Made by a program: the position numbers and the translations under genes. The notes beneath the pieces were generated by a model. That model searched no databases, was not told the DNA's origin, and worked only from the letters and a program-made list of their open reading frames with translations. From a bacterium (lineage in GTDB: Bacteria > SAR324 > NAC60-12), in contig CBDBHR010000016.1 in the NCBI GenBank assembly GCA_965205865.1, positions 1-50,654 on the forward strand: 50,654 nucleotides of DNA. Direction: 5' to 3'. Shown one piece after another: positions 1 through 50,654 of the stretch (position 1 is the first letter of the stretch; every line of letters begins with the position of its first letter).

Positions 1-1
1 T

Positions 2-778
2 CGAGGACACAAAGAAAAGAACCAAAGAAGCCGGCTTCAATGTCAATCCTGCCATCGTTCTTTTTCGGCAACCGTCAATACGATCTTCCATAACAGCAAA
101 CTTTCCTTGAGAAAATGGTTCCTGGGGATCGTTCTCGTTTTGAATGCCAAGAAATCAATTTCAAACCGTCAACTCGGAAGAGACTTGGATTTGAGTGTCA
201 AAACTGCCTGGTCATTCGGGAAACGAATCCGGGAAGCCATGGGAAAAGATGGCGAGCAACAACGTCTATTCAAAGGAATCGTCGAGATGGATGAAACCTA
301 TGTCGGAGGAAAGCCCAGGAAGGAGAACAAGAAGGAAGACAGGGATGATGACAACAAGCGTGGTAGGGGAACAAAAAAGCTTCCTGTTGTAGGTATTGCG
401 GAGCGTAAGGGGGGAGTTGCGGCAGAGCTCTTTGATGACAAGTCCTTATCGAACAAGAATTTCAAAGAGATGCTGAAGGAGCACGTTGACCTGGCGAAGG
501 CTGTTTTGATGACGGATCAATATTCAGGGTACCGAGCAATGAAAGATGAAATATTTCATTATTCTGTTGATCATGAAAAGCAATTCGTAGACGGGAATAT
601 CCACACAAACACGATTGAGAGTTTTTGGAGTCTTTTAAAACGCGCATGGTATGGCCAACATCACTGGTATAGTCGTCGGTATGCGCATCTTTATATCGGC
701 GAATCATGCTTCAAATACAACCATAGACGCAATGAAAACATGTTCACCGATACCTTGAAACTTTGCCTGGGGGGTTGA
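2..778 (+). CDS. IS1595-family (ISXO2-like DDE) transposase, 5' end outside the window
   Basis: The frame is open from position 2 (…LQCQSCHRSFSATVNTIFH, the end of a Zn ribbon). Motifs: VEMDETYVGGK, LMTDQYSGY, HTNTIESFWSLLKR, FKYNHR. Confidence 0.93.
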   Translation, partial: RGHKEKNQRSRLQCQSCHRSFSATVNTIFHNSKLSLRKWFLGIVLVLNAKKSISNRQLGRDLDLSVKTAWSFGKRIREAMGKDGEQQRLFKGIVEMDETYVGGKPRKENKKEDRDDDNKRGRGTKKLPVVGIAERKGGVAAELFDDKSLSNKNFKEMLKEHVDLAKAVLMTDQYSGYRAMKDEIFHYSVDHEKQFVDGNIHTNTIESFWSLLKRAWYGQHHWYSRRYAHLYIGESCFKYNHRRNENMFTDTLKLCLGG

Positions 779-920
779 TATTGACAAAAAATAAACGCCG
801 TGAGATCGTTAAACCTCACGACGTTACAAATGAGCGGATTGCAGAAAGGAATATGCTATTAGTCAAGGAAAGAGACCTAACTTACCATTAATCGCTTAAG
901 CCTTAATGTCTATCATTCCG

Positions 921-1291
921 ATAATATTTTATTCTTTCTTCTTTTTAGAGAAATGCTTGACTTACCATTTTAATCCCTTTATTCTATCTCCGAAAGCGGT
1001 CAGATTTTGTTACATTTGAGCAAGATTTTCACTGCATTTCGTTAAAATACCGTTGGAGATTGGCAAGAAATTTATTAACTTTATGTCCTGAGATTAGGAC
1101 GGGTTGTTCAATAATATTTTATTCTTTCTTCTTTTTAGAGAAATGCTTGACTTACCATTTTAATCCCTTTATTCTATCTCCGAAAGCGGTCAGATTTTGT
1201 TACATTTGAGCATGATTTTCACTGCATTTCGTTAAAATACCGTTAGAGACTGGCAAGAAATTTATTAACTTTATGCCCTGAGATAGGACGG
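921..1291. repeat. Near-perfect direct duplication of a ~182-bp AT-rich segment (921-1102 and 1111-1291, period 190 bp)
   Basis: Both copies run ataatattttattctttc…ctgagat(t)aggacgg with only a few differences. Each contains TTGACT-N17-TATTCT (957-985 and 1147-1175). Confidence 0.95.
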
Positions 1292-1385
1292 AAAAGCATT
1301 AAGGCGATCCTTCGATTTGCCACATCGGCGGACCGTCAGGATGGCATGAAAGTCTGAAATTAACCTGTTTCAAGTATAAAAAATA

Positions 1386-1415
1386 TTGACAATGAGGTGG
1401 CTATGAGAGTATACT
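1386..1415 (+). promoter_or_regulatory. Putative sigma70 promoter for ABC cassette 1
   Basis: TTGACA (1386-1391), 18-bp spacer, TATACT (1410-1415). Confidence 0.5.
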
Positions 1416-1421
1416 TAAAAA

Positions 1422-1549
1422 CCAGTTCCAAGTCACAAGTCACAAGTCCCCAATCCCCAATCCCAAGTTCTACCCCCTTATATTATCTCGACATCAGGGA
1501 GAGATCCTTAAGATTCCTTGTTCCAAGTTCCAAGTCCCACGTTCCAAGA
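1422..1549. repeat. Short heptamer-like tandem repeats (CCAAGTT / CACAAGT / CCCCAAT), two blocks
   Basis: 1422-1470 ccagttccaagtcacaagtcacaagtccccaatccccaatcccaagttc; 1520-1549 gttccaagttccaagtcccacgttccaag. Confidence 0.75.
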
Positions 1550-1605
1550 ACGGAAGAGCAATGGAGAATTTGGAAAATCATCGGCTCCTGAGTGCGTCGG
1601 TTTAT

Positions 1606-1644
1606 GGTTCATTGCCCAATCCTGGAGGCAATGAATCGGTTTTT
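1606..1644 (+). terminator. Intrinsic terminator-like hairpin in the leader of ABC cassette 1 (possible attenuator)
   Basis: Stem ggttcattgcc / ggcaatgaatc followed by gg and a T-tract. Confidence 0.6.
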
Positions 1645-1878
1645 TGATCACTTGAAAATGAAGGAGATCCAATGTGTAGAGCAATCGTCGAGAACCTGCT
1701 TTCGGGAACGAAAGCAGGTTTTAAAACCACCCGAAATCTTGTTTTTAATCAAAAATCAGAAAGGAGCATGATGAACCGTCATAAAAGTAGAGAAATCGTC
1801 GACAACGTGCCTTCGGGAACGAAAGCATGTTTCAAATCAATCCTTAATATTTTTAAACATTCAAACGGAGAATCTCGT

Positions 1879-3680
1879 ATGTTTAATCAAAGAAGCAGTT
1901 CAAAATTGAGCGCAACCCTGTTGGCTCTTATCCTGGGAGCAAGCGTCCTTTGGGTTAGTCCGGCTGTGGCTGCCGAGAAAAAGATGGTCAAAGATCCGAC
2001 CACTGGTAAAATGGTGACTGCTACCTGAGTACGGCGGCACCCTCACTATCCCGGGCAAGAACGAGCTGTTGGACCAGGACCCGTCGATCGGCGGACACTG
2101 GGCCGCCTTTCAGATCTCAGGGGTCCAAGAAAAGCTGGCGATCCTCGACTGGGCCACGCCACGAGACGTGTTTGCAGATGAATATTCTATTACCAACCGC
2201 CCGAGCTCTTGACCGGTTGGCTGGCAGAGAGTTGGTCGAATCCCGATCCCCAAGACGTTCATCGTCAAGATCAAGCAGGGGGTCAAATGGCACAACAAGG
2301 CGCCAGTCGACGGCCGCGAGCTGACCGCTGAAGACGTCGCCTGGACCTACCGCCGCATCGGTGGCCTGCTCGACTGGAAGCCGGAGTACACCTACGTGTT
2401 GCGCAATTTTCCGTGGCAGTCCATCGAGGCCACCGACCGGTACACGGTCGTGTTCAAGTTAACCGAGCCGCGCATGGACCTGGCAGACTCGGTGCTTTTG
2501 AGAGGTCGGCACCTGGATCCTGCCGCCGGAGGTCATTGAACAGCACGGCAACTACTCCGACTGGCGTAACGTGGTCGGCACCGGAGCTTACCAGCTGGAT
2601 GACTTCCAACCAGGGTGTGCGCAAGCGGTGGGTGCGTAATCCCAACTACCATGGGGCTTCGACGAGAAGTACCCGGACAACAAGCTGCCCTACATCGATG
2701 AGATCATCTCTCTCTCACATGGAAGAAGAGGCGACCGCCACGGCCGCGCTGCGCACCGGTCAGTTAGACATGCTCAATATCGGCGGTGGCATCACGCTGA
2801 CCACCTTCGAAGCGGTGAATGCCGTCCAGAAGACCAACCCCGACATTGCAGGTATTCCCGTACTACATTCGGGCGCTGCAGGTGTCCGGTATGAATATCC
2901 GCAGACCGCCCTTCGACGATATCCGCGTGCGCAAGGCCATGAACATGGCCATCGACCGCGCCGCGATAAACGAGAGCTACTACGGAGGCTACGCCTACCC
3001 GACCGTGCAGGGCTTCGTCGGCGCCGGGCTGGGACCCCTCCACACACCGTTCGAGGAGTGGCCCGCGGATCTGCAGGCCGAGTACTCTTACAATCCGGAG
3101 GAAGGCAGAGCAATTGCTTGACGAGGCCGGGCTTCCGCGTGGTGCGGACGGGGTGCGATTGCGGGTCACCTACGACCACCGCGATGTCATCGACCTCGGT
3201 TGGCTCGAGATCGTGGCCAGCTACTGGAAGGAGATCGGCGTGGAGGTGGAGATCAACGTCATGGACACCGGCGCCTGGGCCGATCGCGGTTCCCGCGGTC
3301 TCTACGAGATGAGGACCGGCGACTCGGGCTGGGATCTGGCTCCGGCGCACATCATGAGCTTCTACGGCCACGCGTTGAACTCTTCGGACCAGTCGGGTGA
3401 ATATGCCGGCGGGGTCGAGGACGCGACCATGAGTCGGCTCTACGAGGCGTTCAACGCAGCGACCAGCAAGGAAGCGTGGATCCCGATCATGAAAGAGTTC
3501 AACGAGTACATCATGCGGCAGCACTTCCAGGTCTATGGCCACAAGGCGCCGCTGTTCCAGCTGGCCCATCCCTGGGTCAAAGGGTTCAACGGCGAGACGC
3601 AACTGCATGGCGCGGAGGAGCACCTGGCTCTCACGCGGATCTGGCTCGACCAGGACCTGAAGCGGGAAATGGGGTACTGA
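1879..3680 (+). pseudogene. Family 5 (DppA/OppA-type) ABC substrate-binding protein, several frameshifts
   Basis: Signal peptide then AAEKKMVKDPTTGKMVTA[frameshift]PEYGGTL. Later fragments (PFDDIRVRKAMNMAIDR, PWVKGFNGE…RIWLDQDLKREMG) align with the intact paralog at 16417-18210. Confidence 0.88.
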
Positions 3681-3709
3681 CCCCGCCGGCAACACGGTCG
3701 AACAGAGGT

Positions 3710-3741
3710 GGGGTGGAGGGAACGACCTGCCACCCCTTTTT
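3710..3741 (+). terminator. Intercistronic hairpin plus T-tract between the SBP and permease genes
   Basis: ggggtggagg…cctgccacccc followed by ttttt. Confidence 0.55.
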
Positions 3742-3772
3742 CTTGCACAACCGAGTGTGGAGGTAAACTGAC

Positions 3773-4743
3773 GTGCGTGCATATCTGATCAGGCGGGTGC
3801 TGCTGGTCATCCCGACCCTCTTCATCGTCACCATCCTCGTGTTTCTCTCGGTGCGCTTCATTCCCGGCAACATCATCGAGGTGATGGTCGCTCGGATGGG
3901 CTACGAAGGCGGCGGCACGATCGACATTGATGCCGCAAAGAAGCGGCTCGGGCTCGACGTCCCCTTTTACGTGCAGTACTCGCGGTGGATCGGAGGCATC
4001 GTCGTGCGTGGCACTCTCGGCAGATCGCTGTATGGCGGCTCGAGCGGCTACACGGTGGAGGCGATGATGGCCCCGCGGATAGGCGTGACTCTCGAGCTCG
4101 GGCTGTTGGCAATCCTGACCGGTCTGATCATCGCGGTGCCGGTCGGTATCTATTCGGCGATTCGGCAGTACACGGTGGCTGACTACCTGGGTCGCTCAGT
4201 GGCGATCATCGGTCTGGCGACTCCGAACTTCTGGCTTGCGCTGCTTGTCATCATCTACCCGGCTATCTGGTGGGGTTGGACGCCCCAAATCGTGTACGTC
4301 CCCTTCGGCGTCGATCCACTGGCCAACCTCTCCATATTCATCTTTCCCGCCCTGATCCTGGGAACCTACCTGGCGGCCAGCACCATGCGCATGACCCGCA
4401 CGATGATGCTGGAAGTCCTGCGTCAGGATTACGTGAGGACGGCCTGGGCCAAGGGCCTGCAAGGAGCGCAAGAGTGGTGCTGCGCCACGCGGTCAAGAAC
4501 GCCCTCATCCCGGTCGTCACGTTGATCGGCCTGCAGATCCCCATCATCGCCGGTGGCTCGGTCATCATGGAGAACATCTTCAATTTGCCCGGGCTCGGGC
4601 GCTTGATGCTGGACGCGCTCAACAACCGCGACTACCCGGTGGTGTCCGGCGCGAACCTGTTCTTCGCCTTGGTCGTGGTAATGATCAACCTGATCACCGA
4701 CCTGACGTACGCCTTCCTGGATCCGAGGATTCGCTATGAGTGA
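3773..4743 (+). pseudogene. DppB/OppB-type ABC permease, one frameshift near 4460
   Basis: MRAYLIRRVLLVIPTL…EVLRQDYVRTAWAKGL in one frame, continuing as RVVLRHAVKNALIPV…DPRIRYE in another. Confidence 0.9.
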
Positions 4744-5722
4744 GCCACTCCCAGTCGATCATGAAGAGAGCACATCGGACGCTCCCGCAGCCGAACGTCG
4801 TCGACCCGTTGCGAGCTTTTTCCACCGGCTCCTGAAGGAGCAACCGCTGGGAGCGGCTGCCGGCATCGTCGTCCTGGCGCTGGTCTTCGTCGCCATCTTT
4901 GCGGAGCAGCTGACGCCCTACGAGTACGACATCGGCCGCATACGAGAGCGGATGAAGGGGCCGTCGCTCGAGCACCCGCTCGGCACCGACCATGCCGGCC
5001 GCGACGTTCTGGCTCGAATCTTGAAGGGCGCTCAAGTATCGCTGCTAGTGGGACTGACGGCGACCGTGCTGAACACGATGGTCGCGCTGCTGGTTGGCGG
5101 CACCACGGGATTCATCGGTGGACGGGTCGACGTCTACACCCAGCGCTTCGTCGATGCGTGGATGTCGTTCCCGGGATTGCTGTTGCTGCTCACCATCATG
5201 TCGTTAGTAGATCGAAGCATCGTCACGGTCATCGTGGTGCTCGGCGTGACCGGTGGCATCCCCGCCTCGCGGGTGGTACGCGGCGCGGTGATCGGCATCA
5301 AGGAGAACGACTACTTTCTGGCAGCGAAGGCCGTGGGTACTCCAGCGATCCGGATCCTGTTAAGGCATGTACTGCCCAATATCGCCGCACCGCTCATTGT
5401 CATCTTCAGCATCAACGTCGGCGCCGTCATCATTGCCGAGGCCTCACTGAGTTTCCTGGGATTCGGCTTGCCGGTGAACGTACCCAGCTGGGGCGGTATG
5501 CTGAGCCGAGAGGGTCGCAGGTACATGGAACTGGCGCCACGGTTGGCGCTCTGGCCCGGGCTTTGCCTGACCATGACCGTCTACTGTCTCAACATGTTCG
5601 GCGACGCCATGCGGGACCTGCTCGATCCCCGACTTCGTGGTGGTCAGGGCAGTTACGGCGCTGCAAAGAGGAAACGCAAACGAAGCTTCCTGGCCCGGCT
5701 GCTTTCCCCTTTCAACTGGTAA
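4736..5722 (+). CDS. DppC/OppC-type ABC permease
   Basis: HPLGTDHAGRDVLARI, ENDYFLAAKAVG, HVLPNI, EASLSFLGFG, FGDAMRDLLDPR. Confidence 0.93.
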   Translation: MSEPLPVDHEESTSDAPAAERRRPVASFFHRLLKEQPLGAAAGIVVLALVFVAIFAEQLTPYEYDIGRIRERMKGPSLEHPLGTDHAGRDVLARILKGAQVSLLVGLTATVLNTMVALLVGGTTGFIGGRVDVYTQRFVDAWMSFPGLLLLLTIMSLVDRSIVTVIVVLGVTGGIPASRVVRGAVIGIKENDYFLAAKAVGTPAIRILLRHVLPNIAAPLIVIFSINVGAVIIAEASLSFLGFGLPVNVPSWGGMLSREGRRYMELAPRLALWPGLCLTMTVYCLNMFGDAMRDLLDPRLRGGQGSYGAAKRKRKRSFLARLLSPFNW

Positions 5723-5751
5723 GGGGATCAGGATCAATAATAAACTAATTG

Positions 5752-6281
5752 GTAGAGTAGCAGACAGGCATCGCATTTTCAGACACGGCTTATCAGTTTC
5801 CCGCCCTTTCATCTGACGGTGCCTGAATATCCGAATCGTGCGTGTTCCACCAGTCCGACCTCATCAAACCGCGCATATGGTTTTCCCAGCTTTCCGATGT
5901 TCTTCATGTCAAAGCATGCGCTTTTTTCCAAAGAGCTGAAGTCGGGATTTTATAAAGCCCGTTCTTCCAGCCCAGCGAGCAACCCGCTCACCCCTTCTCC
6001 ACTCTCTATTGCGCTGAAACTCACCCCGTCTATGCCGGGAGAACCTTGATTGGCAAAGCTCTCCCTGTGAATTCCATTGTCTGCTCGGCAGATAGCAGCC
6101 TTCCCCTTCTGACCACAGGGTCGGCGCTTTCGGCTTGAGTTTCGAGGCTATCTCCAGGTTCACTTTCGTTACGGCCCGTTGTTTTGCCTGAAGGAACTCA
6201 CAACCCGGAATTACTCCCAGTTCACTTTCGTTACGGCCCGTTGTTTTGCCTGAAGGAACTCACAACCCGGAATTACTCCCA
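5752..6281 (-). mobile_element. Decayed group II intron (5' end missing, RT ORF mostly deleted, domain V damaged)
   Basis: Minus strand: domain I motif GCGCCGACCCTGTGGTCAGAAGGGGAAGGC; RT0 remnant ANQGSPGIDGVSF (~6012-6050); IEP end AHALT*; partial domain V GGAAAGC…GGGAAAACCATATGCGCGGTTTGATGAGG; 3' end CTACTCTAC at 5752. Confidence 0.85.
6158..6281. repeat. Perfect 62-bp tandem duplication inside the intron remnant
   Basis: gttcactttcgttacggcccg…ggaattactccca at 6158-6219 and 6220-6281. Confidence 0.95.
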
Positions 6282-6483
6282 CCTTGCTGATAGGTTATTG
6301 GTTGCTCTTTATTTACCAGCAAAAAGTGATGGTCTTGGCAATTCAATTATTCAACTCCTGATTCACATATTATTGTCAGCAACTCAAGGGTTGCTTGATC
6401 GAATCATGCAAAAAAACATTTAGGAAGTCTGGCCTGAAATTATAAAGAATGATATACATTACCCTATGTTTATGACTATAGTA

Positions 6484-8179
6484 CCTAAATCCTGCAATTA
6501 GATGACAATCAAACATGGAAATGGTAATATACTCAAATAGTTAACAGCAGAATCAACATTTTAAGAGATCACCATTACCATGAAAAACAAAGGTAGCGCA
6601 AGATCGGCAAGAACGACAGCAAAAAACATCCATATCAGCCAGGGAGGCAGAGACCTGACCGCGCAAGCAGGCTTGATTCCGGTTGTCAAATTTTTTCACA
6701 AAGAAGGGATTGTTTCAAAGACAGAGCAGACCGTAGATCATCGGCGTGGCGCCACGGGTCTTTATGACGCGGTGGACATGGTCATTTTGTCGGTGGTCGG
6801 CATTGTTGGTGGCGCCCGTTCGATTCGTTCGATTGTGACAGTTTGGAACGACCGTGTTTTGAGTCGTGTGGCCGGTTGGCTGAGGATTCCGGATGAAACC
6901 ACATTCGGCCGGATACTGCGTACTTTCACACAGAAAAACATCAATGAGATGGAGAGCTTGAACCATCGGATTCGAGCCGGTATCTGGCGTAAGGCGCTTC
7001 GAAGTGGGACAAGCATCGTTGGGGTGTTACACTGTCTTGTGATTGACGTGGACTCCACTGTGAAAACGGCCTACGGCAAGCAGCAAGGAGTGTCTGTCGG
7101 ATATAATCCCCACAAACGCGGTGCAGCTTCGTATCATCCTCTGCTGGCATTTTGCGCAGAGACAAAGGAGATTCTTCAGGGTTGGCTTCGTGATGGGAGT
7201 GCCTATACCAGCAATGGAGTCGTTGAATTCATGCGGCAACTTCTCGCTCACCTTCCAAATCGGACTCGCACTCTGTTTCGTGGAGACAGTGGTTTTTTTG
7301 TGGGGGATTTGCTGGATTTCCTCGAAGAACGAGGCCATGGCTATCTGATCAAGGTCAAACTCAAGGGGCTTGTCTCGTTGTTGGAAACCCAAAAATGGCA
7401 AAAAGTGAAGGGGCAGCCCGCTTGGGAAGGGTGTGAGTTTTCCCACCAATGTGAAACTTGGAGGAGGTCAAGAAAATTCATGGCCGTACGCAGGGAGAAA
7501 GAGGAGGAACTCAAAGGGATGGCCACCCTCTTTGAGATGAAGGAGTACGATTATTTTTGTTATGTTCTCACTGACGCGCTCACTCCCTGGCAGGCTCACA
7601 AAGAGTATGGCCAAAGGGCGGTCGCTGAGACATGGATTGAGGAAGCAAAAAATCAAACTGCGCTGGCTCAGATTAAAACCGACGATTTTTGGGCCAACAG
7701 TGCCTTGTTCCAATGCGCGATACTCGCTTACAACACGCTGCGCTGGATGGCCCTTTGTAGTGGTAACGCAATACTGCGCCGTTGGGAACCGGCCACCATG
7801 CGCACCTATCTTGTCCGAATGGCAGGAAAATGGACGAGTGGCGCTCGTCAACAAAAACTGAGAGTTCCGGAAAGAACACTTTACAATGCTCAATGGGATG
7901 CATGGGTCGCTGTTGGAGAGACCTGGAACCTTTGTTTCACTCCAGTGGATACATTTTGCTGAGATGTAGATTCCCAAATCCAGGGAGAAGTACGTCTTGA
8001 ATCTTGTGCCCGCGAAAGCGGGTATCAGATCATCACAAAATATGACGATCTAATGGAGGGCGGAAAAACCTTTATGAGCAAGGACTGATGGAAATTCAAC
8101 TCTCAAATCCTTTTTTTTAAAAAAACCTCTCAAAGAGTGGGGGGAAACTCAATCAAAATATTCAATTGCAGGATTTAGG
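6484..8179 (+). mobile_element. IS1380-family insertion sequence
   Basis: Perfect 16-bp terminal inverted repeats cctaaatcctgcaatt (6484-6499) / aattgcaggatttagg (8164-8179) around the transposase. Confidence 0.92.
6580..7962 (+). CDS. IS1380-family DDE transposase
   Basis: LTAQAGL, IDVDST, YHPLLAF, LRDGSAYT, FRGDSGFF, QRAVAETWIEEAK, LAYN. Confidence 0.95.
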   Translation: MKNKGSARSARTTAKNIHISQGGRDLTAQAGLIPVVKFFHKEGIVSKTEQTVDHRRGATGLYDAVDMVILSVVGIVGGARSIRSIVTVWNDRVLSRVAGWLRIPDETTFGRILRTFTQKNINEMESLNHRIRAGIWRKALRSGTSIVGVLHCLVIDVDSTVKTAYGKQQGVSVGYNPHKRGAASYHPLLAFCAETKEILQGWLRDGSAYTSNGVVEFMRQLLAHLPNRTRTLFRGDSGFFVGDLLDFLEERGHGYLIKVKLKGLVSLLETQKWQKVKGQPAWEGCEFSHQCETWRRSRKFMAVRREKEEELKGMATLFEMKEYDYFCYVLTDALTPWQAHKEYGQRAVAETWIEEAKNQTALAQIKTDDFWANSALFQCAILAYNTLRWMALCSGNAILRRWEPATMRTYLVRMAGKWTSGARQQKLRVPERTLYNAQWDAWVAVGETWNLCFTPVDTFC

Positions 8180-8408
8180 TATTATAGAAAAACGCTAATT
8201 ATCAAGTATTTTATTGATAATGTTCAAAATTATGATAGAAAATCTTCATCGAAGAACAAGATCTGACTAAGGAACTGGACCAAAGCATGCTGGATGCTGC
8301 AAAAGAATTAAGGAAATTGGTACCTGAAATAAGAACAGATTATCATGCATTGAAAGAGAAAGGGAAGAAAAATGAAAAATATTAAATTACGAACTGAATA
8401 GGAGAAAT

Positions 8409-8699
8409 ATGGATATTAACAAAGAAATTACGAAAAAATACATAGAATCTTTTTTAAAAGAATATGATCCTGAACAAAAATATATACCATTTAGTATTAT
8501 GGTAATGGCTTTGACAAGTCTTATTGTCTGGAGAGAAAAAGGATTAACAATAGGAAACACCGAATCTGAAATAAAAAAAGAAATTAAAAGAGTGTTACGA
8601 ACAACTTCATCATCTTTAAATACTGATGAACAACATCTATTAGATTTTCTCACAATTAGTACTATTGATTTTTATAAAGAATTGCATAAAAATTCCTAG
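8409..8699 (+). CDS. Hypothetical protein, 96 aa, very AT-rich
   Basis: ATG with AGGAGA RBS; no recognisable motif. Confidence 0.55.
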   Translation: MDINKEITKKYIESFLKEYDPEQKYIPFSIMVMALTSLIVWREKGLTIGNTESEIKKEIKRVLRTTSSSLNTDEQHLLDFLTISTIDFYKELHKNS

Positions 8700-8711
8700 A
8701 GGAAAGGGTAA

Positions 8712-8906
8712 ACAATAAGAGGACCAAAAGGAGAAAAACGCCCGGCCAACATAATAGCCAGGTCCGTGATGATTGCGCAGATCGCCACCGGTGAGATTGA
8801 AGACACTCATTATGAACAGCCTAACAGGGTCAAAGGTGGCAAGGCCGGAGGGAAAGCCCGCGCTGAGAAAGTGATCAACAATCAGTTAACTCTGGAGACC
8901 GAGAAA
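8712..8906 (+). pseudogene. Remnant of a small basic mobile-element-associated protein, in frame with the MTase
   Basis: RGPKGEKRPANIIARSVMIAQIATGEIED…KGGKAGGKARAEK resembles the small GPKGEKRPAD…IATGE…GGKARA proteins I recall next to transposases. The C-terminus is missing. Confidence 0.6.
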
Positions 8907-10394
8907 ATGCAAGATGATTTACAGAGATCATTTGATTTCTATGAGAAAGATTCTGTCGGTGTTTATCTACCACCTCAAAGTTACAAAGGACTATCAGGCT
9001 TCCACAAATATTGGGGGAAGAAGCCTACTGAGACCTGGCGATTTCTTATAGAAAATCTCACTGAACAGGGAGATATAGTTTTGGACCCATTTCTTGGTTC
9101 TGGGCTTATAGCTAAGGAATGTGCTGATCGAGAACGCCGATTTATCGGTTTTGATATCAATCCGATTAGCATTGAACTAACAAAACTTTATCTACAACCA
9201 CCACAATACGTAGATTTGAGAAACGCGATTCATGAGATTGACAGAAACTTGAAGGCTACTATTAACTCAACTTATCTGTTATCGGATGGAAATATAGCTA
9301 CTCATTTTCTATGGAAGAAAGATCGAATAATTAAGGTGTGGACTAAAAACGGCAGAAAGCGAGTCGAACTTAATGTAGACAAAGAAGAAATTGACAAGAT
9401 CCAGAATGCAAAAACATATAAGCCAATAAAACTAAGAAATCTGCGGTTATTTGACAACTCCAGAATAAATTCCAAAAAAGGCCTTTCAGTCACAGTACTC
9501 TTCACACCTCGGGCGTTGCGGACGATTGATTTAATTAAAACTGAAATAGAAGGGTATTCTAGTGCATTAAAGAGAGCATTGCAGCTTATACTCTCGTCAT
9601 CTTTGGGACAAATGTCGAACATGGTATTTGCCATCTCAAAGAGAGGGAAAACCAAAGGTAAGAAAGCCGACAGGATTGAAGTTGGTAGTTGGGTAATTGG
9701 GTATTGGCGCCCCGATATGCACTTTGAGATTAACGCTTGGAATTGTTACGAGAACAAAGCCCATAAGCTGTTAAAAGCAATTGATGAATTGAGAATAACT
9801 CAACAGACCAATATTTCACCAAGTTTAGGGTTTTTCTTACAAGGACAAGAAGCCACATTTATACACAAGGGCGACTCCGAGATACTTCTGAAAGATATAC
9901 CTACAAGCACAATCAAGGTGATATTGACAGACCCGCCTCATGGCGATAGAATTCCATATCTAGAACTCAGTGAGTTGTGGAACGGCGTCATAGGTCTTGA
10001 TTCAAACTACGAAGAAGAACTCGTTGTCTCAGATGCGAAGGAGCGTGGCAAAGACCTAAATGCCTATAACAATAAACTTTCATCGATATTTCATGAGTGT
10101 TCTCGTGTATTGAAAAAAAATGGATTATTGGCTGTGATATTTAATTCAAGATTGAAGAACTATTGGAATAGTCTTCACGAGTTAGAAGAGGCTTCAAGCC
10201 TTGCATACCTAGGGTGTTATCCGATGGAATATTCGGCAGGATCAGTTATCCAAGATAACAGAGAAGGTAGTCTAAAAACTGATTTTGTGTTGCTGTACGG
10301 CAAGGATATCAGCGAAGATTATAGGATAAAAATTCTGGAGATTTTTGCCGCTTTAAAGGAATGGTCGCTTGAGTATCCAAAGAAGGTTTGTTAA
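8907..10394 (+). CDS. Amino (N4-C/N6-A) DNA methyltransferase of a type II R-M system
   Basis: HKYWGKKP, motif I VLDPFLGSG, motif IV ILTDPPH (motif I before IV), ECSRVLK. The likely start is ATG 8907; the ORF track starts at 8766. Confidence 0.9.
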   Translation: MQDDLQRSFDFYEKDSVGVYLPPQSYKGLSGFHKYWGKKPTETWRFLIENLTEQGDIVLDPFLGSGLIAKECADRERRFIGFDINPISIELTKLYLQPPQYVDLRNAIHEIDRNLKATINSTYLLSDGNIATHFLWKKDRIIKVWTKNGRKRVELNVDKEEIDKIQNAKTYKPIKLRNLRLFDNSRINSKKGLSVTVLFTPRALRTIDLIKTEIEGYSSALKRALQLILSSSLGQMSNMVFAISKRGKTKGKKADRIEVGSWVIGYWRPDMHFEINAWNCYENKAHKLLKAIDELRITQQTNISPSLGFFLQGQEATFIHKGDSEILLKDIPTSTIKVILTDPPHGDRIPYLELSELWNGVIGLDSNYEEELVVSDAKERGKDLNAYNNKLSSIFHECSRVLKKNGLLAVIFNSRLKNYWNSLHELEEASSLAYLGCYPMEYSAGSVIQDNREGSLKTDFVLLYGKDISEDYRIKILEIFAALKEWSLEYPKKVC

Positions 10395-11482
10395 GAATGT
10401 TGGACTTTGATACAGCAATAAATCTATTCAAGACCGATGGAATTCGAGAACTCTCATCAACAGCTGAGGGGATGCGGTTTTTGAAACTGCGCTCATTATC
10501 TCGAAAAGACCAACTGGAGTGTTTAATTAATAGATTTGAGATAGAAATAGGTAACGTAAATTTCAGGGGGTGGCTGAAGTTAATTTATAAATCAGGTGTA
10601 AAATCAGAAGATATAGATGAAATTATACTGGAACTGTATAAAAACGAACGAAGAGGCAGAAGAAAGAACGAAAAGCAGTTAGTTAATGAGTTGTATAAAG
10701 TTCAGTCTTTTGAATGGGGAGGTCTGCATCAGAATAGCTTGGAAACAACAATTGTAGACAATTATGTGAAGAAAATAACCTCCTTTGATGTCTTGTGCAA
10801 CGAAATAGAAAATGGGCTACATGATAGTATGCGTGCTTATGTATTGGCTTCTTGGTACAACCATTGGAGTTCAATTATCATTGAAGACGTTTTTAAGGAC
10901 AATGAGAAAGTGATTCCAGCAGTAGGACTGATAAAAAAGATTGATTTTTTTGTTAATGATAAACCGTTTGATTTGAAGGTCACATACTTACCTGAAGGAT
11001 ACATTAAAGTCTATCGAAAATCCTGTGGCTTACGTCCTGAATTAACGTTAATGAAAGGGTTGGCTAGAAGGTTAAATGTGGGATTTGACACTTCCGTAGC
11101 CGACTCAGTGCTAATCCCCGATCTATGGCGAAAACTAGATGACAATCCGGAAGATTGTGCACGTGAATTAATCAACGAGTTACAGGAATGCAGGGAAATG
11201 TTGCTAAATGAGTGTGTCGCAAATCCAAAGTCGCTGGTTCGATGGCTTTATGAAAATCAAGGATTAAGACGATTCGATGCTTCAAATCGCTTGTTCTTAG
11301 TGCTTGTAGACAAAAGCAACTTTTTTGATTCTTGGAAACTAAAAAGAGCTAGACCTCTAATTTCAGCCACAGTAAACAATTATCTTGACCAAATCAGCAA
11401 AAAAATAGGCTTCCAACTCGAGTTTGTTTGGGAAGGAGACACTTATTTGACCGAATCAGATGTAATATTCGTTGTTAAGTAG
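10388..11482 (+). CDS. Putative type II restriction endonuclease (PD-(D/E)xK)
   Basis: Coupled to the MTase; candidate catalytic segment IIEDVF…KIDFFVNDKPFDLKVT. Confidence 0.75.
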   Translation: MLRMLDFDTAINLFKTDGIRELSSTAEGMRFLKLRSLSRKDQLECLINRFEIEIGNVNFRGWLKLIYKSGVKSEDIDEIILELYKNERRGRRKNEKQLVNELYKVQSFEWGGLHQNSLETTIVDNYVKKITSFDVLCNEIENGLHDSMRAYVLASWYNHWSSIIIEDVFKDNEKVIPAVGLIKKIDFFVNDKPFDLKVTYLPEGYIKVYRKSCGLRPELTLMKGLARRLNVGFDTSVADSVLIPDLWRKLDDNPEDCARELINELQECREMLLNECVANPKSLVRWLYENQGLRRFDASNRLFLVLVDKSNFFDSWKLKRARPLISATVNNYLDQISKKIGFQLEFVWEGDTYLTESDVIFVVK

Positions 11483-11566
11483 GGAAGGGGTCAGAAGGGG
11501 GTCAGGCCTTTGATTAGATGAAAAGGGAGCAAAAAAACTAGACTCGTTCCTAATCAAATAATTAAA

Positions 11567-12256
11567 GTCACCGTAAAGAACTGACTTATAGTGGTTTCCA
11601 GCCACCTTTCGTCATTCCTCCGGTACAGATCCGGACGTGCGCTGCTAACGCATCCGGCTCCTGCTTCGAGTCAGACGCTCAAACGTTGCCGTTTGGCGCA
11701 CCCTGCTTGAACCGCTCTCTGATTTTACCGGCCTCTGAGTTCCGAACACAGGAGGACAAGCAGAATTCCTCTCAGCCAAGTCCCTTTGCTCCACAGGCTC
11801 CGTTGATTTCCTTTGCATTGTTACTCTACAAACGATCTCATTGTTCGCCGCTTCATCGCTACTACGAACTTGTCCGACTTCCTGAAGACGTAGATATCGG
11901 GGTTATTTATTAATTTTCCCGATCCGACTACCAATGGAATGTTGACAGTCATCCTCAGGATCTCCCAGGTTCCGATCAAGAAACTTCCACACATGCACCG
12001 GGTCTTTGACTCCGCCAGGCTCAGCCGAGACTCACGCTAATGCCTTCGGTTGATCTTGCCTTCCCCACCAGACCACAAGGTCAGCGCCTGAAACTATGAT
12101 TTCGGAGCTCAATACCGAGCCTGTGTTCTCCCCTGTCAACGCTTAGCGCCTATCCTTGCGAATAACCACTCATGACTCGGGGACTCGGCGGGTCGTTACT
12201 GCCTTACCGAGTAAGAGACTTTCACTCTCTATTTCTTGTCAGCTTTCCTGGCGCAC
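11567..12256 (-). ncRNA. ORF-less group II intron (IIB-like, resembles bacterial class E), 690 nt
   Basis: 5' end GTGCGCCAGGAAAG at 12256. Domain V GAGCCGGATGCGTTAGCAGCGCACGTCCGGATC (11628-11660). Domain VI stem with a bulged A 8 nt from the …GAC 3' end (11567). EBS1 GGUCUG (12069-12074) pairs with the 5' exon CAGGCC. Confidence 0.9.
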
Positions 12257-12360
12257 GGCCTGAACCCGTTTCCATTGGCACATGGCTACTCTAGTGAGAA
12301 ATCTTGAATGGAAAAAACGAACGAATCATTTTTTGCAAACTTGCAAGCCTGACCCCCTTC

Positions 12361-12669
12361 AAGTCCATGATTCTTTCGGTCAAAGGTGGGAAGACCGTAA
12401 GACCAGTGGACATCAGAGAACTAAGGGGGAGTCTTGAAAGAGAAGATGATACCGTCATGGCTGGGTACCTCTCAATGACTGATCCCAGTAAGAAGATACT
12501 AGAAGAAGCGGACAGCGCAGGAACCTATGAACATCTTGGAATCAAGTACCCCCGGATTCAATGTCTGACAGTATCTCAAATATTAGAAGGGCAGTTAGAT
12601 TTCAAAACACCTTCTAAGATTGGAACCAAGATTGCCACAGGGCAACAAAATCTGAATCTGGACCTATAG
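12361..12669 (+). pseudogene. C-terminal fragment of an Mrr-like endonuclease domain (as in MTase-Mrr fusions)
   Basis: ILSVKGGKTVRPVDIRELRGSLERE…AGYLSM…EADSAG…YPRIQCLTVSQILEG. The homologous part begins right after the repeat ending at 12360. Confidence 0.7.
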
Positions 12670-12682
12670 GGAATAAAATAGC

Positions 12683-12747
12683 CGAATCATGCTTCAAATA
12701 CAACCATAGACGTAATAAAAACATGTTCACAGACATGGTCAAACTTT
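12683..12747 (+). pseudogene. 3'-terminal fragment of an IS1595 transposase related to the one at 2-778
   Basis: 12683-12712 is identical to 700-729 (30 bp); similarity continues to aaacttt. Confidence 0.85.
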
Positions 12748-12813
12748 ATGAAACATCCCGTCTGAATATTGAAGAAGAAAAGACTTTTAGTTCATATTTC
12801 AACAAACCATTTA

Positions 12814-13137
12814 TTACTTTGAAACAGGAAATAAATAATTTGCGACAATAACAAATAAGGCCAGAATATTAGCAGTTGTGGTACCAAGAAGTGTTATGAT
12901 GATTGTATCTGAAAGATAAAATTTTATAGATGTGAATCCGTGAAAAATTAAAACCGACCCGACAAAAATCAGCCAACCACTATTAAATACAGATATCAAT
13001 ATCGCATAATTTTTTTTCTGAGAAATTTTTTGTTTAAGAAGTTCTAGTTCTAGTTTTAAATGTTCTTTTTCAAATTCTGTATATTCATTTGTACTGTCTT
13101 GATATTTTTCTTCAAGATTTCCCGGGTCTTTAAGCAT
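12814..13137 (-). CDS. Small two-TM membrane protein coupled to the Panacea gene (candidate toxin/effector)
   Basis: Charged N-terminus and two hydrophobic helices; 1-bp TGATG overlap with the upstream gene. Confidence 0.75.
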   Translation of the reverse strand: MLKDPGNLEEKYQDSTNEYTEFEKEHLKLELELLKQKISQKKNYAILISVFNSGWLIFVGSVLIFHGFTSIKFYLSDTIIITLLGTTTANILALFVIVANYLFPVSK

Positions 13138-13637
13138 CAGAATTTTTTATAATACTCTTGAATTAAACTATCTTTGATTACACTTTCATTATTAACATGG
13201 GCTTGATACCATGGGGTACCTTCTTCATGAGTTAAATTTGAAAGCTCAATAGCTGTATATTTCCCGTAGATTTTCCAAACTTCATCAACAAATTTCAGAA
13301 TTTCTTTTTCTTTGACTACGGGCGTGTACATATCGGCTTTCAGAATGTTATTGTCTATATTTTGAAACCTTTTTTTTAAATCCACAGTCGTTCCTTTTTC
13401 TGTAATATAATTATGTCCGTATATTTTAAATTCTTCGTATACAGAGATTATAACAGGCCCATACTTCCATGCTCTGACACGTTCATGAATTAGTGGGAAA
13501 TCTTGAATTGCAAGATAATATCCATGAGCGATATAAATCAGTTTCTGAAGTTTCATGTGCGTAATTTTATTTTCTGATTTTTTGGCTGCATCCAAAAATT
13601 CATTGGCGATAGCAAGGGCTTCGTATGTTTTTTTCAT
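13137..13637 (-). CDS. Panacea/SocA-like antitoxin domain protein (DUF4065/GepA)
   Basis: ALAIANEFL, ITHMKLQKLIYIAHG, RAWKYGPVI, YGKYTAIELSNLTHEEGTPW. Confidence 0.92.
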   Translation of the reverse strand: MKKTYEALAIANEFLDAAKKSENKITHMKLQKLIYIAHGYYLAIQDFPLIHERVRAWKYGPVIISVYEEFKIYGHNYITEKGTTVDLKKRFQNIDNNILKADMYTPVVKEKEILKFVDEVWKIYGKYTAIELSNLTHEEGTPWYQAHVNNESVIKDSLIQEYYKKF

Positions 13638-13887
13638 TTCAGAAAAAGAATATAAGATTGATAGATATTAATCATAATCTTCGGGGAGAGCTCTAAGAAA
13701 AAACACAGAAATGCTCTCTAACATTTGTAGAACATATACAGTGATTTATTACAATGTCAATAAGTTTTTTTATGGGCGGAATCGGGGTCAAATCGGGGTC
13801 AGGCTTGCAAGTTTGAATCGGGGTCAGGCTTGCAAGTTTGCAAAAATGGGGTATTTTTTTAAATTTTAACCTTTTCAATTTGCCAAG

Positions 13888-14161
13888 ATGTCTCTGAAAC
13901 TGCGTTTGTAGTACCCTGGTGCGCTTTATTATGTGATACTTGCGAGGCAATGGGGGCAACGTATTTTTTCGATGACAGCGACTCTCGTCGCTTTTATCAG
14001 TCTTCGATTGGAAATCTGCAACAATCCGGGAAGTGGCAAATGCTCTCAAGCGAGATGATGCTACTTTCAGTCGTGGAGTGTATAAGTTGAGAGAAAGATT
14101 GAAGGAATCCACAAATCTCCAAGAACGGTTAAAAGAACTCCACCTAAAAATGTTTTCTTAA
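13888..14161 (+). pseudogene. Internally deleted Y1/HUH (RAYT-like) transposase with C-terminal DnaA-like HTH
   Basis: The N-terminus MSLKLRL*YPGALYYVIL/RGNG/GQRIFFDDSD (stop and frameshifts) is joined to the C-terminus ATIREVANALKRDDATFSRGVYKLRERL. It is bounded by inverted GGGGTCAGGCTTGCAAGTTTGC repeats. Confidence 0.8.
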
Positions 14162-14188
14162 ATTCGCAAACTTGCAAGCCTGACCCCT

Positions 14189-14275
14189 TCACACGATCAA
14201 TATAATATCGTCTTCGAGACAAAGCTCTACTTCCAAGAGCCGAAAGTTCTGAACTGTGATATCTTTGATTCTCAT
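14189..14275 (-). pseudogene. N-terminal stub of an ABC/AAA ATPase (OLD/AAA_15-like), cut before Walker A
   Basis: MRIKDITVQNFRLLEVELCLEDDIILIV*; the stop codon overlaps the repeat end at 14190. Confidence 0.6.
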
Positions 14276-14594
14276 TTTAGGCGCAGGTTGTGGACACGCA
14301 TCTTCGCGGTCATCGGTAGTGTCTCATTTTGAAAATCCCAGCTGAATAAGTTTTGTAAATTAAACTTGAAATATATTATATTTTATTCAATTTGGACTTT
14401 GTAGAATCCGCAATAGAACCTACGATTTTGTTTGTCGGGTTACTTGATGAATAAAAAAGTCCATTCTGATGTTTGGGAGTAGCTCTCCGAAGCAGGACGA
14501 ATAATCGGGACAATACACATTCAAATGTGGGTTTTGTTGCAGTAGCCCGGCCTTCTGCAAAGGCGCCACACGCAACCCTGAATGAGAGTGAGTT

Positions 14595-15302
14595 ATGAAG
14601 TACTTGATTATTGTTTTAATGGCAATGAGTTTATCGGTGTGTACGACACATCAACAATCAACCTCTAATCTGGTTCAGGGAGTTCCTGATCCAAATAAAG
14701 TGCAAGCAAGAGTCGGGACAATAAAAGATTCTGTTTCAGTTCCCCAGCTGCCTGAAGTAAAGGAAGAAGTTAGAGAGCCTGAAATTCTGTCTTTGGAAGA
14801 CAAGTTGAGAAGGCTGTTTGTCGATTGCATCATCGAAATAAAAATGCATGATGTTTCCGGGACGGATAGAATACATGATACAGATTTGGATGCTGATAAA
14901 TATCCTGATGGATCATCAATAACCATTGTTGCTTTATGGGATGAAGACGTTCATGAACGTTGTAGTCTAATTTACATGAGAGGAGGAAATCGTAATGATG
15001 GAGGAAAATACAAAGCGCTTTATCGTATTGTCCATGAAGAAGAAGGTATGATTTCTCTTGATTTTATGATTTTTGAAGTGAGAAGGGATTCATTTGGTTA
15101 TGATAATTTATTATTACAAATTACCGGACCTTCTATCAAAAAAGTAACAGCGGATAAAATCAACTGGAATCGTGATCATGAAGTAAATTTTGGGAATATC
15201 CAGAAAATTAGCAGAGCGTATTTTAGTAGTTTTTTTCCTGCTATTCATCAAGAAATGAAGGAAATTGTTTTTAAACGGTGGGAAGAAAAAGCGGAAAAAT
15301 AA
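14595..15302 (+). CDS. Exported hypothetical protein, possibly a lipoprotein
   Basis: Signal-like MKYLIIVLMAMSLSVC; 235-aa ORF with no recognised domain. Confidence 0.75.
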   Translation: MKYLIIVLMAMSLSVCTTHQQSTSNLVQGVPDPNKVQARVGTIKDSVSVPQLPEVKEEVREPEILSLEDKLRRLFVDCIIEIKMHDVSGTDRIHDTDLDADKYPDGSSITIVALWDEDVHERCSLIYMRGGNRNDGGKYKALYRIVHEEEGMISLDFMIFEVRRDSFGYDNLLLQITGPSIKKVTADKINWNRDHEVNFGNIQKISRAYFSSFFPAIHQEMKEIVFKRWEEKAEK

Positions 15303-15306
15303 CTTA

Positions 15307-16232
15307 GAACTTATCCTTAAATAACTTGAAAATTGGTATTTCCTGCATTATTTTTGTCATCATGTTCAACCATAAACGCATGGAGGCTATATGGCAAAAG
15401 TACAGTCGTGGGAAGTATCTGATTCATTTTGGGCCAGAGTGGAGCCACTGATACCAAAACCCAAACGTGACCCGAACAAGACCTACAAGCGCAAACCCGG
15501 TGGTGGTAGAAAGCCAATGCCTGCGCGCCAAATTTTCGAGGGAATTGTATATGTTTTGCGCACCGGTTGTCAATGGAGAGCCCTTCCCAAGGAAAAATAT
15601 GGGAGTCCTAGTGCCATCCATGCTCATTTCATGCGTTGGAATGAAGCGGGTTTCTTTTTGTCGCTTTGGCAAGCCGGACTTGCCGAATATGATGAGATGG
15701 AAGGGATCTCCTGGAAATGGCAAAGCATAGACGGCACGACTGTCAAAGCCCCACTGGCTCAGGAAACCGTTGGTCGAAACCCGACTGACAGGGGAAAAAA
15801 AAGGGAGCAAGCGTCATTTGCTGGTTGACGGCCGTGGTGTCCCGCTGTCCCTCGTCGTAACCGGGGCGAACCGGCATGATGTGACACAGTTGGAATTGGT
15901 CTTGGAGGAAATCGTCATTGCGCGGCCTGAGGGCATTGAACAACACCTGTGCGCAGACAAAGGCTACCACGGTGAGCCAGCATCACAGATCATTCGATCC
16001 AATGATTATGTGCCACATGTGAAAAAACGGGGTGAAGAGATTCAAGAAAAAAAAGCAAATCCCCAATACAGACCCAGAAGATGGGTCGTCGAGGTGAGCC
16101 ATTCATGGTTCAACAGGTTTCGCAAGATAATGGTCCGATTCGAAAAATATAATCAAACTTATCTCGCACTGCTTCAATTGGCTGCAGCTATCATAACTTA
16201 CAGGAAAGTTAATGTTATTTAAGGATAAATTC
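15307..16232 (+). mobile_element. IS5-family insertion sequence
   Basis: Inverted repeats gaacttatccttaaataac / gttatttaaggataaattc (one mismatch); TTA on both flanks (15304-15306 and 16233-16235). Confidence 0.92.
15391..16222 (+). CDS. IS5-family transposase split into two frames at a G4A8G3 tract
   Basis: ORF1 YVLRTGCQWRALP…SIDGTTVKAP…DRGK; ORF2 GSKRHLLVDGRGVP…ADKGY…RWVVEVSHSWFNRFR; tract at 15791-15805. Confidence 0.92.
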
Positions 16233-16416
16233 TTAACTAAACGGGTTTTTCAGAGACCTGAATAGTTACCATAAAATCAAAAAAAATCAATTAACTTCTG
16301 AAAATGGAGAAATTATGAGACGTGCAATGAATCAAAACCAATTCACTTCCAATAAAGGAGGAGCTATGGAAAATCCAAGGAATCATAACCCAAATCAATA
16401 CGAAAGCGGAGGAATC

Positions 16417-18210
16417 ATGGAAAAAAGTAAAACAAGAACAATCCAATCATTGTTGTTAACCCTTATCCTTATGGTGGCTGCTCTCGGGGTCGGTCCGGCA
16501 GCTGCTGAGAAAAAGATGGTCAAAGACCCCTCCACTGGCGAGATGGTGACCGCGCCCGAGTATGGCGGGACATTGACCTTTGCCAATCGAGGCTGCGGGT
16601 CGACTTATTATATTGACAGTTGGTTCGGCGGCTTCGCCGGTTCCACCCAGGCCGGCGTCACGGAGAAGCTTGGCATCGGCAGGTGGGAAATAGATCGCGA
16701 CGAATTTAACCTGCAAAGCGGCTACGTTCCTCTTTCTGTCATCAGAGGCTCGGTGGCCGAGAGCTGGGAACTACCCGATCCGAAAACCTATATTTTCCAT
16801 ATCCGCGAGGGCATTCGCTGGCATAACAAGGCCCCTATGAATGGGAGAGAATTGATCGCTAAGGACGTAGAATTCAACTGGCACCGTATGGCGGGCCTGG
16901 GCGAATTCAGCGAAACCGGAGGAAGCCCCCATCAAGGCCAGATCACCGCCATCCCCTTTGAATCGGTAACGGCTACTGATCGGTATACGGTTGTTTTCAA
17001 GACGACGGAGGCACAAACCGATACACTGAGGAATCTCCTCATCCACCACGCCGCTTGGGTATACCCGCCCGAGGTCCTCAAGGAGCACGGCGATCTCAAG
17101 GACTGGAGGCATTTGGTCGGTACCGGGCCCTACATGCTCACCGATATCGTCGATGGCAGCTCTACGACCTTTACCAAGAATCCTGACTACTGGGGCTTCG
17201 ATGAAAAATACCCGGAGAACCGCTTGCCCTACATTGACCAGTTAACGGGCCTGTTTATGGGGGAAGAGGCAACGATTGTGGCGGGATTGCGCTCGGGTAA
17301 GGTGGATTACATCGGTCTGCCCGGCGGTTGTGGCGCTCAACTAGGTTCTATCGACCAGGCAGTGAGTCTCCGGGAAAACAACCCGGAACTCATGCTGACC
17401 CCGTGGGCCTATCGCGCGGAGAATGCTTTTACTTTTAAAATCATGGAGCCTCCCTTTAATGATATCAGGGTGCGCCAGGCCATGCAGATGGCATTGGACC
17501 TCGAGACCATTAACACGAAGTACTATAAGGGCTTTGCCGACACAACCCCTCGCACGAAGATTGGAGATTCGCTTGCCGGTTTTACCGTCCCGTTTGATGA
17601 GTGGCCCGAAGCGGTCAAGAAAGTCTATCAATATGACCCGGAAGGGGCGAAGCAACTTCTGGCGGAAGCGGGCTATCCCAATGGCTTCAAGACCAACTTA
17701 ACTGCTTTAGATAGATTTGATATAAACTACGCCCAATTAGCAGCCTCCTACTGGGGTAAGATTGGCGTTGATGTCGAGATCACCCTGTTGGACCGACCTG
17801 CTTTTATTGCCGCTGTGCAAGGACTGACTTATGAAGGTATGGCAAGTTCGGTAGCAGCCTATGATTTTGATGCTTTGGAAACGGTCAGAGAGTACCACTC
17901 GAGCTCTATAGGGAAAACCGGGACCGGACCGAGCACAACCGGACTCAGTGACCCGGTTTACGACGCTTTGTTTGATGCGGCTCAATCCGCTCCCACCGTC
18001 GAGGAGCAGAAGGGACACATTAGAGAGATCGATTTGTACCTCGCCAAGAACCACGTGCAGGTGTGGAGTCCCAAACCCCCACAGTTTAACGTGAACCAGC
18101 CGTGGGTCAAAGGGTATAACGGCGAAATCGACTTGGGATGGGGCGACCGTTCCGTCATCTTCTCCCGCATTTGGATTGACCAGGACCTGAAGAAAGAAAT
18201 GGGGCATTAG
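16417..18210 (+). CDS. Family 5 (DppA/OppA-type) ABC substrate-binding protein
   Basis: Signal peptide, APEYGGTLT, GSVAESWE, VGTGPY, NPDYW, PFNDIRVRQAMQMALD. Alternative in-frame starts back to 16315. Confidence 0.95.
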   Translation: MEKSKTRTIQSLLLTLILMVAALGVGPAAAEKKMVKDPSTGEMVTAPEYGGTLTFANRGCGSTYYIDSWFGGFAGSTQAGVTEKLGIGRWEIDRDEFNLQSGYVPLSVIRGSVAESWELPDPKTYIFHIREGIRWHNKAPMNGRELIAKDVEFNWHRMAGLGEFSETGGSPHQGQITAIPFESVTATDRYTVVFKTTEAQTDTLRNLLIHHAAWVYPPEVLKEHGDLKDWRHLVGTGPYMLTDIVDGSSTTFTKNPDYWGFDEKYPENRLPYIDQLTGLFMGEEATIVAGLRSGKVDYIGLPGGCGAQLGSIDQAVSLRENNPELMLTPWAYRAENAFTFKIMEPPFNDIRVRQAMQMALDLETINTKYYKGFADTTPRTKIGDSLAGFTVPFDEWPEAVKKVYQYDPEGAKQLLAEAGYPNGFKTNLTALDRFDINYAQLAASYWGKIGVDVEITLLDRPAFIAAVQGLTYEGMASSVAAYDFDALETVREYHSSSIGKTGTGPSTTGLSDPVYDALFDAAQSAPTVEEQKGHIREIDLYLAKNHVQVWSPKPPQFNVNQPWVKGYNGEIDLGWGDRSVIFSRIWIDQDLKKEMGH

Positions 18211-18218
18211 GGTCTCCC

Positions 18219-19181
18219 ATGAGAGTCTATATCATCCGGCGGTTGTTGCTCATCATCCCCACCCTGTTCATCTTGAGCATCCTGGTCTTTTTCTCGGTGC
18301 GCTTCATCCCGGGCAATGTCATAGACGCCATGGTGGGCAGGATGGAACACGTGGGGAACTATGGGGAATTAGACCGTGACACGCTCGAGCAGATGCTGGG
18401 ACTGGACGTGCCGGTCTATGCGCAGTATGGACGCTGGATCGGCGGTATTTTCCGGCACGGCACCCTGGGCCAATCACTGTGGGGCGATTGGACGGTAGAA
18501 GAGAAGATCATCGGACGATTGCCGGTCACCCTTGAGCTTGGCCTCCTGGCCATCCTCATCGGGCTGGTGATCGCCCTGCCGGTGGGCATCTACTCGGCCA
18601 TTCGCCAGGATACCGCCGCCGACTACCTGGGGCGCTCGGTTGCCATCATCGGCCTGGCCACGCCCAACTTCTGGCTGGGCATTATGCTGATGATCTACCC
18701 GGCCCTCTGGTGGGGCTGGTCCCCCCCGTTGCAGCTGATTCCTTTCAGCGAAGACCCGTTGGGGAACCTGGGGATGTTCTTCTTTCCCAGCCTTATTCTG
18801 GGGACGGCCATGGCGGCGGCCACCATGCGGATGACGCGCACCATGATGCTGGAGGTGCTCCGGCAGGACTATGTCAGGACAGCCTGGTCCAAGGGGCTCC
18901 GGGAGCGGGTCGTGATTATCCGGCACACCATCAAAAATGCCCTCATCCCGGTTATCACCCTGATCGGCCTGCAGTTGCCGATCCTGGTGGGGGGCTCCGT
19001 GATCATGGAAAACATCTTTAACCTACCGGGGCTCGGGCGTCTGCTGCTGGTTGCCCTCCAGGAAAGAGACTACCCGGTGGTCTCCGGAGTCAACCTGTTT
19101 TTCGCCACCGGGGTGGTGCTGCTCAATCTCCTCATCGACCTGATTTATCCCTATCTGGACCCGAGGGTGCGGTATGAATAG
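18219..19181 (+). CDS. DppB/OppB-type ABC permease
   Basis: YIIRRLL, ATPNFW, EVLRQDYVRTAWSKGL, RDYPVV, DPRVRYE. Confidence 0.95.
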   Translation: MRVYIIRRLLLIIPTLFILSILVFFSVRFIPGNVIDAMVGRMEHVGNYGELDRDTLEQMLGLDVPVYAQYGRWIGGIFRHGTLGQSLWGDWTVEEKIIGRLPVTLELGLLAILIGLVIALPVGIYSAIRQDTAADYLGRSVAIIGLATPNFWLGIMLMIYPALWWGWSPPLQLIPFSEDPLGNLGMFFFPSLILGTAMAAATMRMTRTMMLEVLRQDYVRTAWSKGLRERVVIIRHTIKNALIPVITLIGLQLPILVGGSVIMENIFNLPGLGRLLLVALQERDYPVVSGVNLFFATGVVLLNLLIDLIYPYLDPRVRYE

Positions 19182-19193
19182 TCGCTGGCGCGA

Positions 19194-19240
19194 AGCGAGG
19201 CGGCGCTGAGCTTCCTGGGATTCGGTCTGCCCCTCAACGA
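19194..19240 (+). pseudogene. Tiny internal remnant of the dppC-type gene of cassette 2
   Basis: Encodes SEAALSFLGFGLPLND, matching AEASLSFLGFGLPVNV in 4736-5722. Confidence 0.75.
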
Positions 19241-19283
19241 TCGTAAGTGGGTAGAACACTAGCTTGGGACGTCATTAAAAGCT

Positions 19284-20261
19284 TCACGATTTCCCCTTTT
19301 CAGGAAGGATTGCTTTATTCACAACCAATTCGGGATCGATAGAACCGTCCAGACCTGCCAGCACGTTTTGTACGGTGACAACACCCATAGCAATCAGCGA
19401 ATTCTCTGTGAGTGCGGCTGAATGGGGACTGAGCACAATCCTTTCCTCAGTCGCGATCGATGCGCCTGTCGGCAAAGGTTCCTTTTCAAAAGTATCAAGA
19501 CCAGCGCCATAGAGACGTCCTGTTTGAACTCGTCTCAACAAAGCACTCTCATCTATCAGACCACCGCGAGCCAAATTCAAAACAATAGCGCCCTCCGGCA
19601 AAAGGTCCAATTGCCTGGCGCCAATGAGGTGCCGCGTTTCCGGGAGGAGTGGAACATGCAAGCTCAAAAAATTTGCCTGTGGGAGCCCCTCCTCCGGAGA
19701 CTCAACAAAGCTCACACCGGGAAATTGATTTCCATCGACGTATGGATCAAATGCAAGAATTCGTAAACCAAAGGCACGTGCTCTTGCGGCGACAAGCTGT
19801 CCAATCCGCCCAAATCCGACAATGAATAGCGTGAGTCCCAGTAATTCGATTCCTAAAACACGAGAACGTGCCGCAAAATCACCCCGGCGTACGGCCTGGT
19901 CCAACAGAATTCCAGATTTGGCGGCAGCAAGCATCAGAAACATCGTCTGCTCAGCCACGGAAACCGAATTGACTGCCCCAACAACGGTTACCAGGATTTT
20001 ACGCTTGGTACAGTAGTCTACGGGAATGTTGTCAAAACCGACCCCATGACGGGAAATCACCTTGAGCTTTGGGGCATTTTCAAGGACTTCGACGGACAAT
20101 GGAGCATCGCGAATCGTGATCCCATCCGCGTCACCAATATGTTTGAGAAGATTGGAGAGTGAGAAATCCGTTATGAATTCGTATGTGATGTCTTTACGAC
20201 TATCTAAAAGCCGAAATGCTTCCGGCCTTAATGGTTGAATGATCAGTATTTTCTTCGTCAT
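19284..20261 (-). CDS. D-isomer-specific 2-hydroxyacid dehydrogenase (SerA-like, no ACT domain)
   Basis: RHGVGFDNI, VGFGRIG, SLHVPL, NLARGGLIDE, GLDTFEKEP, SPHSA. Likely start MTKKILII at 20261. Confidence 0.92.
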   Translation of the reverse strand: MTKKILIIQPLRPEAFRLLDSRKDITYEFITDFSLSNLLKHIGDADGITIRDAPLSVEVLENAPKLKVISRHGVGFDNIPVDYCTKRKILVTVVGAVNSVSVAEQTMFLMLAAAKSGILLDQAVRRGDFAARSRVLGIELLGLTLFIVGFGRIGQLVAARARAFGLRILAFDPYVDGNQFPGVSFVESPEEGLPQANFLSLHVPLLPETRHLIGARQLDLLPEGAIVLNLARGGLIDESALLRRVQTGRLYGAGLDTFEKEPLPTGASIATEERIVLSPHSAALTENSLIAMGVVTVQNVLAGLDGSIDPELVVNKAILPEKGKS

Positions 20262-20356
20262 GGCACATCCGGCTAAAACCCTATTTAACCTGAGTTCGAG
20301 ATAAGAATTTAATAAATTCAATATGTTATGGAATCTTCATATCTTAGAGAAACCTA

Positions 20357-20381
20357 GTCATTCCTGCGAAAGCAGGAATCC
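20357..20381. repeat. REP-like palindrome
   Basis: gtcattcctgcgaaagcaggaatcc; a related cccgcgaaagcggg lies at 8009-8022. Confidence 0.6.
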
Positions 20382-20572
20382 ACGTCCTTGAAATGCCTAT
20401 AAACAGTCCGTTTCAGATGTCGGCGCATGAAAGCGAGAGGATTGAAACCAGCATAGCAACAGTGGCCGATATCGAGGCAAATCTCAAGAATATCTTCATC
20501 AATTTTTGTTGAGAGTGGATCAGTGGCTGCCGGAATGAAAGCGGAATTGTCGAGAGTAGTATATTCAATGGA

Positions 20573-21715
20573 TCATAAATCGTCCAATTCCAAATGAATG
20601 TCTGCCGTATGAACGTCATCGATTTTTTCCACGCGCAGACGTGCTTTTCTGGCGATATTTTGTACTTCAAAAACGCGCAGGCGTGGATCGACCACGATTT
20701 CAATTTGCACGCTCAGTCGTTCTTGCAGGAAATGGCAAAGGATATGCGAGATGCCTTTGATTTCGGGAATGTGCTGGAGATTTTGTCGGATATCGGTCTC
20801 TATTTCAGTTTGGGGGCGCATCAGCGCCGGATGGGACTCATCAATATCTTCTTCTGCATCAATATGCACCAGTACTTCATTCACCTGGGGGTTTTGTTCC
20901 AGAAGAACCATGCGCACCCGTTCTCCGATTTGGTGGGCCGCAGAAACACTCAGGCGGGCGTCGACTTGCACGTGAAGATCCACAAGCACGTAAGAGCCCA
21001 TGCGACGCGAGCGCAAATCGTGGTATTTTTCTACCCCTTCGATTTGATTCAATGCCTGTTTCAATGCTGGCAAAAGGCCCTCCTCTACCGCTTCATCGCT
21101 CAATTCCTTGACGCTGTTATAGCCGATCGTTAATCCGGTTTTGATGATCCATCCTGCCACCAGGATACCGGCAATGGGATCCAAAACGGGAAATCCCAAT
21201 TGCGCCCCTCCGATACCAATCAAAGCCACTACCGAAGAGATAGCATCCGAGCGATGATGCCAGGCATTGGCAATCAACATACGGGAATGGTTGCGTTTGC
21301 CAATATGTGAGGTGACTTGATAAAGCACTTCTTTGAGAAGAATGGAAACAATGGCCACTCCCAGGGCAAGATTGCCTGGAATTTCTCGATGCTCTACTTT
21401 CTCAAAAGCATGAATGGCAATGCCAATTCCGGTGGCAATCAGCATCAATGCCAGAAACAATGCGCCAATGGTCTCAAACTTTCCATGGCCGTAAGGATGG
21501 TTTTTATCTTTGGGAGTTTGTGCCATACGCAACGCCCAAAGGGCAACAATATCGGTGAGGACGTCTGAAAACGAATGACCCGCATCCGCGATCATGGCGG
21601 CTGAATTTGAAAAGATTCCCGCAACTGCTTTGAGCAGGGCAAGCGCAACATTGGTCAGCAAACCCACCCATGTCACATAGAGGGGTTGATTGGCAGTTAC
21701 GGGAATCATGAACAT
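20573..21715 (-). CDS. Cation diffusion facilitator (FieF-like) with duplicated C-terminal domain
   Basis: ADAGHSFSD, HPYGHGKFE, NAWHHRSD; two C-terminal domains ending EVLVHIDAE and TADIHLEL. Confidence 0.93.
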   Translation of the reverse strand: MFMIPVTANQPLYVTWVGLLTNVALALLKAVAGIFSNSAAMIADAGHSFSDVLTDIVALWALRMAQTPKDKNHPYGHGKFETIGALFLALMLIATGIGIAIHAFEKVEHREIPGNLALGVAIVSILLKEVLYQVTSHIGKRNHSRMLIANAWHHRSDAISSVVALIGIGGAQLGFPVLDPIAGILVAGWIIKTGLTIGYNSVKELSDEAVEEGLLPALKQALNQIEGVEKYHDLRSRRMGSYVLVDLHVQVDARLSVSAAHQIGERVRMVLLEQNPQVNEVLVHIDAEEDIDESHPALMRPQTEIETDIRQNLQHIPEIKGISHILCHFLQERLSVQIEIVVDPRLRVFEVQNIARKARLRVEKIDDVHTADIHLELDDL

Positions 21716-21722
21716 CCGCAGT

Positions 21723-22535
21723 TTAATTGGGAACGAGCGTAGTGGCTGGTCGAGGCACGGAAAGTTGGTGCTGTTCGATCAATTGAGTGGCAGTAAGCCG
21801 ATCTTCAATTGCAATCATGGGATCATACGGGGTTTCGATGGCAAACATCCGTTGCAGAACTCGAGAGGCTTCCTGTTTGCGTCCCAATTCCAACAAATGC
21901 CGGCTCAAATAGAGGAAATGGGTGGTGTAGTCGGGTTGGTATTGGGTTGCCAAATAAAAATATTCAATCCCTTTCAATTTATCACCTCCCAGCCACCAGG
22001 GAACTTTGAAATACCAAGTACCTAAAATAAGATGAGAATATGGATTGTGGGGATCCAATTGCAAGACGATTTCCATTTCTTCTTTGACGGGAAAAACATA
22101 ATACCACGCTCTCCACAAGCCAACAAGCAAAATATAGTGACCGTAGCTCATGCCTAAAACAAGATGGGCATCAATACTTTGGGGATCCAGATCCACCGCT
22201 TTTTCCGCATACTCAATACCTTTTTTCATCAATTCGGATTTAATGGCCGGGTCAGGTTCAGCGCGTGAAACCCCATACATGGCACGAGATAACCGCCAAT
22301 AGACTTCCTCCTGGTTCGCTTTCAATTTCAAAGCTTGGTGGTAGTATTTCAGAGCTATTTTGGAGTTGCCCGGGATTTCACGGGAATAATAAAACTGGTC
22401 TCCCAATTTGATAGAGAGTTGGTATTGTTCTTCTTGGTGAGCAGGAATCTCCGCAACTTGGCTCATGACCGGCCGAGGCCATGAAAGAGCCAGGCTGCCA
22501 AGAGTGCAGAGTAGAAAAAAAAGGAATGGTCGCAT
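21723..22535 (-). CDS. Exported TPR-repeat protein
   Basis: Signal peptide; helical repeats (YWRLSRA, GIEYAEKAVDLDP, VLQLDPHNP, KVPWWLGGD). Confidence 0.8.
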   Translation of the reverse strand: MRPFLFFLLCTLGSLALSWPRPVMSQVAEIPAHQEEQYQLSIKLGDQFYYSREIPGNSKIALKYYHQALKLKANQEEVYWRLSRAMYGVSRAEPDPAIKSELMKKGIEYAEKAVDLDPQSIDAHLVLGMSYGHYILLVGLWRAWYYVFPVKEEMEIVLQLDPHNPYSHLILGTWYFKVPWWLGGDKLKGIEYFYLATQYQPDYTTHFLYLSRHLLELGRKQEASRVLQRMFAIETPYDPMIAIEDRLTATQLIEQHQLSVPRPATTLVPN

Positions 22536-22588
22536 TTTATGAAAAATCTATTTTTCCGTATCGTTATTGAAGCAGGCCGCAAAAAGGG

Positions 22589-25500
22589 TCAGTTCGCAAG
22601 CTTGAGCAAAGGACTGATAAAACGAGCGGTGTGACTGGCTGCGCAATAAATAACCTCTTCAAGATTTCCGGCATAAACGATCTGTCCACCATTATCACCC
22701 CCTTCAGGTCCCAGGTCAATTATATAGTCAGCAGTTTTGATCACGTCGAGATTATGTTCGATGACGATTACCGTATTGCCTTCCCGGACAAGTCGATGCA
22801 GGATATGAAGCAGGCGCGCGATGTCATCGATGTGAAGTCCGGTGGTCGGCTCATCCAGAATATAGAGGGTCTCACCGGTAGAGCGTTTTACTAACTCTGC
22901 AGACAGTTTAACGCGTTGGGATTCTCCGCCAGAAAGCGTGTTGCCCGGTTGTCCCAATTTGATGTAGCCCAATCCCACATCTTGCAATGTTTTGCAGATT
23001 CGCAAAATTCTGGGTTGATGCTTAAAAAGTTCAACGGCCCGATTGACTTCCATATTCAACACGTCGGCAATGGAATGTCCTCGAAAAGTGACCCTCAGCG
23101 TTTCCCGGTTATAGCGCTTCCCTTTGCATTCGTCACAATCGATCCAGACATCCGAAAGAAAGTGCATTTCAATCTGATTTTGTCCTTGTCCTTCGCAGGC
23201 GGGACAGCGACCTTCAATCGCATTGAAGGAGAAACGTCGTTTTGTAAATCCACGGGTTTTGGCTTCCGGCAGGTGAGCGAACAAATCTCTGAGAGGATCC
23301 ATCAACTTTGTGTAAGTTGCCGGATTGGAGCGCGGCGATTTTCCAATTGGTTCCTGGTCGATGACCACCAAATTGTCAATATACTGCAACCCTGTGACTT
23401 TATCATGCTCACCCGGAGAGATCCGGCGCATGTTCCATTTTTTCTGGAGGGATTTTTGGAGAATCTCGATGACGAGGGATGATTTCCCGGAACCGGACAC
23501 TCCCGTCACCACGGTAAAGGCGCCCACTGGAAAGGAGACGTCAATGTTTTTTAAGTTGTTTTCCCGGGCGCCATGGACCGTTAAGAATTTTGCTCGACCC
23601 GTCACGTCTAAAACCGGAGGACGCCTGTTCAATGGCAGTGGGATTGATTTGCTGCCTTTGAGATATTGACCGGTCAAAGAGGTTTTGGAACGAGCAAGTT
23701 GTTGGGGAGAACCGTATTGGACCACTTCGCCTCCATATTGACCTGCTCCCGGCCCGATATCGATGATGTGATCTGCAGCGCGCATAGTCTCCAGATCGTG
23801 TTCCACAAGAATGACTGTGTTTCCCAGATCGCGCAGTCGGTGCAAGGTATCCAGAAGCCGACTCGTGTCTCGGGGATGCAAGCCAATCGTCGGTTCGTCC
23901 AGAACATACATCACTCCCATCAATCCGGAACCGATTTGGGAGGCTAATCGAATGCGTTGCGTCTCTCCTCCCGAAAGGGTGGAAGCAGCTTGATTCAGAG
24001 AGAGATAATCCAAACCAACGTTCACCAAAAAACTCAAGCGCGCGGTGATTTCCCGTAGAGCTTGTTCGGCCACGATTTGTTGATTCTCGCTCAGTTTCCA
24101 GCGTTCCGTTTCCGCAAGGGCCGCCCTGACGTTTGAATGGCAAAATTGAATGATATTTCGATTGTTTATTCTCACGGCACGATATTCCGGCTTGAGGCGC
24201 TCGCCTTCGCAGCCGGAGCAGACGGCCGGCGCCAACTGATTTCTCCAAGCATGGCAGGGAGACAGGGAGACCCCCAAACCGTCACAAGCAGGGCAGGCTC
24301 CCACATGGGAATTGAAAGAGAACATGCGCGGTGTCAGCGCTTCCTCCTGGTAATAATCGCAGGAAACGCATCCTGGATGCTCCGATAGAAACAAGGTGGC
24401 ATTGTTTTGATCGGGAAGCAGGAGTTTGAGCAGTCCATGCCCTTTTTGATAGGCCGTTTCTATCGCTTCAGCAAAACGTTTTTGATCCGATTTTTGGATT
24501 TTTACCCGGTCAATCACCAAATCTACGACGCTCTTGGAGGTTAAGGGAAGCTTGGGATGGACTTGTTCCCACTCATCGAGATGAATGACGGTGTTGTTGA
24601 CGTAAAGCCGAACAAATCCTTCAGTCCGTAAATTAGAAACGATGTGTTTCAAATGAGAGGGATTATCCAGCAAGAGAATTTTAGGAGATTTGGGTCGGAA
24701 AAGGGGAGCTAAAAGAATAAGGCGTTGTTGATCGAATTTTTCTACAAGGAACTGGGCGGCTCGTGTTGGAGTATAATCTTGCAGGGGCTGGTCACAGTGT
24801 GGACAGTAAGACTTGCCAATCCTGGCATACAAGAGGCGTAGATAATCATAAATTTCCGTTGTCGTGGCCACGGTGGAACGTGGATTGCGGCTCGCTGTTT
24901 TCTGGTTTATGGCAATAGCCGGAGCGAGACCATCGATGAAATCGACAGGGGCTTTCTCGACTCGTCCCAAAAAGCGCCTGGCATAGGTGGAAAGCGATTC
25001 CAAATAGCGGGCTTGTCCTTCCGCAAATATCGTATCAAAGGCCAAGCTGGTTTTTCCAGAGCCAGATACTCCAGTGATCACCGTCATCTTATTGACAGGA
25101 AGGGTGACGTTGAGATGTTTTAAATTATTTTTGGAAGCCCCCTTGATAACAATATTCCGTTCTCCCGCATCTGCCCGTTTATTCGCTTTGATTTTACTTT
25201 TGCAGTTATTCTGCAGATTCTTCGGATTCCATGCCATTTCTTCCTTGAGCACCGGTTGCAGAAATTTCCCTGTGAGCGACTGCCGGTTTTTTGCCACTGT
25301 TTCGGGAGTGCCATGGCAAACCTGCAGGCCTCCATATTTACCTCCTCCCGGCCCCAATTCAATCAGGTAATCGGCCACCTTGAGCACATCGAGATTGTGT
25401 TCAATGACGATGACGGTATTGCCCTGGTCGATCAAACGGTTGAGACAAGCCAGTAGAAAGCGTATATCTTGAAAATGAAGGCCGGTGGTGGGTTCGTCCA

Positions 25501-28069
25501 GGATATAAAGGGTATTTCCAGTGGATTTCTTGCGCAATTCCGCAGCCAGTTTCACCCGTTGCGCTTCTCCTCCGGAAAGAGTGGTTGAAGGTTGTCCCAA
25601 GTGAACATAACTCAATCCGACGTCTTTGAGCGTTTGCAGAACGCGCGCGAGGGGAGGAATGGCCGCAAAAAAGTCAAAAGCTTCGTGGACTGTCATTTCC
25701 AAGACGTCATAAATCGTTTTACCTTTGTAGTAAATTTGCAAGGTTTCGCTGTTGAAACGCTTCCCCTGGCAAGTGTCACAAGGAATCCGCACATCACTCA
25801 GAAACTGCATTTCAATGGTTTGGATGCCTGCGCCATGACAATCCTCACAGCGACCTCCTTTCACGTTGAAGGAAAAACGCCCGGGTTTGTACCCCCGTGA
25901 TTTCGATTCGGGAACGGAGGCAAAGAGTTTGCGGATTTCATCAAAAGCCTTGGTATAAGTAGCAGGATTACTGCGGGGCGTCCGTCCAATCGGAGACTGG
26001 TTGATTTCGATCACCCGATCAATCTGTTGCAATCCGGTGATTTTTTTATGACGTCCCGGAATTTCAGCACTGCCATGTAAGTGTTGGGATAGTGCTTTTT
26101 TCAGAATTCCATCTATCAAAGAAGATTTTCCGGAACCCGAGACTCCTGCAATGCTGACAAATACTCCCAAGGGGATTTTGACGGTAATATTCCGCAAATT
26201 ATTCAAAGCCGCTTCATGAATGGTCAGATAGGCTCCATTGAGAGAGCGTCGTTTGACAGGGACTGGTATTTTTTCGCGACGCGCCAGAAAATGTCCCGTG
26301 ATGGAATCAGCGGCTTGGATCAAGGAATTCAAATTTCCTTGGGCAGTAATGTATCCCCCTTTTTTTCCTGCAGTGGGACCGATATCAATCAGATGGTCGG
26401 CTGAAGTGATGGTTTCTTCATCATGTTCGACAACAAAAACCGTATTTCCCCGGTCTCGTAAAATTTTGAGGGTATGAATCAATTTTTGATTGTCGCTTTG
26501 ATGCAGACCTATGGAGGGCTCATCCAGAACATAGAGCACCCCTTGCAAAGCGGAGCCCACCTGAGACGCCAAACGGATGCGCTGCCCTTCGCCTCCGGAA
26601 AGCGTCGCGGCAGAGCGGTTGAGGCTGAGGTAGCCTACTCCCACATCATTCAAAAATTTGAGCCTACTTCTGATTTCTCGGAAAATATCCCGACCGATTT
26701 GTTGCTCTTTCGCATCGACCTGCAGTTGTTCGAAAAATTCCAGGTTTTCTTCAATCGACATCAAAGAAATAGTTTCGATGGTCTGTCCGTGAAATCGGAC
26801 TGCAAGTGCAGTAGGATTCAAACGATGGCCAGTGCATTGCGGGCAGAGGAGTTGGTCCTGATATTTTTCAAGAGCACTTTTCACAAATTTGTTGACATAT
26901 TCTAAAATAGGGATGACTCCCGGCCATTGTTTTTGATTTTTCAACCGTTTGCGCAACGCATATCCATGGCGGAATACATTGGAAATGGCGAGAGGTATCG
27001 GCCCATTCCCCTGGAGGATCAACTCGCGTTGCGTTGAGGAGAGTTGCTCCCAAGGAAGGGACGGGTCAATCCGGAATAGTTTGAAGAGAAGATTGAAATG
27101 GGATTGGTCAATACGGGTGAACATGATGTTTCCCTTTTCGGTCACGCATTTGAGGGCGCCGTCGTTCAACGCTTTCTCCGGATCACATAATTTTTCTTCT
27201 CTGAAAAAAGTAATGCTGCCGAGACCTTTGCAACGGGGACAAGCCCCTTGAGGGGCATTGAAAGAAAAAAGTCGGGGTTCCATTTCCGGAATGGCAATTT
27301 GGCAACGGGGACAGGCCATCAGTTGGCTGAATAAATGATCTTCATTTTTATAATGAACGATGACCAATCCCTCGCTAAGATGCAATGCCCGTTCGACTCC
27401 TTCGACAAACCGGCTTTTTTCTGCAGGAACCAAGGTCATCCGGTCGATCACCAAATTGATAGAATGCGTTTCGTAGCGGGCCAATTTGATCGCTTCATCC
27501 AGCCGCCGGATTTCCCCGTCGATCTGCGCACGGAGGAAACCCTCTCTGAACCATTCCTCCAACTCACGCCGGTATTCTCCTTTTCTTTCTTTGACCATGG
27601 GCGCCAAAATCAAACATGGCTCATTCAAAGCTTCCATATAGGCATGGTCTGTGATCTGATCGGCGGTTTGAGACGTGATCTCAATGCCACATTGGGGACA
27701 GTGTGGCTTACCGAGTCGAGCGAAAAGGAGTCGGAAATGGTCATAAATTTCAGTGATGGTCCCCACCGTGGAGCGTGGATTACGGTTGACTGTTTTTTGA
27801 TCAACCGAAATGGTGGGACTGAGCCCTTCAATATGTTCTACTTTTGGTTTTTCGCTTTGACCCAAAAATTGACGGGCATAGGAAGAAAGGGACTCGACGA
27901 AACGACGCTGTCCTTCTTTAAAGATGGTGTCAAATGCCAAGGATGATTTTCCGGAGCCGCTCACTCCCGTGAAAACGGTCAACGTGTCTCGTGGAATGGT
28001 CAAACTGATATTTTTGAGGTTGTGCTCATTGGCACCTACAATGACAATTTCTCCGGGGTTGTTTTTCAT
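22589..28069 (-). CDS. uvrA: Excinuclease ABC subunit A, double-length (two fused UvrA units, 1826 aa)
   Basis: Four GVSGSGK Walker A motifs, four LSGGE signatures, Zn fingers; two complete UvrA repeats in one ORF. Confidence 0.96.
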   Translation of the reverse strand: MKNNPGEIVIVGANEHNLKNISLTIPRDTLTVFTGVSGSGKSSLAFDTIFKEGQRRFVESLSSYARQFLGQSEKPKVEHIEGLSPTISVDQKTVNRNPRSTVGTITEIYDHFRLLFARLGKPHCPQCGIEITSQTADQITDHAYMEALNEPCLILAPMVKERKGEYRRELEEWFREGFLRAQIDGEIRRLDEAIKLARYETHSINLVIDRMTLVPAEKSRFVEGVERALHLSEGLVIVHYKNEDHLFSQLMACPRCQIAIPEMEPRLFSFNAPQGACPRCKGLGSITFFREEKLCDPEKALNDGALKCVTEKGNIMFTRIDQSHFNLLFKLFRIDPSLPWEQLSSTQRELILQGNGPIPLAISNVFRHGYALRKRLKNQKQWPGVIPILEYVNKFVKSALEKYQDQLLCPQCTGHRLNPTALAVRFHGQTIETISLMSIEENLEFFEQLQVDAKEQQIGRDIFREIRSRLKFLNDVGVGYLSLNRSAATLSGGEGQRIRLASQVGSALQGVLYVLDEPSIGLHQSDNQKLIHTLKILRDRGNTVFVVEHDEETITSADHLIDIGPTAGKKGGYITAQGNLNSLIQAADSITGHFLARREKIPVPVKRRSLNGAYLTIHEAALNNLRNITVKIPLGVFVSIAGVSGSGKSSLIDGILKKALSQHLHGSAEIPGRHKKITGLQQIDRVIEINQSPIGRTPRSNPATYTKAFDEIRKLFASVPESKSRGYKPGRFSFNVKGGRCEDCHGAGIQTIEMQFLSDVRIPCDTCQGKRFNSETLQIYYKGKTIYDVLEMTVHEAFDFFAAIPPLARVLQTLKDVGLSYVHLGQPSTTLSGGEAQRVKLAAELRKKSTGNTLYILDEPTTGLHFQDIRFLLACLNRLIDQGNTVIVIEHNLDVLKVADYLIELGPGGGKYGGLQVCHGTPETVAKNRQSLTGKFLQPVLKEEMAWNPKNLQNNCKSKIKANKRADAGERNIVIKGASKNNLKHLNVTLPVNKMTVITGVSGSGKTSLAFDTIFAEGQARYLESLSTYARRFLGRVEKAPVDFIDGLAPAIAINQKTASRNPRSTVATTTEIYDYLRLLYARIGKSYCPHCDQPLQDYTPTRAAQFLVEKFDQQRLILLAPLFRPKSPKILLLDNPSHLKHIVSNLRTEGFVRLYVNNTVIHLDEWEQVHPKLPLTSKSVVDLVIDRVKIQKSDQKRFAEAIETAYQKGHGLLKLLLPDQNNATLFLSEHPGCVSCDYYQEEALTPRMFSFNSHVGACPACDGLGVSLSPCHAWRNQLAPAVCSGCEGERLKPEYRAVRINNRNIIQFCHSNVRAALAETERWKLSENQQIVAEQALREITARLSFLVNVGLDYLSLNQAASTLSGGETQRIRLASQIGSGLMGVMYVLDEPTIGLHPRDTSRLLDTLHRLRDLGNTVILVEHDLETMRAADHIIDIGPGAGQYGGEVVQYGSPQQLARSKTSLTGQYLKGSKSIPLPLNRRPPVLDVTGRAKFLTVHGARENNLKNIDVSFPVGAFTVVTGVSGSGKSSLVIEILQKSLQKKWNMRRISPGEHDKVTGLQYIDNLVVIDQEPIGKSPRSNPATYTKLMDPLRDLFAHLPEAKTRGFTKRRFSFNAIEGRCPACEGQGQNQIEMHFLSDVWIDCDECKGKRYNRETLRVTFRGHSIADVLNMEVNRAVELFKHQPRILRICKTLQDVGLGYIKLGQPGNTLSGGESQRVKLSAELVKRSTGETLYILDEPTTGLHIDDIARLLHILHRLVREGNTVIVIEHNLDVIKTADYIIDLGPEGGDNGGQIVYAGNLEEVIYCAASHTARFISPLLKLAN

Positions 28070-28102
28070 GAGAACGGCAAAATCAGGAAAAAGTGAGCGG
28101 TT

Positions 28103-29230
28103 TCAGGAAGAGACGGAAGAATCTACCAGTACCAAATGATCCCGGTTAATGACGGCTTTTTTGCTAAGAGAACGTCCATGCTGGCTCGAGCTGAAGCGCT
28201 GTCTGCTGTTATCAGATTTTTGATATTGGAGAATTTGTTGTTTTAGTTCTTCGGAAGGAAGATTGATCCGTCCCACGCCTATTTTAACATCCGCCTCGTT
28301 ATAGATAGTGACCAGATCTTTAATTTGAAAATTTCCGGAGACTTCAGTGATTCCTGCTGCCAACAAACTCTTTTTATTTTGGAGCGCTTTTTCTGCCCCC
28401 GCATCGATCGTCAAGCGACCATTTCCCATCGCGCCCACGGCAAGCCATTTGCGGTAGCTTTTGACTTTTTCGCCTTGGGCGACAAAATGGGTCCCTATGC
28501 GCTCTCCCGCCAAGATCCGGGAAACCGCATTGTAGGATTTTCCTGAAAGAATGAAGGTATCAATTCCAAAAGACATCGCCATCCTGGCCGCCCTGACTTT
28601 GCTCAGCATGCCACCTTTTGCTCCTGGCGCAATGGTAGGATCGCAATAGTTCAAGATCTCGTCGTTGACTTCCGTCACCGATTCAATCAAGTTGGAGCCC
28701 TCTAGCAATCCCGAGGTGTTGGTTAGATAGAACAAAGCATCGGCACTGACCAGCGCAGAGACAAAGACTGCAAGCTGATCATTATCTCCAAATTGAGGAG
28801 CCAATTCTTCCGTGGCCACCACGTCGTTTTCATTGATGATGGGCAACACCCTGATTTTCAAGAGACCTTCCAGCGTGTTGCGGATATTCAAATAAGCAGA
28901 GCGATTGCCAAAATCAGAACGTGTTACCAATACCTGGCCAATCACGATTTGATGCTCCAGGAAAAAATCCGAATAGATCTGCATCAAACGCACCTGTCCC
29001 ACTGCCGCCATCATTTGCTCTCGCAATATCATGTCTTTTTCATCGGAAAAGGACTGCAACTCCTGACCCGCGCTTATCGCCCCGGACGTGATGAACAGGA
29101 TTTCATAGTTTTGCTCCAGAAGTGAAGAAATCTGCTCGGCAAGATCCCGGACTAAATTATAGTCCAATTTGCCTTTCCTGCTTTGCAAGACATTGGTTCC
29201 CACTTTGATAACAATCCGTTTTTTTTTCAT
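28103..29230 (-). CDS. proB: Glutamate 5-kinase with PUA domain
   Basis: IVIKVGT, AAVGQ, PIINENDVV, FGDNDQL, GGMLSKV, IDAGAEKAL. Confidence 0.95.
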   Translation of the reverse strand: MKKKRIVIKVGTNVLQSRKGKLDYNLVRDLAEQISSLLEQNYEILFITSGAISAGQELQSFSDEKDMILREQMMAAVGQVRLMQIYSDFFLEHQIVIGQVLVTRSDFGNRSAYLNIRNTLEGLLKIRVLPIINENDVVATEELAPQFGDNDQLAVFVSALVSADALFYLTNTSGLLEGSNLIESVTEVNDEILNYCDPTIAPGAKGGMLSKVRAARMAMSFGIDTFILSGKSYNAVSRILAGERIGTHFVAQGEKVKSYRKWLAVGAMGNGRLTIDAGAEKALQNKKSLLAAGITEVSGNFQIKDLVTIYNEADVKIGVGRINLPSEELKQQILQYQKSDNSRQRFSSSQHGRSLSKKAVINRDHLVLVDSSVSS

Positions 29231-29603
29231 AAGACTCGCTTTGTTATCCTCTCGAGCGGAACCGATGCCTGCAAACTGTGAAGAAATTGGATGAAATATC
29301 GATAATTTTCGTAGAGGGCCGATTTGGTGATTTTTTCATTACGTTGATGCGCTTCTTTCGTATCCCCGGGTCTCAGATTGATCGCTGGAATGTTGAAGAG
29401 CGCCAACCGTGCCACTTCTGCCCAAGCCTTTTGGCAATTTGTGGCAGATTGGTCGTCTCCAAAAATTTCTGCAACCAAGGATTATCAAGGTAGCAGGGTC
29501 CTGCAGGGGATTCATCTATAAATTCAACACGAGCCCGGTTTGCTACGAACGCCATTAGCTCCTCTTTAGCGGTTTCGATTTCTTTTCCCGGAGCAAAACG
29601 GTA
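29227..29603 (-). pseudogene. C-terminal remnant of a DapE-like M20 peptidase, frameshifted
   Basis: YRFAPG…DESPAGPCYLDNP…QIAK[frameshift]AWAEVARL…IPAINLRPGD…AHQRNE; the N-terminal catalytic half is absent. Confidence 0.7.
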
Positions 29604-29780
29604 TAGGATTTCTTTCAACAGTTTTTGCATTTTACTGAAAAATTCGTTTGTTTGGTATTTGCGGGACGATCAACTCATTCAAAAGGCGAGGCGCTATCAT
29701 TAAACATGATTCAAGCCAGAAAGAAATACTATCAGAAACTGAAATAATAAAACAGGATTTCAATTATTTACTCCTCCATA

Positions 29781-31844
<2,064 letters not shown>

Positions 31845-31931
31845 TTATTTTAAAATGAAAACCAATTATTAACGACAGTATGATGCCATTTCAAACAATT
31901 CAAAAAACAATGTCAATCCATAAGAATCCAA

Positions 31932-32165
31932 ATGATCTCTCTCACTCCGTATGCGATCGATTGCCCTATCGAAATCGAATCTGCAGAGTATGAACAATTG
32001 GTTCGTCAAAAAAAGCAGGGATGGAGCGTGTGTTATAGCCAAAAGGAATGGTTGGTCAAATTGCATTATCTGCGACAGGGAAGGAAAGAAAGAAAAATCG
32101 AGGAGGCAGCTTTTCAGGAAAAAGAGAGAGCATTGGTATTGAATTGGTGGAGAAAACTTTGCTAA
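31932..32165 (+). CDS. Small hypothetical protein, 77 aa
   Basis: ATG ORF divergent from ligA with protein-like composition; no function recognised. Confidence 0.55.
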   Translation: MISLTPYAIDCPIEIESAEYEQLVRQKKQGWSVCYSQKEWLVKLHYLRQGRKERKIEEAAFQEKERALVLNWWRKLC

Positions 32166-32317
32166 TACAATCTTTTTTCAACGCTCTTCCATTTCCTTTG
32201 ACGTAAAATCTTTCCAGTCGACGATAACAAGCGCAATTATTTCTAAAACTCTTGATTGCTTCCAATAATCGATGATGAAAACCGCAGAATCGAAAAACGA
32301 GGAGCAACGGTCTTGAC

Positions 32318-32992
32318 TTGCCAATGAATAGCTTGCGGACAATAATTGTTGGAGATGTGCATGGATGTTTGGAGGAACTGGATGCCTTACTCTCCAAAGT
32401 AGGCCATCGTTCCGGGAAAGATCGGTTGATATTCGTCGGAGATTTGATCAACAAAGGTCCACGCTCCCTCGAAGTTTTACAAAAAGTGCGTTCAATGTCG
32501 GCAGAAGTTGTGATGGGTAACCACGAATGGAAATTTCTGCAATACCTGAAGAAGGATTCCTCTCCTTCAGAAGGCTTTTTTCAATTAAAACGGCAAATGG
32601 GAGAGCAACTCCTTTTCTGGCAAGAGTGGCTCAGTCGGTTGCCTGCCTTTATCGAAGCAGATCAATTTCTTGTGGTTCACGGCGGTCTCGTGCCTCACCA
32701 ACATCCTTCGGAAACTCCAATCTCGATCTTGTGTCGTATCCGCACTTGGGATGGAGAGGGCAAGGATTTGAATAATCCGGCAAATCCCTCCTGGTATGAA
32801 TTGTACCGTCTTCCAAAACTGGTTGTCTTTGGACATTGGGCAAAACGTGGGTTGGTGATACGTAAGAATGTGATGGGTCTGGATACGGGATGTGTCTACG
32901 GCAATCAATTGACCGCTGTCGTCTTACCCGAAAAAACCCTATTCCAGGTGCCAGCCAAACAAATTTATAAAGCCGTACAAGATAGAATGTGA
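32318..32992 (+). CDS. Calcineurin-like metallophosphoesterase (ApaH/PrpE-like)
   Basis: GDVHGC, GDLINKGP, GNHE, VHGG, FGH, LDTGCVYG. Confidence 0.93.
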   Translation: MPMNSLRTIIVGDVHGCLEELDALLSKVGHRSGKDRLIFVGDLINKGPRSLEVLQKVRSMSAEVVMGNHEWKFLQYLKKDSSPSEGFFQLKRQMGEQLLFWQEWLSRLPAFIEADQFLVVHGGLVPHQHPSETPISILCRIRTWDGEGKDLNNPANPSWYELYRLPKLVVFGHWAKRGLVIRKNVMGLDTGCVYGNQLTAVVLPEKTLFQVPAKQIYKAVQDRM

Positions 32993-35900
32993 AACAGTTT
33001 CTTTTCTTTTTTGTTCTTTTATCGACCTTCCTCCTCTTGGGAATCTCCGGTTTTCTGGTTTATCTGATCTTTGTTGCGCCCGGCGACCATTTGGAGCGGC
33101 ATCGGATCAAACAATCGGTATTGACCGAATCGACATTCTATTATCGAGACGGGAAAACGAAGCTGGGTGCTCTCTATAGTGAAGCCCATCGCGAATATCT
33201 GCTCATACCGGACCCCATGAGTATCAGTATTCATCCGGTCAGCACAATACCTCCCCTATTCCTCAAGGCGATAATTGCCAGTGAAGATAAAAATTTTTTT
33301 AGCCATATCGGTGTCTCTCCTCTTAGTATTTTAAGAGCCGCAATTGCCAATCTCAGAGCGCGAAAAGTGGTCCAGGGAGGAAGCACCCTGACTCAACAAA
33401 CAGCAGAAATTCTCTTCAAACACAAAGCAACGGATCAATGGGGCAAATGGAAGGAAAAGGTCCTGGAAACCCTGGATGCCTTTCGCTTGGAAACACGTTA
33501 TTGCAAGGATCAGATTTTGGAGTTTTATACAAACTTGTTTCATGTGCATGGAACCGGACAAGGATTGGCAATTGCAGCCCGCTACTATTTCGACAAAAAA
33601 GTTTCTGAACTGAGTCTTCCCGAAGTCGCCTTTATTGCGGGGTCCGTGAAAGGACCTGCCAATTACACTCCATTTGGCACAGATGATCCTCAAATACGGA
33701 ACCATTTTATTGAGAAAGCCACAGGACGCAGAAATTATGTTTTGAATAATATGCGCCTTTCGGGCAGCATCACTGCCAGGGAATTCGAGCAGGCCAAAGC
33801 GCGTCCGGTTGCCTTCCGTCAAGGAGATTTTCGCTTTGAAGAAAGCCATCAGATGGATGCCGCTTTGAAAGTGTTGCAGACCGACCCCTGGAAAAGCAAG
33901 TTGTTGGAGAAAGGAATTTCGGACTTACATCAAGCAGAAGTGAATATCTATACGACCCTTGACGCAGACTTACAGAAAGTCGGGGAGTTTGCTCTCAAAC
34001 GACATTTGTCGAGATTGGAATTCCAGATAGTCCCTTACGCTCCTCCCAATGAGCTGCCATTATCCGAAAAAATAAAACCCGAGATCAACAGGTTTTATAT
34101 TGGAACCATCCTGCAGACGTTCTCTGAAACCCCTGCAAGAGTGAACGTCCGAATTGGCGCGGAACAGGGTGTGGTGGAAAGTGCGCATTTGAAAACCTTT
34201 GTTCAGCAAGTCCTCAACTTGAAAAAGGTAGCCGAAACCGGAGAGCTCCGGACGTCTCAGTACCAGGAAGCGTTGGAATCGTTGAAACCGGGAGATCCTA
34301 TCCTGGTATCGACTCATCAGAGGAAAGCGGATGGACAATGGAACCTTGCTATTGAACAAAAACCCCGTTTGAACGGAGGAGTGTTCATTTTGCAGGAAGG
34401 AGAAGTGCGTGCCATGATTGGAGGTTATCATAATTATGGGTTCAATCGTGCCTTGCAGGCAAAAAGACAACCGGGTTCCACCTTCAAACTACCAGTCTAT
34501 TTGACGGCCCTGCAACTGGGATGGAGTCCTTTGGACATTTTACCGAATGAACGCCGGATTTATTCATTTCAAGGCCAGTTCTATTTTCCAAGACCGGATC
34601 ATGCCCCTCCGGCACCCGTCAGCAGCATAATCTGGGCAGGGGCCAAATCTGAGAATCTGGCCAGCGTTTATTTGCTGGTCCATTTATTGGATTACTTGAA
34701 TCTGGAGCAATTCACCCAGTTGATTCATTATAGCGGATTGGCCCGAAAACGAGAGGAATCCATACAAGAATATCACCAACGACTGCGCGACGACTATGGG
34801 GTTGTTGAAAATGAAGCGCATATGCTACCGGGGATATTTTCAGTGGTCCAAAAACGCTTGAAAAATGAATTTTTGATGGATCAGGTTTCAGGAGAAGTAC
34901 AAATCTGGGATCGCCTTCATTATGGCCAGGGGTGGGAAGGAACACGCAAAGCGAGGGGAGAAAACAAAAAGAGTCAAAGGGAGCCTATAGGAGAATACCT
35001 GGAACATAATTTTCTGCGATTTGAAAAAATAGCGGAAAAAGTGCTGGAAAAGTTGGCGCTTCTTGATGCAATTTATTCCGGAAACAGTGCCGATTCTCCG
35101 CTGGGAAAAGCCCCCCTCCCCCGGCCCCTCCCTCGAGGGGCCGGGGGAATAGAAGAACTCCCGGAGGTCGTTCCGCTGCTGGACGGTTTTTTTGTACGGA
35201 CTCAGTTGAATGAAAAAAACGATGTTTCTGCCGGCGAGTATGCCGGTGCGGGCGTTCGCGGGGATGGCATGGCATCGGGTGGTGATTCGTCAGTCGATCT
35301 TCCGCTCTTGGCTTTTGCGGATGCAGAAAATTCTTTGCCTCCCGAATGGAAACCTCTTGATTATCTTACCTTGCGCGTCTACCAACAACATTTAGGCAAT
35401 CAATGGAAACAGTTCCTCTTTCGTCCTGACAATATTTGGATTGAGGGAAAAATCCGCGTGTCCATCCTGACGACTGCAATAGACCTGATGAAGCAGCTTC
35501 TGGAAGAAGCGAAACAATTCCATTCTTATGCCCCCCAACGTTTGTACTACCATCATGACTTCCGTATCACCCTTGCATTACACACGGTGATCAAACTATC
35601 AAAAAGTTTAGGGATCCAAAGTGAGCTCAAGCCGGTTCTTTCCTTTCCCTTGGGTTCAAATGAGGTGACACTCGATGAATTGGCTCTTATGTACCAAAGT
35701 TTTATTTCAGGACAGATTATGACTCGTGAAGAAATGTCCCTGAAAAACACATGGAAATTGATTGACCGTATTGAAGATGCCAAAGGCAATATCATTTATG
35801 AGGATCAACTTGTCAGTAAGCAAGTGATTTCGGAAGATACCCGCCACGCATTGCGAGAAATTTTAAGAAACGTCGTGGAATATGGAACAGGAAGGCGGGT

Positions 35901-36435
35901 CAAACCATATCTCGTCGTGGACGCGCACCATTTATATGGTGGTTCTGCAGAATCCCGAAATACTCTGCGCATGCCTGCTTATGGAAAAACCGGAACAGCC
36001 AACAATTACAGCAATGCTACCTATGTCGGCTTTTTACCAGCCCTTCAGGAATCGGGTATATCGGTGCGGGGAGGGTATACGATTTCGACTTATGTAGGTT
36101 TGGATCGTCAAGAACGAGACGCAGACCCGCTTCCCTTTCGATTGACGGGATCTTCCGGAGGATTGCCAATATGGGGGGAAATTGCCCGTCATCTCATTCG
36201 TAGCCCTGCTTATCAAAATAAACTGCGATGGCTCCCTTTGGAGAAGGAAGATGAGGTCGAACTCACCTTACCCAATCCCGAAAATTACTCCCTCTCCGTA
36301 TCAATGGATTCCGGATTACCCCTTTCCTCACAAGAGCGCTCTTCCCAACGAGCGGCAATTGTTCATCTTCCCCCATCGGGCGAGTCCTCCAGGACGGTTA
36401 ATTTGTTTAAGAAACTGAAAGGTATACAAAAATGA
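32989..36435 (+). CDS. Class A penicillin-binding protein (transglycosylase-transpeptidase) with large insertions
   Basis: N-terminal [19 protein letters not shown]; transpeptidase motifs STFK, SEN and KTG. Confidence 0.92.
35117..35148. repeat. Perfect 14-bp GC-rich palindrome inside the PBP coding sequence
   Basis: tcccccggcccctc-cctc-gaggggccggggga, read in frame as [11 protein letters not shown]. Confidence 0.85.
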
Positions 36436-38546
36436 CATCCTCTTCCCTCGATTCCGGTCAAGCCAACCGCTTGATCCACGAAAAAAGTCCGTATTTGTTA
36501 CAGCATGCTCATAACCCTGTAGATTGGTATCCTTGGGGGGAGGAAGGGTTTGAAAAAGCAAAAAAAGAAGACAAGATGGTGTTGGTAAGCATTGGTTATG
36601 CAACCTGTCATTGGTGTCACGTGATGGAACGGGAATCTTTTGAAGATCCTGCTTTGGCAGGCTATTTAAACGAGCATTTCGTGGCCATCAAGGTGGACCG
36701 CGAAGAGCGCCCGGATGTGGACAAAATCTACATGGATGCCCTGCATGCCCTCAACCAGCAAGGAGGCTGGCCACTGAACATGTTTGTGACACCGGAAGGA
36801 AAGCCCGTGACTGGCGGAACTTATTTTCCACCCGATCACCGATATGGCCGCCCCAGCTTCCGACATGTTCTGCAGGTCATTGCTCGCACTTGGAAAAACG
36901 AGCGGGAACGAATACGCCAAACGGCAGAATCCCTCACGACACACTTGCAACAACAAGCGGCTCTGATGACTCCGCATTCTGTAAAATGGGACTGGAGCGC
37001 TGAAGATCAGACGGTCGCCTCTTTTAAACAGAGTTTTGATCCTGAAGAGGGTGGATTTACTTTGCAGCCCCAGAATAAATTTCCTCCGAGCATGGGACTG
37101 ATGCTGCTACTGAGGCACTACCGAAGAACGGATGATCCCCTAATGTTGGCCATGGTTGAAAAGACACTGGGAAAAATGAGAAATGGTGGCATATATGATC
37201 AGCTGGGAGGAGGATTGAGCCGCTACAGCACCGATTACCAGTGGCTTGTCCCACATTTTGAGAAAATGCTTTATGACAATGCCCTTTTTACCGGGGCCTT
37301 GATTGAAGCCTATCAAGTGACCGGAAATCGTTTCTACCAGGAAGCCGCTGAGGACGTCTTGTCTTACATTCAAAGAGATATGCGATCCCCGGAAGGCGCC
37401 TTTTATTCCGCCGAAGATGCCGACAGTGAAGGAGAAGAAGGAAAATTTTATGTCTGGAACGCAGAAGAGATTCTAAAAATTCTAGGTCCTGATATCGGAC
37501 AGCAGGCCTGTTTGTATTGGCATGTAGCCGGCCAAGGCGTCAAAGAAGGAGGGAATTTCGAAGGACAGAGCATTCTTCACCGTCCACGTTCAGCAGAGGA
37601 GGTGGCACAACAATTGGGTATTTCTGCTCAGACCCTGCTGAGGAATATGGAAATGGCTCGGCATAGATTACTGCAAGTACGCTCTCACCGAATCCGTCCC
37701 TTTTGTGATGATAAAATTCTCACTTCCTGGAACGCACTTATGATTTCGCAATTTGCCCGGGCAGGGCGGGTTTTTGATTTTCCGCATTATGGAAACGTTG
37801 CTTTGCAGGCGGTCCGGTTCATCTTTTCCAACCTGGTCAATCCGGAAAACCGACTGCTGCGCCGTTATCGTCAGGGAGAGGCGCGTTTTCCGGCCTATTT
37901 ATGCGACTACGCCCAATTGGCAGCGGCCTGTCTGGATTTGTACGAATACTCCTACCAGCCGCACTGGTTGGAAAAAGCAATCCATTTGGCAAGTGAAATC
38001 AATCGATTGTTTAAGAATGACAGCGGACCTTATTTCGATGTGGGGATAGATGCGGAAAAACTGCTCGCGCGTAACATGGAAGGATACGATGGCGTGGAAC
38101 CCTCAGGCAATAGCACGGCTTCCCTGGTGTTTCTCAAATTAGCGGCTTATGGCCTCGAGGGCAGCTATCTGGAGGACTCTCAACGGATTCTCGATGGATT
38201 CGCCCCCTATCTCAATCAAGCAGGTGTCAGTTTTGCAGCAATGCACTGGGCCTTACATTGGTTGATAAGCAATCCCAAACAATTGGTAATTGTGGGTGAG
38301 CGCGGTGAGCTGAAAACGGAAGCTTTGTTGCAAGTGGCGCGACAGGGCTACTATCCCAATCTTGTTACTGTCTTTGTCCCACAGCATGCGATGGGTCAGG
38401 ATCGCCTGTCACTTGTCAGTCAAATCATCCCCTTGGCCGCGGGACGGGTGGCGCTTGATGACAAAGCAACCGCTTATGTCTGTCAGAACATGGTATGTCA
38501 ACTCCCCGTTCACACGCCCGAAGCCCTTCAAGAACAACTTGCCTGA
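36432..38546 (+). CDS. Thioredoxin-domain protein, YyaL/SSP411 (DUF255) family
   Basis: [44 protein letters not shown]. Confidence 0.95.
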
Positions 38547-38645
38547 GAAACCAGCATGCTCATCTTGAATCGTACAGGATTGCTTCACTCGCAGTGGCGG
38601 GTGGATCGTTACTGGAATCAGTCAATCCCTCGTCTGGTACTCTCC

Positions 38646-38673
38646 TTGACAATCCACCAGCGAGTGCTATGCT
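38646..38673 (+). promoter_or_regulatory. Putative sigma70 promoter of pyrG
   Basis: TTGACA-N16-TATGCT with an extended -10 TG. Confidence 0.55.
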
Positions 38674-38756
38674 ACCGACAAGCAGTTCTGTTGAATTGAA
38701 AAAGAGTTCGCTTTCATTTTCTGGCCACCAGTGTCTGGTTTGCCAACGTTAGGGAC

Positions 38757-40418
38757 GTGATGCAGACGAAAATGCTATTTATTACAGGTGGAGTGGTGTC
38801 TGGCTTGGGCAAAGGAATTGCCGGGGCTTCCATAGGCGCCTTGTTGGAGAGTCGAGGTTTGAACATTTCATTGATGAAATTGGACCCCTATATCAATGTC
38901 GATGCCGGCACGATGAATCCGTACCAACATGGAGAAGTGTTTGTTACGGAAGATGGAGCAGAAACCGATTTGGATTTGGGGCATTACGAACGCTTCACCA
39001 ATGCAACGCTCACCCGCAAACACAACTGCACCACCGGGCAAATTTATGATGCCGTCATTCGCAAGGAAAGAGCTGGAGAGTACCTGGGTGGAACGATTCA
39101 GGTGGTGCCACATATCATTGACGAAATTAAAGATAAAATCCGGCAAGCTTCTCAGAATGTGGATATTTCCATTGTCGAAATTGGAGGAACAGTCGGGGAC
39201 ATTGAATCCTTGCCTTTTCTGGAGGCCATTCGCCAATTCCGTCATGATCATGGACGGGAAAATACCCTTTTTATCCATCTCACTTTGATAGTTTATGTCG
39301 ACAACGGGGACGATGGAGAAATGAAAACCAAACCGACTCAGCATAGCGTCGGTAAGTTGAGAGAAATCGGAATCCAACCTGATATCCTCATTTGTCGAAC
39401 TCGCCAATACTTGCCCGAGAATATCAAAAAGAAAATTTCTTTTTTCACGAACGTGGAAGCGGAAGCTGTCATCAATGGCAGAGATGTGGAAAGCGTCTAT
39501 GAAGTGCCTCTCATCTTCCATCAAGAAGGTTTGGACGAAAAAATCGTGGAGTATTTGCGCATGTGGACAGGCCGTCCAAAACTGCAACCCTGGGCCGACA
39601 CGATGGATCGCTTTAAAAATCCTCTTGATGACGTGACCATTGCCTTTGTTGGCAAATACGTGGAGCATCGAGATTCCTATGAAAGCCTGAATCAGGCCTT
39701 GATTCATGGAGGGATTGCTCACCATTTGCGTATCCGATTGCAATATATCAACTCAGAAGATTTAGAGCAGAGCAAGGTGTTGGCATTGTTGAAAAACGTG
39801 CATGGGATTCTGGTTGCCCCTGGTTTCGGGGAACGGGGGAGCGAGGGAAAAATAGCGGCGGTTCAATATGCGCGGATTGAAAAAATTCCTTTTTTTGGCA
39901 TTTGTCTGGGGATGCAACTGGCAGTGATTGAATTTTCGCGAAATGTAGCCCGGATCTCCAACGCCAGCTCCGGGGAATTCACCCCTGATTGCAAAGAAAA
40001 TGTCATCGATCTGATGCCGGAGCAAGAGGGGGTTGAAGAAACGGGAGGCACCATGCGTCTGGGCGGATATTCGGCCACTTTGAAGCCGGCAACGCTCATA
40101 ATGTCCATTTATCAAACTGAGCATATTGTCGAACGTCACCGTCACCGCTACGAAGTGATGAATGAGTTCGTCCCTCAATTGGAAAAAGCCGGCATGGTCT
40201 TTTCAGGATATCACCTTGAGCGGGATTTGGTGGAAACAATCGAATTGGAAGATCATCCCTGGTTCATTGGATGTCAATATCACCCGGAACTGAAATCGAA
40301 ACCATTAAAACCCCATCCCCTATTTGCATCATTTATCGCGGCATCGTATCGCTATAAAAGAGGATTGAATCAAACGAAAGTATTTGCTGAAAAGGAAAAA
40401 GAACATGATACCATCTGA
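38757..40418 (+). CDS. pyrG: CTP synthase
   Basis: [48 protein letters not shown]. Confidence 0.98.
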
Positions 40419-41607
40419 TAACCAATGCAACAAGAAACATCCTTGTATCCTCCACGTCGGGAGAGCGCTGTTTCAGCAAATCAAATTGTGGGGATTGTTT
40501 TGTTTTTTGGCAGTGTTTTTGTCTTTTTCTGCCAAAGCAAACCAGCAAGTGGAGAATTTTAGAATTACCAAAAAAACCCTGCAGACTTTGCGGCAGGAAA
40601 ATGTACCACCATCACTGTTGGAAGCACTCGATCCGCTGCTCAATCAGCTTTATACCTCCAAGGCTGAATTTTTAAAAATTTTGCAAAACATTCAGAATCC
40701 TGTTCCGCAAGCGCAACAAATCGACTTGATCCTCAAACATGCGATGCTGAATAAATTATGGGTTCAATCAGAAAAAACGCGGGTGGATCTTGAAAAAGGG
40801 GAAAGTTTGCTGACAGGAAGTGTCCGAGGTGGTATTCCGAAGGACAATATAATTTTTTCTGCAGATAAGGTCCGTATTGTTACGGAAGGTTCCCAACGTT
40901 ACAATAAAATTATCGCGGAAAGTAACGTACGAGTGATACAGTTGCAACGAGAGATCACCGCGGATCGCGCAATTTATAATCGTACCACTCAAAAACTGGA
41001 TCTGGTGGGCAGCGTCGTAATCAAATATGAAGGCATCAATCTTTATGGCGCAACTGCGAATCTGGACCGGAGGGCAGGAAAGGTTGATGTACGGGGAAAT
41101 TCCAACCAACGAGTGATGGTCGAATACACTCTCAACGAAGCAGGGACTCCATCCGATGCTCCGAATCCGCAGCCTTCCATCATTCAAGCCCAACGCGCTT
41201 TACTTGATAATCAACAGAGGCTGGCGATTTTTGAAGGTAATGTTGAAATGACACGACCTCAGCTCGACCTCTACTTGAGAGCAGGTAGAGTAATCTTGGT
41301 TTTCAACGAAGCGAGAGAGTTGTTAACAAGTACTGCGGAGCAAGACGTATGTCTCGAGCAACCAGGCAGGGCGGCCCGTGCAGATAAAGTACAATTGAGC
41401 GAAACAAATCATTCGATTTTTTTGGAGGGCAATGCTGAAATCAATCGAAAGGGGGTCTATTTAAATGGTCCTACCATCAACCTGTTTTTAGACGTGGAGC
41501 AAGGTGAGGCCATTGGAGACAGCGCGACACCGGTACGGATGATAATCCCGCTGGATGAGGAATCTTCGGAACAATCTTCCTCCTCTCAATACTTTGTTTG
41601 CCAGTGA
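40405..41607 (+). CDS. LptA/OstA beta-jellyroll family protein with an extra N-terminal helical module
   Basis: TM/signal segment, then OstA-like repeats (ITADRAIYN…[22 protein letters not shown]…FLEGNAEI); follows pyrG. Start uncertain (40384 or 40405). Confidence 0.75.
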
Positions 41608-41722
41608 CTCGACCCTTCTTTCCAGCGGGCTTCGATCCGCTGCCTGCTATTGCCATACCATCGGTGGCGATTCGACGTTACCAACCCTTCTGTCCGTCCT
41701 TTTTCAACCAGCGAAGTTTTTC

Positions 41723-43597
41723 ATGGATAAATTGACGCTCATTCCACAACCTCGCCATCTGGTTTTGCAAGGGGGGATTTTCCGAATGATGTCCCGCCAA
41801 CCCCTCATCGGCCAAGGTGATCCTCTGGTTTGGTTTCCCATTGCCCAATTTCTTCAGCAAGCATGTCTCGATCAATTGCGGATTCGACTGGAATTGAATG
41901 CCTGCAGCGTCAATGATCAGGTCAGGGACGGTATTGTTTTACGCTTGTGTCCTGACGTACCGATTCCTTGCCAGGGATACCGCCTCACCGTCAGTGCCCG
42001 GAAAATCGAGATACTGGCAAAAGATGGTGCCGGAGTGTTTTATGGGGTGATGACGCTCCAACAGATGATGCGGCAAAATGCGGGTCTTTTCCATGCATGC
42101 ATACTCGAAGATTATCCGGATTATGCGGTCCGTGGCGTGATGCTGGATATAAGCCGGGATAAAGTTCCAACACTGCCCACCTTGTTTGCCTTGATCGATC
42201 AATTGGCAGAATTGAAAATCAACCATTTGGAGTTGTATACGGAACATACCTTCGCCTACCGCAATCACCAGGAAGTCTGGGCAGAAGCGAGTCCTCTGAC
42301 GGGTGAGGAGGTATTGCAACTCGATGCTTATTGTCAGAAACGTTTTATTGAGTTGGTTCCCAATCAAAATTCTTTTGGCCATTTTCACCGTTGGCTCGAA
42401 TTACCACGCTACCGCCATCTGGCAGAATGTCCGAACGGATTTGACTGGCCATGGGGAGGACGCAGTGATCGACCTTTCAGTCTGGATGCCACAAATCCCC
42501 AATCTCTTGAATTGTTGGAGGAATTGTATGCCGATTTGCTACCGCATTTTACAAGCCGGAAATTGAATGTCGGATTGGACGAATGCCTGGACTTGGGACA
42601 GGGAAAAAACAAAGAGATCTGCCAACGAAAAGGAGTCGGAGCGGTCTACTTGGATTTTCTACTACAAGTGCATCACCTCGTTGCAAGTCAGAAACGTACC
42701 ATGCATTTCTGGGGAGACGTCATCATCGAGCATCCGGAACTGATTGCAAAATTGCCCAAGGACGCGGTTGCCTTGGAATGGGGCTATGAAATTGATCATC
42801 CTTTCGAGATTCATTGCAATTCTTTTGCTCAAGCGGGACTTCCCTTTTATGTATGCCCGGGTACCTCTTCCTGGTGCAGCATTGCCGGGCGTACCAAAAA
42901 CTGTCTGGAAAATCTGAAAAATGCCGCGTTCCATGGAAGGAATAATGGAGCAATTGGTTATTTGATCACCGATTGGGGAGATCGGGGTCATTGGCAGCAT
43001 TTGCCTTTCAGTTTTTTAGGATTTTCTGCAGGTGCCGCCTTCTCCTGGTGCTATCAGACCAACCAGAGAATAGATATAATCCCAGCGCTTGATCTCCACG
43101 TCTTTCAAGATCGCGCCAGGGTTATGGGAGAACTGATATACGAATTAGGAAATGCTTACCTGCATGTCGGGCGGCTTGTCAAAAACGGCAGTGCGCTTTT
43201 CCATCTCTTGGTTCGTCCTTTGACGCAAAAGCTTGCGGAAGGGATCACATCCATCACTTTACAGCAAACCTCCGAGTTTATTCAATCGACAATCGAACCC
43301 CTGAAATGGGCCAGGAGCGAAAGAGACGATGCAATGCTGATTGCCGATGAATGCCGGAATGCCGCCCAATTCCTGCTGCATGCCTGTGACAGGGGAAATA
43401 TGATTCGGGGAGAAACAATCAATGATTCAACTGCACGAAAAACGTTGGCGTCGGGAATGACAAAGCTTCTTGGAGAATACCGCCGTATTTGGATAATGCG
43501 CAATCGCGAAGGAGGATTGCGGGACAGTACCCGCATACTGGAATCCCATTTGCAGGAATATTCAGAAATCACTCCCCCTCTCCAACGGAATTTCTGA
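41723..43597 (+). CDS. GH20-family beta-N-acetylhexosaminidase
   Basis: LIPQP, DYPDYAVRGVMLDISRDKVP, PNQNSFGH, NVGLDE, ITDWGD. Likely start MDKLTLIPQP (ORF track starts at 41555). Confidence 0.9.
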   Translation: MDKLTLIPQPRHLVLQGGIFRMMSRQPLIGQGDPLVWFPIAQFLQQACLDQLRIRLELNACSVNDQVRDGIVLRLCPDVPIPCQGYRLTVSARKIEILAKDGAGVFYGVMTLQQMMRQNAGLFHACILEDYPDYAVRGVMLDISRDKVPTLPTLFALIDQLAELKINHLELYTEHTFAYRNHQEVWAEASPLTGEEVLQLDAYCQKRFIELVPNQNSFGHFHRWLELPRYRHLAECPNGFDWPWGGRSDRPFSLDATNPQSLELLEELYADLLPHFTSRKLNVGLDECLDLGQGKNKEICQRKGVGAVYLDFLLQVHHLVASQKRTMHFWGDVIIEHPELIAKLPKDAVALEWGYEIDHPFEIHCNSFAQAGLPFYVCPGTSSWCSIAGRTKNCLENLKNAAFHGRNNGAIGYLITDWGDRGHWQHLPFSFLGFSAGAAFSWCYQTNQRIDIIPALDLHVFQDRARVMGELIYELGNAYLHVGRLVKNGSALFHLLVRPLTQKLAEGITSITLQQTSEFIQSTIEPLKWARSERDDAMLIADECRNAAQFLLHACDRGNMIRGETINDSTARKTLASGMTKLLGEYRRIWIMRNREGGLRDSTRILESHLQEYSEITPPLQRNF

Positions 43598-44436
43598 AAT
43601 CTCCCCCACTTCCTCTCCAAAATTGACCTTTTCCGTTTTCATTTTGCTTCGAAAACTTCCGTTGAGCTGCCCTCTGAAAGAGTGAATAAATTTTTAATTT
43701 CTTTTTTTGCATTAACCAATTGATTTGAAAAAACTATTTCTCTCGTGGAAGAAAAAGTGCCATTTATTGCCCGAACCGGGGTTTGACTTTTGAGCAAGAT
43801 TTGTGTGTCATTATAGTAAATATTCCGATTTCGTCAGGAATATTTTTTATATTTGATAATTTCTCCCAATCCATTCTCTTCCTGTTATAAACGTATGCGC
43901 GTATCTAGGGCACGCCATCTCAATTGTTCCATCCCTTTGCTCAGGGTACTTGATTTCATTGAACACAAGCCTTCTTCCGTAGAGTTTTTTTCAGTATGGC
44001 GGAAGAGCGCTGTTGAGCCCCGCTGTTTTCCAACCTTTTCTTTTCCACAAGCAGTGAGCCTATTCGTTATAGGGAATTTGCCGTCCGGACCAGCGAGGTT
44101 CAATTCGCACCGAGATTGCGATATAGTGGGCTGCCATGGTTGTACCGGCGTATGCGTAGAATTCATATCATGCTGCTTTGATTCCGACACAAGGACGTGT
44201 TATCAAGAGCCCATGGAAGGGCTCACCCCTCGTTTTCCGCATGATTTGTTTATTTTTTTGCTAGAAAAATCAATAATTTGCTCCAATAAATGGCCTTTTA
44301 TTACAATAAAACCAGCTGGAAAATCTATGGGGATCGACGGATTACTTGAAACGGATAATCCATATTCGGTGGGTTGCCTCCTTCTTATTCGAAAAACCAT
44401 GGCGTTTGAAAACAGAATAATGCGAAAAGACGAAAA

Positions 44437-45033
44437 ATGGAAATCAGTGATTTGAATCCGGATCCCATCCTCGAGTTTGAAAAATGGTTTAAGCTGGCAG
44501 AAGAGACTGACCTGCCTCATCCCAATGCCATGACGCTTGCTACCACGACGAACGATGGCAAACCATCATCCAGGGTGGTATTGTTGAAAACCGTGGATGC
44601 CCGGGGATTTGTCTTCTATACCAATTTTGAAAGCCGAAAAGGCCGGGAACTTGCGCAAAATCCCTGCGCTGCCCTGGTGTTTCATTGGGATATTTTGAGA
44701 CGACAAATTCGTATCGAAGGAAACGTGGAGCGAACCGTGGGGGAACAATCAAAGACTTATTTTCAATCCCGTCCTCGGGACAGCCAATTGGCCGCCTGGA
44801 TTTCGGAGCAAAGCGCCGTCATTGAAAATCGAGCTGTCCTTGAAGAAAAAATGGCGAAATTGGAAGAAAAATACGCAAACCAGGCAATCCCGGTTCCTCC
44901 ATTCTGGGGCGGCTACCGAGTGATCCCCGATGAAATAGAGTTTTGGCTGGAAGCGCCCCGTCGTCTGCATGACCGTTTTCGCTATAGGAGACTAAATCTC
45001 TCCCGGTGGTCGATCCAACGGCTCGCTCCCTAG
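44437..45033 (+). CDS. pdxH: Pyridoxamine 5'-phosphate oxidase
   Basis: PNAMTLAT, RVVLLK, FYTNFESRKG, YFQSRPRDSQ, WGGY, RLHDRF, RLAP. Confidence 0.97.
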   Translation: MEISDLNPDPILEFEKWFKLAEETDLPHPNAMTLATTTNDGKPSSRVVLLKTVDARGFVFYTNFESRKGRELAQNPCAALVFHWDILRRQIRIEGNVERTVGEQSKTYFQSRPRDSQLAAWISEQSAVIENRAVLEEKMAKLEEKYANQAIPVPPFWGGYRVIPDEIEFWLEAPRRLHDRFRYRRLNLSRWSIQRLAP

Positions 45034-45163
45034 CTAGACCCTAGCCGAAAAGGGTTTCGAAAATAGTAAATGTAACCAATTTGATTCTATTGGATTCTCT
45101 ATTGGATTCAATATGACGAGAAAACGATTTATTTTTGTTTTTTATTCGCCCACAGCACAGTTT

Positions 45164-45396
45164 TTATAGGGGAAAAATCTTTTTAGAGAGCTTATTCATC
45201 TCCTTGATGAGGAAATCAAAATTTCTTTCACTGATCTTAGCGATTCCAAATGTATCAAGGGAACGCCCTCGATGGTAGCTTCGCTCCACGAGACGAGTCA
45301 ATATCGACGAATCAGTAGGCCAAGCTGTATTTCCTTTTACAGAGGTGCTATCCAGTTTTAAAATATCAAAATCGTCCAACTCTTCATCGAGAACCA
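45164..45396 (-). pseudogene. Internal fragment of an IS5/ISNCY-like DDE transposase
   Basis: ELDDFDILKLDSTSVKGNTAWPTDSSIL (DST…PTDS motif). Confidence 0.7.
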
Positions 45397-46275
45397 TTAC
45401 ACGACAATGACGGGGTTTTCCAGCGTCCCGATTCCCTCGATCGTGATGCTGATCACATCGCCTTCCTGAAGACTGAATCCTGACGGTGGGTGACAATCAC
45501 ATCCGGTGAGCACCGTCGTCAAGTCGGGCATGGAGTTGTGCCGTTGGATCCAGTCGGCCAGTTGGGCGCAGCTGCGGGCCAAATGGGAAGTGGAGCTCTC
45601 GCCGTGCCACACTGCTTCGTTGTCACGTCTTGTAGAGCAGCGTAAATCCAGATCCTCAGGGGTTTGGATCGATTCCGCAGTCACGAAGCAGGGCCCGATG
45701 GCGCAGCTACGATTATAGACTTTGGCCTGGGGCTGGTAATAGGTATTTTCTGCCTCGAGGGACACGGCGCTCATGTCGTTGGCGATGGTGTAGCCAATGA
45801 TCTCCCCCTGGTAGAGCACAAAGGCGAGCTCAGGCTCCGGGATGTTGATCGCGCTGTCCTCCCGTATTCCAACGGACTCAAAGGGGCCGACACATCGTTG
45901 TGGCGTTGCCTTGAAGAAAAGCATCGGGCGCTCTGCCTGATAGATCTTGATGTAACTTTCTGAGGCCTTGCTCAGGTCTTTGTTATAGGTCGCGCCGGCA
46001 CCCCACACTTCCGGAGGGTCGAAGGGACGAGCCAGTCGCAGATCGCTTTTTTCATCCAAGACCTCCTCCATTTTCAGGATTTGGGGCTGGCCGGACTTGA
46101 TGATCCGTTCTGCAATCTTGTCTATGCTGACTCCGGAGAGGGATGCGGCACGAGCAATGACTTCCAGGCCTGACAGATTTTCATCCACCGAAGTCAGGTC
46201 TGCGAGGAGGCCTTCCTCTTGTTCCACGGTAAATCGGGAGCTGCCATTTGCTGAAATGAGTTTGTAATACTTCAT
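45397..46275 (-). CDS. Fumarylacetoacetate hydrolase family protein (XylX/KdxD-like)
   Basis: EVWGAGATY, RPMLFFKAT, PEPELA, GYTIANDMS, QAKVY, IEGIGTLENPV. Confidence 0.92.
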   Translation of the reverse strand: MKYYKLISANGSSRFTVEQEEGLLADLTSVDENLSGLEVIARAASLSGVSIDKIAERIIKSGQPQILKMEEVLDEKSDLRLARPFDPPEVWGAGATYNKDLSKASESYIKIYQAERPMLFFKATPQRCVGPFESVGIREDSAINIPEPELAFVLYQGEIIGYTIANDMSAVSLEAENTYYQPQAKVYNRSCAIGPCFVTAESIQTPEDLDLRCSTRRDNEAVWHGESSTSHLARSCAQLADWIQRHNSMPDLTTVLTGCDCHPPSGFSLQEGDVISITIEGIGTLENPVIVV

Positions 46276-46360
46276 ATTTTCCTTTCATTTTATCTGATGA
46301 AACCACGTCCTTTGGGCGGGGACGCCTAGTTGTGGTCAGAGACAATCGGCTCTGCCAAAA

Positions 46361-46518
46361 ACGTGCACGTGTTCGTAATCGTGCACGTGCACGTGCTCGA
46401 TAGAAACGTTCCCGATTCTCTTGAGATGGAGATTCCGAATAGAAGAGACGGCAGGGAATCCAGGATTCTCTGGGATGCCATTTCGTTCACGAGCACGGCT
46501 TACGAGTACGATCACGAG
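46361..46518. repeat. Inverted blocks of CGTGCA/CGTAAT-type hexamer repeats (MITE-like)
   Basis: acgtgcacgtgttcgtaatcgtgcacgtgcacgtgctcga … cgttcacgagcacggcttacgagtacgatcacgag. Confidence 0.7.
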
Positions 46519-47624
46519 CCGCCCCTTCCAGGGGCCCATCAAAATCACCTTCTAAGAAGGTGGATTCTTTACTTATCTTTTTAAATCCCGAACACCTATG
46601 AAGATTTAGCATTGTGGAAAAATTTAAGCAAGTGTTTTTACAATTTTTTAGTGCGCTTACCATCTCGAAAGGGTTGATCAGTCGGGCGAGGAATCCGCGT
46701 TTGCGTTTCCCCGTGATGCCGTAACTGCCTTGTCCGCCCCGCAGCCGGGGATCGAGCAGGTCTCTGATGGCGTCGCCGAACATGTTGAGCGCGTAGACGG
46801 CAATCGTCAAGCAAAGACCGGGCCAGAGCGCCAGCCAGGGGGCCATCTCCATGTACCGGCGCCCTTCCCGGCTGAGCATCCCTCCCCAGTCAGGAATGTT
46901 GGGTGGCAGACCGTAGCCGAGGAAGCCCAGAGCAGCCAAAGTCATAATCACCCCCCCGATGTTAATGGAGAAGATAATGATGACGGGTGCCATAATATTG
47001 GGCAGCACATGACGGTTGAGGATTTGGCTGCGTCGGGGTGCCCACGGCCTGGGCTGCCAGAAAATAGTCATTCTCTTTAATGGCGATCACCGCACCCCGC
47101 ACGACGCGGGAGCCTTCGACTCCACCGGCGATCCCCAGCACCAGGATGATCTGGAGCAACCCCTGTCCCACGACGGACACGAGGGTCAACAACAAAAGCA
47201 GTCCCGGAAAGGCGATCCAGGCATCGACAAAGCGCTGCACCGCCAGGTCCACTTTACCCTCGAGGAATCCTGAAATGCCGCCGATGAGGACAGCGAAGAC
47301 CACATTGATTGCGGTCGCGGCCAGGCCGACAAGTACGGAGATACGCGCCCCGTAGATCAGGCGGCTGAGTAAGTCTCGTCCTATGTGGTCGGTACCCAGC
47401 AGATACTTGGCTGATGGGGTCTGCAGCCTGTCTATCAGGTGTGCTTCCTTATGGGAATAAGGCGCCAGCGCATCGGCAAAGATTGCCACTAAAATCAAGA
47501 TCAAGATGATAAACCCGCAGGCAGTACCGAGTGGCTTCTCCTTGAGAAACCTGATCAAGAAAGCCGCAAACCGGCTTCGTCGCTTGGGCTCACGGATAGC
47601 GGGTGTTTCTTGGGTGTTGTTCAT
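46487..47624 (-). pseudogene. DppC/OppC-type ABC permease, frameshift near 47040 (homology ends ~46660)
   Basis: LGTDHIGRDLLSRLIYGAR…ENDYFLAAQAVG in one frame; HVLPNI…FGDAIRDLLDPR in another. Confidence 0.88.
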
Positions 47625-47646
47625 GATCCCGATTTTTCTATGATAC

Positions 47647-47903
47647 AGTCCCTGAGGGACGAAAAGGTATAGCCCAGCAATTCATTGCTGGGTAAGGAAA
47701 CCCCCTTCCTCTCAGCTAGTCCCAGAGAGACGACACTTCTTCGGTCGAGCGAATTAATGCAAAATATAACACTCATCATATTTAAGATTATGTTTTCATG
47801 GGATATGAGACCTCATTGTTGTTTCGTCCCTCCGGGACTTTGAAGGAGCCATTTGTACCCAGCGATAAATCGCTGGGCTACTTTCTTTCGTCCCTCAGGG
47901 ACT
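47647..47903. repeat. REPIN/MITE-like nested inverted repeat between dppB and dppC
   Basis: Outer perfect 18-bp inverted repeat agtccctgagggacgaaa / tttcgtccctcagggact. Inner palindromes tagcccagcaattcattgctgggta (47670-47694) and tacccagcgataaatcgctgggcta (47856-47880). Confidence 0.88.
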
Positions 47904-47951
47904 TCTTCCTACATACGAATCTCAAACCCATATTTACCAGTAGCAAAACGA

Positions 47952-48966
47952 CTATTTATACTGAACCCTGGGGTCCAAGAAAGCATAAATCAGGTCGATG
48001 AAGAGATTGATCCCCACTACCCCGGTGGCGAAAAACAGGTTGATTCCCTGGACCGCCGGGTAGTCTCTGCTCTCGATTGCATCCAGGTATAAACGACCGA
48101 TCCCCGGCAGAACAAATATTTCTTCCATGATAACGGAGCCCCCGATCAGGAGGGGCAAGCTGCAGGCCGATCAGGGTAACTATCGGGATGAGGGCATTCT
48201 TGATGGCGTGCCGGATCACCACGACCTGCTCCTTGAGCCCTTTGGACCAGGCGGTGCGGATGTAGTCCTGCCTTAAGACCTCCAGCATCATGGTGCGTGT
48301 CATCCGCATGGTCTCGGCAAGACGCATGGCCGTCCCCAGAATTAGGGCTGGGAATGAGGAACATCACCAGATTCCCCAGCGGGTCTTCGACAAGAGGGAT
48401 ATACTTTATCGATGGCGCCCAGCCCCACCAGATTGCCGGGTAGAGGATGACCATAATTGCCAGCCAGAAGTTAGGCGTGGCCAAGCCGATGATGGCGATG
48501 GAGCGCCCCAGGTAGTCGGTGGCAGTATCCTGGCGAATCGCCGAGTAGATGCCCACCGGTAGCGCGATCACCAACCCGATCACGATGGCCATGAGACCCA
48601 AGCTCAAGGGTTACTGGCAATCTACTCTAATACCTGTTCCTCTATCGACAAATGGGTGGCATACAGTGATTTGCCAAGGGTGCCCTGGAGGATACCGCTG
48701 AATTGAGACTTACCTTGGTCTTCCAGTCAGGGGTCGGCAACACTCCTATCCAGCGTCCGTACTGTACGTGCACAGGCACGTCTAACCCCAGCACACGCTC
48801 AAGAGCTTCACGGTTTGTATAGCCACCCCCCCCATCCGTGCATCTTAGCTACCATGATGTCGACGACATCGCCGGGGATGAAGCGCACCGAGAGAAAGAC
48901 CAGGATACTCAGGAGAAACAGGGTCGGGATCATGAGCAACAACCGCCTGATGAAATAGGTTCTCAT
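47952..48966 (-). pseudogene. DppB/OppB-type ABC permease, multiple frameshifts
   Basis: MRTYFIRRLLLMIPTLF…; ATPNFWL; EVLRQDYIRTAWSKGL; RDYPAVQG…DPRVQYK spread over several frames. Confidence 0.88.
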
Positions 48967-48980
48967 GGAATCCTTCTCCT

Positions 48981-49067
48981 TCTCCCACTTAAGAAAAGGG
49001 GGGCAAGGGGGATTTCGTTGGACAAAGCTTTTAAAATCCCCCTGAATTCCCCTTTTTCAAATGGAGA
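48981..49067. repeat. REP-like inverted doublet (CCCCTTT…AAAGGGG type)
   Basis: gaaaaggggggcaagggggattt … aaatccccctgaattcccctttttc. Confidence 0.7.
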
Positions 49068-49082
49068 CTTGTCCTATAAGTA

Positions 49083-50654
49083 CTAATGCCCCATTTCTTT
49101 CTTCAGCGCACTATCAATCCAGAGGCGGGCCATGAAGGTATTACGTGAGGCCCGTTGCATACCTGATTCACCGAAATAACCCTCGACCCACGGCTGGCTC
49201 ACGTAAAACTTAGGGGATTTGGGTTTGATTATGGCGTAGTGCTCCCTTACCGTTTTCTCATCGGCCTCTCGATGTAAGCTCATCCACTCCTCCATGGTGG
49301 CAGCGACTTTCATGGCGGCAACTATGTCGTGCATTCGCTGGTCCTGCGTTTTGGGCCAATGACCATCTGCGCAATTTGATAAACAATATATATCCTTGGA
49401 GGGGGCGAACATGCTATACCCCACCAAATTGTGTATATCCCACTTCATCGTCGGCCCCCTTGCGGCAGCTCCCGCCTCGGCCTCAGTAACCACTTCAATC
49501 TCGCTATCGACGCCAATGGCATCGAAGTACGACATGAGTATTTCTCCATAGGTCGTTTCAACCCTTTCCGAACTGGCTAGCTTGACCTTGAATCTATAGC
49601 CATCGGCGCCGCGCTGGATACCCAGCCGCATCAAGCAACGCTTCCTCGGCCCTTTCCGGATTATAGGTATATTCTTGCCTTGACCTCTTCGGGCCAGTCT
49701 TCATATGGCCAGTTCCACCCTTTTGAAGCTTGACTTATTAACCCATAAGGTGCTGTATCTCCATAACCCTTATAGAAGGAAGTGTTAATGGTCTCGATGT
49801 CCACTGACATCTGCAGTGCCTTGCGCACATTGACGTCCTGCATGAGCTCCGAAGACTGGTTAAAACCGTAAATGTCCCCGACCCCGACATAAATGGTCCA
49901 CACATCGATTTCAGGGTTGGTCCGCCGGAGGGCATCTACATAGTCGGGATTCAGTATATAAGCGTCGCCGGCTTCAGTCAGCATATCAATCTTACCCGTG
50001 CGCATTGCCGATAAACGTGTCGTTGACTCTGGCATAGCCAGGCTCACTAACTTATCAGTATAGGGCAGGCGGTTCTCCGGGAATTTTTCGTCGTTTTTCC
50101 AGTAGTCAGGATTCTTCTCCCAGGTTGCCGAGCTGTCCTGGACGTGATCAGTCAGTCGATAGGGCCCGGTGCCGACCGTGTTCCTCCAATCCTGAGCGTC
50201 GCCGTATTTCTCGACTACCTCGGGGGCGTACATAAAAGTGTAGGTGTGGAGCATTTTCCCAGCACATCGGCGTCAGGCCTCGCCAACTTAACCTCAACCG
50301 TCCATTTGTCGGTGGCCGTTACCGATTCGTACGAGAGACCATTAGTTATATCCTCAACTTCGGGCTAATTCCGTCTTCGCTGAAATCACCCAGACCCAAA
50401 TAGCGGTGATAGTTCCATTCGACGTCATAAGCATCGAACTGACGACCGTTCACCGGCGCCTTATTGTCCCAGAAAACGCCCTGGCGAATGTGCCAGATGA
50501 ACGTTGTGGGGTCGGGCTGCGACCAGCTTTCCGCCAGACACCCTGTGGTCATCTCTGGGGTCACAACGACGTAAAAGTCAGCGGTCTTTTCCCTGGAGAG
50601 TCCCCAGTCGGCGAAGGCTAGCTTCTCATTAACACCACTGATGAGGTGAGGCGC
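49083..50654 (-). pseudogene. Family 5 ABC substrate-binding protein, frameshifted, 5' end outside the window
   Basis: LAESWSQPDP, VGTGPY, NPDYW…PENRLPY, DVNVRKALQM and QPWVEGYFGE…KKEMGH in successive frames. Confidence 0.88.

Follow-up and report, generated by a model that had tools for sequence, protein, structure and literature searches.

The window (the whole 50,654-nt stretch of bacterial DNA analyzed here) carries, from position 12256 down to 11567, what is by its sequence a non-autonomous group II intron, whose ribozyme has been kept and whose reverse transcriptase/maturase gene is gone except for 44 codons. It very probably retrohomed by EBS1-IBS1 pairing, with the protein of sister copies acting in trans, into the head of a repeat of the TIRYT/TIRtron transposons. 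Judged from about 40 sister copies, nearly all at the same repeat, this is one mobile element specialized in parasitizing another.

RESULTS

An ORF-less group II intron

The intron (Table 1) begins with GUGCG and ends with AC, in agreement with the GUGYG and AY ends, and matched the Rfam model RF02005 (group-II-D1D4-6) with 162.8 bits (E 3.5e-47; gathering score, 49). In the minimum-energy fold, the predicted branch-point A, 8 nt from the 3' end, is unpaired between two helices (z = -3.3). The D1D4-6 match, the end motifs and the fold of domains V and VI with its bulged A, as predicted, bear out the proposal of an earlier, sequence-only reading that this is an ORF-less group II intron. An Rfam scan of the window gave no match to RF00029 (Intron_gpII) at its gathering score of 40, a model with which the homologous last 96 nt of sister copies scored 28.5 and 31 bits.

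Table 1 Features of the intron, its insertion site and its surroundings in the window
Feature	Positions	Strand	Basis or detail
ORF-less group II intron, 690 nt	11567..12256	-	From 12256 (GUGCGCC) to 11567 (...CGGUGAC); Rfam RF02005; empty-site test
Domain I-IV core	12000..12222	-	RF02005, full model, positions 1-225 of 225
Tentative EBS2 GACCC, intron nt 62-66	12191..12195	-	Possible pairing with GGGUC at -10 to -6
EBS1 GGUCUG, intron nt 183-188	12069..12074	-	Loop of the Rfam alignment
Remnant, first 44 codons of the intron-encoded protein	11687..11818	-	tblastn with the 470-aa protein
Putative domain V (GAGCCGGAUGCG...CGCACGUCCGGAUCU)	11627..11660	-	Read from the sequence; hairpin fold
Domain VI, predicted bulged branch-point A at 11574	11567..11626	-	Minimum-energy fold
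5' exon end and head of the interrupted arm, GGGTTCAGGCC	12257..12267	-	IBS1 CAGGCC is 12262-12257
3' exon start and remainder of the interrupted arm, TTTAATTATTTGATTAG...	11548..11566	-	Sequence; empty-site matches
Intact partner arm of the repeat dimer, GGGGTCAGGCCTTTGATTAG	11498..11517	+	Inverted-repeat search
Unoccupied target, GGGGTCAGGC then TTGCAAGTTTGCAAA	12347..12356	-	About 90 nt upstream of the intron, same strand
Decayed Y1 (TIRYT) element	13795..14187	+	Bounded by inverted GGGGTCAGGCTTGCAAGTTTGCAAA repeats; C-terminal HTH remnant left; read by eye against the C4 Y1 protein

Aligned with the window copy, those that carry the ORF match its nt 1-569 and then its nt 569-690, which places the ORF deletion junction at intron nt 569 (window 11688). 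Sixteen full-length ORF-less copies, the window copy among them, share this one junction at different sites and are 95-99.9% identical to each other (median, 97.7%). Four further sister copies, of 1957 nt, hold an intact ORF for a 470-aa reverse transcriptase/maturase, which scored 344 bits with TIGR04416 (cut-off, 300) and in which no endonuclease domain was found, as judged by its length and by the Pfam and NCBIfam matches. The junction shared between different sites and the four intact ORFs make mobilization in trans plausible, and the 470-aa protein presumably mobilizes the ORF-less form.

Contig records of four sequencing runs (three metatranscriptomes and one, X1, of unrecorded kind) were compared with positions 10900-12900. 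Intron-family and repeat sequence was covered; the unique flanks were uncovered in the RNA runs, and no contig joined 11566 to 12257, an absence that in contig records carries no weight on splicing. These records would fit a window copy, or perhaps an entire ORF-less family, that is an inactive fossil no longer splicing or moving, as would the antisense orientation of the copy to both adjoining ORFs, the many truncated or interrupted copies in the genome and the degenerate repeat around the intron (GGGTTCAGGCC and TTTAATTA). We nevertheless consider a fossil rather unlikely, given the close identity of the 16 full-length copies and the persistence of four intact protein genes. Moreover, the window copy departs from the majority at 11 positions, all of them outside EBS1, the 5' end, domain V and domain VI. 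The intron-family sequence in metatranscriptome contigs of two studies also speaks against it, weakly, as DNA carry-over is possible.

Insertion into one arm of an inverted repeat

The flanks, once joined (11490-11566 plus 12257-12275), matched 23 uninterrupted genomic sites in alignments that extend 8 nt or more to either side of the junction; the top match is C27:116155-116238 (96.4% over 84 nt). These counterparts are copies of a palindromic repeat of about 80 nt; in the window, the repeat search placed its arms at 11495-11508 and 12257-12270. The 12 nt that start the 3' exon were found, with at most two mismatches, behind the motif at 30 empty sites. Precise insertion into one arm of the inverted repeat, as previously proposed, is upheld by these 23 counterparts and by in silico excision, which restores the repeat; boundaries that leave it unrestored, named beforehand as the contrary outcome, were not what we found.

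The target motif across the genome

The 10-mer GGGGTCAGGC occurs 145 times in the genome; from base composition about 7 occurrences would be expected, and the reversed control has 19. With at most one mismatch, it occurs nine times in the window (2.6 expected), a number that none of 100 shuffles reached. Introns occupy 24 of the 145 exact sites. The genome has 41 intron 5' ends in total, 31 of which directly follow GGGGTCAGGCY with at most one mismatch (exact in 23); the other ten 5' exons differ from it at two or more positions. Of 36 3' exons, 30 have T at +1, five have C and one, at a tandem-intron junction, has G. At least five uninterrupted counterparts behind the same motif were found for 27 of 35 testable 3' exons, and the remaining eight have no repeat counterpart. 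Specificity is thus not absolute, in view of these eight and of the ten off-motif 5' exons. The sequence-only reading had named homologues in unrelated flanks as evidence against specialization; with 31/41 5' ends on the motif and 27/35 3' exons with counterparts, such a scatter did not appear. A like arrangement of intron and motif is present in a genome of the same genus (G001).

The sense strand of the intron lies on the locally G-rich strand at 30 occupied sites and on the other at 11, compared with 56 and 54 for empty sites (Fisher p 0.016). This bias is modest and no more than a hint, local GC skew being weak and noisy in these contigs.

Pairing of EBS1 with the 5' exon

EBS1 GGUCUG pairs with IBS1 CAGGCC at all six positions, with one G-U pair, exactly as first described. 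Among homologues, the aligned EBS1 hexamer pairs at five or more of six positions with the last six exon nucleotides in 24 of 26 rows, compared with 24% of mismatched controls, and the two elements co-vary (GGUCUG/CAGGCY in G000, AGCCUG/CAGGCU-like in G001 and UGGCUG/CAGCCA in G008). EBS1 variants among the copies do not follow the base at -1, and two AGUCUG copies stand behind ...GGCC. The tentative EBS2 fits G000 and partly G008 and does not fit the other homologues; a search of the first 275 nt in 21 homologue rows for 5-mers that pair with -11 to -7 gave no recurring column. Of the earlier label 'IIB-like', the EBS1 part is solid, but no consistent EBS2 accompanies it among the homologue rows.

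Introns of subgroup IIC lie downstream of a hairpin, have a short IBS1 and lack an IBS2, whereas here insertion is inside the arm, EBS1 pairs over 6 bp and non-palindromic sites are used as well. That the repeat is recognized as a DNA hairpin, in the way that IIC introns recognize terminators and attC sites, instead of by its sequence, is therefore very improbable. Many targets are indeed palindromic dimers, and the protein resembles those of IIC introns in its lack of a detected endonuclease. Against recognition of a hairpin, the intron sits within the stem instead of past it, its targets also include single repeats next to Y1 genes and unique sites that are not palindromic, the six EBS1-IBS1 pairs co-vary, and the Rfam match is to D1D4-6 at full length.

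The Y1 transposon as target

The element whose repeats are invaded encodes a 312-aa protein with the domains Y1_Tnp (PF01797, 52.7 bits; cut-off, 23) and Bac_DnaA_C (PF08299, 33.3 bits; cut-off, 31.5); its score with NF047646 (REP_Tyr_transpos) was 72.4 bits, below the cut-off of 80. The copies on contig C29 have the motif at -83 relative to the ATG of the Y1 gene and, inverted, at +955, about 19 nt past the stop codon. Of 70 metagenomic Y1 homologues, 51 have GGGGTCA in the 160 nt upstream and 38 have GGGGWSAS there, compared with 4 for the control. GGGGWSAS is the consensus of the inverted repeats of the TIRYT/TIRtron family (PMC3733652, PMC6006769), and a C-terminal Bac_DnaA_C/HTH domain has been described for subclass 2.1 (PMC6006769). 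The Y1-associated elements of the sequence-only reading match this published family (TnpA_REP subclass 2.1), the repeat part of the match extending over the 8 nt of the published consensus. With most intron 5' ends on the motif and the motif bracketing Y1 genes, the idea of an intron specialized on the repeats of such elements gained support.

The intron occupies the left repeat, in the orientation of the gene, at 5 of 15 Y1 genes. Such an arrangement could also have arisen passively, from one or a few insertions after which the Y1 transposase copied repeat-plus-intron units, so that the link with the motif would be mere hitch-hiking. The insertion point lies 11 nt within the repeat head, and the intron would move with the element; 16 of 36 3' exons start with TTTGATTA, that is, in a single dimer family; and two of five nearly identical Y1 elements within about 25 kb of C29 bear the intron. 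However, the occupied targets belong to at least five repeat families and include both dimer arms, which requires several independent insertions, and eight sites have just a motif-like 5' exon. In addition, the tandem intron-intron junction at C26:239711/239712 fits re-insertion into an occupied target, and EBS1 fits the motif, the two varying together in other genomes. Passive spread is for these reasons an improbable account of the pattern.

Relatives in other genomes

Five other genomes hold relatives of the intron that likewise lie 3 nt beyond a GGGGWSAS motif. On the protein tree these relatives group together, a pattern that suggests a clade specialized on TIRYT ends. We give about even chances to the broader reading that introns without a detected endonuclease form a clade specialized on the GGGGWSAS termini of TIRYT/TIRtron elements across several lineages that are only distantly related (Gammaproteobacteria, Desulfobacteraceae, Planctomycetaceae and the delta-like lineage studied here). 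Its members would insert 3 nt past the motif, with EBS1 retuned to each host's repeat variant and recognition of GGGGW kept.

Other observations delimit the association. Among ORFs downstream of distant homologues (41 chosen from 143, searched with Pfam), Y1_Tnp was clear at one locus alone (L074, E 2.8e-7); the ORF downstream of L078 matched it weakly (9.4e-4, below the cut-off), and the ORF at L070 matched a Y1 profile with 85.9% probability. Most other ORFs near distant homologues that scored with a family were housekeeping genes or DDE transposases. In the Planctomycetaceae genome (G043), the long Y1 genes that were retrieved have no motif close by, and those of Psychrobium (G041) have another variant, AAAAGGGTCAGGTT, in front. 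The domain I profile of the intron matched none of 80 metagenomic loci of Y1 homologues; the association with the intron is therefore not general to the transposon family. Pseudomonas, Burkholderia and Sinorhizobium plasmid introns (52-55% protein identity) have unrelated 5' exons.

DISCUSSION

In the mechanism that we propose, the intron would retrohome into the head of the TIRYT/TIRtron terminal inverted repeat, at the target GGGGTCAGGCY/T (the slash marks the insertion point); in the window, this target would have been one arm of a repeat dimer of about 80 nt. EBS1 GGUCUG would pair with the last six exon bases, CAGGCY, its leading G tolerating C or U at -1, and the conserved GGGGW just upstream may be read by EBS2 or by the protein, the latter probably supplied in trans by the four intact 1957-nt sisters. 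Since no endonuclease was detected, we infer that the cDNA is primed from nascent strands at replication forks. The repeat head is common to all families of these transposons, so that the intron could enter all of them, which would account for its 40-odd copies.

An intron lineage that reads the head common to all repeat families of a Y1 transposon would, if real, occupy a new niche and would explain how, in a 4.7-Mb genome, a non-autonomous intron came to number in the dozens. Competition between a retroelement and a single-strand DNA transposon for the same DNA, or their sharing of it, could then also be studied in a natural setting. The GGGGW beside a freely retunable EBS1 site would allow a clean test of guidance other than by EBS-IBS pairing in an endonuclease-less intron. 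Should the clade prove real, it would be a retroelement lineage that has evolved together with a family of DNA transposons as their parasite, and it may exploit the single-stranded DNA of replication forks where Y1 enzymes act.

Group II introns that hide in other mobile elements are known. RmInt1, which resides in ISRm2011-2, is an endonuclease-less IIB intron that homes into insertion sequences. The intron described here shares with it a reverse transcriptase/maturase without a detected endonuclease, recognition by EBS-IBS pairing and a home in another mobile element, but its target is the short head of many repeat families and their gene-less derivatives, not one site in an IS gene.

In Thermosynechococcus, group II introns without an ORF have proliferated with the help of a related maturase. 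The dnaN and RIR genes of Trichodesmium likewise harbor ORF-less introns served by a related maturase (PMC12584367). Non-autonomous copies exceed coding ones there as they do here, with 16 full-length ORF-less copies to four intact ones; however, those introns lie in housekeeping genes or diverse sites instead of in one transposon repeat.

The transposons themselves resemble TIRtrons/TIRYT elements in their HUH protein with a Bac_DnaA_C-like C terminus, in the head of their inverted repeats, GGGGTCAG, which fits GGGGWSAS, and in the occurrence of the repeats as singles, dimers and clusters (PMC3733652, PMC6006769). What differs is the link with an intron: the accessible text of PMC3733652 does not contain the word 'intron', and that of PMC6006769 has only the IStron, in background text and the reference list. 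In a literature search covering mainly titles and the openings of abstracts, no paper came up that connects group II introns with TIRYT repeats.

Terminators and attC sites are the targets of IIC introns (PMC12584367). The comparison with IIC-attC introns made in the sequence-only reading holds for lifestyle, both being specialized on a recurrent, structured, intergenic DNA motif, but not for the mode of insertion: IIC introns combine a short EBS pairing with recognition of the hairpin and are inserted downstream of its stem, whereas here a 6-bp EBS1-IBS1 pairing directs insertion inside the arm. For insertion sequences that target REP elements, too, a dispersed repeat offers a mobile element a safe place to land; a group II intron of P. 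putida is REP-associated in only two of nine copies (Tobes and Pareja 2006, PMC1525189), in contrast to the 31 of 41 5' ends on the motif in this genome. Lastly, IStrons (cited in PMC6006769), fusions of a group I intron with an IS200/IS605-type element, also tie a self-splicing intron to a Y1-type transposon. They do so as one fused unit, whereas here a group II retroelement appears to invade the repeat of the transposon separately.

The intron is a precise insertion in one arm of an inverted repeat

The sequence-only reading had proposed an ORF-less group II intron inserted precisely in a repeat arm, with excision restoring the repeat. On the minus strand, the 5′ exon (...GGGTTCAGGCC) is followed by the intron start GUGCGCCAGG, and the intron end CUUUACGGUGAC by the 3′ exon TTTAATTATTTGATTAGG.... 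An inverted-repeat search returned arms at 11495-11508 and 12257-12270 and found the motif a third time, without interruption, at 12347-12360. When the flanks were joined in silico, 23 uninterrupted sites of the genome matched across the junction (best, 96.4% over 84 nt). The intron boundaries are thus exact, and removal of the intron restores the repeat, which confirms the proposal.

The element is a genuine group II intron. The Rfam model of domains D1-D4 (RF02005) matched 12222-12000 on the minus strand with 162.8 bits (E = 3.5e-47). The domain V/VI model (RF00029) remained below its gathering score in the window, and the homologous last 96 nt of sister copies reached 28.5 and 31 bits for a gathering score of 40. 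In the predicted fold of the last 99 nt (z = -3.3), a domain V hairpin is accompanied by a long domain VI, and the A located 8 nt before the 3′ end (window 11574) is bulged. Except for chance frames, no ORF of at least 60 aa spans the intron.

Coordinates of the intron, its guide sequence and associated elements
Feature	Position	Strand	Description
ORF-less group II intron	window 12256-11567	minus	690 nt
EBS1	window 12074-12069 (intron nt 183-188)	minus	GGUCUG
Partner arm	window 11498-11517		GGGGTCAGGCCTTTGATTAG; repeat arm opposite the interrupted one
Decayed Y1 element	window 13795-14187		C-terminal remnant alone between inverted GGGGTCAGGCTTGCAAGTTTGCAAA repeats
Insert of ~905-913 nt, four copies	C30:1206301-1207213; C28:263296-264208; C29:627304-628216; C30:788634-789547 (locus L121)		

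Other features of the window were recorded. A DNA methylase ORF (N6_N4_Mtase, 542 aa) overlaps a family-less 364-aa ORF at 8766-11482 (plus strand), and the latter ends 6 nt before the repeat cluster. At 12814-13637 (minus strand), a family-less 107-aa ORF adjoins a SocA/Panacea antitoxin-like ORF (166 aa; Pfam E = 6.5e-22), with base 13137 common to both; the two may form a toxin-antitoxin pair. Two Acido-Lenti-1 RNA matches (47647-47692, minus, and 47858-47903, plus; 45.8 and 50.5 bits; gathering score, 37) are inverted relative to each other, with ~170 nt between them.

An intron family with and without a maturase gene

A blastn search of the genome assembly (4.74 Mb, 30 contigs, 48% G+C), in which the window is contig C16, gave 69 aligned segments with the intron as query. 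Full-length ORF-less copies number 16 and measure 689-703 nt (pairwise identity 95-99.9%, median 97.7%), and many copies are truncated or interrupted. Copies of 1957 nt match nt 1-569 and 569-690 of the ORF-less form, and the ~1.27 kb between these segments codes for a 470-aa protein. This protein scored 344 bits with the group II reverse transcriptase/maturase model TIGR04416 (cutoff, 300), and RVT_1 was its sole Pfam match; no endonuclease family scored in it, and only ~33 residues lie past the TIGR04416 match. It is intact in four copies, aligns as two separate segments in one more and is truncated in several. All ORF-less copies retain the first 44 codons and share a single deletion junction; the ORF-less form therefore had a single origin and multiplied later. 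Compared with the majority sequence of the 16 ORF-less copies, the window copy has 11 differing positions, all of which fall outside EBS1, the 5′ end and domains V and VI.

Four copies of an insert of ~905-913 nt, 99.9-100% identical, break the ORF-less intron at nt ~400, and a 197-nt fragment of it is found at C29:45404. The insert starts with GUGAGC, has a weak match to the Rfam model group-II-D1D4-4 (33.2 bits; gathering score, 49) and showed no domain V; its exact ends do not cleanly restore the host sequence. It may represent a nested second intron (twintron). Metatranscriptome contigs of two studies, from runs X15-X17 on window 11436-12373, contain intron-family sequence, and in one 622-nt contig (depth ~3900) the domain V-VI end is joined to sequence absent from the window. 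Transcription of the family is possible, DNA carry-over being the alternative source of these contigs.

The target is the head of Y1-transposon repeats

An exact GGGGTCAGGCY precedes 23 of the 41 intron 5′ ends of the genome, and eight more follow this motif with one mismatch. GGGGWSAS, the published consensus of the terminal inverted repeats (TIRs), occupies positions -11 to -4 with at most one mismatch in 35 of the 41 5′ exons. Only one 5′ end fails to fit at all; it abuts the end of another intron (C26:239711/239712). At exon position -1, T occurs 25 times and C 16 times (n = 41); at position +1 of 36 3′ ends, there are 30 T, 5 C and 1 G, the G being the tandem case. In this tandem (C26:239009-240174), the two introns stand head to tail with zero bases between them (...CGGUGAC abutting GUGCGCC...), an arrangement consistent with an intron entering a target that another intron had taken before.

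The 3′ exon families include TTTGATTA..., TGCAAGTTTGCA..., TGCATA...TGGTA/TTGTA and TGAAAGTTTGGA...; at least five uninterrupted counterparts behind the same motif exist for 27 of 35 3′ exons, and none for eight. The 10-mer GGGGTCAGGC occurs 145 times in the genome, versus ~7 expected from composition and 19 for the reversed control, and 24 of these sites are followed by the intron. In the ~80-nt dimer, the intron is found in either arm. The target is an 11-nt head common to all repeat families of one Y1 transposon, including their gene-less single and dimer derivatives, and it provides the intron with more than 100 landing sites, for at least 41 insertions.

Pfam Y1_Tnp matches were found at 15 places in the genome. 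The typical protein has 312 aa, with a Y1 HUH domain at the N terminus (52.7 bits) and a Bac_DnaA_C helix-turn-helix at the C terminus (33.3 bits); it scored 72.4 bits with the NCBIfam REP-associated tyrosine transposase model, slightly below the cutoff of 80. In copies of the contig C29 type, GGGGTCAGGC lies 83 nt 5′ of the ATG, with an inverted copy ~19 nt after the stop codon; other long copies have it at comparable distances (-91, -149 and so on). The left repeat of five of the 15 Y1 genes holds an intron, oriented like the gene. Within ~25 kb at C29:722000-746000 (part in locus L122) are five near-identical 312-aa Y1 genes, all on the minus strand, two of which have the intron in the left repeat.

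This Y1 family is the published TIRtron/TIRYT family. Di Nocera et al. (2013, PMC3733652) gave the name TIRtrons to RAYT-like genes with flanking terminal inverted repeats and called their enzymes TIRYT; they described a common GGGGWSAS motif, and TIR families found as singles, dimers or clusters. Quentin et al. (2018, PMC6006769) assign these enzymes, with Bac_DnaA_C or HTH C termini, in TnpA_REP subclass 2.1.

Metagenomes were scanned with three aligned Y1 proteins of the genome, which confirmed 442 relatives, and 80 loci were kept. Of these loci, 70 had 130 nt or more of upstream sequence; within 160 nt of the match start, GGGGTCA was present at 51 of the 70, GGGGTCAGGY at 33, GGGGWSAS at 38 and the reversed control at 4; the intron target is therefore a deeply conserved head of the repeats of this transposon family. 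The intron itself was found at none of the 80 loci. At its left end (window 13780-13830), the decayed Y1 element has short tandem partial repeat heads (aatcGGGGTCAaatcGGGGTCAGGCTTGCAAGTTTGaatcGGGGTCAGGC...), and similar stuttered heads lie upstream of Y1 genes at metagenome loci L123, L133, L141, L142 and L145 and at Psychrobium locus L117.

Recognition of the target

As first read, EBS1 pairs with IBS1 CAGGCC with one G-U pair. Because its first base, G, can likewise pair with U in CAGGCU, EBS1 accepts either form of the head. EBS1 is GGUCUG in 10 of the 16 ORF-less copies, AGUCUG in five and GAUCUG in one, and these variants do not follow the base (C or T) found at position -1 of the exon. 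In this genome, EBS1 GGUCUG goes with 5′ exons ending in ...CAGGCY; the same-genus genome G001 (intron identity, 90%) has EBS1 AGCCUG and 5′ exons GGGGGTCTGGCT and AGGATGGGCT, and G008, of another genus of the family (82-86%), has UGGCUG and AAGGACAGCCA. Among 26 introns, i.e., that of the window and 25 homologues found by protein in named genomes, the aligned EBS1 hexamer forms at least five of six pairs with the last six exon bases in 24, versus 24% for mismatched controls; of the remaining two, one has an alignment gap and one is truncated.

In this genome, base pairing with GGGUC would be possible for a candidate EBS2 (GACCC, nt 62-66); no consistent EBS2 position was found across homologues. 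The conserved GGGGW would be read by either an EBS2 or the protein. Endonuclease-less group II introns are known to prime from nascent strands at replication forks, and the same is proposed for cDNA priming here because no endonuclease was found in the 470-aa protein. The data on this point are limited to a weak strand bias: the strand that is locally G-rich carries the intron in sense orientation at 30 of 41 occupied sites, versus 56 of 110 empty sites (Fisher P = 0.016), contig skew being small and noisy. We infer splicing, mobility and the intron class, as well as EBS2 and the fork-dependent mechanism.

Relatives in other genomes

A DNA search of 40 relatives detected the intron in G001 and G008 only; outside the genome under study, GGGGTCAGGC is enriched only in G001 (42 versus 11). 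In G001, three ORF-less copies occupy the left ends of Y1-element leaders, with one or more Y1 gene fragments directly downstream.

Protein homologues (47-65% identity) occur in Gammaproteobacteria, Acidobacteriota, Planctomycetota, Verrucomicrobiota and others. GGGGWSAS is present with at most one mismatch at exactly -11 to -4 of the 5′ exon at 13 of 24 homologue loci, spanning five genomes (Spongiibacteraceae, Thiodiazotropha, Psychrobium, Desulfobacteraceae and Planctomycetaceae). Five of these 13 have an inverted motif partner downstream, versus one such match among the other 11 (reversed control, 0 or 1 per locus). In a quick maximum-likelihood tree of 25 proteins, with stop codons replaced by X in five rows and a long-branched L073, the motif-targeting rows cluster (2 label changes versus a shuffle mean of 6.7; 1 of 500 shuffles as low), and a clade with SH-aLRT 96 unites seven motif-targeters, including the intron under study, and one row of unknown exon.

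GGGACAGGC is enriched in the Psychrobium (22 versus 1) and Planctomycetaceae (180 versus 57) genomes, with no enrichment in the other three tested. Y1-type ORFs lie downstream of the intron at homologue loci L074 (Pfam E = 2.8e-7), L070 (profile-profile probability, 85.9%) and L078 (E = 9.4e-4, below the cutoff, the Y1 profile match covering the HUH motif alone, 26 columns, probability 64%); the other scanned ORFs near homologue introns, where any family scores, are mostly housekeeping genes or DDE transposases. Of the long Y1 genes retrieved, those of the Planctomycetaceae genome had no copy of the intron's motif nearby, and those of Psychrobium have a different variant, AAAAGGGTCAGGTT, upstream. 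Plasmid homologues (Pseudomonas, Burkholderia and Sinorhizobium) have unrelated 5′ exons. Like the housekeeping and DDE transposase ORFs and the 80 metagenomic Y1 loci with no intron, these results speak against a general link. Clade-wide specialization on GGGGWSAS termini is likely, if not established.

On the Burkholderia cenocepacia J2315 plasmid pBCJ2315 (L205, locus position ~2063), a 52.7%-identical homologue directly follows the palindrome TACTGTATGTTTGTACAGT, in the gap beside a divergently oriented imuA gene. This palindrome resembles an SOS (LexA) box.

Comparison with known group II introns

Living inside other mobile elements is a known habit of group II introns; the unusual part is the target. 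Specialized niches of such introns include attC sites. Two more are described in PMC12584367: IIC introns use terminators, and a IIB1 family uses start or stop codons. Within the part of the literature covered, we found no published link of group II introns to TIRYT, RAYT, REP or REPIN elements of the present kind. The nearest published case is that of Pseudomonas putida, in which two of nine tabulated group II introns lie in REPs (PMC1525189).
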